From a virus, in IMG/VR virus record IMGVR_UViG_3300045125_000172, positions 8,244-72,243 of that record: a DNA stretch of 64,000 bases; one strand, written 5' to 3'. Under the pieces are notes generated by a model, which was not told where the DNA came from, made no database searches, and saw only the letters and a list, made by a program, of their open reading frames with translations. This document shows positions 1-64,000 of this stretch, one piece after another. A program made the position numbers and the translations under genes. How positions within the stretch are numbered: position 1 is the stretch's first letter; every line of letters starts with the position of its first letter.

Positions 1-103
1 CAGCAACAGTAAAGTTTACAACAGAAACTTTCTTGTCTCCATTCTCTAGTTTTCTTAATTCTGGATCTCTTGTTAAATTACCACGCAATAACGTAATATT
101 CAT
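1..103 (-). CDS. ssb: Single-stranded DNA-binding protein, N-terminal part (runs off window)
   Basis: Manual translation from ATG at 103: MNITLLRGNLTRDPELRK..., matching the SSB start motif GNLxRDPELR; frameshift follows. Confidence 0.75.
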   Translation of the reverse strand, partial: MNITLLRGNLTRDPELRKLENGDKKVSVVNFTVA

Positions 104-170
104 ATCGTCTCCTTTAAATAAAAGTAAATAACCAAACCAACAGACTATTATAAAATCACACCACATCTGG

Positions 171-2456
171 TCAAGGTTTTGGAATATAAGTTTTTTCCGC
201 AACCAAACCGTCTTTGTTTTTTGACTTTGATCCTTTAATTATAAGCACATTACCAATAAATAATTGATTCCTATATTGTTTGTAAACTTCTGGAAAATAT
301 ACGATAGAATCAATAACGGCTGTTCCGTCATTAATTGATACAAAAGCCATTTCCGCGCCCACATCTTTTCCTCTTTTAGTTTTTACAACGCGTATATTTT
401 CTACCTCTCCTGCGAGCATAATACTATTAGCCATATATCCATTCTTAAAATCTTTACAAGAGCAAGTAACCATACTGATATCATACATATCTATTCTAGA
501 GCAACTAATGGAATATCCAAGAAGCATATTTTCTGTATCAGCAATCCACTCGATAGAATCTTGCAATGAGTATGGAGGATTTAACAGACTATATGATAAT
601 TGTTCTATAACAATTTTACGTTTAGCTGTAATTTTACCATTTAATACCACTGCTAGATTTTTTAAGAGCGATAATTTATCATCATAAAATTTGTGTAAAT
701 TTTCACATTCTTTATTGGTTAATTGTGTTATTATATTGTATTCAAATAACATCTGGTTCCTTGTCATACCTAGATGATCCAGTGCTCCGGATTGTATTAG
801 AGCTTTACTAGCTGTAGAATTGATATTATTTAATACAAATAACAAATCCATCCAACTGTATTCTGTTATATTTTTGGTGTTATTATTTAATAAATTTTTT
901 AATTTATCATACGCAGACTTACCAAATCCCTTGATATCTGTTAATCCAAAGAATATTTTACTATTTTTAAGTTCAACAAATTCATTTAATAGTCTTATAT
1001 CTGGTTTGCAGACTTCTATGTTCATTTCTATTGCATTTTGTACAAGTTCTTTAATTTCTGCCTGAGGATCTATTTTATCTTTAGCAAACCTTAAATATGA
1101 CGCAAAAAATATTCTTGGAAAGTGTGCTTTGGCATATGCTGATAAATAACAATTCATAGCATAACTTACCGCATGACTTTTATTAAAAGAATATCTTTGA
1201 CTTTTTTCTATCCAGTTAAAAATTTCTTCAGCTTCTTTTGGTTTTAAAATACCCACTTTTTCACAACCGTTGACGAAAGTATTTTTAAGTTTAGCCATTT
1301 CTTCTGGTTTCTTTTTACCAATTGCTTTGCGTAACATATCTGCTTCTTGCAAATTGAATCCAGCAACAACACGAGCTATTTCCATAGCTTGTTCTTGATA
1401 AACCATTTCTCCGTATGTTGTTTGTAGAATCGGTTCTAAACTCTCATGAAAATAATCCACTGCTTCTTCACCATTTTTTTTATCTATGTAGTGATTACTT
1501 ACACTTTTACCATCTCTAATAGCCTCAAGACAATTATGTACAACTACTCCGCCGGCTATAAAATTATGATGAGGAGCCTTCATAGAAATGTCATAAACAT
1601 CTTTTATTCCTATGGAAATTTTCTCTTTTAAAGTAACCCATCTGCCATGAACAGTGTGTGGTAATCTGTGTTTAACTTTAGCATTATTTACTTTTTCTAT
1701 GGTTATTGATCCTTCACTAAATTGTCTATGATGATTAGGACACATATAGCACAAGTTATCTGGATCATTATTTGTAAACCTATTACCATCTATATGGTTA
1801 ACGTCAAGAGAACCAGATGTCCAATCACAGAATATACATTTTTCTATATATCTATTGTAACATCTTCTCCTAAAACACCTAGTTCCAAATCCTGGTTTTT
1901 TATAAATTGGACCTCTTCTTTGTCTTACTAAGATTCTATCTCCAATATTGATATCTCTTAATTCTTTCCATCCATACGGAGTCAAAAGTTTGTGGTCTTC
2001 TGTACATTCTAACTTATAGTCTTTTTCTCCACTTTTGGTTGTTTTTCTTTCTGTAGAATTAATCACTATTTTAAAACATTCTTTTTGTCCAGTGTAAAAT
2101 GCATTTAGCATAGGGTTTGTTACAAATATGCCATTTTTTTCATCGTAGGAAAGTAACTCTGGATATTGATTTGGATTATTGGCAATGTCTTTTATTTTAA
2201 CATTGATATAACTATCTCTACCATCTTTACGAACATATTTTCTCACAGATATTTTTGTGTCACCGGAGATACATCCTGGTCTCATGATACTAATTAAAGC
2301 AGCCAATTCTTCTATATTAGATGGCTTTAATTTTTTAGCCATTGATCGTCCAAGTCTTGATTCTAATTGGAAACATCCTTTTGTATTTCCACTAGAAATC
2401 AAACCCCAAGTTTTTGGACAATCAAGATCCATTGAGGATATGTCAGCATTAAACAT
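171..2456 (-). CDS. dnaE: DNA polymerase III alpha (DnaE) C-terminal half, containing an intein
   Basis: GCFQLES, SIMRPG, MVYQEQAM, ADMLRKAIGKKK, YSFNKSHAVSYA and the C-terminal OB fold (KTKRGKDVGAEMAFVSINDG) are DnaE motifs. Confidence 0.95.
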   Translation of the reverse strand: MFNADISSMDLDCPKTWGLISSGNTKGCFQLESRLGRSMAKKLKPSNIEELAALISIMRPGCISGDTKISVRKYVRKDGRDSYINVKIKDIANNPNQYPELLSYDEKNGIFVTNPMLNAFYTGQKECFKIVINSTERKTTKSGEKDYKLECTEDHKLLTPYGWKELRDINIGDRILVRQRRGPIYKKPGFGTRCFRRRCYNRYIEKCIFCDWTSGSLDVNHIDGNRFTNNDPDNLCYMCPNHHRQFSEGSITIEKVNNAKVKHRLPHTVHGRWVTLKEKISIGIKDVYDISMKAPHHNFIAGGVVVHNCLEAIRDGKSVSNHYIDKKNGEEAVDYFHESLEPILQTTYGEMVYQEQAMEIARVVAGFNLQEADMLRKAIGKKKPEEMAKLKNTFVNGCEKVGILKPKEAEEIFNWIEKSQRYSFNKSHAVSYAMNCYLSAYAKAHFPRIFFASYLRFAKDKIDPQAEIKELVQNAIEMNIEVCKPDIRLLNEFVELKNSKIFFGLTDIKGFGKSAYDKLKNLLNNNTKNITEYSWMDLLFVLNNINSTASKALIQSGALDHLGMTRNQMLFEYNIITQLTNKECENLHKFYDDKLSLLKNLAVVLNGKITAKRKIVIEQLSYSLLNPPYSLQDSIEWIADTENMLLGYSISCSRIDMYDISMVTCSCKDFKNGYMANSIMLAGEVENIRVVKTKRGKDVGAEMAFVSINDGTAVIDSIVYFPEVYKQYRNQLFIGNVLIIKGSKSKNKDGLVAEKTYIPKP
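1533..2273 (-). mobile_element. Intein (247 aa) with HNH homing endonuclease, in DnaE-C
   Basis: Starts CISGDT (block A); has LECTEDHKLLT (block B TxxH), DVYDISMKAPHHNFIAGGVVVHN followed by Cys+1; internal CIFC..LDVNHIDGNRFTNNDPDNLCYMCPNHH is an HNH motif. Confidence 0.92.
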
Positions 2457-3141
2457 TCAAAAAAGCGTCCTTAAATTTAATTTTATTACACAAATTCTTA
2501 TGAAGTTTCAAAAATCTTAATAGTATAGCAGCACAGTCTTTTACATCTTTTAGAGCGTCGTGTGCATTGTCTTTTGATATTCCTAGATAATCTCTTACAT
2601 TATCTAATGATAAGCTTTTAATATCTTCCACATCAAAGAACCAATAGTATACTAGATTCATAATATCTAATACATCTCTTGGATAAAATATATTGGATTC
2701 ACTCTCTTTATTAACATTACCATATTTATTGCTAAGTCTATTAACAATTTTTAAATCAAACCTATATATGTTATATCCTGCCGCAATTGGTGCTGAAAAC
2801 TGTGATTTTTTTGTTGATCTACAGTGATATTTATCCAAGTATTCATTGAACATTGTCCACGCCTGCTTTTGTGGCATAGATTTGTGCCAAGAACTTAATA
2901 TATCTTCCTGAGAACATCCTCGTACTTTTGAATGAAATCCAAGGATATCGCTATCATACTTGAAGTCAGGATCGTTGTCAAGCTTATCTGGCTTGACCAT
3001 GATATTGAATTCGGAATTTGGAACTATATCCATTTTTGATGGATCGATCATAATAGCAGCAATTTGAACAGGACTACATATTGATGGATCAGCACCGTCG
3101 GTTTCAAAATCAAACACGCAAATTTTATTGTATTGTTTCAT
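2449..3141 (-). CDS. DnaQ-like DEDDh 3'-5' exonuclease
   Basis: VFDFETDG (ExoI), AGYNIYRFD (ExoII), AHDALKD (ExoIII). Confidence 0.9.
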   Translation of the reverse strand: MKQYNKICVFDFETDGADPSICSPVQIAAIMIDPSKMDIVPNSEFNIMVKPDKLDNDPDFKYDSDILGFHSKVRGCSQEDILSSWHKSMPQKQAWTMFNEYLDKYHCRSTKKSQFSAPIAAGYNIYRFDLKIVNRLSNKYGNVNKESESNIFYPRDVLDIMNLVYYWFFDVEDIKSLSLDNVRDYLGISKDNAHDALKDVKDCAAILLRFLKLHKNLCNKIKFKDAFLNV

Positions 3142-3143
3142 TA

Positions 3144-3317
3144 TCAGTTAACCTGAACCTCTTGTAGTGGTGTAATCATAACCTTTTCGTTTGTTGCCTC
3201 TTTAAGAGCATTTAATACTTTGCAGCAGCTAACACGCTCTTCCTCTGCCTTAATATATGTTTCATTATTAAGTGTAAATTTTTCTCCAATATTTAAATCT
3301 TTAAATAATTTATTCAT
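3144..3317 (-). CDS. Small hypothetical protein (57 aa)
   Basis: Manual ORF MNKLFKDLNIGEKFTLNNETYIK...QVN* with AAGGAG RBS; fills the gap between dnaE-N and the exonuclease. Confidence 0.6.
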   Translation of the reverse strand: MNKLFKDLNIGEKFTLNNETYIKAEEERVSCCKVLNALKEATNEKVMITPLQEVQVN

Positions 3318-3319
3318 TA

Positions 3320-5199
3320 TTATTCTCCTTTTAATAAATCTTGAATTGTCATAATTTTATCCAGCATGGCGATACCGAGAATATCGAATTTAATAATACC
3401 TAGACTTTCTAAATCTTGCATTTCCATACCGGCGATTGTTTGATCGTTCTTACTATCATAAACCATTGGACAAGACTCTCCAAGAGGGGTAGGACTTATC
3501 GCTATCCCAGCAGCATGTTTTGATTGATTAGTTTTTGTTCCTTCTAATCTTATTGCTTGCTCAAATCTTTTTGCTAGTGGACCAACCAGATTATCATTAT
3601 CATCAATATAGCACCATTCTGATAGTTCTTTTGATTTATTTTCTAATGCCCATCTAATAATTGATGCTTCTCCATATTCTTCTTTCATGTCTTGCAATTC
3701 GTCTGCTATTTTAGCTTCGTCTGGAATATGTTTAGTAATATTATTCATTTCTTCAAACGTAATATTGCCATAAGCTCTTAAAACATCTTTTAATGCTCCT
3801 CGACCTTTCATTGTATTAAAAGTAATCATTTGTGAAACTTTATCATGACCATACTTATCTTTGATATAGTTGATAACATCTTCTCGTTTGTTAATAGGAA
3901 CGTCAACATCAATATCTGGCATTGATATATGATTAGCTGTATTTCTTCCAGAATTATAAAATCTGTCAAAAATCAATCCATATTTTATAGGATCTATCGC
4001 TGTTATGCCTACTAAATATGAAACCATACACCCAGCAGCAGAACCTCTTCCGGGACCGGGCAGCCAATTATTAGATCGAACATACTGTAGGATATCTTGA
4101 ATGATTAAGAAATAACTTGATAGACCAGCGTTCTGTAACACAGATAATTCGTATTTTATTCTTTCTACATATTGATTTGTCATGTGTTCATTATTATGGA
4201 CTTTTTCTGTTATTTTTTCTTTCCATCCGTTGCGACATAGTTCCCTTAAATATTCTGCTTCTGAGAAACCGTCTGGACATTTAAAATTCGGTAATGTTGG
4301 CTTGGAAGTAATATCATAGTTTTCACATAAAGAGTCTATATAATTTGTATTATCTATCTCTTCTTCTGTGTGTAGCTGATTAATTTCTTCATGATCTAAT
4401 ATATGATAATTATCAGAGATAAAAAATGTCTCCATACCAACTTCTTCATTATTTAGAATTTTTGAGTAACATCTGTTAGTGTTGTTTTTAAGATTATTAC
4501 ATAATAAAATCCTTTGATCAACAGCGTCCTCTTTTTCTGCATAATGAGCATCCGGTGTGCATATAACTTTAAGCCCTGTTTCTGATGAAATACTTCTAAC
4601 GCATTCCGTCATTTTAGATTGCATAGGGTTGTTAGTCCAATCCATCAATTGAGCTTCTAGAAAAAAATTATCTGAGCCACCAAAAATTTCTTTTAGATAG
4701 GAAGCTTTATTAATTAAAATGTCTTTCCAGTCCGGATTTATCTCGGTATAATTACTAATACTATTAGCTAGAACTGATCCTAAGTGTCCAGCAAATCCTA
4801 TTATGTTTCCATCCAACAGAGAGCCAAGTCGTACTAAGTCTATTCTTGGTTTATAATAATAAAATTCTGGTTTGTTGGTTTCCGATATTATCTTTATAAG
4901 AGTTTTCCATCCAGCATAGTTTTTAGCTAAAATAACCAAATGGCTTAGTTTTTTATTGTCATTATTTTTAATTGATGCATCATCATCACATACATACAAT
5001 TCACAGCCAAGTATGGGTTTGATTCCATTTTTTTCATGCACGAATGGAACTTAACAGCACCTGCTATGTTCCCGTGATCGGTTAACGCGCATGTTTTAAT
5101 ACCTGTTTTGATACATCTTTTTGCAATTTGTTCTGGCTTAGATAATCCGTCTAAAATTGAAAAGTGACTATGAACATGCAATGGAGTATAATGTTTCAT
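3320..5199 (-). CDS. dnaE: DNA polymerase III alpha (DnaE) N-terminal half (PHP + palm); one frameshift near 5040
   Basis: LHVHSHFSILDG and ALTDHGN (PHP); GPGRGSAAG, PDIDVD, HAAG, KFDILG (catalytic Asp motifs); ends TIQDLLKGE*. Confidence 0.93.
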
Positions 5200-6240
5200 T
5201 ATTTAATTTCGCCAGGAGCTTGATAGTGTCCAAAAGAGTGATTATTTTGTTTATATAAGCTCGTCACTGTATCTATTCCTAAAATTTCTATGTCGTGTTT
5301 AACCTGTTCGCATTTTGTCATAAATGCATCCTTTTTACATACTTGATTATCTCTGTATTCAATATGCGGGGTAATGTGTGAGTCCTCAAATGTAGTTTTG
5401 CCGAAGTGACATAGTTTACTACACATCCATGTTTTTCGCAAGTGTGGTTTTCTGCTTTTTTTATAATTTCAAACTTGTCTTTTAGCATCAATTCTGTTTT
5501 AGCCAAATCTTTTTTATCAAAACATATCGAGAAAGGACCACCATCATTAATAAAATTAATAGAAACCATTATATTTTCTATATCTGGATATAAATGACTA
5601 ACAGCATAATGATATATTCTTAGCTGTGGATCATTTTCTAAACATTCTTGAGTTTTTCTTTTGCCTGTGGCCCAATTTAATCTTTTTCCTGTTTTCCAGT
5701 CAACAATTTCATAAAAATTATCGTCTACCTTTGTTATAAGATCAATCGTTCCTTTTATTGCTAAATATCCTTCTAAAATACCTTCATCTGTTTGGTATTT
5801 ATACTTTGCCCAAGGCTTTTTAATAACAATATCAAAATGTTGTTCTGGACAAACTATAGTCCTATTTCTTGGATCAAACATACCATTATTATGAGTAATA
5901 GTTTTTATTACCCATGCATAACAATCTTTTTTGTCTTGAGGTAACCATGTATGATGAGTATTGTTTTTAGTATAGTAGTCGTATACCCGATTAAATAGTT
6001 CGTCAATAGAGTAGGTCTTGGTATCTATTTCGCCGACAATTTCATCTTCTACAGACTTTAATTTATCTTGTTGAGCTTTTTTAATTACGGCAAGTAATTC
6101 TAATACTTTATGAACTATTGTTCCTTTATCAGCTTTTTTATTGGACGGACCTCTCCAACCAAGTACATATTCTAAATAATACTGCTGTTCGCACATAGAA
6201 TGAGCATTGTAAGATGAGCTTCTAAAATATGTAATTATAA
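5199..6240 (-). CDS. PD-(D/E)XK nuclease, Cas4/AddB-like; frameshift near 5440
   Basis: SSSYNAHSMCEQQYY, GTIVHKVLE, GTIDLI..EIVDWKTG, QLRIYHYA, plus C-terminal Cys cluster (CSKLC..C). Confidence 0.75.
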
Positions 6241-6813
6241 TGGTAATATTCCTTTGCTGCTGAGAAACTCATTTAAAATTAAATTTTGATCATTGATAGA
6301 GATTAATTTATTATCTATAATTAGATCAAAATTATTTTGATCATATCTATCATTGTCTAGAGCTGTTTCGCTATCATGATTTGAATTAAATGGATTTCTT
6401 GTTAATTTGATCACTATTCCACCAACATTTTTTATTGCTTGTACTTCATTAGGAAATCTACAATCCGCTACAATAGCCATGTCTGGTTTTTCTTTAAGTA
6501 TTTTATTAATGGTGGCGTTTGTCCAAACGCCTTGTTGCATTGTGCGAAAAATATCCGTCCCAATAAACTGCATTACTTCTCTGGCAGTTAATTGTTGGTT
6601 ATTCCAAACACAATTTACAAGTTCATTTTTTTGCTCATCAGTACCGTAACACTGATCATATGTTAAGCCTAGTATATTAATACAGATATCCTTTTTAAGA
6701 GGATCAGCAAAGTTGTATACTTTAACATCACCAACAAATTGTTTGGATACAAACTCGGAACAGGTTGTTTTGCCAGATTGTTTTCTTCCAGCGAATGATA
6801 TGATTTTTGTCAT
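6235..6813 (-). CDS. Deoxynucleoside monophosphate kinase-like P-loop protein
   Basis: MTKIISFAGRKQSGKTT, FADPLK, REVMQFIGTD, DCRFPNE, HDSE; appears fused to the primase in the ORF track. Confidence 0.75.
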   Translation of the reverse strand: MTKIISFAGRKQSGKTTCSEFVSKQFVGDVKVYNFADPLKKDICINILGLTYDQCYGTDEQKNELVNCVWNNQQLTAREVMQFIGTDIFRTMQQGVWTNATINKILKEKPDMAIVADCRFPNEVQAIKNVGGIVIKLTRNPFNSNHDSETALDNDRYDQNNFDLIIDNKLISINDQNLILNEFLSSKGILPL

Positions 6814-7886
6814 GTATTTATTTTCGATATGATTTGTTCTTTTAATTTCTTCATTAGATAATTCTGCTATATCGTTTTTTGATATATGAATGTGTTGTAT
6901 ATTATATATTTTTTTACACTTATTGTCAATTTGTGTTCTTGCTTTCATGCCAGCATCATCAGAATCGGTAATAATTACCAGAGTCATGGCTCCACTAGTA
7001 TCTAGCAACATCTTTTGTTTGTCATTCAGATTAGATCCAAATATAGCTACGGCATTGTGTATGCCATTACTTTCTAGTTTCCAAACATTACCAGGACTTT
7101 CAACAATAATAGCGGTTCTACTTTCTTTAATATATTTTTTAGCAAACCAAAAGTTATACAAACAATTCTCAGCAGAAAATCCCTTATTGTGTTTCCATTT
7201 TGGTTTTAATTCATCAGATACTGATCTACCACTGCACCCTATCATGTGCTGATAATCTGTGTCGTAAATAGGAACCACCGCTCTTCCAGACATTTCCTTG
7301 TTTGCTGCTTCGCAGTCTCCAACATCATACTTATCTAATATTACTGGATCAAATCCTCTAGATATAAAATACGGACTAGGTATCTTTAATAATTTTCTTA
7401 CTTGATTTCTATTAGGATGATTCGTGGTAGCTGTTTGTTTTGTGTTAAGTATATTTAGACTATTAATAAAGTTATTTTTTCTTTTTCTTTATTTGATATC
7501 TTTAAATCTCTTAGATTAATCTTACCAAAATCTGTTAAAAACTTAAGTGTTTCTGAAAAACTTACTGTCTCATCTCCGTCACATGACCAATCATATTTTT
7601 TATGAGATAAAATTCCTCTAACAAAACCTATTATTGATCCTTTAAAATGTTTTTCGCATTGATGAGTTCTGCATTTCCAGTTTCCTCTATATGACTCTCC
7701 AACATAATATAGATTAATTGCGGACTCATTATCTCCACCATGTATTGGACAGGGCATACTTATGAACTTGCTGTTTTGTTTATACTCAAGGTCAAAATAG
7801 TCCAATAAATCGGTTATATTATCGCATAAACGATCACACAAAATTTTTAACTTTTGCTGATCAATCGAATGGAATGTTTTCTTCAT
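6814..7886 (-). CDS. DNA primase (Zn finger + Toprim), frameshifted
   Basis: CPIHGGDNESA...CRTH Zn finger in ORF 7455..7922; RAVVPIYD..IGCSGR, IIVESPGNVW, DSDDAG Toprim motifs in ORF 6235..7293. Confidence 0.8.
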
Positions 7887-9311
7887 CTTTAACTTCGAAC
7901 CCATCTTCATCATCTTTTCCATTTACAATCTCCAATCTGGTTTTTCCTTCAGTAATTTTTGCACACCAACCCTTCATGTGACAATTGATATAATCATTAT
8001 CCTCAAGTCCTGCCCCGTGTCTACTAATCAATGGTATAAGTTTTCTGTTTCCGTTTGTTGGTCCATCTTCTGCAATTTCTTCATCACTTTTTCTTTTAAA
8101 TATAGAAAAATTACTACACAACCATATAATTCTATCTGATCCACTCGCTGTGTCTGTGCTTTCTTTTGTTATTCCGTCTCTATTTAATTGCACAAATGCC
8201 ACGATTGGTAATTGATATTTACAGGCAAAATTATGTAATGTGGTCATCATAAAACCAAGAACTTGGTATTCTTTCATATCTTGGCTTATACCAGCACTAT
8301 CCATAAGTTTTAGATAGTCATAAAAAATTACACAGGGTTTTGCTGTGCCGTCTGAATTCAATCCTACTTCTTTAATTATCCATCTTCGCATAATAGACAA
8401 TTGCTCATCAAAAGATTTACCAGCGATAGACTTGTGAAACAATGGTGTTTGTTTTAAATCGTTAACAGCATCTTCTATCTTCTTTTTAAGGATGGTGTTT
8501 GTGCAAACTTTCCGCTTTCAATTTTATTGATCTCTATCTCTGTCATCATTGCTAATATGCGATGAATATGATCTCCTTTAGTCATTTCTGTATCCATATT
8601 CAACACCGGTATTTTTAATTTATTTGCAATATAAAAACCCATATTATCAGATAACAGAGTTTTACCGGTCTTTGGTCTTGCTGCAATAACATTGATAGTA
8701 CTTTTTCTTAAACCACCACCAATAGCAAAATCGTATGCCGGAAATCCTGTAGAAATACCGACCTGATCTATTGGATTAGCTATTAAGTCTTCTATATATT
8801 CTTCTAGATTATCACTAATTTGTATAGGACTACTATCCTGATCCTCCATAGATGTGCTAAAGTTTAATATTGGTTCTTCAACCAAACTCATTATATGAGA
8901 AATGGGTTCGGATCCCGTAACATTAAGCACATTATTTTTTATATCGTCTAATTTTTTATGTAATTTTCTGGCTATTTCTAATTTTCTAATCTTCGCAGCA
9001 AACTGTAATAGATTATCAAAATTTGCAGGAAAATCCAAGATTGCTTTTAGGTGTTGCGTCTCCTCTTTTTTCTGCAAAACATAGTCTAAATCTAATTCTT
9101 TGGCTGCGGAGAAGATAGAGGCTATATCAATTGATTGACAATTATGGTCAACAAATATCTTTTTTAAACATTTGTATATAATAATATTACTATCTATTGT
9201 AAAACTATTTTCATTTAAAATATCTGCAACTTCCAGATATGCTTTTTCTCCATACTGACATAATATGGATAAGACTGCTCTTTCAGCAGATGGGTCGAAT
9301 AGGATATTCAT
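7861..9311 (-). CDS. dnaB: Replicative DnaB-like helicase; frameshift near 8470
   Basis: AERAVLS N-terminus, GISTGF, AARPKTGKT (Walker A), MDTEM, FYDYLK, QLNRDG, SGSDRI. Confidence 0.92.
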
Positions 9312-9313
9312 TT

Positions 9314-9691
9314 ATTAATTATCCAGCAGAGGTTGAGCATTTGTTGCATTTGTATCTTGTTTTATCTAGAACCATTGCTGGATTGCATTTTTCTTTTTTC
9401 CACAACACCTACAGGTTAACTCTATGTGAGAAAATTGTCTATTTCTTTCTGTTGGTGGAACTTTAGATAGTTTTTGATCTATTTCAACGTCCTCTTTATG
9501 GAGATTTTTTCTGACATCTTATCAAACAGATTGATTGAACTACCTTTGGCTTTTGACTTGTTTGTTTTGATATTACTATTTAATTTTGGAACAATATCTT
9601 CTTCTTCATTTGTGTCCGGTAATAGCGATGACAATAAAGCAATTAGTCCTTTTATTTGTTCTGGATTATTTTTTAAATTTTCAAGATCCAT
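9314..9691 (-). CDS. Hypothetical protein with C-terminal Cys-rich Zn ribbon (frameshifted)
   Basis: ORF 9479..9691 continues across shifts into CRCCGKKEKCN...YKCNKCSTSAG*. Confidence 0.5.
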
Positions 9692-10175
9692 TCTTCACCT
9701 TATTTCTTTGTATAGATAAAATAATATCTGATAAATTTTTAATACTATTAGCCAGATAAGACAGTCTGTCTGTTCTTTGTTTGGCATATTTTTTAATATT
9801 ATTTAATGATGTGGCCTTATCGTTATGTTTTATTGCTTGGCCAGCTTTCTCAACATACCCATAACCTTTGTAGTTGTTGATTTCATCTGCTATTGTTTCT
9901 TTGATAGTTTCGTCAGCCCAATTGTATCTTGCTATTTCTCTATTTATAGTTCTTTGAATAAAAAAAGCGTACTGTCCTAACCTATATGCTATATTACCAC
10001 AGTCTTCCGGAGACAACTTTTCTAAAGCCTCCCTGTTCATGGATAAATACTGCTGTAGTTCGGACTCTGTTAAATATGAATTTTGGGCAATATATTTTCC
10101 TAGTCCTAATGAATTTTCGTATTCATCTAGAATCGTATCCCAATTCTGCATTTCTTCTTTAGCTGTTTTTGACAT
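9681..10175 (-). CDS. Hypothetical helical protein, possibly UvsY-like
   Basis: 164-aa ORF between recA and dnaB; resemblance to recombination mediators is weak and mostly positional. Confidence 0.45.
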   Translation of the reverse strand: MSKTAKEEMQNWDTILDEYENSLGLGKYIAQNSYLTESELQQYLSMNREALEKLSPEDCGNIAYRLGQYAFFIQRTINREIARYNWADETIKETIADEINNYKGYGYVEKAGQAIKHNDKATSLNNIKKYAKQRTDRLSYLANSIKNLSDIILSIQRNKVKNGS

Positions 10176-10560
10176 ATTGCGCCCACTCTTCTGTTTTATT
10201 GAATGGCAGTTCTATATATTTGATATTATTAATTTCACACCACTCTTTTTTTCTTGGTCTCTTTTTTGCTTTGGCAAAAGCTAACGCATTTGCATGATAA
10301 AACGGAGTAAATTTGTAGTGTTGTTCACCATGAACCTCGATACATAGTTTAACCAGAGGTATGAAAAAGTCAAGATACGCTATTTGGTTTTTTCTTATGT
10401 GAACCGTAACCTCTTCCAAACTCTGCATAGTAGGAAAAATCTCTTTTATAATTTGTCTTGCTAATAAATGTAAACTAGATTTATTAAATGAATTACTAAC
10501 AGAACTATTTTTAGCAAATGACCAATTATTTGTATTTCCGTCAAGATCCCTAACTTGCAT
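10159..10560 (-). CDS. DUF559/Vsr-like PD-(D/E)XK endonuclease
   Basis: LDFFIPLVKLCIEVHGEQHY...KKEWCEINNIKYIEL. Confidence 0.7.
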   Translation of the reverse strand: MQVRDLDGNTNNWSFAKNSSVSNSFNKSSLHLLARQIIKEIFPTMQSLEEVTVHIRKNQIAYLDFFIPLVKLCIEVHGEQHYKFTPFYHANALAFAKAKKRPRKKEWCEINNIKYIELPFNKTEEWAQYVKNS

Positions 10561-11574
10561 TACTTATTTCCTATAATATTTTTAACTTCTGCATACAGTT
10601 TATCATATGCGTCTTGATTTTGCAACAAGAACGCTCTGATTTTTTCTGTGCCTTGAAATTTTGTTTTATCTCCTTCCAAAAATGAAAGAGTATACCACGC
10701 TCCAGATTTATTGATTAATCCTAAATCACAACCAATAGTAATTAATTCTGTGTGCTTATCAATACCCTGACCATATCTTATATAACTAGTGATTTGTCCG
10801 CCCGGAGGCCCAAGAGCAGAACACATAGTTTGCCATTCAACCTCTTGACCTATCTGAGTATTATCGGTTCCCAACAGCCAAGGCTTGAAAGACTTTGCTC
10901 TAATTTTTATATCTGTCTGATATGCTATAGCCTGTCCACTTTTTCTTTAAATTCTGCACCATATCCTGTTGGATTGCCCATTAGATGAGTAATCCCTATA
11001 ACTATGTTTTTGTTTACAGGAATAACGTTAGCAACTTTTCTACAAAACTTAGCTAGTAATTTAGCCCCGTCTGCTCTTTGCATCTTATCCATATCTGATG
11101 TAATTTCTGCTTCAGTACATAGAGCAGAATATGAGTCTATTATGACAACACATCCGGGTTCTTGGTTAATAATTCTTTCAGCAATTTGAAGATATTCTTC
11201 TGCTCTAAGAATTTTTCCTGTTTGCGATCCAATAACGTCAAATTTCTCCAGGTTTAAACCCGGTATTCCCTCCAGATCTCTTTTTTTAAGTCGGCCTTCT
11301 ATGTTTAAATAATAAACCATACGACCATCTTTATATGATCCTGAGCCGTATTCTGGCTTTTGTGCATTTGCCGCAAAATCCAAAGAGGTTGTTGTTTTAC
11401 CGCATTTAGGTTGGCCGGTTAAAACCACAAAACTTCCCTCTGGTATTCCTCCTCCAGGATCATATCTAATGCTGGGCTAACAGGAATAACTATGGATTCT
11501 TTGTCAACAACAGAAGATGCAGACAATATAATTTCATCACCAAAATCTTTTTTAACACTGTCTTTAATGCTCAT
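10560..11574 (-). CDS. recA: RecA/UvsX-like recombinase, frameshifted
   Basis: PVSPALD..GGGIPEGSFVVLTGQPKCGKTT, VIIDSYSAL, GALAYQTD, YGQGID, INKSGAWY. Confidence 0.9.
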
Positions 11575-12025
11575 TATCTATATCCTTTAGTCTATCAAAA
11601 ATGTTGGTTGTTTTAGAATTTTTAACACCTTTACTTGTTGTATTTCTTTCTATAAAAATAGTATTCTCGGTGTTTTTATTTTTTAGAATCTCTTCTTGTT
11701 TAACTATAATATCCAATAAGTGTGGCGCTCTCAATGAATAAATTTTTTGTCCTTGTGATGTTTTCAATGCTGCTATTATAGCCTTATCACTATACTGTTT
11801 TAAAAGTTTATTAGCAGAAAATATTTGTGATTTATAAAATTTTTCCCATTCTTTGTTGAGCCAAAACCTGTAGTGTAAATCTTTTTTGTTTTTAATGGCT
11901 AAATGTTCGCATATAATTTCTGTTATATATTGAGAAGCAGAAACTAATTTACCATTAGAATACTTGGAAAGATATTTATTTGTCTGTGTTTTCTTTTGAT
12001 TGGTCATTAGATTTATATAGATCAT
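11564..12025 (-). CDS. Hypothetical phage protein
   Basis: Open 153-aa frame overlapping the recA start; no family recognised. Confidence 0.55.
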   Translation of the reverse strand: MIYINLMTNQKKTQTNKYLSKYSNGKLVSASQYITEIICEHLAIKNKKDLHYRFWLNKEWEKFYKSQIFSANKLLKQYSDKAIIAALKTSQGQKIYSLRAPHLLDIIVKQEEILKNKNTENTIFIERNTTSKGVKNSKTTNIFDRLKDIDNEH

Positions 12026-12054
12026 TGCAAGTTTGAGTCAAGAATTTTTGCATA

Positions 12055-12384
12055 TTACCAAAAAATGTTTCTATAAAGGATTTGTAGTCGGATCACAATA
12101 AAGTCTATGTAAAATTTTTTATTTTCATGATATTCTATTTCAGGCGCTACCGTGGCAGTATTACCTTTTTTAAATACTTTACAGTTTGTATCAATTTCCA
12201 GAATGTACGGACTAGGTTTATCCGATTGACTTGTACCCTCTGGTTCTTCTGGATTATTTATAGATTCTAGAAAAAATTGAGCCTCTTGCATTTTTGGAAG
12301 TAGTTTATAAAATAATTCAATTTCTTCTTCTGATATTATATCAGAAAGTTGTTGTTGATTAGTGTTTTGCTCTATATTTTCCAT
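12055..12384 (-). CDS. Hypothetical protein
   Basis: 109-aa ORF in operon-like context. Confidence 0.45.
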   Translation of the reverse strand: MENIEQNTNQQQLSDIISEEEIELFYKLLPKMQEAQFFLESINNPEEPEGTSQSDKPSPYILEIDTNCKVFKKGNTATVAPEIEYHENKKFYIDFIVIRLQILYRNIFW

Positions 12385-12389
12385 TAGCT

Positions 12390-12719
12390 TCTCGGCTTAA
12401 AAATGTTCTTGTTATTATTTCTATTTGATATCTTTTTTCGGTTTTCATCCCCTATTGCAGAACCATCTTTGGTCATAATTGCAACGGATTTGTTTTTCCT
12501 AACTGACGTTTCCATAATCATAAGATTTTTCTTTTATCTCCAACAACAGAAGAAGATGTTTTAATATTAGGATTATCAGATGCTTGATTTTGTTTTTCAA
12601 GTACATTACTTACTTGCTTAACTTCCAAAGATAATTTCTTCAGCTATCTGTTCTGGTGAATTACCCTTACTATTTAACCATAATATCGCATAATTATTTG
12701 CTTTACTTAATTTAGCCAT
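12390..12719 (-). CDS. Hypothetical protein (frameshifted)
   Basis: Manual: MAKLSKANNYAILWLNSKGNSPEQIAE... Confidence 0.4.
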
Positions 12720-13094
12720 TATGAAGCCTCCCTTTCAGCATTATTGAGCCATGCTATGTTTTTAGTCTTTAAAAAATTAGTGTATAAATCGAAAACCTTA
12801 TAACTTACATTTCTAAATTTGTCAGAAGATCTACAAACTCTATCCAGAAATGTTTGATTTTATTATCTTGATACATTGCAACAGGATTGTGGAACTTTCC
12901 GTTGGAGTTCAATTTTATACTATATCTAATTGATCCGTCATCTCTGGTAATTTTTTAGCGAATGTGTTATCATTTACATCTTTTAGTCTTGGTAAATGCT
13001 TATCGTCTAAAAAATCTTCCATACCTATTAGAGTATAATATTCTTCATTAGCCTCTGGTCTGTCGATTGACTGAGAAAATATAAAATTTTCCAT
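12719..13094 (-). CDS. Hypothetical protein (frameshifted)
   Basis: Manual: MENFIFSQSIDRPEANEEYYTLIG...AWLNNAEREAS*. Confidence 0.45.
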
Positions 13095-13104
13095 ATTTAT
13101 CCTT

Positions 13105-13458
13105 TCATGTCCATTTGTGTTTGGTTTTAGGTTTTTGTGTATAGGTCATACCTTTTGGTAGTGGTTTTGTTTCTATTTTATTATCTTTATATGAGTTATG
13201 CTTAGCGTGTAGAGATTGTTTTTCATCATCGCTTAGTCTATCTCTATTCCTTAGTGCCAAATCCCCTATGGTTTTAAGTTCCGAATCACTCTTTTTAACA
13301 GACGATGCTTGGGTTGCCACATCTGAAATATAATCCCTTGATGTTTTTTTGTTATTCTTGCAATTTGGACATTTCGGCTTATCGATATAGTCTCTTATAT
13401 AAAAGAATAGTTCAAAGTTTAGTTCACAGTTTTCGCAAAAATAACTATAATTGGGCAT
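13105..13458 (-). CDS. FmdB-family zinc-ribbon protein
   Basis: MPNYSYFCENCELNFE...KPKCPNCK. Confidence 0.75.
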   Translation of the reverse strand: MPNYSYFCENCELNFELFFYIRDYIDKPKCPNCKNNKKTSRDYISDVATQASSVKKSDSELKTIGDLALRNRDRLSDDEKQSLHAKHNSYKDNKIETKPLPKGMTYTQKPKTKHKWT

Positions 13459-14036
13459 AAGATTCTGGTAAATATATCAACCATTCCTCCGGTATCTCAT
13501 CTTTTATTTTAAACAGGTGGTGGGCTATTGGCAAGTACTTCAGTGTTTTTGTGGTTTTATAGGCAAACTTAGGAGTGGCATATTAGCCTGTTTTGGTGTT
13601 CTGTTACCCTTTTTTCTATTACAACCAATACAAGCGGTAACTATATTTGTCCATGATGTTGGGGATCCGTTATCGTAATTCCATTGAGATTTTGGAATAA
13701 CATGATCGTATGTTAATTCATTTATAGAAAATTTATTAGAACAATATTGACACTTATGATCGTCTCTAACAAAAATATTTTTTCTAGAAAACGTTACGCT
13801 TTGTTTGGTACATCTGAAAAACCTTTTAGTTTTTGCAATACATGGGATAGGATATTTTTATTATTGGTTCCATGAATATAATCATTTTTATAAAAATCAA
13901 TAATTTCTACACCATATTTTGGATTGTCTTCGTATCTCATATTCCATATTATAGCTTTTTGCCAAGTTATAATGGATAACGGAGAATAATCGGCATTTAG
14001 TACCAGACATTTATTGGTTCGCACTCTCGTTCTCAC
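13445..14036 (-). CDS. McrA-like HNH endonuclease, frameshifted
   Basis: CLVLNADYSPL; then RKNIFVRDDHKCQYC, LTYDHVIPKS, WTNIVTACIGCNRKKGNRTP in the next frame. Confidence 0.8.
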
Positions 14037-14740
14037 AAGACTCTAAGCGTGTTAAAATTTTCCCTATAATAGGATTACGTATAATATCACTATTAAATAG
14101 TTGACATATTCCTATGTTCTCTATTCCATATAAAGCTTTTATTAGATCCATAAAGCCTCCACGCATACTTCTGTGTAGGTCTGACTGACTTATATCCCCA
14201 GTCAAAACCATTTTACTGTTCATACCAATGCGTGTCAATAACATTTTTAATTGGTCGTATGAAGCATTTTGGCACTCGTCCGCTACTATGAAAGCATTGT
14301 GAAAGTTACGTCCTCTCATTAATCCTAATGGAACTATTTCGATCTTGTTATTTAATTTTAAAGTTGCATAATTACTCATAGGAATAAAATGATTTATTTC
14401 ATCCAAGATTGGTAATAAATATGGGTGCAATTTTTCTTCAGCAGTTCCTGGTAGGTAGCCTATTTTTTCTCCACTTTCAACAACCGGTCTGGTGATAATA
14501 ATTTTATTAACTTTATCTTCTAACAAATATTCCAAAGCCATACCTATAGCCAAATGTGTTTTACCACTTCCTGCAACACCCTGACAAAATGTTATAGTAT
14601 TATCAGCAATCGTTTTTATACATTCTGTTTGATTTGGTGTTCTAGGCTTTAATCTATTTCGATATGCTGCTCCAATTGGTTTTAAATCATTTGTGGCATC
14701 TATAGATTTTATCTTCTTTTATTTTTATTATTTCTCAATG
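14011..14740 (-). CDS. phoH: PhoH-like ATPase
   Basis: PRTPNQ, GVAGSGKT, ITRPVVESGEKIGYLPG, GLMRGRNF, ADECQN, LTRIG..GDISQSD; start approximate. Confidence 0.92.
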
Positions 14741-14762
14741 TTTATTTCTCCGCTGAGGATAG

Positions 14763-16953
14763 TTAAATTAGACACGCCCCACCAGCACAACTAATTTCTT
14801 CTATTCCAGCAGTGTTGTCCTCTGTTTCCAAAAGTTGTGTATAATCTACTTTTTTATATGTATCATATAAATCACAATATATTTTCCAGTTGTATACATC
14901 CTTCATGCAATAGGTCAATCTTTTTATATCTCCATTAAAATATTTACCAGCAAAATTTTTCATCTTTGTAATAAATAATAGTTTGTCTTTAGAATCTGTT
15001 TCTTTCGCCTGATTCATATTAACATAATCACAAGCAGCCCAAAGATTGTTATTGAAAGCATTTAGTGCTAATTCTAATAAGACCAGAACACCATAGTGCT
15101 GGATCTCCGTATTCTTTAACTATCTCTCTGCTTGTATAAACGGTTGTGAATGGTGCTTGTGGATAGTCTTTATCTCCACTTTGAGGAATCAAACTTATTC
15201 CAGCAAAGTACCTGCGATTGTCATAGATATATTTAGTCACATCATCCCATTCATCTGGTTTTACAGTAACTGTGTTGCTAACATTATGACTTAAATATTC
15301 TTGAGTACACAAATTTTTATTTTTACCAGAATAAACCCAATTCTTTTGTGTGTCTTTGACTATAGATAACATATCTACAGCCGGTAATTGGTTTTTTAAT
15401 TTTGCTCCATCTGGTACTTCTATCGGAAATTTAATTACTTCGTCTGTGTCGTTAGCAGACCAACTAGACTTTTCACACGCTTGTGGGTTATAATTTTTGA
15501 AGTGTTGGAAAGGAGCTTCTAAAACATTGGCTTGTACGTGTCTAATATATCTTTTAGCGTGATGAGGATGGATACCGGAACTTGTTCCAAGCATACTTGA
15601 ACTTGTTCCTTCTGGCTTCAAACAAGTTACGCGTGCGGCTTGATTAATGCCAAGCTTTTTAGCCATTTCTTTATTAGTTTCAACAGCTATTTTAGCTCCG
15701 GCTTTTAATACCTTTTCTGATAAAACCAAATCGTGTTTTTCCATAATTCCTGTTAAAGACACACCTAGAAGAGATTCTCTTTCAAAGATTTTACAACTAA
15801 TTTCTCCAAGATAATCTAATTTAGTAAATCCGGCTTGTAGTGTGCCTATAATTGCCGCAGCTTTACAACGATCATAAAAATCATTTTCGTCCTCTATTGA
15901 TGAACAGTTAATAGTTGACAGATTGCATCCTTGCCAGCCACTTTTGCCACTTTCTTCATCAACGGGCCACATACCAACTTCCACACATGGATTGAATGTC
16001 ATTTCTGTTGAATCGCTCCAAATAAATCCTGGCTCGCCAAATTCTTTAACGCTCTCCATCAATGTTTTGAATTCTTCAAATGTTGTTTCTTCTTTTAGTA
16101 ATAAAGCAGAATTATTGCTTCGTGCTCTTTGTGGATTTTCCATATACCAATTACCAGTTTTAGCTTTGGCCATTTCCTCATCGTCTGGACTAAACAATGC
16201 TAAACTGGCTGATCGTCTAACACCACCACTTAATACAGCATCGCTGCTATGCATCACAATATCATAAGCATCAATTGGACGCAGTTTTTTTGGCCATTCG
16301 AAATACAACGATCTAATAATGTTCGAATTTTTCTAAACCATTTGCTAATGGTTCAAATCCAGGAGCTTTGCCAACACCAGAACTTAAATCGGAGCCCTTG
16401 GGTCTGATATTGCTATAATCAAAAACAACATATGTATTTTTATACATTTTGAATTCTTCTATGGGCTTGCTAAAATAACTACTAAGAAGAACACCTAGAG
16501 CATCCGCCCACCCTTCGATACTATCTTCAATAACATATTTAGTTCCTTCTCCGCTTTCGACATTGTGTTCTAATGTTGGAAGTTTAGCAACATGATGTTT
16601 TTGTACGCTAAATCCTGTTCCGCTGCCGCATAACAGCAACCAGAAACATTCTTGAAAGAATCTTAAGCGATCACAATATGAACTTGTACAATTATAAATT
16701 TTAGCATGACGTTTAAGAATAGGGTCTCCACCAAATTGTAGTCCTCTTTGACTTCCAAGAACTTTTTCTTATACATCATATCGTATGCCCAATTAATCTC
16801 TTCAGAAATATTTTTATCAGCATACATTGTATGCATCATATTTTTTACGCGCTCAACAGCTTCTTTCCATGTTTCTCTGCGATTTTTTTCTGGTATCCAT
16901 CTGGCATACTTGCTAACAAACGTATAATTCTGAAGCTCCTGAAGTGCAGACAT
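14763..16953 (-). CDS. nrdJ: Class II (B12-dependent) ribonucleoside-triphosphate reductase, in four frameshifted pieces
   Basis: FVSKYARW, CGSGTGFSV, GGVRRSA, RARSNNS, FNPCVE, GCNLS, TCLKPEGTSS, HNVSNTV, ISCAGGAC. Confidence 0.92.
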
Positions 16954-17156
16954 TTTATCTCCTATCTAGAATATCGAGTAAGGCTAGTATTACCAATGCT
17001 TGAAAAGATTTTTGTTGCATCTCTATATTTCCGGCAATACTATTGTAGAAATAAATTAATAACATTATATAAAATACAATCTTGTATATCATAATACACC
17101 ACACAGATGTTTCAGCCAAGAAAGATTTGCTTCAACATATTGAATACTAATACCAC

Positions 17157-17558
17157 TCATAGACACAAAAGTATCAAATCTTTTTGTGCTTCATTGTCAA
17201 ATAAATGTGTACCATGATTTTTAGACATAATAACTGTAGACACACCTTCTTGCCACAGCGCCATTATACAGTCGTTGCAGCATTGACCGGTAACATATGC
17301 AACTCCATTTTCTGGTCTAATTATACAATTAGAAAGAGCATTTCGTTCCGCGTGTATCATCCAGGGATATTTTTCTGGTCTAGTATTTGGAAGTAGTTTA
17401 TCGTCTAATCCTCTTGGAAAACCATTATATCCTAGTCCTAGGATTCGATTGTTTTGGTCCGTAATTACGCAACCATGCTGTGTTTGAAGATCGTGGCTAC
17501 GTTGAGAAACAACTTTAGCCAATCCTAAAAAGTAATCTGTCCATGATGGTCTGTTCAT
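17157..17558 (-). CDS. dCMP deaminase
   Basis: SQRSHD..QHGCVI, GYNGFP, HAERNA, CCNDC. Confidence 0.9.
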   Translation of the reverse strand: MNRPSWTDYFLGLAKVVSQRSHDLQTQHGCVITDQNNRILGLGYNGFPRGLDDKLLPNTRPEKYPWMIHAERNALSNCIIRPENGVAYVTGQCCNDCIMALWQEGVSTVIMSKNHGTHLFDNEAQKDLILLCL

Positions 17559-17588
17559 ACCAATATGATACAGAATCTGTGGTTTAGG

Positions 17589-17843
17589 TCAAGCGTTATT
17601 TTTTGTGAGTTTGTTGTACAGTACTAGGCTCAATATCGATCCAGCAACTCCCATAAGTATTCCTGCTGGTGTTATTGTTTGATATTGTCCGATTAGATAT
17701 AGTATTGCTCCGCCCATATATGAGCCGGCTATACCTAAAAACACTGTTTTAACAAATCCGAAATTTTCTTCGCCAGGTACTATAGCCTTGGAAATACTTC
17801 CAACTAGAAGACCATATACAACCCATACTAATAAACTAAGCAT
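17589..17843 (-). CDS. GlsB/YeaQ/YmgE (transglycosylase-associated) membrane protein
   Basis: WVVYGLLVGSISKAIVPG..GIAGSYMGG..GVAGSILSL. Confidence 0.8.
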   Translation of the reverse strand: MLSLLVWVVYGLLVGSISKAIVPGEENFGFVKTVFLGIAGSYMGGAILYLIGQYQTITPAGILMGVAGSILSLVLYNKLTKNNA

Positions 17844-18267
17844 CGTTTGCTGCCTCCATTAAAGTGTATACTTCATCCTCCGTGAGATTAATTCCAGTTC
17901 CCATTATACTGTACTGTAGAGCCTTCCCATAGGCTTTGTATTGATCTTTACTAAGATTTTGTTTGATAATCCTTTGAAGTCTTAATCTGTTTAACCATGA
18001 ATCTTTGAGTATAGCTTCCTGAATATCTTTCTTCATAGAGAAAACATATTCATTTTTATCTTTAATTAGTTTGCGATTTTTCCTACACTCTTGAATCACT
18101 CTTATTAATGTAAGTATCACGCTAATAACTAATATAATTGTAATTGGATCAATACTATATTCTTTCTCTGTAGGTAATTGCATATTGTTTAAAACTTTTT
18201 TGGCAATTTTTTCTAATGCTAAATTTTTTTCATATACTACCTTTCGACTGATGGTACGCATCCGCAA
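17836..18267 (-). CDS. Hypothetical protein with one TM segment
   Basis: IDPITIILVISVILTLIRVIQEC hydrophobic stretch. Confidence 0.55.
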   Translation of the reverse strand: MRMRTISRKVVYEKNLALEKIAKKVLNNMQLPTEKEYSIDPITIILVISVILTLIRVIQECRKNRKLIKDKNEYVFSMKKDIQEAILKDSWLNRLRLQRIIKQNLSKDQYKAYGKALQYSIMGTGINLTEDEVYTLMEAANDA

Positions 18268-18602
18268 TTTTTACATTTACAGTTTTTACATTTACAATTT
18301 GGATTATCACAAGTTTTATTATCCCCATAAAGTTTAATTTCGGGATGCGTTATTTCACTTTTAGTTTCTGGCTCACAATATCCACAGTCAACCATTTTTA
18401 TTCCATCTCCGCTAAGATACTTTCCTGTTCCTTTACATACTGGACATTCTTTACGTGGATACTTTTTTTCTTTATCAATATGTTTGGCTTTAATAATTCC
18501 ACCAACTAAAGAAACAACAGCGGTTGATGATCCTTTATATCCGTAATTTGATACTAAAAAAATAGAAGTAGCCAATAATACAGATAAAGACTTATTCATC
18601 AT
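18237..18602 (-). CDS. Secreted/membrane Cys-rich protein (Zn finger + metallothionein-like tail)
   Basis: N-terminal hydrophobic segment; CPVCKGTGK..CGYC; tail CDNPNCKCKNCKCKNCGC. Confidence 0.55.
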   Translation of the reverse strand: MMNKSLSVLLATSIFLVSNYGYKGSSTAVVSLVGGIIKAKHIDKEKKYPRKECPVCKGTGKYLSGDGIKMVDCGYCEPETKSEITHPEIKLYGDNKTCDNPNCKCKNCKCKNCGCVPSVER

Positions 18603-18746
18603 TTTTTCTCCAGGGCAGAATCTTTCTCTTTGGTTTTGGTTTATCTATTTCTTCTACACTTTTTGGAGATAATATCTTAATAATACCTAGTATAAAACTA
18701 GCTATTATACTTAATAATCTATTTAGTGCTATTTTGTCTATTAATC

Positions 18747-19672
18747 TCATAAATAATCCTCAAAACCATAAGAAGGAAGTTTTTGAACAGGAAAACCATC
18801 GAATTGACTAAACGCATACGATCCATTTTGAGCCAACATCCCTGCCGCAACCTCTGCTCTGATTAAAAATGATCCGTCTGGAATTGGACCCCACGTTGGA
18901 TGACCACCATCATTCCATTTACCCCAACTATTTTGTACTAAAAATAATGGTTCGCTTCCGGTATCGTCACACGCTATCCAGGCCATACAATGAGCCCAAC
19001 TACCACTAGTATTAGCAATACCATTCTTGTCTCGTTTATTACTAAAACCATAACTAGAGCAAACCGCTAAACCATAACCATTAGCTAAAGCATCTCTTGC
19101 TTCTTCTATAGTCTTAACAAGACTGACAGTTTTAATTTGATGATCATTCGAGAGATCTATTACTGGATCAGGTAAGCCCCTACTTCCCCAATTAGCGCCA
19201 ATATTACCATTGTATTTGGATAGATCTATAACACCTTTATAATTTTTTCTAACCAGAATACCACCACTTTGACTAACAAACGTAGCCGCCCTAGCACAAC
19301 TCATACCTTGTCCACCATGACCTCTAGCGCCATAGATAGCCTCAGTAGCGCCTCGTGCTACCCATCCTTCTCTTTCCTTATTAACATCGATTTCTACTGC
19401 TCTACTAACATCACAAGCGTTTCGTGTTCCGTGGGACACACAATCTCCAGTGGTTTGTCTTTCATTATAAGGATTCTTATCAAATTTTAAAACGCTTTTG
19501 TAAGGAGTACTAAGTTTCCCCTTGCCACTGTTTTTAATTTTTTTGCTCCATCTCCAAAATAAGCATACTTAGAATTTTCTAATAATTGTTCATAAACATG
19601 CTCTTCCCATAAACATCCCTGAAAACCTTTTCTATATTCATTATAAAGATCATTTGGAGATAATCTAGGCAT
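18747..19672 (-). CDS. Papain-like (C1-type) cysteine peptidase, frameshifted
   Basis: ERQTTGDCVSHG (oxyanion Q, catalytic C), WAHCM (His), LVQNSWG (Asn). Confidence 0.75.
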
Positions 19673-19675
19673 TAC

Positions 19676-20159
19676 TTGGACCCCTCATTAAAAGCCCATC
19701 CTAATGCTCTAAAAGCTTCGGCAGCCTTTTTTCTAAGTTCAGTATCTAAAGGCACTATATCATTACCGATTTGGCTAGTTATAACCGCCTCAGCAGCATC
19801 GCTTAATCCCGGATATTTACCTTTATATTCATTCTTAACATCGGACCACTTAGAGAATTTGCTTGTCTCAGTTCTTCTGTTGTTTTGATCACTTCATTAT
19901 CACCATCTAGTTCAATTAAAGTTGATAAATCCATGTACAAATCTGCAAGTCTAGCTCCGTCTTGTTTTCTATCACCAGATCCGTTTTCCAAAATATCAAC
20001 AACTAATTTACATTTATCTCTTAGTTGAACATCCTGCGGAGGAGTAATTACAACAATAGAATTATTATCTGGATTATTAATTGGAAAACTTAATTTTGGT
20101 TGAAAAAATCCTAAAAGAAGCAGACCAATCCCAACAGTTAGTAATACCTTATTGTTCAT
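19676..20159 (-). CDS. Hypothetical signal-anchored protein, frameshifted
   Basis: MNNKVLLTVGIGLLLLGFF; ORFs 19803..20159 and continuation to about 19676. Confidence 0.5.
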
Positions 20160-20515
20160 ACCTTTTCCTCATTGCAAACTACTGGACTAAGATAAGGAAA
20201 CATTTGATCAGCAACCTTGATTGCTTCTGTGCATTGTGCTTTAACCGCCAAATCTCTTGTTTTTTTCCAACTAGTGACTAGTTCAAAAAATACATCCTCT
20301 TTTGTTTCAATCCCAACACTATTGTTAGTTGCCGCAGGAACAGGTTTTGCAACGCCCGGCTTTGAGCCAAGCAATCCATAAATCTTATCTACTAATTGTT
20401 TAACCACTAAAGAAACAGGATTTAGTCTATCCTTAAATAAAACCCATGCTATAAGTGCTGCTCCAGCATATAGGGCTAAGTCCGTTGGCCCAAGAGAGGG
20501 ATGCAAATTCTTCAA
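20156..20515 (-). CDS. Hypothetical membrane protein
   Basis: DLALYAGAALIAWVLF TM segment. Confidence 0.55.
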   Translation of the reverse strand: MKNLHPSLGPTDLALYAGAALIAWVLFKDRLNPVSLVVKQLVDKIYGLLGSKPGVAKPVPAATNNSVGIETKEDVFFELVTSWKKTRDLAVKAQCTEAIKVADQMFPYLSPVVCNEEKV

Positions 20516-20530
20516 AACTCTGAGCGTAAT

Positions 20531-20916
20531 TCATACTTTACCTTTCTGTAGGAAAATTCCTGTTTGTCTAAAAATTGAAACTGTTGCGTCTATACTAGAT
20601 GAAACTAGAATCATAAGTACTTTTTTCACATAGCTATGTATGATAGGTTCCAAAAGATTAGGAACAAGAGGAATGTCTATTATAGAGAAAGTGGTATCAT
20701 AAAAAGTATTTATATATTCTATAGCAATAGCTTTCTTATCTTTTCCTTCTAAATCTTTTGCTATGACTTCTATAATTTGTACTGTACTAGCTACAACTAA
20801 TTGTAATGCTTTCCAAGCTTCACTTAGGGCTACGCTTTTAGATTTTTTAGCGACTGCTTTAGTTCGAGACTTGTTTTTTCTGCTTGTTCTAGCACTAGTT
20901 CTTTTACTGTCATCAT
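20531..20916 (-). CDS. Hypothetical protein overlapping the holin-like gene
   Basis: AAGGAG RBS + ATG at 20916; restoring one A near 20838 gives MMTVKELVLEQAEK...LKSVALSEAWK. Confidence 0.5.
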
Positions 20917-21187
20917 TATTCTCCTTTGATTCGGATGGCGTTACAGATACTAATTTTTCTGTTTCAACTATTTTTTTAACTTCATTACGACCTTTAATAT
21001 ATTTAGCTAATATCCATACTTGTCCACTAATAAGAATTATGCTTTCAACAGCATGGGATACTACAGATATTAATTCTTCTTTTTGTTCATTTTCTTTTAA
21101 TAGTCCTGTTAAATATAGTCCACTAAATATAAAGCTGACTAATGTGAACCAAAATTCGCTAGTTTTATACCCAGCTTTTATTGTCAT
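20820..21187 (-). CDS. Holin-like membrane protein
   Basis: MTIKAGYKTSEFW + two hydrophobic segments; very basic tail (RTSARTSRKNKSRTKAVAKKSKKRSPK*) after the same one-base correction. Confidence 0.5.
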
Positions 21188-21381
21188 GAAGCACTATCTC
21201 CAGAGTAGTAGCGAGGATCATCAAATCTAGCATCATATTTACTTTCAATATCAGCAATTGTAGGAGAATTTTTAACATAAGTCTCTATTGTCGAATATTC
21301 GCCCGTGCGAGTACAAGACACTAGCGCTGTTCCGTTTTTTACTGATTCGCCACTAACTGCTGCTTGAATATCATTGGCCAT
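21184..21381 (-). CDS. Hypothetical protein
   Basis: 65-aa ORF with RBS and upstream GGTGTATAT motif. Confidence 0.55.
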   Translation of the reverse strand: MANDIQAAVSGESVKNGTALVSCTRTGEYSTIETYVKNSPTIADIESKYDARFDDPRYYSGDSAS

Positions 21382-21436
21382 ATTAGTATTCCTTTTTAAT
21401 AAATATTAAAGATAGTATATATATACACCGAATTTA

Positions 21437-23742
<2,306 letters not shown>

Positions 23743-23745
23743 ATT

Positions 23746-24070
23746 TTTTTAGTTTCTTTCTATTCTTTCCTCCAATGCTTCTAAAGTTTTTCCAAGAGTT
23801 GCTATTTGTACTTTCAGTTCATTTAGCACTTCTGTATTTCTTTGCAAAGCATTAGCGAAAGCGAGATTGTATCTCTTTATTACTATTTAGTCGTTCCATA
23901 ATAAATTGTCTATCTTGTAAATATGGGCTTTTACTTTCTACCATCTCAATAACTTCTGCTTTGGTCGCCATATTTTTACCAATAGCAAACCAAAAACCTA
24001 TAAGAGTTATGATAATTCCAATACAGGTTGTGGCTATGCTTTCCCAAAAATGAACAATTGATTCTGACAT
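23746..24070 (-). CDS. Hypothetical protein, TM + coiled coil (frameshifted)
   Basis: IATTCIGIIITLIGFWFAIG followed by a helical region. Confidence 0.5.
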
Positions 24071-24089
24071 ATTATAACCCCTATTATAA

Positions 24090-24127
24090 AATAAGCCAAC
24101 GACACATTATAGTATCATTGGCTTATT
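24090..24127 (-). terminator. Inverted repeat, probable intrinsic terminator
   Basis: Arms aataagccaa / ttggcttatt followed on the minus strand by TTTT, downstream of ORF 24153..24920. Confidence 0.55.
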
Positions 24128-24152
24128 ATGTGTCGAATTGTAACTTAAACTA

Positions 24153-24920
24153 TCAGCCTGTTTTGCTCTTGTAATCCCTAGTTCTTTCAAGGTGGGCTCC
24201 ACTGCTTAAAAATACCAATTGACCAGGAGCACTACGTGTTGGTGTTGCAGCAACGTCGTTACCTGGATTTTCTGTGGCTGTTGCTGGACCAACTACGGTA
24301 ACATTACCGCTTGTGCTACCAGAAGTTCCGTGTGTTATTGTGAATGAATTAGCATCAACAACAGTAACTTGGAAATTACCGTCTGTTGCGGCACCGCTTG
24401 TAAAATTAAGATAAACATAATCGTCATTTGCTAATCCATGATTTGGGGCAGTTACTGTTACAGTGGAGCTTGATCTTGAATATGTTCCATAAACTTCAAA
24501 CTTACCGTAAAATGGATCCCAATAACCTTTTCTAAAAGCAGTTGCTCTTTTTACAACCCTGTATGCTTCTCTTTTATGAATACTTCTGATCAGTCCTGGT
24601 TGATCAGCAGCACTACGAAGAACAGTATTGCTAACACCAGCTAATGATATTGTTACCTTTTTAGCTACTGGAGACTGATTATTATAGGCAAAAGTACCAG
24701 CACTAACAGCCTTGTCCGAGACATCATCGTTTAATACTGTTGAGGCAAAAACCTCTTTGTTATATCGTGAAACACCAACATTATCTAGTTTGGTACTTGA
24801 TGTTCCAACCTTTGCTGCGGCACCGCCGTTACCGCCAGCACCACTACCTTTTACATTAGGAGGAACTGTACTATAATTTGTTCCATTAACTTTAGCAGCG
24901 TAGATTTGACTTAGTGGCAT
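24153..24920 (-). CDS. Probable virion structural protein (Gly/Ser/Thr-rich, beta-sandwich insert)
   Basis: TVTVTAPNHGLANDDYVYL..DGNFQVTVVDANSFTI module; composition typical of tail proteins. Confidence 0.55.
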   Translation of the reverse strand: MPLSQIYAAKVNGTNYSTVPPNVKGSGAGGNGGAAAKVGTSSTKLDNVGVSRYNKEVFASTVLNDDVSDKAVSAGTFAYNNQSPVAKKVTISLAGVSNTVLRSAADQPGLIRSIHKREAYRVVKRATAFRKGYWDPFYGKFEVYGTYSRSSSTVTVTAPNHGLANDDYVYLNFTSGAATDGNFQVTVVDANSFTITHGTSGSTSGNVTVVGPATATENPGNDVAATPTRSAPGQLVFLSSGAHLERTRDYKSKTG

Positions 24921-25126
24921 TGTTATCTCTCCATATGGTTTGTGATAGACTAAATAATCTATACCCCAAATTTATTATAAGACAATAAAATTTACTATCT
25001 TGTTTTTAGCCATAAATATTGGTCATTTTTTTTAAGCTATTTATTGTATGACATTTTACACCAAATACGCTGGATGTTTTTGTATAAGATCAATATGCGA
25101 ATCATTCCATACGTTTCCATTCGATA

Positions 25127-25660
25127 TTAGTTGTATTTTATCAACTTTTTACTAATTAGGCCACAAGCCAGGATATTATCTGATAAATTATCTAAAAGAT
25201 AACCAGTAGATGGATAGATTGTTTTAATATCATGTCCTACTAATATCTGAGCAGCTTTATACATTAACTCTAATGTAAATACTCTATATTCTAGTATATA
25301 TCTTAATTCAACTTTTTCAGTATCACAAAGTTCTTTAATTTTTGTTATATCTTCTCTAAATTTATCATATTTTCTATTGCAAAGAAAGTATGATGGACTA
25401 ACTATTTCAATTATATCGCATCCGGATCTGATAGAGTTTTCAACAGAAAGGAGTCTGGATTTTTGATCCATTATTCCCAGTGGATAGTCTATAACCGTAC
25501 CAAGCTTAATAGTTAGTGGCAGTAAGGACTTGGCTAATTTAGTATATGTTGGTAGAACAGATACTGAGTTTGGTTTAAGATTTACAGCATCAGTAATAAA
25601 ATTTTTTGCTTCTGTTTCATTACTTGCAATATCATAATGTGCATATTCTATATATTTCAT
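25127..25660 (-). CDS. DeoC-like TIM-barrel protein, catalytic Lys apparently absent
   Basis: SVSVLP, TVIDYPLG, SGCDIIEIV, LRYILE, YPSTGY (canonical KTSTGF). Confidence 0.75.
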   Translation of the reverse strand: MKYIEYAHYDIASNETEAKNFITDAVNLKPNSVSVLPTYTKLAKSLLPLTIKLGTVIDYPLGIMDQKSRLLSVENSIRSGCDIIEIVSPSYFLCNRKYDKFREDITKIKELCDTEKVELRYILEYRVFTLELMYKAAQILVGHDIKTIYPSTGYLLDNLSDNILACGLISKKLIKYN

Positions 25661-26360
25661 TATATTTTTTTTGCATAAGTTTTGAGATAGTCTATATTAG
25701 GAAATTTTTTAGTACCCAATATTCCGTCAGCAAAACCATATTCGACCGCTTGTTCAGCAGTTAGTATCCAATCTCTTTTTGTAGCCAACTGTGTAACAAT
25801 ATGTTTACGAGCCATCAATCTTTTCCAATTTTTTCTTTAGAAATCTTACTATTCATACACCTATCTGTAAATATATCTATCATCTTTTCGCTTTCTTTCT
25901 CGCTCCATTGAATCATACTTAAGGCCGCTTTGTGTTCATTATCAACACTTATTGAGCCGTAATGTACCAAAAAATTTACATTAGGCATTAATATTCTTAA
26001 ATTAGCACCCTGAAATAAAACAGTGCTGCTTGATTCAACTTTAGCATACGCAACAATTATTGTTCTGGCTTTTGAACTTTTTAAAGCATCGTATATACCC
26101 AGACAATCTTGCCAATCGCCACCGGGCATATGCATATGAATTAGTATGGGTTCTAAAGATACAGAATTTAAATATCTTAAATTTTTTTCAAAGATCACTG
26201 CTGATCTATAGTCTACTCCAGGCTCATCTTCATCAGAAAAATACGAATGTAAATATAATTCTCTATTATCAACATCAATATTATAATTATGAAGAGTATT
26301 TAGTTTGTATTCTGTATAGTTTTTCTCTTCTATGCTATTAGAGTTATTATTCTTGTTCAT
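25660..26360 (-). CDS. ClpP-like protease, frameshifted
   Basis: HMHMPGGDWQDCLGIYD, VESSS (Ser), FLVHYG (His), RDWILTAEQAVEYGFADGI (Asp). Confidence 0.85.
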
Positions 26361-26784
26361 GTTCTTTTATATTATTCTCTATATTTTTCATTACTTCTCT
26401 ATCTTCAAAAACTTTACCTATACCAATTCTAAATCTATATCTTGTAAAAATGTCAAGAGTTTCTACCCCATCTGTTTTTTCTATAAGATTAACTATTTTT
26501 TTAGATAAATTGAAATTGGTGTGACCAATCCAAAAATTAAATATTTTACTACTAGCGGTATATTCATTGTACGGAATTAAACCCATAGGAGTTGCTATTA
26601 CTCTGATTTGTTTTCCGTGTTCTTTTATAGGATTTGTTTGTGTTTTGTGATCTGTGTCTTCTTCGTCTTCATCAAAAAAATTATTTACTTCACTGTCTAG
26701 ATCTATTTCATTTTCATCATAACCTAAAAATGGATCTCTCCATTTTTCCCATACAATGTATTTCATGTTTTTCTTCCATAGCAT
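26347..26784 (-). CDS. Hypothetical phage protein
   Basis: FNFWIGHTNF..GVETLDIFTRYRFRIGIGKVF; start uncertain. Confidence 0.55.
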   Translation of the reverse strand: MLWKKNMKYIVWEKWRDPFLGYDENEIDLDSEVNNFFDEDEEDTDHKTQTNPIKEHGKQIRVIATPMGLIPYNEYTASSKIFNFWIGHTNFNLSKKIVNLIEKTDGVETLDIFTRYRFRIGIGKVFEDREVMKNIENNIKEHEQE

Positions 26785-27197
26785 ATATTTTAAATGCTTT
26801 AGATGGTCTGATCAAGGGATCGGTGTTATAATTATTTATGCTTTTTTTGAGAGAAAGATATTGTTTCAAAAAAAATACAATATTATCATAAAATAACAAA
26901 TGTTTTTCGGAAATCTGTTTTTGTTCTTCAATATTATGTAATAATAAATCTGTCATATATTTATTATTTTCACAAATAACAGATAAAAAATATGCTATTT
27001 TTTCACATTTCGATATGCTAGAACTATTACTCAGAATATCTTCTACGTCTGTATCTATTTTACAAAATATTTGTTCTGTCTCTATATCGGCTGATATTTT
27101 TATATTTATATCTGATTTGATATCTGATATGTCTTGATCAGTATTTATTGCGGTTTTTTTATTACTTAAGGATAGTAAATAAGAAAAATTTTTTTAA

Positions 27198-27587
27198 TTA
27201 TAACATACATACTAATTTTCTTAATGTTTCATAATATCCAATATATGGTTTAATATCAATCCAATAACAATTATTCATTAATTTAGTATTGTCTGGAACA
27301 TATATACCATAATATATCGCTGTTGTTGTACAATCAGCTTCCTCATCGTATATCAATTCAATATTCAAAAGTTTGGGTTTTGACCAATTAAAATCTAGAT
27401 TAACACACCTTTCAAATAGTAATTGAACTGTGCTTTCTAAATCCAAATTATGTTTTTTAGGATCTAGTGTTGAAATATCTATTTGTGGCAATAACAGTAA
27501 ATCATTTTGATTAGAAATAATATTAATACTATCTTTAGTCAAATTGGCGGTATAGATTATTGATATTATTGATGTTTTTGTTGTCAT
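27198..27587 (-). CDS. Hypothetical protein
   Basis: 129-aa ORF overlapping the sigma gene stop. Confidence 0.5.
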   Translation of the reverse strand: MTTKTSIISIIYTANLTKDSINIISNQNDLLLLPQIDISTLDPKKHNLDLESTVQLLFERCVNLDFNWSKPKLLNIELIYDEEADCTTTAIYYGIYVPDNTKLMNNCYWIDIKPYIGYYETLRKLVCML

Positions 27588-28155
27588 TGATTGATAGATT
27601 CTCTGATAGTATTTAGGGCTTTTTGTATATTTTGTCTAACAGCCTCTCTTGTAACAGAAAATTCTGTTCCTATTTCAGCCAATGTTTTATTATCGTAGTA
27701 ATACATTATAAGTTGCTGTCTTTGTTTGTCAGATATGGGCGCGCTATCAATTAGATTCTTCATATCGTTTGTCAAAGTGTCTTTGGATTCTTGTTCTTCA
27801 ATAATATCCGCTGGGTTTTGTGCTGTATTCTCAACATAATGAGTACTATAATAGTCATTATATTTAGCTTGTTTTTTATTTTTTTGAATTTCGATGTAAT
27901 ATATGTTTTAATCGCCCATATAGCACACTGATTTCTGTATGAATACATGCTTTTGCCAAGACCAGTATTTTTTCCTTTTCTATTTCTATCCCAATTCCAA
28001 TCCGCCATCATAATTGCGCTGGCGACTTCTGCTACTGTTTCGTCGTTGTTCAACATCTCCTTAGATAAGCCTGGATAAAATTTAGATGCAAATTTAGAGA
28101 TAGTCTTTTTGGCTATGTTTGTATAGTTCTCTAGCGTATCAAATTCTGTAATCAT
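27584..28155 (-). CDS. Phage-encoded sigma70-family factor (regions 2 and 4), frameshifted
   Basis: Region 4 HTH: ISDKQRQQLIMYYYDNKTLAEIGTEFSVTREAVRQNIQKAL; region 2-like YSYRNQCAIWAI. Confidence 0.75.
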
Positions 28156-28199
28156 ATAATCCTCCTATTAATGTCCTAAAAATCTTTATCTAACTTTAT

Positions 28200-29081
28200 T
28201 TATTTTGTAAGTTTATTCCACTGATCAAAGTCTGGTCTGTCTTTATCTCCTGGCTTAGCTGGTTTGTAATTTTTTCCCATCTTTTGCTTTTTTTGACGAA
28301 TATTTTCCCATAGACCCGGACGATTGTTTACCGCTGCTTCTGTATCGGTTTCGGACGGGACAAACATTACAAAATTGTGAATTGTGGTCATATAGTCTTC
28401 TGTTACCGCGATTTTACCTTGAAGCCAGCTTTCTGTCAAGTTTTCTTTTACGGATTGTTGTTCAAGAGCGTTCATTATGTTCTGAGCGTGTATCATTATT
28501 GATTTAATCGAGCCTACGCTCATTTCAAAAAAATCATTTTTGTATTCCATTAATTCTTGTTCTACTGATTCTTTCTCCATAGTCTCTACTTGTGTAAAAT
28601 CTTGTCCTTTAGATTTTTTAATTTGCATAAGTTTTTGCTTTAACATTTCCAATTCAAGTTCTTTTTCTAATTTTTCAATTTCCATTTCTACTGGATCATT
28701 ATCTTCTTCATTATCCTCTAATCCTTCATCTTCATACTCATAATCATCCATCATATCAGGAATTTCACAAGCCTTACCAGTTTTAACTCCTAGTTTGTCT
28801 TTTGTTGCTTGTGGTAAAGCAGCAATAAATTCTGGTCCTTTTCTTTTTGCCATATTATATAGCTTTTTCAAAAATGCATCATAACTCATCTTGCCTTTCA
28901 TTCTGCCAAAATTACTAATAGCATCTGGAATATCTTGTGGAGTAACAATTGGGAATGATCGTGTTTCTGGAAACAAGAAATCACTATCTTTAAGTTCGCT
29001 ACGTTTTTGTCCTTTGTATGTCTTTTGAGCGGCGTCTACCGCATTTTTAATTCCATTAAGAATATCATTGTATCGTGTCAT
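28200..29081 (-). CDS. Hypothetical protein, probable head-associated multidomain protein
   Basis: DSDFLFPETRSFPI, LTESWLQGKIAVTEDY, GLWENIRQKK modules; function unassigned. Confidence 0.5.
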   Translation of the reverse strand: MTRYNDILNGIKNAVDAAQKTYKGQKRSELKDSDFLFPETRSFPIVTPQDIPDAISNFGRMKGKMSYDAFLKKLYNMAKRKGPEFIAALPQATKDKLGVKTGKACEIPDMMDDYEYEDEGLEDNEEDNDPVEMEIEKLEKELELEMLKQKLMQIKKSKGQDFTQVETMEKESVEQELMEYKNDFFEMSVGSIKSIMIHAQNIMNALEQQSVKENLTESWLQGKIAVTEDYMTTIHNFVMFVPSETDTEAAVNNRPGLWENIRQKKQKMGKNYKPAKPGDKDRPDFDQWNKLTK

Positions 29082-29730
29082 TATAATACCTTTCTAATAT
29101 CTTATTAAGTTTAGCGAACATGACATCTGCAAAAATTAATGAAGCCCTATTGTCGCTTGGATAGTGAACACCTTGCATAACTCTTGCTTGTGCAACTGTA
29201 TATACTATATTTGTGAGCGATTTACTATCGATTTGTGGATAAATACTTTTTAGAATATTAGCCACTAATTTACTATACACCGTATGCCCAGAAGGATATG
29301 ATCCTGAGTGAGTTGTATCTGTTTTAATTATATCAATATTAATATTATATAATTTAGCCAATTGTGTTGGTCTTGGTCTGTTCCAATAATTTTTTGTATT
29401 TAATAAAACTGGCCTAACTATATCATAGAATATATCTATATATTTTTGAGGATAATTTAAATTATAGATTTTCATTAAGTTTAAAAATGGATCATCTAAA
29501 TTTAGATCTATATTATAAATTAATTCAATATCTTGTTGTGTTCTATTTTTTGTTTCCTTAGAAATTAATTCCAATTCTTTGATAGTATCATTATCAGAAT
29601 TACTAGGTGGCGGTTGAAGAATATTCTTCCAATTAAAATCTATTAAATATGATACTGGTTTTTCCAAATATATTGTATCGAATCCTAAACTATTAATTTT
29701 TTTATTAAATAATAATTGATTAAGATTCAT
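29065..29730 (-). CDS. PAP2-superfamily phosphatase / haloperoxidase-like
   Basis: KNYWNRPRP, SYPSGHT, ARVMQGVHYPSD: the three PAP2 signature motifs. Confidence 0.85.
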   Translation of the reverse strand: MNLNQLLFNKKINSLGFDTIYLEKPVSYLIDFNWKNILQPPPSNSDNDTIKELELISKETKNRTQQDIELIYNIDLNLDDPFLNLMKIYNLNYPQKYIDIFYDIVRPVLLNTKNYWNRPRPTQLAKLYNINIDIIKTDTTHSGSYPSGHTVYSKLVANILKSIYPQIDSKSLTNIVYTVAQARVMQGVHYPSDNRASLIFADVMFAKLNKILERYYNDTIQ

Positions 29731-29734
29731 TATA

Positions 29735-30158
29735 TTAATCTATTAATGGTCCACCGGTAATCCATGCGTCGCAGGTTCTATCTCCGGCGCATTTAAAATC
29801 AAATAATTCACAGTAGCCCAAATTAGCTTCCGAAACTATATCTTTAGCAATATCATCTTCTTTGATAGAAGTAGATGCTATTCCTTTTTCTATGCATTGT
29901 CTCATTTTTTCTTTAATAACAAAAGCAGCACAATTTTTACATCTCATAGTTTTTGCTTGTTCTATGGATGTTTTAAATAGATCAGCTTTTTTTGCCAAAA
30001 CTCTGGATTTTCTAATTCTGGATTTGCTGGTCCGTAATTAGCCTTATCAACACAAATTTTTCTATTGGCTAAATTAAGACTAATATCTTGAGTTGCCGGA
30101 GGGCAAACTATATTAGTTTGAATTTCTTCTAATAATTGTTCGGCTCGTGATTTGAACA
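29735..30158 (-). CDS. Hypothetical Cys-containing phage protein (frameshifted)
   Basis: CPPATQDISLNLANR..YGPANP..RCKNCAAF..LGYCELFDFKCAGDRTCDAW. Confidence 0.55.
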
Positions 30159-30159
30159 T

Positions 30160-30699
30160 TATACTTGTAAAGTTAAGAAGTTGTCTAGGCCCATTTGTTC
30201 TATTAGCTTTAAATAACTCTTCGTAAAGTGCTATACCATCTTCACTACCTTGTAGTAATGGAATCATTATATTTGCTGTAATTTCATCTCCAGCAGCACG
30301 AGCAGCAACTATTGTTGCTCTTTCAACTTCTGATGCTTTACGAACAGAATCAAGATTATATTGAATCAAAGCTATCATATCGTGTCTTGTCCAACTAGGA
30401 GGACTAACAGATAGTGGTTGATAATCTATATCAAAAATTCTAATCTTTTAATATTTTCAGCAGAGTGCTTGTGCTCCTGTTCCGCGTCTTCTTTAATCAC
30501 TGCTGCTAATTTTTTATAGCCCCATCTTTCTAGATGTATAGCCTGTGCTGTTAATACTGTGGTTTGTTGCCAGTGAATATTCAAAGACTGTTTGAGTAAA
30601 TCTATTACTGCTTGTGAGCTATATCCTTCAACAGTTTGAGACTTTTGATTTAACTTCTTGTTGAACCAATAATTCTTTAATGCTCTTTTTATCGTTCAT
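30160..30699 (-). CDS. Bacterioferritin/ferritin-like protein (missed by the ORF track, two frameshifts)
   Basis: Manual: IDLLKQSLNIHWQQ..AIHLERWGYKKLAAVIKEDAEQEHKHSAENIKRLEFF..., resembling Bfr helix B (WG..L...E..EE.KHA...I.R..F). Confidence 0.65.
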
Positions 30700-30712
30700 C
30701 TTATACCTCTAT

Positions 30713-31249
30713 TTATAAAAGATCCGAAACATTTGGGTTAGACCAGAATTTGCAACTCCAATATCTTGCTTTCCATTTTGGGCCAGCATTATCGCAGTTG
30801 TGTCTGGCACGAAAATTTCTACGCCTATCTGGATCATCTCTTTTGATTTCCATATTAGGATCACCAAAGTTTACTTTTACCACATTACCTTTTTCATTTT
30901 TCACATAAACGCTAAATTTTTTAGGCCCATTTGGTGTCCTAAATGGTTTATTAAGTTTAACTTTTGATTTTTCGGCTGATATAACTTTTTCATTTTCATC
31001 ATATATAGATGAACATTCTGTTTCCCATACAAATTCATTCCAATTGTCATCCCATTCACAATTACTGGCTAATAATTGATCACAAACATCCTCTAATATG
31101 GAAGATTTGCTTTTCTTTTTTGTTTGACCTAAGCATATTGCTACTCTTTGCTGAGTATTTGGAAAATCTTTTTTCATTGTTTCGTTGCTCATACAACGAC
31201 CAACGAATTTTTGCTTGTCTTCGTTGGGTTTTGGTGATGGTATTGGCAT
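30713..31249 (-). CDS. Conserved phage hypothetical protein
   Basis: MPIPSPKPNEDKQKFVGRCM; KLNKPFRTPNGPKKFSVYV..NFRARHNCD..ARYWSC. Confidence 0.6.
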   Translation of the reverse strand: MPIPSPKPNEDKQKFVGRCMSNETMKKDFPNTQQRVAICLGQTKKKSKSSILEDVCDQLLASNCEWDDNWNEFVWETECSSIYDENEKVISAEKSKVKLNKPFRTPNGPKKFSVYVKNEKGNVVKVNFGDPNMEIKRDDPDRRRNFRARHNCDNAGPKWKARYWSCKFWSNPNVSDLL

Positions 31250-31264
31250 ATAGTATCTCCTATA

Positions 31265-32358
31265 CTATGATATACACTGAATTAGCTGTTGTGCCGAATG
31301 TTGCCAAGAATATTTTTGACCAGTTTTTATCCCGTGTATATTAGTTCTAATGTTATTTTTATAAACATATCTCATATAATCTATAGTCTGATCTATTTGT
31401 TGTTGTCCTATTTTTGCCCAATTTCCATGTCCTAGAAACCATTTTCCATCAAAAGCTGTTTCTTTTTCTGTTATATCTATTAAGAATGAATTATTTTTAT
31501 CACAAAATTCTGTATGAGCCGAATAATTAGTTGTAATTACCGGCTTGTTCATAGCCATAACTTCTAATAGTTCCAGATTCCAGCCTTCTGCTCTGGACAC
31601 AAATAATCCGCAGTCAGCTTTGGATATTAGATCAGCAACATCTTTTTGTGCTTTAACTCTTGGAATGATTCTTATTTTTGATGCTAGTGGTCCCGATGAG
31701 TAGAAACTGTGCCACTGATCCATTTCTTGTTGACTAAAACACGTAGGATCTGACGAACCCATCAACCATAGCTCTACATTATCTTCTGTACTAAATGCTT
31801 TATTAAACAAATCTAATAATAGATCATACCCTTTTCTAACTTCCCATTTACCTATCATAATAAAAACATATGGGTCGTTTGATTGTTTAGTATTTTTATC
31901 TGATAGTTTATAATCAAAAATAGTATTATCTATTCCTAATGGTACAATATTGATTTTTTGTTTTATACCATTATCTTCCAGTATTTTTTTGCCCAATTCG
32001 AAGATACTATGAGTTCATCTGGAACTTTTAAATGTTTTTGTTCTATCTCATTAAATTTATCTAGCTCAAAAAAAGGAAAACCAAAATATCTTCCTGTTGC
32101 TACTCTGGTTTCCAAATCGAATTGATGCCATATTTTAACACATGAGTGCTTTTGGGTCATAATCATTATTAATCATGCTTCCTAAAAGATTATCATCGTC
32201 TTGTGTGTCCAGCGGGGGATATAACCATTTTGCATAGTTATTGGATGTATATGGATATCACAACCCAAATTATGAGCTTGTTTTGCTATGTTCCAACCAA
32301 CAACGCCATACCCTGTATATCCCATTGGACTCATAAGTATCATTTTGCTGTTATTCAT
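31265..32358 (-). CDS. Glycosyltransferase, GT4-type (frameshifted)
   Basis: [10 protein letters not shown]-terminus, [41 protein letters not shown]. Confidence 0.88.
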
Positions 32359-33477
32359 TTTTCATAAACTCTATTATGTGTGTTATTAACCTGAATAAAT
32401 GTTGTTTTTTTACCGAAATCTTTAATTTTAGTAGCGCCTATATAGGTGCATGCGCTACGTAATCCACCATAAATATCTTGCAAAACCTCAATGGCTTTAC
32501 CTTTATATGGAACTGTAACACATTTTCCTTCTGCTGTTCTATATGACGCAACGCCGTCGTGATGCTTATCCATAGCATTTTTACTACTCATTCCGTAATA
32601 TTGCAAAGATACTTTGCGTTTTTCTACATCTGGATATTGAGGATCAATTGGCTGCCATCCTCCACTTCTCATTTTCCATTCATATTTCCATTCTCCTTCG
32701 CATTCATCAACACCAGCGAACATACTACCAAGCATTACAAAATCAGTATTACCACCAAATGCTTTACAAACATCTCCCACTGTCTTACAGCCACCATCAC
32801 TACAAATATGACCCCCAAGACCATGAGCAGCGTCCGAACACTCCATCACAGCACTCAATTGAGGGTATCCTACGCCAGTTTTTAAACGAGTAGTACAAAC
32901 ACTGCCTGATCCTATACCAACCTTGACTATATCCACTTTGCCGTGAATGATTAGTTCTTCTACCATTTCTGGCGTTACCACGTTACCGGCCATTAGAATA
33001 ATTTCAGGATATAATTTTCTGAATATGTAGTAGCTATCTTTACAAATTGCTCAGTATATCCGTTTGCAACATCTAAACAAACATTTGGCGGATCAAATCC
33101 TGTAATTTTAATTGTATCAAAGATTTGTTCTAGTTTATGTATATCTTTATTCGATGTACCAGTAGAGTACAAAATAAGATCTTTGTATTTGAATTTATAT
33201 CACTAGTATATAAATTAATTAATGAATCATCATCATAATGTTTATGTAAGACACGTTATTGCTTGATTCTATAGTGACAGTATCTGCCATCGATAGTGTA
33301 CCAACAGTATCCATATTAGCAACCATAATCGGTATACAAGTTATTGATCGTGAAGAATGCGCAAATTTAAAAGTTCTAGTCAAATCGACTTCTGATCTAC
33401 TATTTAATAGTGATCTTTTTGGACGAATTAAGAACATCATCAAAATCTAGTTTTGTTTCATTAATTATTTTTTGCAT
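32355..33477 (-). CDS. guaC: GMP reductase (frameshifted)
   Basis: [63 protein letters not shown]. Confidence 0.92.
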
Positions 33478-33478
33478 A

Positions 33479-34386
33479 TTATTTTCTTAGTAAATGATAG
33501 TTTTTGATAAAATATTCTATAGTTAGATATAGTCCGTCTTGGATTGATGTGAATTTAAATCCTGGAAATAAACTTTTTACTGTATTACTGTTGCTTGACC
33601 GTATCATCATACCTTCTGGCTTTGATTTGTCAAAAATAACTTTCCTTTTGAAATCCATAATTTTTTACAATGTTCTCAACAACTTCTTGTATAGAATAGC
33701 ATACTCCTGGAGATATAATAATTTCTTGCGGCAACGCTATCATTTTAGACATGATACTCAACAAATCAGCAACATCTGGTGCAAAAATAAACTCTCTTTG
33801 AGCTTTACCAGAACCCCAAACCTCTAAGTCTGTATTATTTAATTTGGCAAGATAGGTTTTATGAATCAGTCCCGGAATAACATGGCTATCATTTAGATTA
33901 TAATTATCTTTTAAGCCATACATATTACTTGGAATAATACACGAAGATCTTATCCCATATTGTTTTATTAAACATTTAGATCCTATGCTTAGTATTCTTT
34001 TACTCATGAGCATATCCGTAATTTGATTGGTGAGGCTCTCCTTGTAGAAGGTATTCTTCCATTAGTGGATTATTCGAATCTTTAGGAAAAATACATCCAG
34101 ATAACATAAATATAGAATCTTGTAAACTATATCTCTGACAGACCTTTAAGATATTTGTATTAATTTCTAAATTATCTATTAGAAAATCATATGGATATAA
34201 AGAATTTGCATTCACACCACCAACTCTAGCGGCTAAATGAAATATTCTATCAATATTATTAACTTCTATAAAGTTACAAAGTTGTTCAAAGTTGTTGAGA
34301 TTTAACTCTGACTTGGTTGGTTTAAATCCAAAATTTATACAACTACCCAGCAGACCATTGCCTCCGGTTACTAAGATGTTGCTCAT
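33479..34386 (-). CDS. GDP-L-fucose synthase / ColC-like reductase (frameshifted)
   Basis: ILVTGGNGLLG, FHLAARVGGV, GCIFP, HQSNYGYA..KR, PSNMYG..DNY..SHVIPGLI, WGSGKAQREF. Confidence 0.88.
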
Positions 34387-35237
34387 ATAAACTCCAGAGA
34401 TTCGTTTGATAGTCCCCAACCATCTCCGTTTGCTGTAAAATTTTCTGGCCTGATACCATATGGATTCATTATGGATCTGTAATCTTTACCAGCATCATGA
34501 TGATCTAAATGAAAAAATAATATATTACTATCCTCAAGATCTCCGCCAAATTTATATTTTGTTGATAATCTAATATGTAATTCTATATCTTGCCATCCCC
34601 AGTATGGAAGTTCCTCCCACCAACAGGGTGCTATCCTCGCCAATTTTTCTAGATATTAATAGTGACATTGCTCTTCCATCAAAACCGTTGGTATTTATTT
34701 TATCATGACGAAATAAAGATAAATCATTGTATGTAATAAAATTATCTACATCATGAAAAGAAATAGAGTTATTATAACATTTTCTAGGAAGATGATATCT
34801 AGATCCCCAAAAGAATATGTCTTCGTTACCAGATTCCGATAAGCGTTCAACAAAATTTACAAGATTACTAAAATTAGCATAAGTGATAAAACAATCTGAA
34901 TCCCAAAAAATTGTATATTTTCCTGTACTATTTTTAAATGCTACATTATAGGCATGAGATATAGAGTAATCCGATTGTTTACTATATTTTTTACCAATAC
35001 TTTGTGGCACATAAACACACTTGAAATTTTGATGTCTATCTTCTATTAGATCGTCAACTATCTTTTTTCGCTACCCCAGTCACATAATACTACCTCAATA
35101 TTTGAATTATTTAATTCATTTAAATTATCAGATAATTTATTAAGACTCATTCCTAAGCCTTTGATCAACACCACCATTCCCTGTTGAATCACAACCATAT
35201 TTATCATTTTTTCCTTGTAAAAGAATTGAGAGAGCAT
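34383..35237 (-). CDS. Glycosyltransferase, GT2/GT7-like (frameshifted)
   Basis: EVVLCDWGS, ISHAYNVAF, FWDSDCF (DxD), YWGWQDIEL. Confidence 0.7.
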
Positions 35238-35239
35238 TA

Positions 35240-36266
35240 TGTTTTATTGATCCTTTATAAAATTATACCATTCAATACTAGAGAGAATACCAGAATTTAT
35301 ATCGATAAAATTTTTAGTACCAAATTCTTTCTCATATTTATCTATAGAGATACTAACATTTGATGGATTGCCAATTAATGTATTATTTTTATCATTATAC
35401 CTATTGGACTACCGGTATGACTAGAAATAACTTCAGCAATATTTTTGATACTAACTTTTTCTTTTCCTGTGAGATTATATATTGTTGATGATCCATTGCA
35501 TATTACATTGAAAATCATTTCACACATATCTCCAATATAACACAATGTTCTAGTAGCCGATCCATCATCCATTAAAGATATTTTATTACTATTTATAGAT
35601 TTTTTAATCAAATCATTTATTACTCTAGAATCATCTGGCTTGAATCCTGGACCATACGTTGTACTAATACGTCCTATTTTTATTCTGTATTTGTCTGTCA
35701 TACTAAGACAAATAGCCTCACCACATCTTTTAGATTCAATATAGCATGATCTTGGATGGTTGGTTGAGGTTATTCCTATATCTTCTTCAGAAATATTCTC
35801 TTTTATTAATCCGCTATATATTTCACTACTACCACAGTAGAAAAAGTACCTGTTTTATTCAAAAGTTTGAATAAATTCATAACAGTACTAGTATTTAGTT
35901 TTATTGTTGATAATTTATCGTCTAAAAATTTATTAGGTTGAGCATATCCTGCTGAATGTATAATTATATCCGCATCGAACAGATTTTCTGCAAAATAATT
36001 TTCGATCAGATCAATACTATTATTTTCTGTTAAATCACCAACAACAGTTATACAGTTATTGAATAGTTGAGAAAAGTACTTCGGCGGAGCATTATTAACT
36101 AAACATATAATATTAATATTGTATATCTTTTTAAGATGATTTAAAAACCTAATAGATTTATGCCTATTAATCCTGATGCTCCAGTCAGTACTATTGTTTT
36201 ATTGTTTAGAAATTCAAATTTAGAAGTATCTATATTTGTATACTGATCATAAATTAGTTTAAGCAT
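35240..36266 (-). CDS. NAD-dependent epimerase / UDP-glucuronate decarboxylase-like (frameshifted)
   Basis: IVLTGASGLIG, IIHSAGYAQP, SSEIYSG, HPRSCYIESKRCGE (YxxxK), YGPG..DDSRVI, ATRTLCYIGD. Confidence 0.8.
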
Positions 36267-37130
36267 GATTTTATTTTTTGTATTTATATTATCAATATCT
36301 AGACCGAGTTTTACATCGTGTTCGTGTTTTGATCCATAATTGTGCAAAAATTTTCTTGGTATACCAATGTTAGTTATGTTATATGTTTCGTTATGCAAAA
36401 TATTGGATATGATGTAATTGGTTGTTCCCTGGTAAAATGGCTCACATATAATAATTTTTGAATTGAAGTTTTCAAGTAAAACTTTTTCATCAAAAGGCCA
36501 TAATGTACTATAATATAGCAATGTTACATCTAAATTTTTAGTAGCTTCAAATACTTGTTGTAACATCGGACCATAGCATATAACAGTTGCTTTTGATCCT
36601 GTTTTAATAATATTCGCCTTACCATACTGTACATCTAAGTTTAATTCGTGTTCAAATTCGCTAAGCCTAAAATATTTTGGATTATTATTTGAATATGTTT
36701 CTAGTAATAACTGATCTAGTTCTTTAGAATTTCCTGGTATTATGATACTCATATCTTCTATCGTTAGCAACAGAGACACATCACCCGGACAATGATGAGT
36801 ACAGCCTAAGCCAGCGTAATCATAGGATGATCCCACACTAATAAAATTACCATTTAGTTTTTGATAACCAAAATCTATTTTAAGTTGTTCGAAAGCTCGT
36901 TCTACCAGAAACGGTGCTATTGTATGAACAAATGGAACTAAATTACTTTTTGATAATCCGGCAGCCAGACTTATTGTGCTTTGTTCTAATATTCCGATAT
37001 TATATACTCTTTCAGGTATGGATTTTAATTCTTCATTAAAAGCAAACACTCCTATATCGCCTAATAATAAAATACTGTTATTATCTTGATGAAGTATATG
37101 TTTAAGTGTTTTCACAAATTGTTTTCTCAT
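36260..37130 (-). CDS. Transketolase-like, C-terminal (pyrimidine-binding) subunit
   Basis: LLGDIG, YNIGILEQSTISLAAGL, ERAFEQLK, GCTHHCPGD, YFRLS. Confidence 0.88.
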
Positions 37131-37680
37131 AATAAATACATCCAACTACTATCTTCATATGTCTTATTTGGGGCTCTATTAAAAATTTCGTTTGTTGCTT
37201 GCTGCACGGATGGCCATGAATAGTCGTGTCCGGAAATTATTCCTCCATTTTTGATTTTTGGTAACCATGCTAAAATATCTTCTTTTACTGATGAATACTG
37301 ATGGTTGCCGTCTATGTAGATAAAATCTATGCTTTGATCTTTAACGAGTTTTACATATTCTATGCTTGGCATTTTATTTTTCTTATATTTGGATTATTCA
37401 GTGCTATCGTATCAAATATCAATTCAGCTTCCTTTAATTCAAGTTCTTGTTTTTCCAAATCAATTATAGAACAATCCTCAGTGTACGGTGTCCAAGGATC
37501 AACGCAATTAACAATACTTTGAGGAAAACTCTGCGCTATAATAGATGAGCTTGCTCCACAGTAACTACCAATCTCTATAATTTGTATATTATCATTTAGA
37601 ATACTAAATACATTCGAACACAAGTGTTTGAGTCCGTATTCATGTATACCTCCACGTAAATTATATGTTAAATTATACAT
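37127..37680 (-). CDS. Class I SAM methyltransferase (Methyltransf_24-like), frameshifted
   Basis: IEIGSYCGAS, IDFIYIDGNHQYSSVKEDI..W, GGIISGHDY. Confidence 0.85.
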
Positions 37681-37681
37681 A

Positions 37682-38407
37682 TTAATTGATGCTTTCTAAA
37701 ATTTTTAGATCTGGTATTTTATGATGCCATTCTGGATTATTTTCCATAAAGTCTATTCCTTTTCCTTTAATTGTTTTACAGATAATCACGTTTGGATTGG
37801 AATTATAATTACTTTGTGCAATACAATATTTTAATTTTTCATGGTCATGACCATCGATTGTTATACAATTCCAACCAAAAGAATTGAATTTAAAATGAAT
37901 CTCTCCAAGATCCAAAGCACGATCTCCTGAATGGTTATAATCCAAAAAACAATATAAATTATCTAATTTATGATTAGATGCTAATAAAGCAGATTCCCAG
38001 ATTGTTCCCTCATTACACTCTCCGTCTCCTATAACAACATAAATGTTTCCTTTTTCTTTTTTAATTTTTTTTGCTAGAGCCATCCCTAAAGCTATCGGTA
38101 GTCCGTGTCCCAAAGATCCTGTGGATGCTTCTATTATAGTGTTATTGGAGCATGGATGTCCGCCAAAATTAGAGTCAAACGAACAAAAATTTTCAAGTAA
38201 ATTTGAATCTATTTTTTTGAAATGCTCTAGTATCACATATAATCCGAGCGCAGCATGACCCTTGGATAATACGAATCTATCTTCTTTTTGTATATTAAAG
38301 TATATTACATATAATATATCTAAAATAGATAAAGAACTTGGTATATGTCCTTCTTTACTTTTATGTGCCAATTCCAATATTCTTTTAATCAGTATATTCT
38401 TATCCAT
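37682..38407 (-). CDS. Transketolase-like, N-terminal (ThDP-binding) subunit
   Basis: GHIPSSLS, FVLSKGHA, STGSLGHGL, GDGECNEG (ThDP motif), KTIKGKG, WHHK. Confidence 0.9.
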   Translation of the reverse strand: MDKNILIKRILELAHKSKEGHIPSSLSILDILYVIYFNIQKEDRFVLSKGHAALGLYVILEHFKKIDSNLLENFCSFDSNFGGHPCSNNTIIEASTGSLGHGLPIALGMALAKKIKKEKGNIYVVIGDGECNEGTIWESALLASNHKLDNLYCFLDYNHSGDRALDLGEIHFKFNSFGWNCITIDGHDHEKLKYCIAQSNYNSNPNVIICKTIKGKGIDFMENNPEWHHKIPDLKILESIN

Positions 38408-39556
38408 TTATGGTACCATTTACTATATTACAAATTTTAGTAATATCGTCACAAGATAACGATGGATGATTTGGCAAATACATTCCATATTTATGAATAA
38501 TTTCTGCAAAAGGATAATCTTGTTTACCATATATATTTGTATAAAACGGCTGACGAGATATGCTTCCACATACTAGTGGTCTACATTCAATATTATTTTG
38601 TATTAAATTTTTAGCTATATTATTTCTATTAGGATGTATTATAGGATAAGCAAAGTTACTAACAAAACTATCAGATTTTATTTTCCAAAAATTATTTTCA
38701 ATTAATGAATCATATTGTAAGAAAATTTCATATCTTTTTTTATTTTTTATATTAATGGTATCTATTTGTTGTATTCCTAAAAAGATTGTATTTCTGTTGG
38801 TCTAAGATTGAAACCAGGATAATAAAAAGTATATAAACTATCAAATTCATCTATATGATATTTATTTCTTAGTTCTTGTGCTGTATTTATCGAAAGATCT
38901 CTATCCCATCCATGAGATCTAATAGATAATATTATTTCATAAAGATTAAAATCATCTGTGGATATTAAACCGCCCTCTATTGTGGAAAAATGGTGTCCAA
39001 AATATGTAGAAAATGTAGAGATGTCTCCGAAGCATCCAGTTTTTACATTATTGTATAAAGATCCAACACTTTCGCATGAATCTTCGAGTAATATAACATC
39101 ATATTTTTTACAAAGTTCATTAATTTCATTAAAACTATTTGGAAATCCTAATATATTAGCTACCATCAAGCATGCTGGATTATGTTCACGAAATATTGTT
39201 TCCAAATGATTTATATCAACACCGAGGTTACAACGATCACCATCGCACAGTATTATTTCAAAACCAAACTGTATTGCTGGACTAATTGTTGTTGACCAAC
39301 TAAGACAAGGCAAAACTATTTTTGAATTTTTTAGTCTGCCAGAAATTTTCATGGCGTATACCATTAGAAGATTAGCAGACGATCCAGAGTTTACAAAGAC
39401 TGAATATTTTCTACCCAGCCACTCGGACCATTTTTCTTCAAATTGTATTGTCAATTTATCCTTAGTTAATCTAGGATATGTAGATAGCCATGAGCATAGT
39501 TTATCTATGTCTGTGTTTGTTATAGTGTCTTGAGCTAATTTGATTTGTTTTGACAT
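38400..39556 (-). CDS. DegT/DnrJ PLP enzyme, ColD/perosamine-synthase-like (frameshift near 38777)
   Basis: FVNSGSSANLL, LLEDSCES, FSTYFGHHFSTIEGG, LRSHGW, FNLRPTEI; continues ECRPLVCGSI..LPNHP. Confidence 0.88.
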
Positions 39557-39649
39557 TATTTTATCTAAATGGAAGTAAACTATATTTATGTTCTGCTATC
39601 AAAGATCCATATTTAACAGTATCTATTATATTTTCTTTACCTATAAAAT

Positions 39650-40434
39650 CTAATAATACGTTTGACATAATTTTTCCGGATCTCCAAAATTATTATTATC
39701 AAATTCTTTAATCATTCTAAATAAAGTATTTGAATATTGATTCATTATATGAGATCCGCCAAATGCTATTTTATCGTTATTTGGCCCTGGTATATACAGC
39801 TTATCATTATTAAGCTGATCCAATCTAATAACTGTGTCGCATATTGTTATATCAAAAAACATATCTGGTCTTAATCTGAAGACCCAATCATATTCACAAT
39901 TATTAATATATTCTTCCTGTAATTTTAGTAGATTTGCTCTATATATTAGATAGAACATTTTTGATGATCCTATAACCCCATTATGTATTCCTCGTCCATC
40001 CCAATTATAGGTCTTATTAGTTAATATATTATATTGTAGTGGAGAAAATTTTGATGCATAAAAGTTGTAATCATTTATATCTACTGATTTTGCTTGAAAA
40101 TTATCTATAATATCGGAAATATTAACATCTATTTCACTACTTCCTGGTTCTGATAGTCCGTGTGCTCCTGACCAACAATTTGCGCTGTTCTGTTTATTCC
40201 AAGTCGAAACAAACACATCGACTTTTCCATATCTACTAATTAGATTTTTAAAATCCAGATAATTTTTTGTAATTCTTTTATAATCTCTTATATGTCCGGA
40301 TATACAAAATGCTATTGATAGGTTATCTTTTTTTGATTTTTCTGGATTTAGATGCTGTTGTATTATTTTTTCTGCTTCTATAATTTGATTATAGCGTTTT
40401 CTAAAAATATTTTTTGTAAATATTTACTGTACAT
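39650..40434 (-). CDS. Hypothetical glycan-related protein
   Basis: IAFCISGHIRDY..VDVFVSTW..YDWVFRLRPDM motif set, common in polysaccharide loci. Confidence 0.5.
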
Positions 40435-40443
40435 TATTAATTT

Positions 40444-41804
40444 CTATAAATTATACTTTATAAACATTTCTAGATCTTCTGGTGTACCTAAACCCCACAT
40501 ATTTTTAATATGATAAGTTCTAATTTTTTTATTATCCTGTATAGCTTCATTATACACAGGACATACGTAGAACTCGTTATTGACACGAATATTTTTATCT
40601 ATCATTTGTTCGGCATAGTTTACGAAATCTTTGCCTTTGTTCCAGTAATAAATTCCTACTGTGGCTATATTAGATATGGGTTTTTTCTCTGCAACTTCGG
40701 TAACTAGATTATCTTTATCTAATTTAACAAATGACCATTTAGGATGAGTAGATTCAAAAGTTAATATGCAACCATCTAATTGAGTATTTTCCATACTATA
40801 CATAAAATCTGAACTATTCCAATCAATATATTGGTCAGAATTTGCTATTAGCAGAGGATTTTCATTGTTTATAAAATCTTTTGCCAAAAGCACTGTTCTA
40901 GCTGCGCCATCTGTGATATCATTAACTGTTAATATTTTACATTTTGGTGAAATTATTTCTAAAACATATTTTAGATTAAACTCTTCATAATGTTTTTGCT
41001 GAACAATAAAGATATAATTAGCATCTATATTCAAATTATCAATAATTCTTTTTATCATAGGCTCGCCATTAACATCTATTAATGGTTTTGGAAAAGAATA
41101 TCCTGCTTTTTCGAATCTTGATCCTGCACCGGCCATAGGGATAACTATATTAAGTTTATCATTAATCCATTTGTTTTGATGAGATTTTTATTTATGATCA
41201 TGATTTTAGACAACAAAGATAAGTTAATATCTTTACTATTTTTTACTCTTATAGTATATGCCCCACTGTTTTCAGCTGCTTGAATACCTATTGGAGAATC
41301 TTCAATAATTACTGTTTGTTTTGGAGAAACACCAGCTGATATCATACATTTAAGATAAATTTCTGATGATGGTTTGGCAAGAATTACATCATTATTAGAA
41401 TAAAATAAATCTATATACTTTAGATAACCTGTATAATGTAGAGTCAATTTAACAGTTTCTCTGATGCTATTAGAAGCTACTGCTAAAATAAATCCACTAT
41501 CTTTTAAAGCTTTAAGAGTCTCAAGAATAGTATTGCTCGGCGTTATTTTTGCTATATATTCTATTGTTTTTTTCTGTTTATTAAGATAAATTGTTTTATG
41601 ATGATATTCTGGAAGTCCTTTATTTTTTGTTAAGAGTTTCAATTTATCAAATGTTTTCATACCATCATATATAGAAATATGTTCATTATATGATATTACA
41701 AACGAATCATCTACTTCTTTAATAGCATCATTTAAAGCATGAAAATGGATATCTTTCATGTCCACCAACACACCGTCTAAATCAAAAATTATTAATTTAA
41801 TCAC
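40444..41804 (-). CDS. HAD phosphatase + sugar-nucleotidyltransferase (probably one fused gene, frameshift near 41140)
   Basis: IFDLDGVLVD, LAVASNS, KPSSE, IIEDS; then IVIPMAGAGSRF..PKPLI, ANSDQ, EKKPIS..ATVG, WGLGTPEDL. Confidence 0.85.
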
Positions 41805-41809
41805 AATTT

Positions 41810-42249
41810 ATATAATATTATATAATCGCTACATATCCCATATATGTCACGACTAATTGGTGTTATTGTCTGTATATTGGTCTCTGGCAAAACATTAATA
41901 CTATAACTATTTAATTTGGATCCTGGATAACCCAAACTATTCCTTTAGATGTTATAGTATAACTATCATTTTGATGCCAAAAAAAATTTAAAAATTTATG
42001 ATTATTTTCTGAAAAAAATAATAATGCATCAGAGTTTTTGCAATGTGTCCATATTTTTGGATTTATAAAAAAATCATATTTTACTTCATGCTGTGGGCTA
42101 TCATGACCGAGCAAAAATTTTCCATTTATATACCAAACATCAATCTCAACATCAAATCCTAGATCTAATGCTTTTGCTATATATATTGGATTATTTTCTT
42201 GATCAATAATTTTACCAAATATATTTCCTCTATGTGCTATATATTTCAT
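41810..42249 (-). CDS. GDPD-like phosphodiesterase
   Basis: YIAHRGN, GFDVEIDVW, LGHD, WTHCKN; end approximate. Confidence 0.7.
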
Positions 42250-42833
42250 GAGCGTTTGAAATAGATATAAGCTCTGTTACCATACATATCAATCGGTTGT
42301 ACATTTGTAATGTTAAAATTATTCTTTTTCAAGAAATCGATAGATTCATTTATTGAATTTTCATTACTATATATTGAATCTGGAACAATACTTGCTGTCA
42401 TTCTGCCTTCAGATAAAATATTTATATATTGTCCTAAACCTTCCAATACACGCATATCATTTCCGTTAGTATCTGTTTTTATATAATCTATACAATTAAT
42501 TGGTTGTTCAAGTGTTTTAATAAAATCGTCTAGTCTAATTACTGGAATTTTGATTTGTTCAATAATAATAAAGTCGTTCCTTCCTGGCCAAAAATTAAAA
42601 GCATTATCAGAAAAATTTAGTAAAGAACTTAAATTGTGATCTGTTATTCCAGCGATGTTAAATTTTGATATATCATCATAATTTGATACTGCTTTTTTAG
42701 TAACTAAGCAGGATTTATCTATAATTTTATCTGCTAGTTCTGATATTGGTTCAAAGCAATATACCTTTGAGCTTTCGTCTAAAGATGCATATTCGTGAAA
42801 TGTACTACCAGTACCGATATCAAAAATAATCAT
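42246..42833 (-). CDS. FkbM-family methyltransferase
   Basis: IFDIGTG, VYCFEP, VIRLDDF, IDYIKTDTNG. Confidence 0.75.
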   Translation of the reverse strand: MIIFDIGTGSTFHEYASLDESSKVYCFEPISELADKIIDKSCLVTKKAVSNYDDISKFNIAGITDHNLSSLLNFSDNAFNFWPGRNDFIIIEQIKIPVIRLDDFIKTLEQPINCIDYIKTDTNGNDMRVLEGLGQYINILSEGRMTASIVPDSIYSNENSINESIDFLKKNNFNITNVQPIDMYGNRAYIYFKRS

Positions 42834-43156
42834 AAAACTTCTGTAAATTTATCGTTTGGGCATGATGGTATTTTTATAACACACGTTGTGGTGTCTTCGA
42901 TACAAATAAAATCTGTAGATTCATTAGGAGTTATTTCTATAATATCATTGATTTTGTATCTCTCATTATTCATTAATACAGAACCTTCTATAATGACAGT
43001 GTACTCGGTTGCTATTTTATGAAAATGTTTTTGTTCTTTGTCTCCGGCTTTATATCTTTTAATAGCTACTTCAAAATTATCCAATTTTAGTATAGAGTTG
43101 TCGAACATACCAATAAACCAGCCTTTTGTAAAATTTTCTAATGAATATTTTTTCAT
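42830..43156 (-). CDS. Cupin-like protein
   Basis: GWFIGMF, HFHKIATEYTVI, VIKIPS. Confidence 0.65.
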   Translation of the reverse strand: MKKYSLENFTKGWFIGMFDNSILKLDNFEVAIKRYKAGDKEQKHFHKIATEYTVIIEGSVLMNNERYKINDIIEITPNESTDFICIEDTTTCVIKIPSCPNDKFTEVL

Positions 43157-43880
43157 AATAAATTATCTGATGTAAAAGGACTTCTATGATTAACAGTATG
43201 AAAATCTATAGAAGGCACCCATGTTCCATCAATCGCGCCAATATTTTGTATTCTAGATATAGATGGTTTAATTTGATAAAAATTCATATCTTTATTTTGA
43301 AATATATTTTCATCTAAATATGTGTCCCAAGAAGAAGAGTTATTCTCCCTATTACAATCCGGTGTCCAATTATTTAAAAATATATCAAATTTGTGTCTCC
43401 AAAAGCACAACCCCAACAAGTAAAATGTTTTTGTTCTAAAACTTTTGATAAATCAGCATTCTCCAAAGAATCTGTTTTGTTATATCCTGCAATAGATATT
43501 ATTTTTGAATCATCATGGTATTTTTCTAGATAAGTAGTATAAAAACTAATAGCATCTTTAGACAAAACAGTGTCATCTTCTAGATGAATTGTGGCATCGT
43601 TTTCTTCTAATGACATATTTATTGCTTGTCTAGTATTAGCATTGCATCCTATGGATGGTGAATTTATCAAGAATTTTGTTTTTATCCAATCTATATCTTT
43701 TATCATAGATGGTATTGTATCATCATAATAGTCTATAGATATATACAATACTGTTTTTGATGTATCTAATCCAGAATACTCAAGACTTGCAAAAAGACTA
43801 TCTAAAACATTTTCTAGATAATCAGCTCTTCTATAACAAGTCATAGAGATACCAATGGTTTTATTTATCTGATATAACAT
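43153..43880 (-). CDS. Glycosyltransferase, GT2/GT13-like (frameshifted)
   Basis: TCYRRADYLENVL, ISID, IGCNAN, IHLEDD (DxD-like), FTCWG, SRIQNIG. Confidence 0.7.
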
Positions 43881-44320
43881 CTTTTAAAGATTTTTTAGGT
43901 ATATTTTTAAAATATTCTTCACCATAATTTACAAATATTTCTTCTCCACTCTTAATAGGTTTTAAAGCTATGATATCAGCATATAATTGAGTAAAGTTAA
44001 ATGATGTTTCGGCATTGTTGTCGTCCTGATGATTATACATCATACCGTTACCAGCAACCATAAAAATAAAAATCCATGGTTTTTACAGTCATTGCAGTCA
44101 CATAATGGTTTTGGGTAACAGTATTTCCATACGGATGGTTCCAATTGATATCTGGATCTATTCATCAAAGGAATCAACGGACACCTTTCAATAATTTCAT
44201 TTTGGTCTATATCTGATATTGCCATTACTCCTCTGCCGTCTATTGGAGACATAAATAACTTAATTTTAGAATTTACAAAAAATTGAACCGGCTCTGCGTC
44301 TTTTTCTCTATGTTTTCCAT
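43861..44320 (-). CDS. SET-domain protein (frameshifted)
   Basis: SPIDGRGVMAISDI..EIIERCP; MYNH; IIALKPIKSGEEIFVNYGEEYF. Confidence 0.85.
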
Positions 44321-44337
44321 TATTATGTTACCTTATA

Positions 44338-44868
44338 TTAAATATTAAAAAAATACCATCTATTATAGTTGTTGATCTTAGCATCACAGTTGATATAATC
44401 TAAATAGTCTTTTATATCATTCCAATTTGAGAAAATCATCTCATGAGGAATAGTTCCGAATAACCAATCGGGAGTATTCTGTTTTCCCTGAACCATATGT
44501 ATTATTATAGGTTTCTTCTGTCTATTTGCCCAAAAAATTTCTTCATAAGTTCCACATGGATGTATATCGAGATCCAAATTAACTATTAAAAAATCACTAA
44601 TATCAACCAATCTTAAATCTATAGCACGTATAGTTTTCATCAAAGATGATAATTCATCATATTTTCTTTCTGATTTTAGTTTAATTTTATGCTTATGTGT
44701 TTCTTCGTCTTCTTTGCCAAGAGATGTTGGCTTTTTAATTGGATTGAATACAATAATGTCTAAACTTTCTAAAAATGGAGTTATATTATCTCTCCATCCA
44801 TTTCCTCTATCTGCAACTCTATCCATAGCACCAGCCAAATAGACTCTTTGATGTTTCAATCTATTCAT
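44338..44868 (-). CDS. Nucleoside 2-deoxyribosyltransferase-like protein
   Basis: VYLAGAMD, IVFNP, DLRLVDISDFLIVNLD, CGTYEE. Confidence 0.75.
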   Translation of the reverse strand: MNRLKHQRVYLAGAMDRVADRGNGWRDNITPFLESLDIIVFNPIKKPTSLGKEDEETHKHKIKLKSERKYDELSSLMKTIRAIDLRLVDISDFLIVNLDLDIHPCGTYEEIFWANRQKKPIIIHMVQGKQNTPDWLFGTIPHEMIFSNWNDIKDYLDYINCDAKINNYNRWYFFNI

Positions 44869-44940
44869 TTATCCTGTCCAGCCTTTGTATGCTCCATAAA
44901 AATTCCAAATAATACAATATAATAATATAAATAATTTATT

Positions 44941-45489
44941 TCACTTGACATAAATATATACAGGAATTTCTGTCCAAATATCCTCAATTAAATTTTCAAT
45001 AAAATTCCAATTACCACCAGCTAAACCAGATCCAAATTTTGGTGCATGTATTTCATATTTATTATCATTAATATCATTACTAGATAATAATAATATTTTG
45101 TTCTTAATATCGTTCATACAAAAGACAAGAGATCCATAGTTAAGTGGTCTAATATTTTTTACATTAACAACACCATCTTGTGCTATCATATTACACACGA
45201 CTAGTTTTGTTTTTGTATTATTATTATGTAATACGCTTATATATTGATTATGGCCAAGAGATGCTTTGTTTCCAAGAAGATGAAAATTTTCTTTAACTAT
45301 TGGAAATTTCTCTCCTATATACTTTGCAAATCCAGCCCCAAATAAATTAATATTATTGCAAACATGAGGAATAATTACAGTTGTGGGACTATTAATTGAA
45401 TTTAGTCTATCAACAGCAGATTGAACAATATCATGTTTTGAATATACAATTTTATTGTTAGACAATTTTTTCTTTATATAATTAGCCAT
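44941..45489 (-). CDS. Macrodomain protein (Appr-1-p / DarG-like)
   Basis: IIPHVCNNINLFGAGFA, VCNMIAQ, IHAPKFGSGLAGGNW. Confidence 0.85.
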   Translation of the reverse strand: MANYIKKKLSNNKIVYSKHDIVQSAVDRLNSINSPTTVIIPHVCNNINLFGAGFAKYIGEKFPIVKENFHLLGNKASLGHNQYISVLHNNNTKTKLVVCNMIAQDGVVNVKNIRPLNYGSLVFCMNDIKNKILLLSSNDINDNKYEIHAPKFGSGLAGGNWNFIENLIEDIWTEIPVYIYVK

Positions 45490-45703
45490 CACCATTTCTC
45501 CAAAGGACATTTTTGATCAGCCCATGCTAGTTTATTTAAGAAAACTTTTTTCTTGTTATGTTACATCCACAAACCAAACATTGATTGTTTTCGAACTTGT
45601 CGCAATTCATACATATTTCATATCTTTCATTAATCAATGATTGTGAACTTTTTGGAAGTCCTGCTTGAATATGAAAAAATAAAGATTTTAAAAGGTCTTT
45701 ATT

Positions 45704-46117
45704 CTAGGAAATAAGGTTTTCATATACTGGTAAAAAATTATTGTCCTGATTAATAAAATATAAAGAAGTTGTTTTGACTACTAAATTAGGCTTAAGCCAT
45801 CTAGCATTACCATTTTTCATAGAAAAACACAATCTAGAACCATCTTTTTTACTGTCTTGTGTGATTAAGAACAACTCATTAGAGTAAATAAATGTTCTGC
45901 CGCTAGGAATTTCTTCAATATAAAAATCCCGATCCTGAATCAGATTCCCATTCGTCCCATAGTTCTTGTGCTCTGAGTTCATTTTTTTAAGTTTATATTG
46001 TTTCTTTTGTTTATTCTGAGCGTATTGTTCTTCCGATACGTCAGCCTTTTTGTTTTTTGTGTTGTTTTCTACAACTTTTCTTTTTGGTTTTTTGTCTGGT
46101 TCTTCAAAGTGATTCAT
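45704..46117 (-). CDS. Probably two small hypothetical proteins fused by an indel
   Basis: Basic N-terminal half, unrelated C-terminal half. Confidence 0.4.
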   Translation of the reverse strand: MNHFEEPDKKPKRKVVENNTKNKKADVSEEQYAQNKQKKQYKLKKMNSEHKNYGTNGNLIQDRDFYIEEIPSGRTFIYSNELFLITQDSKKDGSRLCFSMKNGNARWLKPNLVVKTTSLYFINQDNNFLPVYENLIS

Positions 46118-46225
46118 ACGTTATCCTATACTTACATTGTATTATATGAGATGTTCTCAAATAGTCAAGACTATGAATAGAAAAATTTTTGGTTGACAAC
46201 ATGAAAAGATCTCTTTATAACTTAT

Positions 46226-47131
46226 TCAGAGTTGGCTTATTACTGGTTCTATTAGGGTTATGTTATCTTGTTTTTTCTTGTTATGTCTTTTAAAGATATC
46301 AATAAATTCTGTGCTATTTTTAGGTTTATCTATATTGTTAGATTTGCAATAGTCCAAATATAGAGCCGCACATCCAACAGCAAACGGATTTGACATACTT
46401 GTTCCACTCATTATAGAATAACTGTTATTAGGAACACTGCTTAATATATTTTCTCCTGGAGATAAGAAATCTAGTTCATCTCCGAAGCATGTAAAATCTG
46501 ATATTTTAAGATTCTCATTAATTGATCCAACTGCTATAGTCTCTTTATATTTTGCGGGATACATAACCGGATGATCCAGACCCATGTTACCAGCCGCACA
46601 AAAAATTAATACATTGTTTTTTACAGCATATTTTATCGCTTGATATACTTCTGAAGAATTATCTTCTGATCCTAAAGACATAGTAATAATATCACTGGAC
46701 CTATCAACAGCCCAGACTATTGCTTTTGCAATATTAGAATTATTTCCATTTCCCTGAGAATCTAATGCTTTTATCGGTATAATTTTTGCATCTGGAGATA
46801 CTCCCACAATTCCTTTAGAGTTATTAGAAGCGGCTATTATTCCTGCAACATGCGTTCCGTGACCATTATCATCTTCTGGATAATTAGTATTATTAATAAA
46901 ATTATATCCATTTAATAAATTATTCTTTATGTCTTCATGATTTAAATCGCATCCTGTATCTATGATCGCAACCTTAATATCTTTTCCAGTATATGACTTC
47001 CAGTTTTTATTTACATTAAATTTTAATATTTGCCAACCAAGTATTTGACAGGAGCTGGCATTTAATCCATATATTTTTTCCTCTTTATATGGTAATAAAC
47101 TACAATTATCTTTTTTTAATCTTTTTTTCAT
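46226..47131 (-). CDS. Subtilisin-like S8 serine protease
   Basis: IDTG, HGTHVAG, AAGN, GTSMS catalytic motifs. Confidence 0.92.
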   Translation of the reverse strand: MKKRLKKDNCSLLPYKEEKIYGLNASSCQILGWQILKFNVNKNWKSYTGKDIKVAIIDTGCDLNHEDIKNNLLNGYNFINNTNYPEDDNGHGTHVAGIIAASNNSKGIVGVSPDAKIIPIKALDSQGNGNNSNIAKAIVWAVDRSSDIITMSLGSEDNSSEVYQAIKYAVKNNVLIFCAAGNMGLDHPVMYPAKYKETIAVGSINENLKISDFTCFGDELDFLSPGENILSSVPNNSYSIMSGTSMSNPFAVGCAALYLDYCKSNNIDKPKNSTEFIDIFKRHNKKKQDNITLIEPVISQL

Positions 47132-48126
47132 AAGATCTTAGAGGCTATTAAACATCCTTTAGATACAGCGTGTAGAGGATCACTAGAGTGACAAACTTCT
47201 TTGACTGCTAATGGAAAATGATTTTCAGATAATTTTTCAGTAAATTTTTCAATATAACCTTTTGCTTGAGATGTTCCACCAGCAATAACAATTTTTAGAG
47301 GATTTTTAAACTTTGGTAATAATTTATGTCCAGTTAATGCTACAGATAATTGTTTGGTGGTATAGTCTATTAATCTGTCATAATAAGCAGATACTGCCTC
47401 AAGCACAGGATTTGGGTTGGTTTCACCTATTTTAAATTCACCGCCCTCCTTCTCTGCTTGAACAACACTGTCTGGCTCTCCGGTCGCTACAGCGCGCCAT
47501 ACGATCAATCCAATCGCCGGACTTGGTTGTGCTAAAAGTGACAGTTGGTTCACCGTTCAACATCACGCAAACATTAGTCATACCAGCACCACAACTAATA
47601 GCAATACCAGTATAATCCTCATTTTCTAATTCAGCATAACACAGCGCTTCTGCTTCATTAATTGATCTAGCATCATACCCACATTCTGCTAAAACTGTTT
47701 TTACAACATCCTCATGATATCCAACATCAAAATCTTCATCCTCTTGATCTACTGGTTGTGCTGGTACGCAAAATACTAATTTTTCTCCTTCTTCCGATGC
47801 TGTTCCAGCAACTTCTTTAAGAATAAAGGCTAGAATTCTTTTGCGTCTTTTTCTTTAGCAGAAACAACGCCCCTATACATGGGCCTTTTTGCTGTATCAT
47901 TTCTTTCCACTGCTTTTTCTATAGCATCTTTTCCTAAAATAATAAATGAACCATCGCTATCTTTTATAAATACTTTTCCATTTAATCCCTTCTCTATCAT
48001 CTTTGTGGCAACAGGAGTTGTTGGTTTGATTACATAAAAAGCATCACGGAAATCTTTATATTCTATATTACCATTTTTTTCTGTAGATAATACTATAAAA
48101 CTCGTACCAACATCTAATCCGGCCAT
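47128..48126 (-). CDS. Actin-fold ATPase (MreB/ParM/MamK-like), frameshifted
   Basis: GLDVGT (phosphate 1), INEAEA (connect), SCGAGMT (phosphate 2), IAGGTS (adenosine), assembled across three frames. Confidence 0.75.
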
Positions 48127-48128
48127 AA

Positions 48129-48734
48129 TTATTCTCCCTTATTGATATTTGTAATTAATCCCCACCTCGTCCCATTTTTAATTCTGGTTATCATAGTTCT
48201 AGATACACCATATATATCGGCTATTTTTTGGTGTGTTATGTTCTTCATTTTTATGATTTTAATAACCTGATCATTTGTGAGTTTTGTTTTTTTATTATGT
48301 CCAGCTTTTATTTTAGTTATATTTGAGTATTTATTACCATAGTTTCCGTTCTTAAAACCAGTTCTATTTTTTGCTAATTTAGACAGTTTTTCTTTGACTG
48401 ATTTTGTGTGGGTTTTTCCATAAAATGGATTGTTGCTTCCTGCCAAAGAATCATAGTTTTTAAGAATATTATATCTTTTAGTTTCTAAAATTTTTTCTAC
48501 TGTTTCTTTTTCTTTTTGTTTTAGTTGTTTTTTATTACAAATCACAAGTATTTCAAACTTAAAAGATTCACAACCATATTTGTTCCAGGCTCTCTGTAGC
48601 AAAAGATTTTTATGTTTATTTTTTTTAAGATCTCTTTTATGTTCTGTCCATCTTCTTTTAATATTTATAGATTGACCTATATATTTTTTATTATCTATAA
48701 TATTTATTATTTGATAAATGCCACAAATTTTCAT
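48129..48734 (-). mobile_element. Free-standing GIY-YIG homing endonuclease with NUMOD3-like and HTH modules
   Basis: CGIYQI..KKYIGQS..RRW..H..L, GSNNPFYGKTHT. Confidence 0.85.
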
Positions 48735-49037
48735 TAATTATTTTTTATATTCTTAAGTTTATCGACAGAGTTACAGATATTTTCTTGACTTTTTTTGTTT
48801 CTCCAAGAGTATCAAATTTTTCTCAATACCCTTAGTGTCTATAGCAACAACATATTTCTTATCATCTATATTAATCGATCCAACCTTTTTTCCAAGGTTT
48901 TATTATTATTTGTTTTGATAGAATAATTCTGATTATTATAACCAGCGTTATTGCTAAAAATTTTCCTAAAATATATCCTATAATTATGCTAACTATATTG
49001 ATATATACTAGTATATGATAGATTAAATTTTCTGTCA

Positions 49038-49351
49038 TTAGCCACTATTTTTAGGTTTGAGTGTACACTTATTATAGTATACACTACAATCCTTTACTAC
49101 ATTAATATTCCAGCTTTTGTAGTCCATAAAGTGACCAAATACAATATGACAAGGATCAGAGCATAATGTAATCAAATTGCTTGGATCTAATTCTCTGTCC
49201 GGATTAAGATGCACAGGTTCTATGTGATGAACCTCTAAACTTTTGATCGACCACAAGCAGCACAAGTTGGATTTTCTTCTAAATGTTGCTTTCTTATTTT
49301 GGGCCATTTGCCCGATCTTGCTGCATACCTAAGTTTAAATAAACCAAACAT
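49038..49351 (-). CDS. Small HNH nuclease (frameshifted)
   Basis: PTCAACG..LEVHHIEP..NLITLC..CH. Confidence 0.8.
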
Positions 49352-49355
49352 TACT

Positions 49356-49721
49356 TTACTGTATTTTATCTATAAATGTTTGCTTATCTTTATAGCCGAC
49401 TAATTTTTTCTTTTCTATACCATCAGAAATTATTCTTGTGTCAGGTATTATTGATACTCTATATTGTTTTTTAAGTATTTTATCATTATCAATATCAATC
49501 ACACAAATAATTTTATTTTCTAAATTCATAGACGGTAAATCATCTTGAAGATTTTGACAAAATGAACAAGTTTTTGAGCTAAATATCAATAATATATCAT
49601 GATCAATTTGTTTTTGAAGTGTTATGGCATCATCAAGACTGTTTACAAATATTGGAGGATGACCATATACGACTGAAAGTAATGCAGATATTATGAATAA
49701 CAGAAAAATATACTTTTTCAT
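49356..49721 (-). CDS. Thioredoxin-fold protein with signal peptide
   Basis: FSSKTCSFCQ (CxxC), YRVSIIPDT (cis-Pro). Confidence 0.75.
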   Translation of the reverse strand: MKKYIFLLFIISALLSVVYGHPPIFVNSLDDAITLQKQIDHDILLIFSSKTCSFCQNLQDDLPSMNLENKIICVIDIDNDKILKKQYRVSIIPDTRIISDGIEKKKLVGYKDKQTFIDKIQ

Positions 49722-50609
49722 ATAGAACCAATAACCCTTCCTTTTGAAGTTCTGTGAATGAATCCTTTTCTTACAAGGTATGGTTCAATACTATTCTCTA
49801 TAGTTTCTATCGCAATTCCAGTTATTGATGAAATAGATTTAAGTCCTAGTGGAGATCCTTTTGATTTTTAAGAACATCAATATACATCCTATCATAGATA
49901 TCCAGCCCCAATTCATCAATACCCTGTACTTCAAAAATTTTATCTATATTAGTTTCGCTTGGGTTGCATAGTTTATAATTTTTATACCATTGCAGCCTAG
50001 CATTTAAAATTCTTGGAGTTCCTTTGCTTCTTTAGCAATTTCCAAAAGGTCTTTGTGGTCTATGACTATTCCCAACTTGTCCGAATTCAATCCTGCTAGT
50101 TTAGCTAAATCATCATCACTATAAAAACATAAATGTTCTTTAATTTGAAAACTGATCATAAAATGGTTGGCTCAAACTGCCACCACTAGTTGTTGCTCCA
50201 ACTAAAGTAAATGCTGGAATCTCAACTTCCTCTGGCTCTGTTTCTAACACTATATTTACAACAAAGTCTTCCATAACAGGATATAAAAATTCTTCTACTA
50301 TTTTAGGAAGTCTATGAATCTCATCAATGAAAAGAACTGATCGCTTTGTCATTCTAAGAAGATATGGCAAAACACTTTTAACGCTTCGTAAGTTAGCGGC
50401 ATTAGCGGTATATAAGATTTACATTTAATTCAGATGCAATAGCACTGGCTATTGTTGTTTTACCAAGGCCAGGAGGTCCGTCTATTAAAACGTGAGAAAG
50501 TACTGTCTCTTCGTCTTTTTGCTCCTGCTATTGATACCTTGAGTCTAGAGATAACATCGTTTTGTCCAATAATTTCATCAAAAGTTGTTGGTCTAATCTT
50601 ATTTGACAT
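49718..50609 (-). CDS. ruvB: RuvB Holliday-junction helicase (frameshifted)
   Basis: [56 protein letters not shown]. Confidence 0.9.
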
Positions 50610-50620
50610 TTTAACTCCAA

Positions 50621-51043
50621 TTAGTCGGTTTCTGGTTTTTCTTGTTCTTTTTGATTATCTTTTATCCAAAATACAAAATCGTTTGCTTCACTATCATATG
50701 CTGATTCTACTATTCCTTTTTTCACAAGTCCCGCAACAATATTGCTTACCATTCTATCATTAAGCGTATAAATAATATCCGCAAAAAGTTTATCATTTAC
50801 TATATATCTTATTTTATTTGATTTTTTATTTCTTTCTTTTTTTATTATTCCTTTGACTATAACTAGTGATTCTTGATGAGAAAGTATATTATTTAGTTCT
50901 TCTTGTTCGTTTTCTTTTACATCGTCTATAAGAACATCTAGTTGATCCTTATTTTGCCAAACACCAAAATTATTGTAGACTATTGCTCGTGCTTTGTCTG
51001 TAAATTCATCTAATTTAGTAATAACATACCATTGATCATCCAT
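50621..51043 (-). CDS. Hypothetical protein
   Basis: 140-aa intact ORF. Confidence 0.55.
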   Translation of the reverse strand: MDDQWYVITKLDEFTDKARAIVYNNFGVWQNKDQLDVLIDDVKENEQEELNNILSHQESLVIVKGIIKKERNKKSNKIRYIVNDKLFADIIYTLNDRMVSNIVAGLVKKGIVESAYDSEANDFVFWIKDNQKEQEKPETD

Positions 51044-51461
51044 ATATTCATCTAGTTGAGAATATCAAATAGTCCTTTATAATAGATTGGTTGGTTAATG
51101 AAATGTGCAGCGTGTGCTTGTATATGCATTTTATACTCTGTATTGATTGGGTCAAATGCAAAATATTGTTTTTTCCATATTGGAGAACCTTGATAATTGG
51201 ACCCCAAATACTGGAGACTATTGCCTCCAGCATTGGGATTCCAACTATTCACAGGAAACTTTTTCACAGGAAAACCGGGAACATTATTTATTTCTTTGTT
51301 TATGATATCATCGATAATATTATTAATCCATTCTGATAGTGGTGTATTTGGGCCAATATCAAACTTGAAAAATATTGATAAGGATTTAATGAAGGATGAT
51401 CATAATTGTAATCGTCTTCATCATCATGTTCATCTTCATCATCATATGGATTATGCACATT

Positions 51462-52570
51462 TCACCCCACACAAAATTGGTCGCCAAGTTGGGCAGCAAG
51501 GTCTTTGGCCGCACTACTAAGGAACCGATTGTTGCTGAAATACAACGCTGTGGACGCTTGATTGAGGTACTCCACGACCGTTTTTAAAAGTTTGGTCTGC
51601 TGACCGCTCAGATTTAAACACCCTCCTCCACAAGACGCTGGTTGAACCACTGCGGGATCGCCATAAGTTTTTTGCGGAACTGAGTCCGCATCATCATCAT
51701 ACGAATCGCTATTGTATGACTTGTTGTGGGGATCATTCATTAGTTGCTGTAGAATCTGTTTGGCAGTATCGGCAGGAACCGGAAGATTATTAGCATCAGC
51801 ATTTTTGTATGCTTTAGCATAACCCTTATACCATTCGTCACTGCACTTAGATGGATCAATAACAACATTGGTGCTTTGACCAGTAAGAGCAGACTGCAAA
51901 TCCGCAACATTAATTGATTGACCAGTTGATCCTGGCAGAATACTAGTAAAGTAAGGAGCCTTCTTTTCCCACCCCTTACGCCACCAAGTATACGGAACAC
52001 GATAAATCTGATTGGCCTTGATCGCTCGTGGATCTCCATCAAAGTAATTTACCAGTTTCTTCTGTAAGCCATTCCAATATGTCTTATTTTTACCAACAAT
52101 TTGTCTAGAATTGTCATCAAAAATCCAGTAGCACTGATATCCGTTACGAGTATCAACTACCCAACTAGGCTTAACTGCAAAGTTGTTGATCTTTTCAAGA
52201 AATCGCTTCTTATGCTGCATTACAACACTAGGCTTAAAATATTTACCCTCATTGTCTCGACCAGCATCCATATCGCAGAAGCAACAGGTAAACTGCTTGA
52301 TAGCGTACAGTTTGCGACCACCATTTACATAAAAGTAAACGTCAGCACCCTTATCTGTGTTAGTCCTCAACAGCCTCGCTAAGATCGCTAGTATGATTCA
52401 TACTACTAATCTTTTTACGAGGATTACCATTATAGCAGTAAATATGTGTTTGATTGAATGAGTCTAAAAATTGTTGCTGTAGTCTGTTCCACGAATTAAC
52501 GTGTCTCTTTCCAGAATTGCTGTTATTCTTATCAAACGGATTAAATCCAAGATTATCGCTAAACATTTTA
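51462..52570 (-). CDS. RepB-type primase-domain protein (frameshift near 52365)
   Basis: DVYFYVN, CDMDAG, SWVVDTRNGYQCYW, DPRAIKANQIYRVP. Confidence 0.65.
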
Positions 52571-52634
52571 GTACCTATTTCTTCTACAAACCTATATTGG
52601 GGTGGCAACCTCTACCACCATATGCAATATAAAA

Positions 52635-52721
52635 TAGCGGGAGAGGAATCGAACCTCTCTCATATAGCGTGTGAATCATTCGATACCAGAGGCTATAAAT
52701 CTTAGTCACCAGACTCCACTT
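52635..52721 (-). ncRNA. tRNA-like structured element (canonical T-arm, atypical remainder)
   Basis: AGAGG-TTCGATT-CCTCT T-arm; AGTGG/CCGCT stem; TATAGC/GCTATA stem closing 23 nt; intergenic. Confidence 0.45.
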
Positions 52722-52731
52722 ATTCTTTTAA

Positions 52732-53604
52732 TCAGCCAGGATACGAGTTGTCGTAATCGTCCTCGTCCTCATAATCATCTTCATCCTCATCATCAAACTG
52801 ATCCCAGTAATCATCACGAATATCATAATCTTCATCCTCGTCATCATAATCAGCATACTCATCTTCTGAGAATTCGGCTGAATACAATGGCTTGAGAAGT
52901 TCTCCTTGATATTCACCAACAACAAGATATTCGCATGTGCGAAGTTTCTCGCAGTTACAATCGGTTGGAACACTCACAACGTCCTTGGGATTAATCTTAA
53001 CAATAACAATCTTATCACCATTTTCCAGACTACCATAACTAGCAACATAATTCAACGCACCAGCATGAAGTCCGTTTGAACAACCACGACCACGATCATC
53101 GTCTACCTTAGATCGTGTCATCTTGCAAACATTACCAACACTGTTGTCGAATACTCCACGATACTTGTCCTTATAATCAGATCGGACTGCCTTATAAGCC
53201 AAGAAACAACCATCCTCAGTAATAGGCAGATGCTCATGCTCAAGGAAATCATATAGTTCCTTTTGGCTCTGCATACTAGGATTCTCCATAAGATTATGAA
53301 GAAAATTAACCAGAGGATAGAAGGGTAGACCCTTGCTCATAAACTCTAGAATACGCTTGCTGATACTACCATGAACAACCTCGCCCTCATACATAACCTG
53401 ACCATTCTTAATCTCCACAAGACCATCACTAAAAGTAGCAACAGCCTTCTGTACATCAACAATATTCAAGAGTTCATCGGCACTTGCTGTTGGCAAAGCC
53501 TCAAGAATCATCTTGTAATTAATATGATCCGGTAAAACTTGATACGTTCTGTTGTTAAGAACAAGCGTAAGATTACCATCAACCCACATAAACGGAACAC
53601 TCAT
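52732..53604 (-). CDS. T4 rIIB-like protein with acidic tail
   Basis: LYDFLEHEHLPITEDGCFLAYKAV, DDDRGRGCSNGLHAG, VKINPKDVVSVPTD..KLRTCEY. Confidence 0.8.
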   Translation of the reverse strand: MSVPFMWVDGNLTLVLNNRTYQVLPDHINYKMILEALPTASADELLNIVDVQKAVATFSDGLVEIKNGQVMYEGEVVHGSISKRILEFMSKGLPFYPLVNFLHNLMENPSMQSQKELYDFLEHEHLPITEDGCFLAYKAVRSDYKDKYRGVFDNSVGNVCKMTRSKVDDDRGRGCSNGLHAGALNYVASYGSLENGDKIVIVKINPKDVVSVPTDCNCEKLRTCEYLVVGEYQGELLKPLYSAEFSEDEYADYDDEDEDYDIRDDYWDQFDDEDEDDYEDEDDYDNSYPG

Positions 53605-53629
53605 TTTTTCTCCTTTGTTTCCTGTGAAA

Positions 53630-56280
53630 TCAACCAATAATTTGACCGAACTGAACCTTAAAATTATCCGTATCATTCAAAGTATTATACCAACTATTAC
53701 TTGAACGATAATAGTAGCCTTTGTTTTCATCCAGTTGCTTGAGAGGATCACTGTGAGTTAATTCTCTCAGATTTCCGCTTACTGGACGCACACACATAAT
53801 ATATTTGAACATCGGATTGTTGTCAAGAGCAACTTTAATAGTTTGCCTCAACACAGACATTCTTGGTGCGGAATAGTCCGCGTCTGATTCTGCTTTCTTA
53901 AAGATTTTCTTGTAGACCTTTGATGAATCATCAGAATACAATTCATCAATAATTCTGTTGATTGTGTTGTAGATCACATTAGAATCCTTGATCTTTGCAC
54001 TATCAAGTCCGTTGATACCAAACTCATTAAGAATTTTGGTCATGTGACCATAATACTCATCCTTCTTGAGTTTGCGAATATCAAAATCGCTACGATGAAT
54101 AGTGTCCGCAAAAAATTCAATTAGCATCAGACTATCAAGCGTTTTAACTATCTTATCATTGTTGATAAATTTACTATAATCCAATCCGAAAACATTAATT
54201 ATATGGAATAGAAACTGTCTATCGATATAACCATTTCCATAAGATGCGTTCATCTTATCGTCGCTATTGTATTCGGTCTTGCACTGTTCCACAAGATCAT
54301 TGAATTGATAAATATCCTTAAACTTTGTATCGTTCAGTTTCTTTAGGCGAGTCTTGGAACTAAGTGTTAAAATCCACAAGGTTGTACCCATCCTTAGTTA
54401 AACGATCCACAACACCACTCTTATTAGCGTAGATATTAGTGCCATCAAGAACTTTATGCTTTTCAAAAGTCTTTGAGACCATACAATTTATTAATTTGAG
54501 GATACTGATCCGTTAGCAGTACCGTACCTGAGAATAGGAACGTACACAATCTCATCCTCGTCCTCTAGTTCTTCTAGGCGATCAGTACTTAGACTACGCA
54601 TATACGCAGCATCATTGTAATCATAACTAAGAGGACTAGTATTCGTCTGATCTCCAAAGATCAAGAAAATTTCTTGGTCACTAACACTACCCTTGCTACC
54701 CTTTACTTCCTCTGGTTTTAGGAGTAGTCTTAATAAGATCACGATAGTCTGATACATTAAGAATATTCTGGTCGCCAACATCTGTAACAAGAGTGGAGAA
54801 ATTATTCTTCACATCTGTATGATCGTTAGCATTAACAAGAAGATAAGCAAAACAATCATACTGATTGCAGTATCTCAGTAACAATCTTCTTTGCGGTTTC
54901 GGTAGCACCGATATCGCACCAGAAGAAAACCATTTGCCCATTCTTTTTTTATTACTATTCCAGTAAGAGTATCCCTTACCAGTAAGAGTATCATGATGAA
55001 TTCGGTCTGTCATATAAACCAAGCGACGAGAACGATAACCAGCGGTTCTATAATTGAACACATACAGGTTTTCATCCTTCTTGAGCTTATACTCAATATC
55101 TTGACCGCTAGAAATATTGTGAGTTTTACCAGAAGAATCAGTCCAACTAGCACCAACAACCTCTCAACCACCAGCAAGATCATTCATTTGATAATAAGTG
55201 GTGATTGCTTCTATCTTGGTTTAGCAGTAGCAATCTTGTCGCTAAAATTCTTCCTTCAGTTCCAAGAAAATATCCTGGGTCTTTTCACGCAGAGTCTTGA
55301 CCACATTCTTGGTATACTGTAGACCCTCTCGAAACATCCATTTCAAGTTCGCCAATCTTAAACTCAAGTTCAAGATAAAGACCCTGATTAATAATCTCAC
55401 CAACAAAAGCCTTCCACGAAGCAATATCGGCCTTATTGAAGGCTCTATTCCACTTGGCAATATGGTCCTGGAGTTTCGGCTTTTCCTCACCAATAAGATG
55501 AGACACTTCAACAGGGTACGCGACATTACCCATCAATAGCAACAACACCGCTTTGAATACGATGATAATGACTTGGGAACTTATTATTATCATTATTGAG
55601 TCGGCAAACACGCCACCCGTCACCATCAATCACAACATTACGTTGACTATATTCCTTGGTGAAATCGTAATTAACACCACCAGAGATAATAGGCTTCATC
55701 TTAAAATAATGAAAAACCCTAATAGCCTTCTGACTAAACTCTGTGAAATCATATTGCTTAACAGCAAAACTAATCTCTAGACCATTAGGTTCACTGGTTT
55801 CTGTGCTGTGAATAAGATTCAGAGTAGGCACACCAGCATCATCAATAGCCGCAATATAGGTATACTGCGTACCGTTAAAATAAGACGTTGGTGGTAAAAC
55901 TCTTGGTATAAGCAAACGGACTCTTACTACCTAGACCAAGACAACCAACAAAATCGTTGCTATCATTCTTGTTACTAGCACCATACGTTGTATACAGATG
56001 CTCCATATCCTTTTGGCTAAGACCCGTACCATAATCACGCACGGTAAAATTAGGATCAGCAGCAGTAGGCAACTTTACCAAGAAAGGGATTCTTATTGCC
56101 AGCACTAATGTGACTATCATAAGCATTAGTGGCAAGTTCACGAATAACCGCCATTACCTTGTCGGAATAAAGAGAGTCCGACAAAATCTTAAACATTTTA
56201 CTGGTCTGTGCAATCGTAAACTGATTCGACGCACTAATACCAGCACTATGAACCTCAACCGTTCGATCCGCAAGTTTCAT
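53630..56280 (-). CDS. T4 rIIA-like protein (GHKL ATPase N-terminus), broken into many frames
   Basis: FKILSDSLYSDKVMAVIRELATNAYDS, VRDYGTGLS, GCLGLGSKSPFAY, NGLEISF; directly upstream of rIIB. Confidence 0.8.
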
Positions 56281-56314
56281 GTTTGTTCTCCAAGGTTTCC
56301 TGTGTGATGCTCCA

Positions 56315-56342
56315 AGTATACATCGTCAATCCGCGTTGTCAA
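56315..56342 (-). promoter_or_regulatory. Sigma70-type promoter for rIIA
   Basis: TTGACA-N16-TATACT, 35 nt above the rIIA start. Confidence 0.8.
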
Positions 56343-56344
56343 CT

Positions 56345-56623
56345 CTACGCTTTCTGGATTGCAAGATTTCTTTTTAACTTCATTGTACAATAAGTTCCAG
56401 CAAACGCTCCTAAAAATAATGGAATAATATATAACATATTTTGGCTAAAACTCACAACGCCAAATGCTGATAACGAGGTTATCATTCCTGCCATAAAAGA
56501 AGACATTAGATTTTGTCGAGATTCTATGCAAAGAATATAATAAGCATAGAACATATCCAAAATAAAGTAGGTGCTAAAAATTAGAATAGCAATATTAAGT
56601 TTAAATATTTGTATCTCGTCCAT
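56345..56623 (-). CDS. Small multi-TM membrane protein
   Basis: Three hydrophobic segments. Confidence 0.55.
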   Translation of the reverse strand: MDEIQIFKLNIAILIFSTYFILDMFYAYYILCIESRQNLMSSFMAGMITSLSAFGVVSFSQNMLYIIPLFLGAFAGTYCTMKLKRNLAIQKA

Positions 56624-57181
56624 GTTTATTTATTCTATTTATGCTAATATAGGAACAATAAATTGGTAATAATCCAACATACCATACTGGTAGTCCTATT
56701 GTTAGAAACCATAATCCAGAAACTAATGATAGCGTACTAAAAATATACAATAAATTTTGGCAATCCTAATCTTGCTAGCAAATAAGTAAATGGTCCTATT
56801 AATAGTACAATCAAAAATATAATAGATACCACGAGTGCTAAACTAGCCATGATTATGTCTCATCGTCATTTTCCCAAAAATCATCTTCTTTTGACGCCCA
56901 GTTTTCTTCGTCTTCGATAGTATAGTTATCTTCTAAATCCTCGTCATCTTCTGCTAGCATTATAGTAAAATTATTTAATATTTCTAGCATCATATCAACT
57001 TTGAACGAAATATCTTTTACTTGTTTTTTTACATCGGATATTTCTTTTAGAATCTTTTCATGATCTTTTCCAGATTAGTAACGTCCCTAAAGAATAATTT
57101 ATCTGATTGATTGATTTTTTTAATGATATCATCAAAATCTTTTGACATTACATTCTCCTTATTTAAGGAAATATTATCTCA

Positions 57182-57739
57182 CTAAATTATACACCTAATC
57201 GATACAATCACACATATACTTTTTACAATAAGAGCATTTTGGGCCTGGGTCTGATTACCCCAAGCATTACTATCTCCATCAAAACTTTCTTTACCAGTAT
57301 CTATACAAACAATTTTTTTCTTTTTTCCTCTTTTTACTACTCCAACATTAAACCAATGACAATCCCAAAACTTTAAGCCAGTTTTATCATAAATATCATC
57401 AACTAAATGCTGAATATCAGCCATAGTAATTTTTGTACGAGGTTTGAATGTTTTTGCTAATTCAGTTACATATCCCCAATCACTAGGATCTAGTTCATAC
57501 ATATCTTGTTCTGGAGCAAATTCTAATTTACATATTTTACTATATATTTTTGGTGCAAGATCATATTTTACTAATTTTTTATGATACCTGTAAGACTCTT
57601 GTGCTTTCTTCTTATTGCGAAATTCTTTAAATATTAGATCTTTTTTATCTTTTATAGGATAAACTTGACAATATCCGCCCTCATCAAACCAATCACTATA
57701 ATCTATGAGATAGTCGTGATTAATCATATGTTCTATCAA
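57182..57739 (-). CDS. Minimal protein-kinase-like (PKL fold) protein
   Basis: DEGGYCQVY (G-loop), IFKEF (beta3 Lys), VTELA (hinge), WDCHWFNV (DxHxxN), IDTG (DFG-like). Confidence 0.7.
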   Translation of the reverse strand: MIEHMINHDYLIDYSDWFDEGGYCQVYPIKDKKDLIFKEFRNKKKAQESYRYHKKLVKYDLAPKIYSKICKLEFAPEQDMYELDPSDWGYVTELAKTFKPRTKITMADIQHLVDDIYDKTGLKFWDCHWFNVGVVKRGKKKKIVCIDTGKESFDGDSNAWGNQTQAQNALIVKSICVIVSIRCII

Positions 57740-58049
57740 TGATTATTGATCCCATAATTTCTTGAGCAACATGGATTGCTTCGTTTAGGTCTGATGTTTC
57801 ACATAGTTTAATTGGGCCTTTTGGAATATCTATCCAGTATGATCCATATACCCCATAAAAAACATCTCCCAAAGTATGATCGTGCATCAGAAAATCTGTA
57901 GCGTCATGAAAAATATCCAAGTACCATTCACCATTATCATCCTGAACCTCTTTTACTGTATCAACAAGAATGAATCTAAAATTAGGGTGTTTAAAATCAC
58001 TTGGACTATGAACCACACCTCTATAAAATTTATTTGGTAAACTTACCAT
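57720..58049 (-). CDS. Hypothetical protein
   Basis: 109-aa intact ORF. Confidence 0.5.
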   Translation of the reverse strand: MVSLPNKFYRGVVHSPSDFKHPNFRFILVDTVKEVQDDNGEWYLDIFHDATDFLMHDHTLGDVFYGVYGSYWIDIPKGPIKLCETSDLNEAIHVAQEIMGSIIIDRTYD

Positions 58050-58410
58050 AATGATTGTATCCCTTCCAATCTTGTTTTAAAAATTCTTCTCTGTTAGAAT
58101 ATAAAGGTACAACTTTCTCATCATCGTTATGAGGATTATCCATAAGTCTAAGAGCATATAAATCGTGCCTATCATTAATTAGACCATATGCAACAGGACG
58201 ATCAAAAATTGATAGCAATTTATTGTATTCTTGTTTTAGTTTGGCTAATTCTTGTTCGCAACCAAACCATCGCTTAGAATCACTACTATCTTCTTTTAAT
58301 TTATGCAGTTGATCTTTAGCATTGTTAACAACAAAACGATCAGCACCATTTGCCCAAGCAAATTCAATAAGAAATTCAATAGGATCAGCGTGTTCGTTCA
58401 TTTCAGACAA
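58030..58410 (-). CDS. Hypothetical protein
   Basis: 126-aa intact ORF. Confidence 0.5.
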   Translation of the reverse strand: MSEMNEHADPIEFLIEFAWANGADRFVVNNAKDQLHKLKEDSSDSKRWFGCEQELAKLKQEYNKLLSIFDRPVAYGLINDRHDLYALRLMDNPHNDDEKVVPLYSNREEFLKQDWKGYNHYGKFTK

Positions 58411-58697
58411 AGCCTATACGAGTTTTTTCTGTGGTAACAATATTCTCTATATCAGAGGCGTTAAAGGTTTCAGTGCAATATGACCGACCATTCCACCATG
58501 CACATTTATAGGTAATTGAATGATTAGGGCCGATACTAACAGCAATAATTGTGCCGTAAACATCATCAGTCAGTTTAACTTTGGTTCCAATATTATAAAA
58601 ATTTAGAGAGTTTTTTGCTCATTATTTTTCCTTGTTCTTCAAAGGTTTTAGTGTATATGTATTGTATCGTTTACCGCATAAGGAGTCAAGAGATATC

Positions 58698-59158
58698 ATG
58701 AATGTAAAAAATCATTATACAAAAGAAATATTATCCAAAATTTGTGCTGAATCTTATAGTTATAGACAATGCTTAGATAAGATAGGAATAGTCCCTGCTG
58801 GTGGAAATTACGCTTGTCTTAAAAAACACATCGAGTTGCATAATATCGACATTTCTCATTTTACTTTACAGGGATGGAATAAAGGTCAAAAACTAGGCCC
58901 CAAAAGATCTATAAATGATTATCTGTCTAATAAGCAAACCATACAAAGTTGGAAATTCAAAAAGAAGATTACTGAATGATAAAATATTTGAGCATAAGTG
59001 CTATAACTGTTTACAGAAAACATGGCTCAATAAACTTAATACCTTTAGAGTTGCATCATATAGACGGAGATAATTAAAACAATAATCTTTCTAATCTTGA
59101 CTTTATTGTGTCCAAACTGTCATGCACTAACTGATAATTATCGTGGAAAAATAAATAG
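58698..59158 (+). mobile_element. Free-standing HNH endonuclease, antisense, abutting the tRNA 3' end (frameshifted)
   Basis: MNVKNHYTKEIL..SYRQCL..GGNY; HKCYNC, LELHHIDGD..NNNLSNLTLLCPNCHALT..RGK. Confidence 0.85.
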
Positions 59159-59434
59159 GAGCAGTGGGATTCGAACCCACACTGTAAACGGATTTTCGTA
59201 CCACTATAGTTTTCACTACCATTTCTGTTTGTGGTCTGGACTTTACCTTAACCATAACTTTCGTTTTAGGTTCCTGCCGTCAAGTCTCTACACCTTCATA
59301 TTTCTATGCTTGGCTCGGTATTAGCAGTTAAGCCTTCACCGAATTTGACAGGTTCTACTTTAAAGATTTCTCCTTTAAGCACTCCAATTTAACAAAAAGT
59401 CCGTTGATGTCTGCCAGTTGGTCACCATGGGCGC
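59156..59434 (-). tRNA. tRNA-Leu(UAA) interrupted by a group I intron; acceptor stem imperfect
   Basis: Exon 1 59434-59397 GCGCCCATGGTGACCAACTGGCAGACATCAACGGACTT; exon 2 59196-59156 AAAATCCGTTTACAGTGTGGGTTCGAATCCCACTGCTCCTA; spliced loop CTTAAAA. Confidence 0.8.
59197..59396 (-). mobile_element. Group I intron (200 nt, IC3-like) in the tRNA anticodon loop
   Basis: Upstream exon ends in U, intron ends in G; CAAATTCGGTGAA (P-like), GAGCCAAG (Q-like), GTGTAGAGACTTGACGG (R), AAGGTAAAGTCC (S). Confidence 0.88.
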
Positions 59435-59542
59435 ATAAGTAATCGACTACAACAATCAGTAGATTTGAGGTTGATTAATCTGTGTGTGCCTCAATCATTT
59501 ATAACTGTTGTAGCCGACTACCATTGTTTTAAACGATCGTTC

Positions 59543-59826
59543 TCAGCCGTTTGTATGGGCCTTGAGGCGACGAACAACTTCAGCCATAGCCTCGACGTTA
59601 TCAACCGTCTTAGCAGGCTTCGCACGTTCCATAGCGGGCAGTTCACTCACCTTCTTAGCCAGATCGGCCTTTACGCGAGCGTAACGAGCCGCTGTACTTG
59701 CAACCTTCTGACCAGTCTTAGCTAGCAATCTCAGCATAAGTCTTGCTGCTAAAAACAGCCTCAAGAAACTGCCTCATCGCTGCAACGAACACGACTCTGC
59801 TTCTCAACATTACTAACTTCAGCCAT
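59543..59826 (-). CDS. Small basic early protein (frameshifted)
   Basis: MAEVSNVEKQSRVRCSD..KTYAEIASKTGQKVAST; follows a sigma70 promoter. Confidence 0.5.
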
Positions 59827-59904
59827 AATCAACCTCCAAATCTTAAAACACCAACCGTCTTAGCAATTCAGTCACGCGACTGATCCTCTTGCCTCGACTC
59901 ATCT

Positions 59905-59932
59905 ATTCTATCATGCTTTATCGGCTTGTCAA
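59905..59932 (-). promoter_or_regulatory. Sigma70-type promoter
   Basis: TTGACA-AGCCGATAAAGCATGA-TAGAAT (N16). Confidence 0.78.
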
Positions 59933-60051
59933 CAGGCCAACTTGAATTTTTTGTTTTCTCTTGCCAAAGATTTTTTCATAATTTTTATCCCAAACTTTCC
60001 AAGACACTCCTTTTTTTCTAGGAGAATCTCCTTTACCGTTTTGGCTCATAT

Positions 60052-60759
60052 TTATGACTCCAATACAAATGACCAGTATCGGCTATCATCTTTCTTTTGA
60101 AGACTATCCCAATAAATAGACCGAGCAATATAAGATGGAATATTATTCTTTCCACAATTAATCATCCAATGACGCTCCGCTTTCTTGTAAGTGGCTGATC
60201 CAATCTTACTTTTATTATACTTCAAATGCTCCATATCGTAAAGTCTAAGCATGATGAACATCCAAGCACAATGCTCTAGCCTCGTTAGGATGAATCATTT
60301 CCAAGGGCAAAACTAACCTTAGCCAAACCGATACCATTAATCTTATTCACAATTTCATCACGCTTCTTAACATGACCCTTCTTGGTTGTAAAATAAAAGT
60401 CTTTTGGATTATCCCAAAACTTTGTGGCAAAATCCCAAATATACTTTGTGCGATTATTGTGTAGACCAACACCACTCTTGTGCAATTTTTCTTTCAGAAT
60501 ATTTTCATCATCAATCCACTCGTCAAAATTCTTGATAGCATCGTAGCCTTTAACATTACCCTGCCAAGTAGTATGAACGCTTGTATATAGGCAAACAAAT
60601 AGCGACGAAAAATATCCTCAACATTTTGTGGACGTACACTTTCCCAATATTCCTTGTATGAAACTACCTTCTCTCTAGGAAAAGTAGCAAAAAAATATCA
60701 GCCTTGGTCTTATCAAGAGTGGTATTTTGAATCTGAATTACTGTGTTCTCAACAATCAT
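60052..60759 (-). CDS. HhH-GPD superfamily (DNA glycosylase-like) protein, frameshifted
   Basis: SGVGLHNNRTKYI; VNKINGIGLAKVSFALEM (HhH); CLDVH..RL (catalytic-Asp region). Confidence 0.6.
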
Positions 60760-60784
60760 AATTATCTCCAATGGGTATGCAACG

Positions 60785-60813
60785 ATTCTACACTAGGGGT
60801 ATCGGTTTGTCAA
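60785..60813 (-). promoter_or_regulatory. Sigma70-type promoter
   Basis: TTGACA-AACCGATACCCCTAGTG-TAGAAT (N17). Confidence 0.8.
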
Positions 60814-60891
60814 GACCCGTTTCTTTAGTGTGAGGAATCTAAAACTTTTTGAAGTGTATTATATAATATGGTCTATTAAAGAGGATTTCAT

Positions 60892-61526
60892 ATGAAAAAA
60901 CAATGTAGTGCATGTGGTGAATATAAAATTGCTAATAGTAAAAATTTTCATAAAAGCAAAACTATAAGTACGGACTTCATCCATATTGTAAAATATGTCA
61001 GAAATCTAAAGATCAAAAAAGATACAAAAAATAATAGTAATAAAATAAAAGAAAGAGTTAAGCAGAGGAGGCAGGATTATCCAGAAAAATTAAAAGAGGA
61101 GGGGGCAAAAATATTATCGTAAAAATAAAACAAAATTACTCAAAAAAAGTATAGAATATCGTCAAAGACCAGAAAGAAAAAAGAATGAGAGAGATACATC
61201 AATATAGAATGAAAAACGATACTTTGTATAAATTAAGACATATATTAAGATCTAGAATAAGTAAAGCATTTATAAGAAAAACAGAAAAAAAGCCGAGATA
61301 TTTTAGGTTGTTCTATTGAAGAAGTTCGTAAACATTTAGAAAATCAATTCACCGAAAAAATGTCTTGGAATAATCATGGATCTTACTGGGAGATAGATCA
61401 TATAATACCGTTAGCCTCTGCCAAAGATCAGAAAAAACTCAGAAAATTATGTCATTACTCTAATCTTCAACCCCTAGAATCTAGTAAAAATAGAGAAAAG
61501 GGTGCAAGATTAGATTGGAAAAATAA
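60892..61526 (+). mobile_element. Free-standing HNH endonuclease, antisense to the ligase (frameshifted)
   Basis: CSACGEYK..NFHK; LGCSIEEVRKHLENQF..MSWNNHG..WEIDHIIPL..LCHYSNLQPL..NREKG. Confidence 0.8.
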
Positions 61527-62842
61527 TTAAATGTCTCTTGCTTCTCCATATAGATACTTAAAGGTCGGGAAGCGAAGGCTTAATCTTTCATCCTGGTTCT
61601 TTGTCTCTTCAAAATACTGTACTTGAATAATTTTACCAAGAATCTTCTTAGGATTCTGATAAAACTCCTGCCGTTGTTCGATAGTGAAACCGCTACCAAC
61701 TCGTACAGTATATCCTTTATGCTTAATCATCACACAAGATAGCATAGTTTCTTCATGCTCTTTACCATTAAGAACATAACGAAATGGCCCCATTTCAGTA
61801 TCGATTACCTCATATTCGTCATCAAAAAACTTTTTAACTTTTAGGAGGTCTTTGCTTCGCTTACCTTTATAGGGCTCATCTGCTCGTAGCATAACGCCTT
61901 CCCAACCATAATCATGACCTCTTTTTGTCCACTCAGCAAAATGCTCATCATCTTTAATAAGTTCTTGACCAAGCACACTAAGACAAGCACAAGTATTATC
62001 TCTCATTACTTCTCGCAAGTTATTGTAGCGAATAGAATATGGACGATTCTTCTCTCCATTCTTGCTATAAAATTCATCATGTAGTCAGCATATCAAAAAT
62101 CTTAAAAGATGGATTCGGAATAGTATGATCCTTCTTCTTGAGTTGTTTCATAATTCCCTGAAAATCTTCATTACCTTCATCATCAACAAGACAAAGTTCA
62201 CCATCAAATACTACATTAGTAATGTTAAGAGCCTTAATACCGCCCCTAACGACATCAAGAGTATCAAATTCTTTTCCTGTGCGGGAATAGAAGGTAGCAT
62301 CACCATTACTATCAACAATAGCAACACATCTAGCACCATCAATCTTTCTGCTAACATACCACCCATCCTTCCAATCTACAAGTTTAGGCTCATATTTATC
62401 TGCCAGAGCAACACTAAACTCTGGAATATGGTCAGGAATTGCTTTGTTGATAATCTTGTCACCAGCACGGGTTTTCAAATCTTTATCAATTACACAATGA
62501 ATAAGTTCTTCATATTCAGAATGATGCTCAATAAAACTATTTACAGCAGCAATAGCATCATGCCCAGTAATTTTGCGACTCTTTAGATCATCCAGCAAAG
62601 TAAAGAAATTTTTATATTCATTCTTTCGTGCAACGAGATGATTTTCTTCTTTAAATTGTCGCTAGTAATATTATATTGCCACAATGGATGATAAGTATAG
62701 AGAAGAATCTTTTTAGCAAATTGTGCTGAAGAATTACTAAAAACTCGCAGTTAATCTTAATAAGATCTTCTTTATCTTTTGTGCTGCTTGTAGTTCTAAG
62801 TGCAGTCACCATATTCCAAACATAATTAAAATCGTGAGTCAT
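61527..62842 (-). CDS. ATP-dependent DNA ligase (frameshifted)
   Basis: SRKIDGARC (motif I), VFDGEL, FKIFD, WEGVMLR, LLKVKKF, VRVGSGF, LRFPTF. Confidence 0.9.
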
Positions 62843-62867
62843 CCAAATAGTCTCCTGTGTTCGCTGT

Positions 62868-62896
62868 AGTATACAGCACAGCAATCGCTTTGTCAA
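62868..62896 (-). promoter_or_regulatory. Sigma70-type promoter for the ligase
   Basis: TTGACA-AAGCGATTGCTGTGCTG-TATACT (N17). Confidence 0.8.
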
Positions 62897-62935
62897 GTAT
62901 CGACAATCCTACGTTTTTTCTTTAATCAGAAATTT

Positions 62936-63701
62936 TTACTTTTTATCTCTTAATTTTAATTTAGATCTTTCAATCCAATCTATAAATCTAGATACTCTCG
63001 TATGACCAGATTCTTCTCCATATTTTGATATTGGTGATCTTCCAACAGCCATAACACAAGAATTTATTCCTGCTAATTTACCGTCTATAAATAGTCCACC
63101 ACCACTATCTCCACTACCTATCATATATTCCAATACTGTATGATCTTTACTGCCATATTTAGAAGGAGAGCATATCAACATATCTTTATCCACACCATCA
63201 ACAATATTAGACCCTGCTCTTAATTTATTATCTGATTTAAATATACCAGTATTAAAATTTCCAGTTAATCCCCATCCTGCTATAGATGCGACTTTTCCTG
63301 TTTCATCTTCTTGTTCATATAGTGGAGGAAAATGTTCAAGATCAAAACCTTTTTTACAATATCCTATTGCTATATCGCCAGTACCAAATTCACCACCAAA
63401 ATCTTTGTGAGATATAACATCTGTCAATACAAATTGTTTGTCTCCAATTTTAGCATAACAAGTTTTGTATTTATCAACAACATGAGCCGCTGTTAATATA
63501 AAATGTTTTTCTATCAATAACACCCGACGCACAAAATGCAGAACCATCTTCATAAGTTCCACATAATTTAACAACACAGTAAAACTGTGAACCAAAATCT
63601 AAATATTTTTGATCAGATATATTTGGATCAATAGTTCCACCATAAGATAATGAATATAAACTTAATAGTATAATTACTAGGAGTCTTTTGAGTGTTAACA
63701 T
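62936..63701 (-). CDS. Secreted trypsin-like (S1) serine protease (frameshift near 63520)
   Basis: Signal peptide, ILTAAHV, GDIAI, GDSGGGL. Confidence 0.88.
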
Positions 63702-63740
63702 AATAAGCCCTCCTTAAAAATGGCTTATTAATAATACACT
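63701..63740 (-). promoter_or_regulatory. RGTGTAT motif plus hairpin overlapping the RBS and start codon
   Basis: Minus strand: AGTGTATTAT TAATAAGCC ATTTTTAAGGAG GGCTTATTA TG. Confidence 0.55.
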
Positions 63741-63743
63741 ATT

Positions 63744-64000
63744 TTAGAATAATTCTTTAATAACTTTACCAGAATTTGCTATCTTCATTGGACGCCCATT
63801 TTTTGAGGTAAAAGTAGTTTCAAGAGATATTCCTAAACTACTCAAAACACTGGCCATTAAATCTTGCGAAGAGTATGGTTCTGTAATTATTTCTTTTCCA
63901 TCTTCATTTGTGGCCCCAACAACAACACCACCCTTAAATCCTGCTCCACCAACAACAACACTCCAACTTCTTGCCCAATGATCTCTACCACCATTACCAT
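63744..64000 (-). CDS. DUF1501-family protein, C-terminal part (runs off window)
   Basis: Manual: GRDHWARSWSVVVGGAGFKGGVVVGATNEDG..DLMASVLSSLGI..GRPMKIANSGKVIKELF*. Confidence 0.8.
   Translation of the reverse strand, partial: GNGGRDHWARSWSVVVGGAGFKGGVVVGATNEDGKEIITEPYSSQDLMASVLSSLGISLETTFTSKNGRPMKIANSGKVIKELF

Follow-up and report, generated by a model that had tools for sequence, protein, structure and literature searches.

A split transketolase-fold enzyme with a remodelled acceptor pocket in a phage gene cluster, and its putative role in GDP-deoxysugar tailoring

Two genes of a phage sugar cluster, TK-N and TK-C, were found to encode the two halves of one transketolase-fold ThDP enzyme, which belongs to a large family that travels with one extended short-chain dehydrogenase (SDR1) as its constant partner. 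The genes lie in a 64,000-nucleotide stretch of an IMG/VR virus record (IMGVR_UViG_3300045125_000172), referred to here as the window; the record is that of a large aquatic phage, and the first-pass annotation had missed this phage origin. The acceptor and phosphate residues of the enzyme are replaced while the cofactor and catalytic ones are kept, and a pentose-phosphate role is therefore unlikely. The GDP-deoxysugar context (ColD-like and Fcl-like genes, GMD in a complete relative and fucosyltransferases in related phages) fits C2 addition to a GDP-4-keto-deoxyhexose and methylation, and we see an even chance that the cluster forms the centre of a GDP-deoxysugar tailoring pathway encoded by the phage, in which these two steps would follow each other.

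All genes of the cluster are on the minus strand. The two transketolase genes are the only unbroken genes of the cluster stretch as recorded: TK-N (37682..38407; 241 aa; Pfam Transketolase_N, 104 bits) is the ThDP-binding (PP domain) subunit, and TK-C (36255..37130; about 291 aa; Pfam Transket_pyr and Transketolase_C) provides the pyrimidine-binding and C-terminal domains. Between them lies a Methyltransf_24-type SAM methyltransferase gene (37127..37680; PF13578 on the C-terminal piece) whose frame is interrupted once, on an A5 run at 37363-37381; its two frames show 65-70% identity to an intact 184-aa gene in the relative L097, with dN/dS values of 0.13 and 0.19 on either side of the break. 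TK-C is 80% identical to its L097 counterpart. As recorded it has no stop codon of its own and its frame continues into the start codon of SDR1, and no TK-C::SDR1 fusion was found elsewhere, either in about 175 loci or in a search for longer proteins. SDR1 (35244..36266; Pfam Epimerase on a fragment) has three frame breaks (36144-36153, 35842-35845 and 35402-35408), and tblastn aligns it in four collinear pieces with residues 1-340 of the L097 protein.

Upstream of TK-N is a gene for a ColD-like PMP-dependent NDP-4-keto-6-deoxyhexose 3-dehydratase of the DegT family (38400..39556; Pfam DegT_DnrJ_EryC1), recovered as two tblastn pieces in two frames that break at 38780-38783 on a T5 run, with the stop codon at 38402-38400. 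The context genes identified by Pfam matches are a beta-phosphoglucomutase-like HAD hydrolase with a sugar-1-phosphate nucleotidyltransferase (40450..41804) and a GT2-family glycosyltransferase (34386..35232). The former is a single 453-aa fusion in L097 and L001 and forms two ORFs in the window, the frame shifting at 41175-41187, next to an A5 run; the latter has one break on an A5 run, and its 284-aa orthologues in L097 and L001 are unbroken. A second dehydrogenase, SDR2 (33482..34386), is a GDP-L-fucose synthase (Fcl/ColC)-like 3,5-epimerase/4-reductase gene with two frame breaks. The first-pass annotation had listed an SDR, the split transketolase halves and a methyltransferase, and all four gene types are present on the minus strand where it placed them; what it overlooked is the state of the frames, namely the break in the methyltransferase, the three in the SDR and the missing stop codon of TK-C. 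A protein-atlas look-up of two neighbouring proteins gave leads to a phage glycosyltransferase-like cluster and to NodZ/FUT8-type fucosyltransferases.

The broken frames of the window are sequencing indel errors and not gene decay, and the genes are to be read as intact. A total of about 70 frame breaks were found across the window by comparison with the complete 186.8-kb relative G001, mostly on A5 or T5 runs; essential genes are hit as well, and DnaE, helicase, RNR and rIIA are among the genes with breaks. At least thirteen of the breaks were recorded within the 13-kb sugar cluster, as would be expected if the cluster consisted of decaying, non-functional pseudogenes, a reading that we consider negligible given that the breaks extend over the whole record. 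Homopolymers of five or more nucleotides underlie ten of the thirteen cluster breaks against 2.8 expected, a count that none of 5000 random draws matched, and the dN/dS of 0.04-0.25 on both sides of the cluster breaks points to purifying selection on either side of each. The homopolymer association, the low dN/dS and the broken essential genes together identify the breaks as artefacts, and the syntenic copies in the close relatives L097 and G001/L001 are unbroken. An alternative genetic code was considered for the fragmented ORFs and rejected, as no stop reassignment mends them and the breaks are frame shifts instead of in-frame stops. Nor was a host flank seen in this ‘provirus’ record, the extra 8.3 kb having the same strand bias and composition. 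Since the record is rich in errors, other observations of split genes on the window need comparison with the complete relative.

Residues of the pair were scored against E. coli TktA and Dxs and are given in E. coli numbering. Window TK-N keeps H26, H66, H100, D155, N185 and H261, and TK-C keeps R358, E411 and H473. The ThDP- and metal-binding GDG...N motif and the cofactor-activating glutamate (D155, N185 and E411) are the same in the window and in every one of the 92 aligned pairs, and the catalytic histidines H26, H66, H100, H261 and H473, all present in the window, show conservation of 96% or more across the family. Three TK-C positions are substituted (H461 to G, D469 to L and R520 to E). 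Of the substrate phosphate-binding residues R358, S385, H461 and R520, the pair keeps only R358; position 385 reads F or G depending on the alignment, the alignments being inconsistent there, and is never S. The window has leucine at D469, the residue that senses the C2-hydroxyl of the aldose acceptor, and so do 54 of the 56 cassette members and 57 of the 60 viral TK-C sequences. Fifty-two alignment rows share the six-residue signature RFGLHE, and the canonical RSHDHR is confined in the same alignment to E. coli and two basal archaeal split transketolases; a third archaeal split transketolase keeps the H, D and R, with H473 replaced by Q. Canonical residues at positions 461 and 469 occur in none of the 60 unique TK-C sequences from viruses.

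The closest solved structure for both halves is the split transketolase of Carboxydothermus hydrogenoformans (157 and 85 bits), the top PDB match of TK-N being its N-terminal chain (6YAK). The two enzymes share the two-chain layout, but in a pairwise alignment 6YAJ has His, Asp and Arg where the phage TK-C has Gly, Leu and Glu, and the phage subunits, at about 241 and 291 aa, are shorter than the deposited chains (309 and 341 aa).

These residues bear on the possibility that the pair is an ordinary auxiliary transketolase which boosts the pentose-phosphate pathway or Calvin cycle of the host in infection. Other genes of the pentose-phosphate pathway are known from cyanophages, and both halves are labelled transketolase by Pfam and NCBIfam. 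Viral tktA has been interpreted in this manner in viral ecology papers (PMC12783922; PMC12482060). Nevertheless this role is very improbable for the pair, as none of the viral copies examined has retained H461, D469 or R520 and the viral genes are embedded among sugar-nucleotide and glycosyltransferase genes throughout. Moreover, the labels come with low scores, the NCBIfam transketolase models giving 180 and 64 bits, far short of cut-offs that run from 488 to 788 (180 against 488). The earlier suggestion that the pair departs from housekeeping transketolases thus holds, since the archaeal split transketolases in the same alignment keep the three residues that the pair has lost.

A different ThDP chemistry in the same module and setting is a more serious alternative, although still an unlikely one. 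The pair could use pyruvate in the manner of DXS or YerE to form an acetyl or hydroxyethyl branch, extend a chain at an exocyclic aldehyde, or act in the lyase direction by cleaving a C-C bond of a higher-sugar ketol. TK-C scores DXS above full-length transketolases (NCBIfam dxs 82 against 64 bits; PDB 2o1s 69 against 46 bits for human transketolase). Dxs also keeps H66 and H100, so that these donor-side histidines do not discriminate between donors, and the acceptor pocket is strongly remodelled, having gained His, Cys and Arg residues, among them the His and Cys of the sequence THHCPGD. On the other hand, the Dxs-equivalent residues D427 and R478 are absent from the family, the closest structural relative overall is a genuine split transketolase, and no maker of a heptose or octose precursor was found in the neighbourhood. 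The domain architecture is unlike that of YerE, with Transketolase_N, Transket_pyr and Transketolase_C distributed over two chains in place of a single TPP_enzyme N/M/C chain; the sole TPP_enzyme match in the pair is TPP_enzyme_C, with 23 bits over the ThDP-binding motif.

The association with SDR1 is far from a chance arrangement. In a first set of viral and cellular loci, TK-N and TK-C were directly followed by SDR1 in 56 of 91 transketolase pairs, and the same arrangement was found in nearly all of 80 further IMG/VR viral loci. This TKN-TKC-SDR1 cassette is present in many bacterial phyla and on at least 80 IMG/VR contigs. The three genes are adjacent on one strand in the window too, with one methylase inserted, and TK-C carries R-x-G-L-H-E; the window pair falls in a viral clade of seven inside the cassette family (SH-aLRT 99). 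Two SAR11 single-cell contigs (L066 and L073), sister to the viral clade, were considered as evidence for the host, but outside the cassette they have nothing in common with the window and may be host islands, so that they give a hint only. A tblastn search with TK-N against 50,697 phage records returned only matches of 29-40%, in unannotated gut-phage contigs and bacterial-looking records. PHROGs contains no family matching TK-C, and a literature search pairing transketolase with O-antigen clusters or colitose, or using ‘split-gene transketolase’, turned up no relevant paper.

Of 71 viral loci, 20 have methylase genes between TK-N and TK-C, compared with 2 of 75 cellular loci (p = 1.2e-5), and at least five methylase families are represented among them. 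Wedging of methylase genes between the two transketolase genes is thus a frequent peculiarity of the phages. TK-C::methyltransferase fusions also exist (P0121-P0124). The varied insertions and the fusions are independent evidence for the link to methylation that the first-pass annotation drew. Its wider proposal of a branched, methylated sugar instead of a pentose-phosphate role is supported in part, by this link and by the non-housekeeping residues of the pair; the branching itself is a predicted step.

The nature of the sugar is suggested by the neighbouring genes. The intact L097 orthologue of the ColD-like protein scores 225 bits against ColD/WbdK (PDB 2gms; also 3gr9) and has a His-His in place of the aminotransferase Lys; the window sequence GHHFSTIEGG aligns with SHHIATMEGG of ColD, and the gene is predicted to be a member of the ColD-type 3-dehydratase family. 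For SDR2, the L001 orthologue reaches 213 bits with the NCBIfam GDP-L-fucose synthase model, below the equivalog cut-off of 500, and membership in Fcl is therefore assigned at the family level only. All 53 SDR2 family members retain the Fcl catalytic residues S107 (or T), C109, Y136, K140 and H179. A true GMD (387 bits) is encoded in the complete relative G001, and fucosyltransferase families GT10 and GT11 occur in related phage loci. The ColD-like 3-dehydratase gene directly upstream and the GMD of the complete relative make a 4-keto acceptor plausible, as had been proposed. UDP-GlcA and GDP-4-keto sugars had both been named as substrates, and the context points to the GDP form and away from UDP-GlcA. 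Only about one third to one half of the cassettes come with the ColD-like and Fcl-like genes, and the acceptor therefore need not be a 3,6-dideoxy sugar. SDR1 finds its closest PDB counterpart in human UDP-glucuronate decarboxylase (UXS), at 80 bits across residues 98-288, and the S-[TS]-S-E...Y...K (YxxxK) motif is conserved in 100 family members. This set is common to GMD and UXS; the gene is accordingly a UXS/GMD-like SDR, for which the decarboxylase role first assigned is one candidate.

In the proposed pathway, GMD and the ColD-like enzyme would supply a GDP-4-keto-(3,)6-deoxyhexose, onto which the transketolase pair would move a ThDP-bound C2 unit. This unit would probably be glycolaldehyde drawn from hydroxypyruvate or a ketose, although a pyruvate-derived hydroxyethyl is also conceivable. 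One SDR would then reduce the new side-chain carbonyl, the other making or epimerising the 4-keto intermediate; the wedged methyltransferase would methylate the product, and the glycosyltransferases would place the sugar on a glycan of the host envelope or virion. If so, the pair may be the first transketolase with a nucleotide-activated keto-sugar as acceptor, yielding a new class of C-branched (glycolyl-derived), methylated GDP-deoxysugars for the host envelope or virions, a reading to which we give slightly less than an even chance.

The R520E substitution of the family counts against a GDP-sugar substrate, as the negative charge that it adds would be odd for an enzyme acting on an NDP-bearing molecule. 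We looked for a new diphosphate-binding site in the family and identified none; there is only one conserved new Arg, at position 163 of the N-subunit. Transketolase-like enzymes of natural-product pathways supply glycolyl units to carrier proteins, and the pair might similarly make an activated C2 acyl (glycolyl) unit, or use a small non-nucleotide substrate, that is joined to the sugar later. The loss of H461 together with R520E takes away anion-binding sites, as would suit a small substrate that is neutral or cationic, and SDR1 and the methylases could work on the sugar independently. We regard this as improbable, since about 175 loci, compared with the twelve cluster proteins as the only queries, showed no recurrent carrier protein, lipoyl domain or acyltransferase beside the pair and the tight overlap of the TK-C and SDR1 genes suggests consecutive steps on one substrate.

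C2 addition to a GDP-4-keto sugar would resemble known branching systems. YerE and the alpha-KADH2 enzymes branch 4-keto sugars, and no transketolase has been shown to take a nucleotide sugar or ketone acceptor (PMC12247030). Yersiniose A synthesis (YerE/YerF of Yersinia pseudotuberculosis, with the YerE-like ErwE; PMC12247030) likewise involves a nucleotidyltransferase, a 4,6-dehydratase, a PMP-dependent 3-dehydratase, ThDP-dependent branching of a 4-keto-3,6-dideoxy sugar and a reductase. YerE, however, is a single chain of the decarboxylase (AHAS-like) ThDP superfamily with pyruvate as donor and a CDP-sugar as substrate, whereas the window enzyme has a transketolase fold, two genes and a GDP-type context (ColD, Fcl, GMD). 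By analogy, we infer that the overall route follows the logic of the yersiniose pathway, YerE being replaced by an enzyme of transketolase fold, and that the pair would work like YerE while standing outside its family. Split-gene transketolases have been proposed for hydroxyacetyl branching in miharamycin and amipurimycin, with thirteen predicted Streptomyces examples, and are unproven in vitro (PMC12247030, section 2.3). Compared by description only, these are also two-gene transketolases beside a sugar oxidoreductase with a proposed keto-sugar substrate, but they belong to actinomycete antibiotic clusters, unlike the cassette family of glycan loci in phages and many phyla. The sulfofructose transketolase SqwGH of the sulfo-TK pathway is a characterised two-subunit transketolase that has departed from sugar-phosphate substrates; it differs in being catabolic, in using free sulfosugars with the ketol still passed to GAP, and in being absent from glycan clusters (PMC9594981). 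Among lytic aquatic phages, T4-like cyanophages such as P-SSM2 (LPS/glycan clusters, PMC1079782) and Synechococcus phage DSL-LC03 have similar clusters of sugar epimerase, transferase and nucleotidyltransferase genes. The nucleotidyltransferase of the window has 67% DNA identity to that of DSL-LC03, whose glycan cluster, the only one inspected from a cultured phage, contains no transketolase pair.

Transketolase is reported to be among the commonest transcribed viral auxiliary genes and has been interpreted as a pentose-phosphate booster (PMC12783922). If those viral transketolases belong to the cassette family, that interpretation would be wrong, and if the nucleotide-sugar acceptor proposal is true, most virome ‘tktA’ genes would not be pentose-phosphate helpers. 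Branching of 4-keto sugars by ThDP enzymes is known for the YerE and E1 types and has been proposed for transketolases only in a few Streptomyces antibiotic clusters; the cassette family offers hundreds of compact natural two-subunit candidates with a clearly remodelled acceptor pocket. Judged from their gene content, large aquatic phages seem to possess an entire route for GDP-deoxysugar tailoring (GMD, ColD-like, TK/SDR, methylases, Fcl-like and fucosyltransferase-type glycosyltransferases), and such a route points to elaborate glycan remodelling in lytic infection.

The window, which makes up most of a 72-kb IMG/VR viral record with an estimated completeness of about 52%, is clearly phage DNA because it encodes rIIB, ribonucleotide reductase, a DnaB-like helicase, baseplate and tail-fibre proteins and a DnaE polymerase. 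Its GC content is about 30% and nearly all of its genes are carried by the minus strand. On that strand, a ColD-like DegT-family gene (39556-38400) is followed by the N-subunit gene of a split transketolase-like ThDP enzyme (TK-N; 38407-37682, 241 aa), a Methyltransf_24 methyltransferase (37680-37127), the C-subunit gene (TK-C; 37130 to about 36255) and an extended SDR (SDR1; 36266-35244), after which come a GT2 glycosyltransferase, an Fcl-like SDR (SDR2) and a GT4 glycosyltransferase. The gene order read at 38407-35244 agrees with the first-pass annotation, which had described a methyltransferase flanked by the two transketolase genes with an SDR adjoining. The upstream side of the cluster contains an FkbM methyltransferase, a HAD hydrolase/sugar-1-phosphate nucleotidyltransferase (40450-41804) and, between the latter and the ColD-like gene, a conserved gene of 290 aa that matches no Pfam family (39564-40423). 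Protein-atlas neighbours of this gene are hypothetical proteins from phages and bacteria and hint weakly at a glycosyltransferase (DUF7796). A GMP-reductase/IMPDH-family gene (32358-33431) lies inside the glycan cluster between SDR2 and the GT4 gene.

As recorded, the ORFs of the cluster are short, and the frames are not restored under any alternative genetic code. The same genes were found intact and in the same order in two closely related loci, L097 (a Logan assembly) and L001, the latter being part of G001, a complete 186.8-kb genome with terminal repeats. When the L097 proteins were mapped onto the window, almost every gene showed one to three frame changes and only TK-N and TK-C were unbroken. 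Homopolymers of at least 5 nt occur inside ten of the 13 break intervals against 2.8 expected, a number reached by none of 5000 random placements, and, on either side of every break, dN/dS relative to L097 lies at 0.04-0.25, as it does in the intact TK genes. The window is collinear throughout with G001 at 86.9-149.2 kb (C1:86891-149233), and about 70 frame changes relative to this genome affect 44 of the 86 shared ORFs, including DnaE, the helicase, ribonucleotide reductase (three) and the presumed rIIA, an 881-aa protein encoded immediately upstream of rIIB (seven). Given the homopolymer excess, the dN/dS values and breaks across the record that no viable phage could carry, the frame breaks are sequencing or assembly indels. 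Any gene of the window that appears split, truncated or fused therefore needs re-reading against G001. The HAD hydrolase and nucleotidyltransferase, for example, are fused into one protein of 453 aa in both L097 and L001; in the window, a frame change next to an A5 run makes them appear as two ORFs. The nucleotidyltransferase portion has 67% DNA identity to genes of Synechococcus phages B3, DSL-LC03 and S-CAM9. DnaE (171-5199) is encoded by two genes that flank a 230-aa gene. This split is real, since G001 shares it (with DnaE ORFs of 514 and 628 aa). In the window, one frame change interrupts the N-half, and the C-half seems to carry an intein insertion specific to the phage of the window, as it is longer than that of G001 (761 versus 514 aa) and has Pfam intein and HNH matches. 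At the TK-C/SDR1 overlap (36255-36266), where there is no homopolymer, the window is 5 nt shorter than L097, leaving TK-C without its own stop and in frame into the SDR1 start codon. Because a TK-C::SDR1 fusion turned up neither in about 175 further loci nor among longer proteins that were searched for, the join is either real, and then rare, or one more error.

Homologues of TK-N of about 245 aa number in the thousands. A first set of loci (80 from reference bacterial and archaeal genomes, 16 viral or from assemblies) shows the order TK-N, TK-C, SDR1 again and again, and SDR1 is directly downstream in 56 of 91 TK pairs; SDR2 often comes next, and some loci also have a DegT/ColD-like gene. A further scan of IMG/VR yielded 169 viral stretches. 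Nearly all of the 80 loci kept from it contain the three-gene cassette, and about 35 of the 80 have a ColD-like gene. A tree built from concatenated TK-N and TK-C sequences places the window in a clade of seven, all viral (SH-aLRT 99), whose sister is a pair of SAR11-type single-cell contigs (SH-aLRT 96), all within a large mixed bacterial clade that excludes E. coli TktA and the canonical archaeal split transketolases.

The active site departs from that of housekeeping transketolase (residues are numbered as in E. coli TktA; TktA and Dxs were taken from the E. coli K-12 record and the numbering match was checked). The family keeps H26, H66, H100, D155, N185, H261, R358, E411 and H473, but has Gly at position 461, Leu at 469 and Glu at 520 in place of the His, Asp and Arg of TktA; Ser385 is missing too, in a loop that aligns inconsistently between alignments. 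From structural work on the E. coli and yeast enzymes, we take H461, R520, R358 and S385 to be substrate-phosphate binders and D469 to read the C2-hydroxyl. The signature R-F-G-L-H-E (positions 358, 385, 461, 469, 473 and 520) was found in 52 alignment rows, while the canonical R-S-H-D-H-R is confined in the alignment to E. coli TktA and two basal archaeal split transketolases. None of the 60 unique viral TK-C sequences has the canonical residues at 461 and 469. Dxs keeps the equivalents D427 and R478, hence the acceptor site of the family is not DXS-like either. New invariant residues occur near these positions, such as the motifs WHH and THHCPGD and an Arg at N-subunit position 163. The best solved relative is the split transketolase of C. 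hydrogenoformans, followed by human transketolase and DXS; NCBIfam scores fall well short of the transketolase cut-offs, TK-C has no PHROGs family, and the module departs from true transketolases in its substrate-binding residues. The loss of H461, D469 and R520 bears out the earlier proposal that the pair stands apart from housekeeping transketolase, and the sequences indicate that it is not one.

One or two genes separate TK-N and TK-C in 20 of 71 unique viral loci versus two of 75 cellular loci (Fisher p = 1.2e-5). These inserts are mostly methylases of several families, namely Methyltransf_24, TylF-like, FkbM, Methyltransf_25/11 and B12-radical-SAM enzymes, a class that commonly methylates. 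A further insert family, of about 280 aa, comprises ORFs of 271-282 aa without a Pfam match that lie between the TK genes at L108:5971-6819, L117:6725-7570, L119:7311-8150, L139:6728-7573 and L141:6948-7763 and are assumed to belong together; protein-atlas neighbours of the L117 ORF give only a lead to NodZ/FUT8/O-FucT-type fucosyltransferases. Natural fusions of TK-C to a class-I methyltransferase (P0121-P0124, 533-576 aa) were found after a TK-N gene (L183:5229-9190). Methylation thus linked in gene arrangement appears to be tied to the transketolase step. The fusion cluster also contains SDRs, Methyltransf_24 and B12-radical-SAM enzymes and seems to represent a distinct form of the pathway with heavier methylation.

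The surrounding genes suggest a GDP-deoxysugar. Against PDB 2gms (ColD), the DegT-family gene upstream of the pair reaches 225 bits; on this likeness and a His-His where aminotransferases have Lys, it is predicted to be a 3-dehydratase yielding a 4-keto-3,6-dideoxy sugar. All five Fcl catalytic residues are present in 53 of 53 SDR2 members, and SDR2 scores 213 bits against GDP-L-fucose synthase. G001 encodes a canonical GDP-mannose 4,6-dehydratase (GMD; 387 bits) at C1:10601-11536 (L187:5584-6570), beside a sigma-70-like gene and about 110 kb from the cassette; this region is absent from the record of the window, so its GMD gene may simply be missing there. GT10 and GT11 fucosyltransferase families occur in related phage loci, and Synechococcus phage DSL-LC03, a relative in culture, encodes an alpha-1,2-fucosyltransferase within its glycan cluster. 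The position of the GMP-reductase/IMPDH-family gene is kept in L097, L001 and other viral loci, and a tie to guanine-nucleotide supply for GDP-sugars is possible. SDR1, called a decarboxylase in the first-pass annotation, is an extended SDR; its catalytic set (S-[TS]-S-E and YxxxK) is equally that of GMD and UXS/ArnA, so its reaction is not readable from sequence and the decarboxylase name is unproven.

Beyond the presence of the enzymes, we infer a route by analogy with yersiniose biosynthesis, in which a 3-dehydratase, the ThDP enzyme YerE and the reductase YerF act in turn (PMC12247030). GMD and the ColD-like enzyme would produce a GDP-4-keto-(3,)6-deoxyhexose, to which the TK pair would add a ThDP-bound two-carbon unit; an SDR would then reduce the newly made carbonyl, the methyltransferase would cap a hydroxyl and the glycosyltransferases would consume the product. 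Against this route count that a ketone or nucleotide-sugar acceptor was never demonstrated for any transketolase (PMC12247030), that R520E is odd for a diphosphate-bearing substrate, that the sequence does not discriminate the two-carbon donor, and that not every cassette is accompanied by the ColD-like and Fcl-like genes.

The module would work like the YerE/YerF pathway, although its enzymes do not belong to the YerE group. The closest literature precedent is the split-gene transketolases of miharamycin/amipurimycin, where the proposal is unproven, and SqwGH, a split transketolase that left sugar-phosphate chemistry, shows that such a departure is possible. Phage glycan clusters are already known, for example in P-SSM2 (PMC1079782); the transketolase pair is absent from that of DSL-LC03, the one cultured-phage cluster inspected, and a search of 50,697 phage records with TK-N gave no close match. 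Viral ecology papers take viral tktA as a pentose-phosphate helper (PMC12783922, PMC12482060); for the TK family of the window, this role is unlikely.

Follow-up and report, generated by a model that had tools for sequence, protein, structure and literature searches.

An intron-bearing tRNA-Leu(UAA) gene with an antisense HNH neighbour in T4-like phages, and a candidate recombinant allele with a mispaired acceptor stem

Anatomy of the tRNA-Leu(UAA) locus

The DNA analysed here (“the window”, 64,000 nucleotides) comes from a 72-kb IMG/VR virus record and has T4-like gene content, with rIIB, ribonucleotide reductase, a gp41-type helicase and a gp43 polymerase that is split. On the minus strand the window carries a tRNA-Leu(UAA) gene that is interrupted by an ORF-less group I intron, and a free-standing HNH endonuclease gene lies antisense at the tRNA 3' end (Table 1). 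We compared this arrangement with about 100 related phage loci, referred to below by their L and G numbers. Using the neighbouring 126-aa gene as query retrieved 27 syntenic loci, a helicase search retrieved a complete relative of 186.8 kb (G001), a 31-nt word from the intron core retrieved 61 intron-bearing loci, and an HNH protein search retrieved 34 loci. Judged from these sequences, the combination of a tRNA-Leu(UAA) gene, an ORF-less group I intron and an antisense HNH gene is a module common in environmental T4-like phages.

Table 1. Features of the tRNA-Leu(UAA) locus, in window coordinates
Feature	Position	Strand	Remarks
tRNA-Leu(UAA) 5' exon, 38 nt	59397..59434	minus	Class II type, L153/L135-like plus 3 extra bases
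Acceptor 5' strand GCGCCCA	59434..59428	minus	Read from sequence
ORF-less group I intron, 200 nt	59197..59396	minus	Rfam RF00028; between U34 and A35 of the UAA anticodon
tRNA 3' exon, 41 nt	59156..59196	minus	Same as the L159/L165 3' exon except two extra T's after TCCGT
Acceptor 3' strand TGCTCCT	59163..59157	minus	Read from sequence
Discriminator A73	59156	minus	Read from sequence
Free-standing HNH endonuclease gene	58698..59158	plus	Antisense to tRNA; ATG at 58698; abuts tRNA 3' end
HNH cassette, about 499 nt (497 nt in L159)	58650..59148	plus	Missing in L165 and G001 (empty sites)
Putative sigma-70-like promoter TTGACT-17-TACAAT	58661..58689	minus	Inside cassette; consensus match only
Patch divergent from L159/L165/G001	59376..59500	minus	Part of upstream flank, whole 5' exon, P1; outer edge approximate

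The splice sites (59397|59396 and 59197|59196) were set by alignment to intron-less alleles (G001, L011 and others), which read ..CTT|AAAA.. through the insertion site. The tRNA gene is interrupted at this precise site, with a U before the 5' splice site (the 5' exon ends in T) and a G at the intron 3' end (59197), as is characteristic of group I introns. The Rfam model RF00028 matches over its full length (59406-59215, minus strand) with 53.2 bits against a gathering score of 50 (E 1.1e-10); the copy in L159 scores 54.7 bits, and the intron core is identical in 61 other viral contigs. Related group I introns occupy the same site in two jumbo phages, L001 (LR756501, 735-kb) and L002 (Agrobacterium phage Atu_ph07), where the host genes are class II tRNA-Leu(UAA) genes with paired acceptors. 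In Atu_ph07, the intron-bearing tRNA copy lies under or between genes annotated as ‘hypothetical protein’. Both of these homologous introns are missed at the Rfam gathering threshold, so the integrity of introns was not judged by Rfam score.

Joining the two exons gives the anticodon loop CUUAAAA, and thus a tRNA-Leu(UAA); CCA is not encoded at the end of the 3' exon. A preliminary description of this DNA, made from its sequence, had claimed that the two acceptor strands disagree at three positions, and direct reading confirms this. Three of the seven pairs are mismatched (C2xC71, C4xU69 and C5xC68), the other four being G1.U72, G3-C70, C6-G67 and A7-U66. The anticodon stem is still paired (ACGGA/TCCGT). 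As written, the gene has neither a seven-pair acceptor stem nor detection by a tRNA finder after intron removal: ARAGORN called no tRNA in the window or in the sequence spliced in silico, even at a relaxed threshold. The call returns when either acceptor strand is made complementary in silico. Because repair of either strand alone restores detection, the acceptor mismatch is the sole structural defect of this tRNA. With three acceptor pairs lost, the spliced RNA would probably yield no usable tRNA. Splicing itself is probably unaffected, because P1, the anticodon stem and the intron core are all intact; the Anabaena intron reportedly depends on a paired anticodon stem to splice (Zaug 1993, as listed in PMC3984707).

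As assembled, the HNH frame contains +1 insertions at about 58958, 59035 and 59099, a -1 deletion at about 59149 and an in-frame TAA at 59075-59077. The motif residues (..LELHHIDGDN.. and ..LCPNCH..) are retained, spread over three frames and the TAA. Intact homologues of 150-151 aa are encoded in L023 (PF01844, 25.4 bits against a cut-off of 21.4; phrog_10822, E 9e-46) and L159 (an ORF of 151 aa). The window gene is about 96-97% identical to that of L159, and its frame-corrected product is nearly the same as the intact L159 protein. Because of this near-identity, and because private indels occur throughout the contig (see below), the lesions are best read as sequencing errors, and the HNH gene is probably not a pseudogene. 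Once one base is restored, its would-be stop TAG (59156-59158) overlaps tRNA positions 71-73. Such an overlap had been proposed in the preliminary description, and the intact relatives L023 and L159 show exactly that arrangement.

Comparison of the occupied site with the empty site, ...CCTATTTATTTC|AAAACCTTTG..., defines the HNH cassette; where L159 has the 497-nt cassette, L165 has a single base. The putative promoter within the cassette faces outward to the downstream small gene, and L023 has TTGACT-17-TATAAT in the same place (3700-3735). Such a promoter may compensate for interrupted read-through from the tRNA. The motif RGTGTAT, earlier put forward as the HNH gene's own, shows no enrichment (15 matches, with 15.8 expected by chance) and was rejected as an HNH promoter motif; no T4-type late promoter was identified. 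Elsewhere in the window (171-2456, minus strand), the C-terminal fragment of a DNA polymerase has an HNH domain at its N-terminus, which matches PHROG 10822, as does the tRNA-associated HNH. The polymerase gene is split around further ORFs.

Allele affinities of the two tRNA halves

The locus is hypervariable. Its tRNA-Leu(UAA) is either of class II, with a long variable arm, or has a short variable loop; the intron is present or absent; and HNH is intact, a remnant, or absent with a clean empty site. L011 typifies the alleles without intron and HNH, with a ..GGACTTAAAATCC.. site. Many UAA alleles of 73-77 nt with A73 and G1.U72 (L010-L030, G001, L159) have a short variable loop (5 nt, class I shape), and other phages have a normal class II tRNA-Leu at the same locus. 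Among the 71 intron-bearing loci scored for acceptor pairing, the window is the sole one with a mispaired stem; the other 70 are fully paired.

From P2 onward, the window intron is about 99% identical to that of L159, and the 3' exons of the two are identical apart from the two additional T's in the window. In both L159 and L165, the 5' strand is GGGAGCA and pairs fully with TGCTCCT, and the spliced L159 gene is called as tRNA-Leu by ARAGORN. A partner allele of exactly this GGGAGCA type had been predicted for the window 3' end, and these two loci provide it. L165 has the same tRNA, intron and 3' end as L159 and no HNH. G001, the closest complete relative, has GGGAGCG/CGCTCCT, an anticodon stem different from that of L011, and neither intron nor HNH. 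Since the TGCTCCT end is found unchanged and paired whether HNH is present (L159) or not (L165), and G001 has an end of the same type, this 3' end is native to the window lineage and independent of HNH.

The divergence from these relatives lies in a patch of about 95-125 nt, of which about 35-70 nt belong to the upstream flank, and which includes an intron P1 guide of the TTGGAGTGC type. Outside the patch, the window and L159 share about 97-99% identity on the intron side and about 93-95% on the upstream side. The patch matches the class II family of L153, L135 and L160 in its acceptor type, GCCCC(T/C)(A/G), its D stem, the ACGGA strand and the P1 guide TTGGAGTGC. The nearest 5'-exon allele is L153, with 31 matching positions; compared with an L153-like class II half, the window exon has four substitutions and three inserted bases. 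The three extra bases (a private CC and a private T) are seen in no natural allele, and the D arm is canonical once they are removed. Blending of two alleles, fitted column by column, would take 8 switches and leave 3 unexplained columns, compared with 1-5 switches in natural alleles. Blending thus does not seem to be required for the origin of the 5' exon, and an L153-like half is the simpler description. A junction in the variable loop, with TCCGT foreign, was likewise rejected, as L159 shows that the whole 3' exon is native.

A second contig with the window 5' exon was not found in the viral or metagenome collections searched, and the combination has been seen once. Exact-pattern scans for this exon, or for the matching TGGGCGC 3' end, returned unrelated chance matches in viral contigs, and the single metagenome match to the donor scan was a high-GC coding region. 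Six other loci join GGGAGTG to CGCTCCT, giving a harmless U6.G67 wobble, and the matched form GGGAGTG/CACTCCT also exists. Because these six loci combine the two strand types, shuffling of 5' and 3' exons occurs naturally at this locus.

These affinities bear on the model offered in the preliminary description, in which HNH homed into the 3' flank of a GCGCCCA...TGGGCGC tRNA and co-converted the acceptor strand, leaving a foreign 3' end. The model has a precedent in SegB, which cuts tRNA gene 3' ends and drags along flanking tRNA genes (PMC2330249), and HNH is indeed polymorphic at a fixed site that abuts the tRNA end. However, the intron body and all of the 3' exon, its anticodon-stem strand included, belong to the HNH lineage (L159) and not to the lineage of the 5' exon, and the 3' end in question is carried without HNH by L165 and, in the same type, by G001. 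Moreover, the divergent tract and HNH are on opposite sides of the intron. The tract flanks the tRNA 5' end, and no donor-type tract was found beside the HNH cassette, on whose far side backbone-type sequence reaches as far as the boundary. We regard the model as very improbable and, given L159 and L165, as largely refuted. Its premise that the stem is built from two allele types is supported by the allele comparison. Its claim that HNH swapped the tRNA 3' end is not supported, as L159 and L165 carry that end natively and the foreign tract comprises the 5' exon, P1 and upstream flank. The proposed comparison of alleles with and without HNH and intron did reveal presence and absence of HNH at a fixed point, but the 3' end is the same in either state. 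Similarly, the suggestion that HNH may have crippled this tRNA holds insofar as the tRNA as written fails the in-silico test, but HNH as the cause is unsupported. The unpaired stem thus appears to reflect a foreign 5' half of class II type joined within the conserved intron, and not an effect of HNH.

We also considered point-mutational decay, in which an unneeded tRNA became a pseudogene and accumulated substitutions, like the apparent state of HNH. The rejection by ARAGORN and the broken genes around the locus would fit such decay. Nevertheless, the changes are limited to one strand and one patch, and this patch is a coherent class II 5' half (a TG-GTG...CA(C/T) D arm, ACGGA and a P1 guide matching that of other alleles), while the intron and 3' exon are essentially unchanged. 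We regard decay, too, as very improbable.

Proposed recombination through the intron and the quality of the contig

We give roughly even chances to a real recombinant, in which two intron-bearing alleles were joined within the intron and the 5' patch came from a class II tRNA-Leu. The intron body, the 3' exon and HNH would then belong to one lineage (L159-like, with GGGAGCA as the native partner strand), and the patch would derive from another allele class (class II tRNA-Leu, L153/L135-like) through homologous recombination or gene conversion between two intron-bearing alleles in a mixed infection. One junction would lie inside the near-invariant intron, which could serve as portable homology between otherwise dissimilar tRNA genes, and the other in the conserved upstream flank. 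Such an exchange would retain the splicing determinants (P1, P10 and the anticodon stem) and cost the acceptor stem three pairs. HNH would not be the importer of the 3' end, and at most would have supplied the DNA break from which repair started. We infer that the join is present in phage DNA; HNH or intron homing may have triggered it. If the join is real, it represents a natural case of the cost of intron mobility, a dead tRNA produced by recombination between unrelated tRNA alleles through their common intron sequence, with the splicing signals intact.

Somewhat less probable, and still a serious contender, is an assembly or consensus artefact. Here, the exons of two co-occurring strains would have been joined across the shared intron, the mismatched tRNA would exist in no phage, and the HNH frameshifts would be errors. 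Between the two variable exons lie about 190 nt that strains have in common, across which an assembler could join two strains, and the junction falls within this part of the intron, where the alleles are identical. Of the 71 loci, no other shows the combination, and the additional bases (two T's behind TCCGT, and CC and T in the 5' exon) resemble the insertion errors of the contig. In addition, the HNH product is near-identical to that of L159 and yet carries five disabling lesions, as expected of errors and not of decay.

The contig as a whole has many private single-base indels, also in essential genes. These window-private 1-nt indels are mostly insertions, many of them outside homopolymers, and occur at 7458-9311, 52732-57180, 58406-58622, 59543-59830 and elsewhere. 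They break the genes for gp41 helicase, primase/dNMP kinase, rIIA and rIIB as well as small genes, all of which are intact in relatives. The gp41 helicase is in three pieces, compared with an intact 500-aa ORF in G001; small genes on both sides of the tRNA are also frameshifted. There are 12 frameshifting indels in rIIA relative to L005, and the 2.5 kb downstream of the tRNA contain 9 private frameshifting indels versus 0 in G001 and L005. True pseudogenisation of the whole region was considered and is unlikely: substitutions in rIIA (0.147/0.101/0.333 by codon position) indicate strongly purifying selection, the frame-corrected rIIA and HNH proteins are conserved, and essential replication genes are broken too. 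The contig is probably a noisy consensus of the long-read type, and single-base claims on it are not to be trusted.

Other properties of the contig speak against an artefact at the tRNA. Random insertions outside homopolymers point to long reads that spanned the locus, and such reads rarely give a chimeric patch of 100 nt. Base substitutions in the contig look natural, the private ones being distributed 22/12/38 over the three codon positions, with the natural third-position bias. Substitutions in the contig are thus mostly real, and the dense differences in the 5' exon are not random error. Furthermore, roughly 70 other assemblies of the locus faced the same phasing problem and show no such chimera.

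The HNH family, the intron and known homing systems

The window, L159, L023 and about 27 of the 61 intron-bearing loci carry the HNH cassette of about 497-499 nt, and L165 and G001 have empty sites. The gene is thus present or absent at one defined site, in the manner of a free-standing homing endonuclease gene. Several HNH-less alleles (L011, L015, L020, L021, L025, L029 and others) keep the last 20-75 nt of the HNH frame (..GATAATTATC..). These remnants have at least three different deletion endpoints and all retain ..GATAATTATC.., which indicates repeated loss of the HNH gene after fixation.

Of the 34 loci that the HNH protein search retrieved, 28 have the gene at a tRNA-Leu(UAA) gene (counted from the per-locus listing). 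HNH lies antisense behind an intron-bearing tRNA at 16 loci, and antisense beside an intron-less tRNA-Leu in L191 and L204. The HNH homologue of L205, L208-L214 and L219 runs in the same direction as an intron-less tRNA-Leu(UAA) and stops directly at its 5' end. This tRNA heads a tRNA cluster, and the arrangement is a third one of the HNH family with the same tRNA. Finally, in L203, L216 and L222 an intron of the same family, at site 34/35 of tRNA-Leu(UAA), itself contains an HNH homologue between P1 and P2. The in-intron homologues have 46-57% identity (E 1e-39 to 2e-50) and are located at 901 to about 1356 in each locus. L203, L216 and L222 are canonical mobile-intron forms of the element that stands free in the window.

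The HNH family is therefore evolutionarily tied to the intron and its insertion site, a relationship expected under collaborative homing, in which the free-standing enzyme would mobilise the ORF-less intron. Genomes with HNH do not always carry the intron, as seen in L191, L204, L205, L208-L214 and L219. Because L191 and L204 combine HNH with an intron-less tRNA, the intron is not strictly required as protection from HNH. The anticodon stems at the intron-less HNH loci differ from the ..GGACTT|AAAATCC.. of all intron hosts, and immunity of the target by sequence is possible there. Collaborative homing, raised in the preliminary description, is thus favoured by the HNH homologues within the same intron family at the same tRNA-Leu site, but not in the form of a strict need for the intron. 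Overall, the comparison supports a free-standing HNH that may act in trans as the endonuclease of the intron. By analogy, a SegB-like mode, with recognition of the T arm or the tRNA 3' end, would be equally open.

SegB of phage T4 is a free-standing GIY-YIG homing endonuclease encoded in a tRNA gene cluster. The enzyme recognises GGTTCRANTCC, the T-psi-C motif, and shows preferential inheritance in which nearby tRNA markers are co-converted (PMC2330249). The window resembles this system in having a free-standing endonuclease gene among phage tRNA genes. In contrast, the enzyme here is a putative endonuclease of the HNH type, SegB has no intron beside it, and segB is co-transcribed with the tRNAs, whereas the window HNH is antisense with its stop overlapping the tRNA end. 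HNH endonucleases of the F-Tfl type are mentioned in tRNA clusters of T5-like phages (PMC2330249). The best GenBank match to the window HNH is a 153-aa HNH gene directly after tRNA-Ala in the T5-like Salmonella phage OSY-STA (49% identity over the C-terminal 79 aa, E 7e-26, with the N-terminal halves unaligned). Unlike the window HNH, it points the same way as the tRNAs and lacks an adjacent intron.

Collaborative or trans homing has been described for F-CphI and the ORF-less psbA intron of cyanophage S-PM2 (PMC6083498), and for mobE and the defunct I-TevIII intron in T4 (PMC2790892). As in the window, an ORF-less or ORF-dead group I intron adjoins a free-standing endonuclease gene, which in the described cases can mobilise both elements. 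Those systems differ in their protein-coding host genes and in their enzymes (F-CphI has an Endo VII-type motif), the host here being a tRNA gene. They differ further in that the HNH family described here also occurs inside the homologous intron (L203, L216 and L222), and in that two HNH-positive loci are intron-less.

Phage introns tend toward protein-coding genes (reviewed in PMC3984707), and in the literature searched we found no description of group I introns in phage tRNA genes. The cyanobacterial (Anabaena) intron shares the insertion point U34/A35 and the flanking exon bases ..GGACTT | AAAATCC.. with the window-type intron, and both are ORF-less. The likeness consists of the site, the flanks and the ORF-less state; the window-type intron differs in that it sits in genomes of lytic-type phages, often with an HNH gene, and in that its host tRNAs often have a short variable loop.

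The comparative set forms a natural series on how homing endonucleases and introns associate and part, a subject usually studied only in T4 and in the cyanophage psbA gene. One HNH family is found in four states: in the intron, free-standing behind the tRNA, before intron-less tRNAs, and as decayed remnants. The lasting result is a widespread tRNA-Leu, intron and HNH module, with in-intron and out-of-intron forms of one endonuclease family. A broader reading, which we put forward tentatively and consider rather unlikely in its entirety, would make the locus a composite selfish module with phage tRNA-Leu(UAA) genes as its homing target, consisting of the ORF-less intron and an HNH gene that moved out of the intron to the fixed antisense position overlapping the tRNA end. 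The intron would then act as a bridge that shuffles tRNA halves, and the window would be a real by-product, a tRNA disabled by the mobility of its own intron and still competent for splicing.

A second module of this kind occurs in G001 (L126, about 951-1800; G001:C1, about 153450-154300). It consists of an Ile-like tRNA with a UAU anticodon and an intron at 34/35. The acceptor is paired (GGCGCGT/ACGCGCT), and the intron is a related group I intron (77% identical). A different HNH protein of 188 aa, with a Cys-rich N-terminus, is encoded antisense and abuts this tRNA, and the same ..AAAAATAAATAG.. junction is found at the tRNA end.
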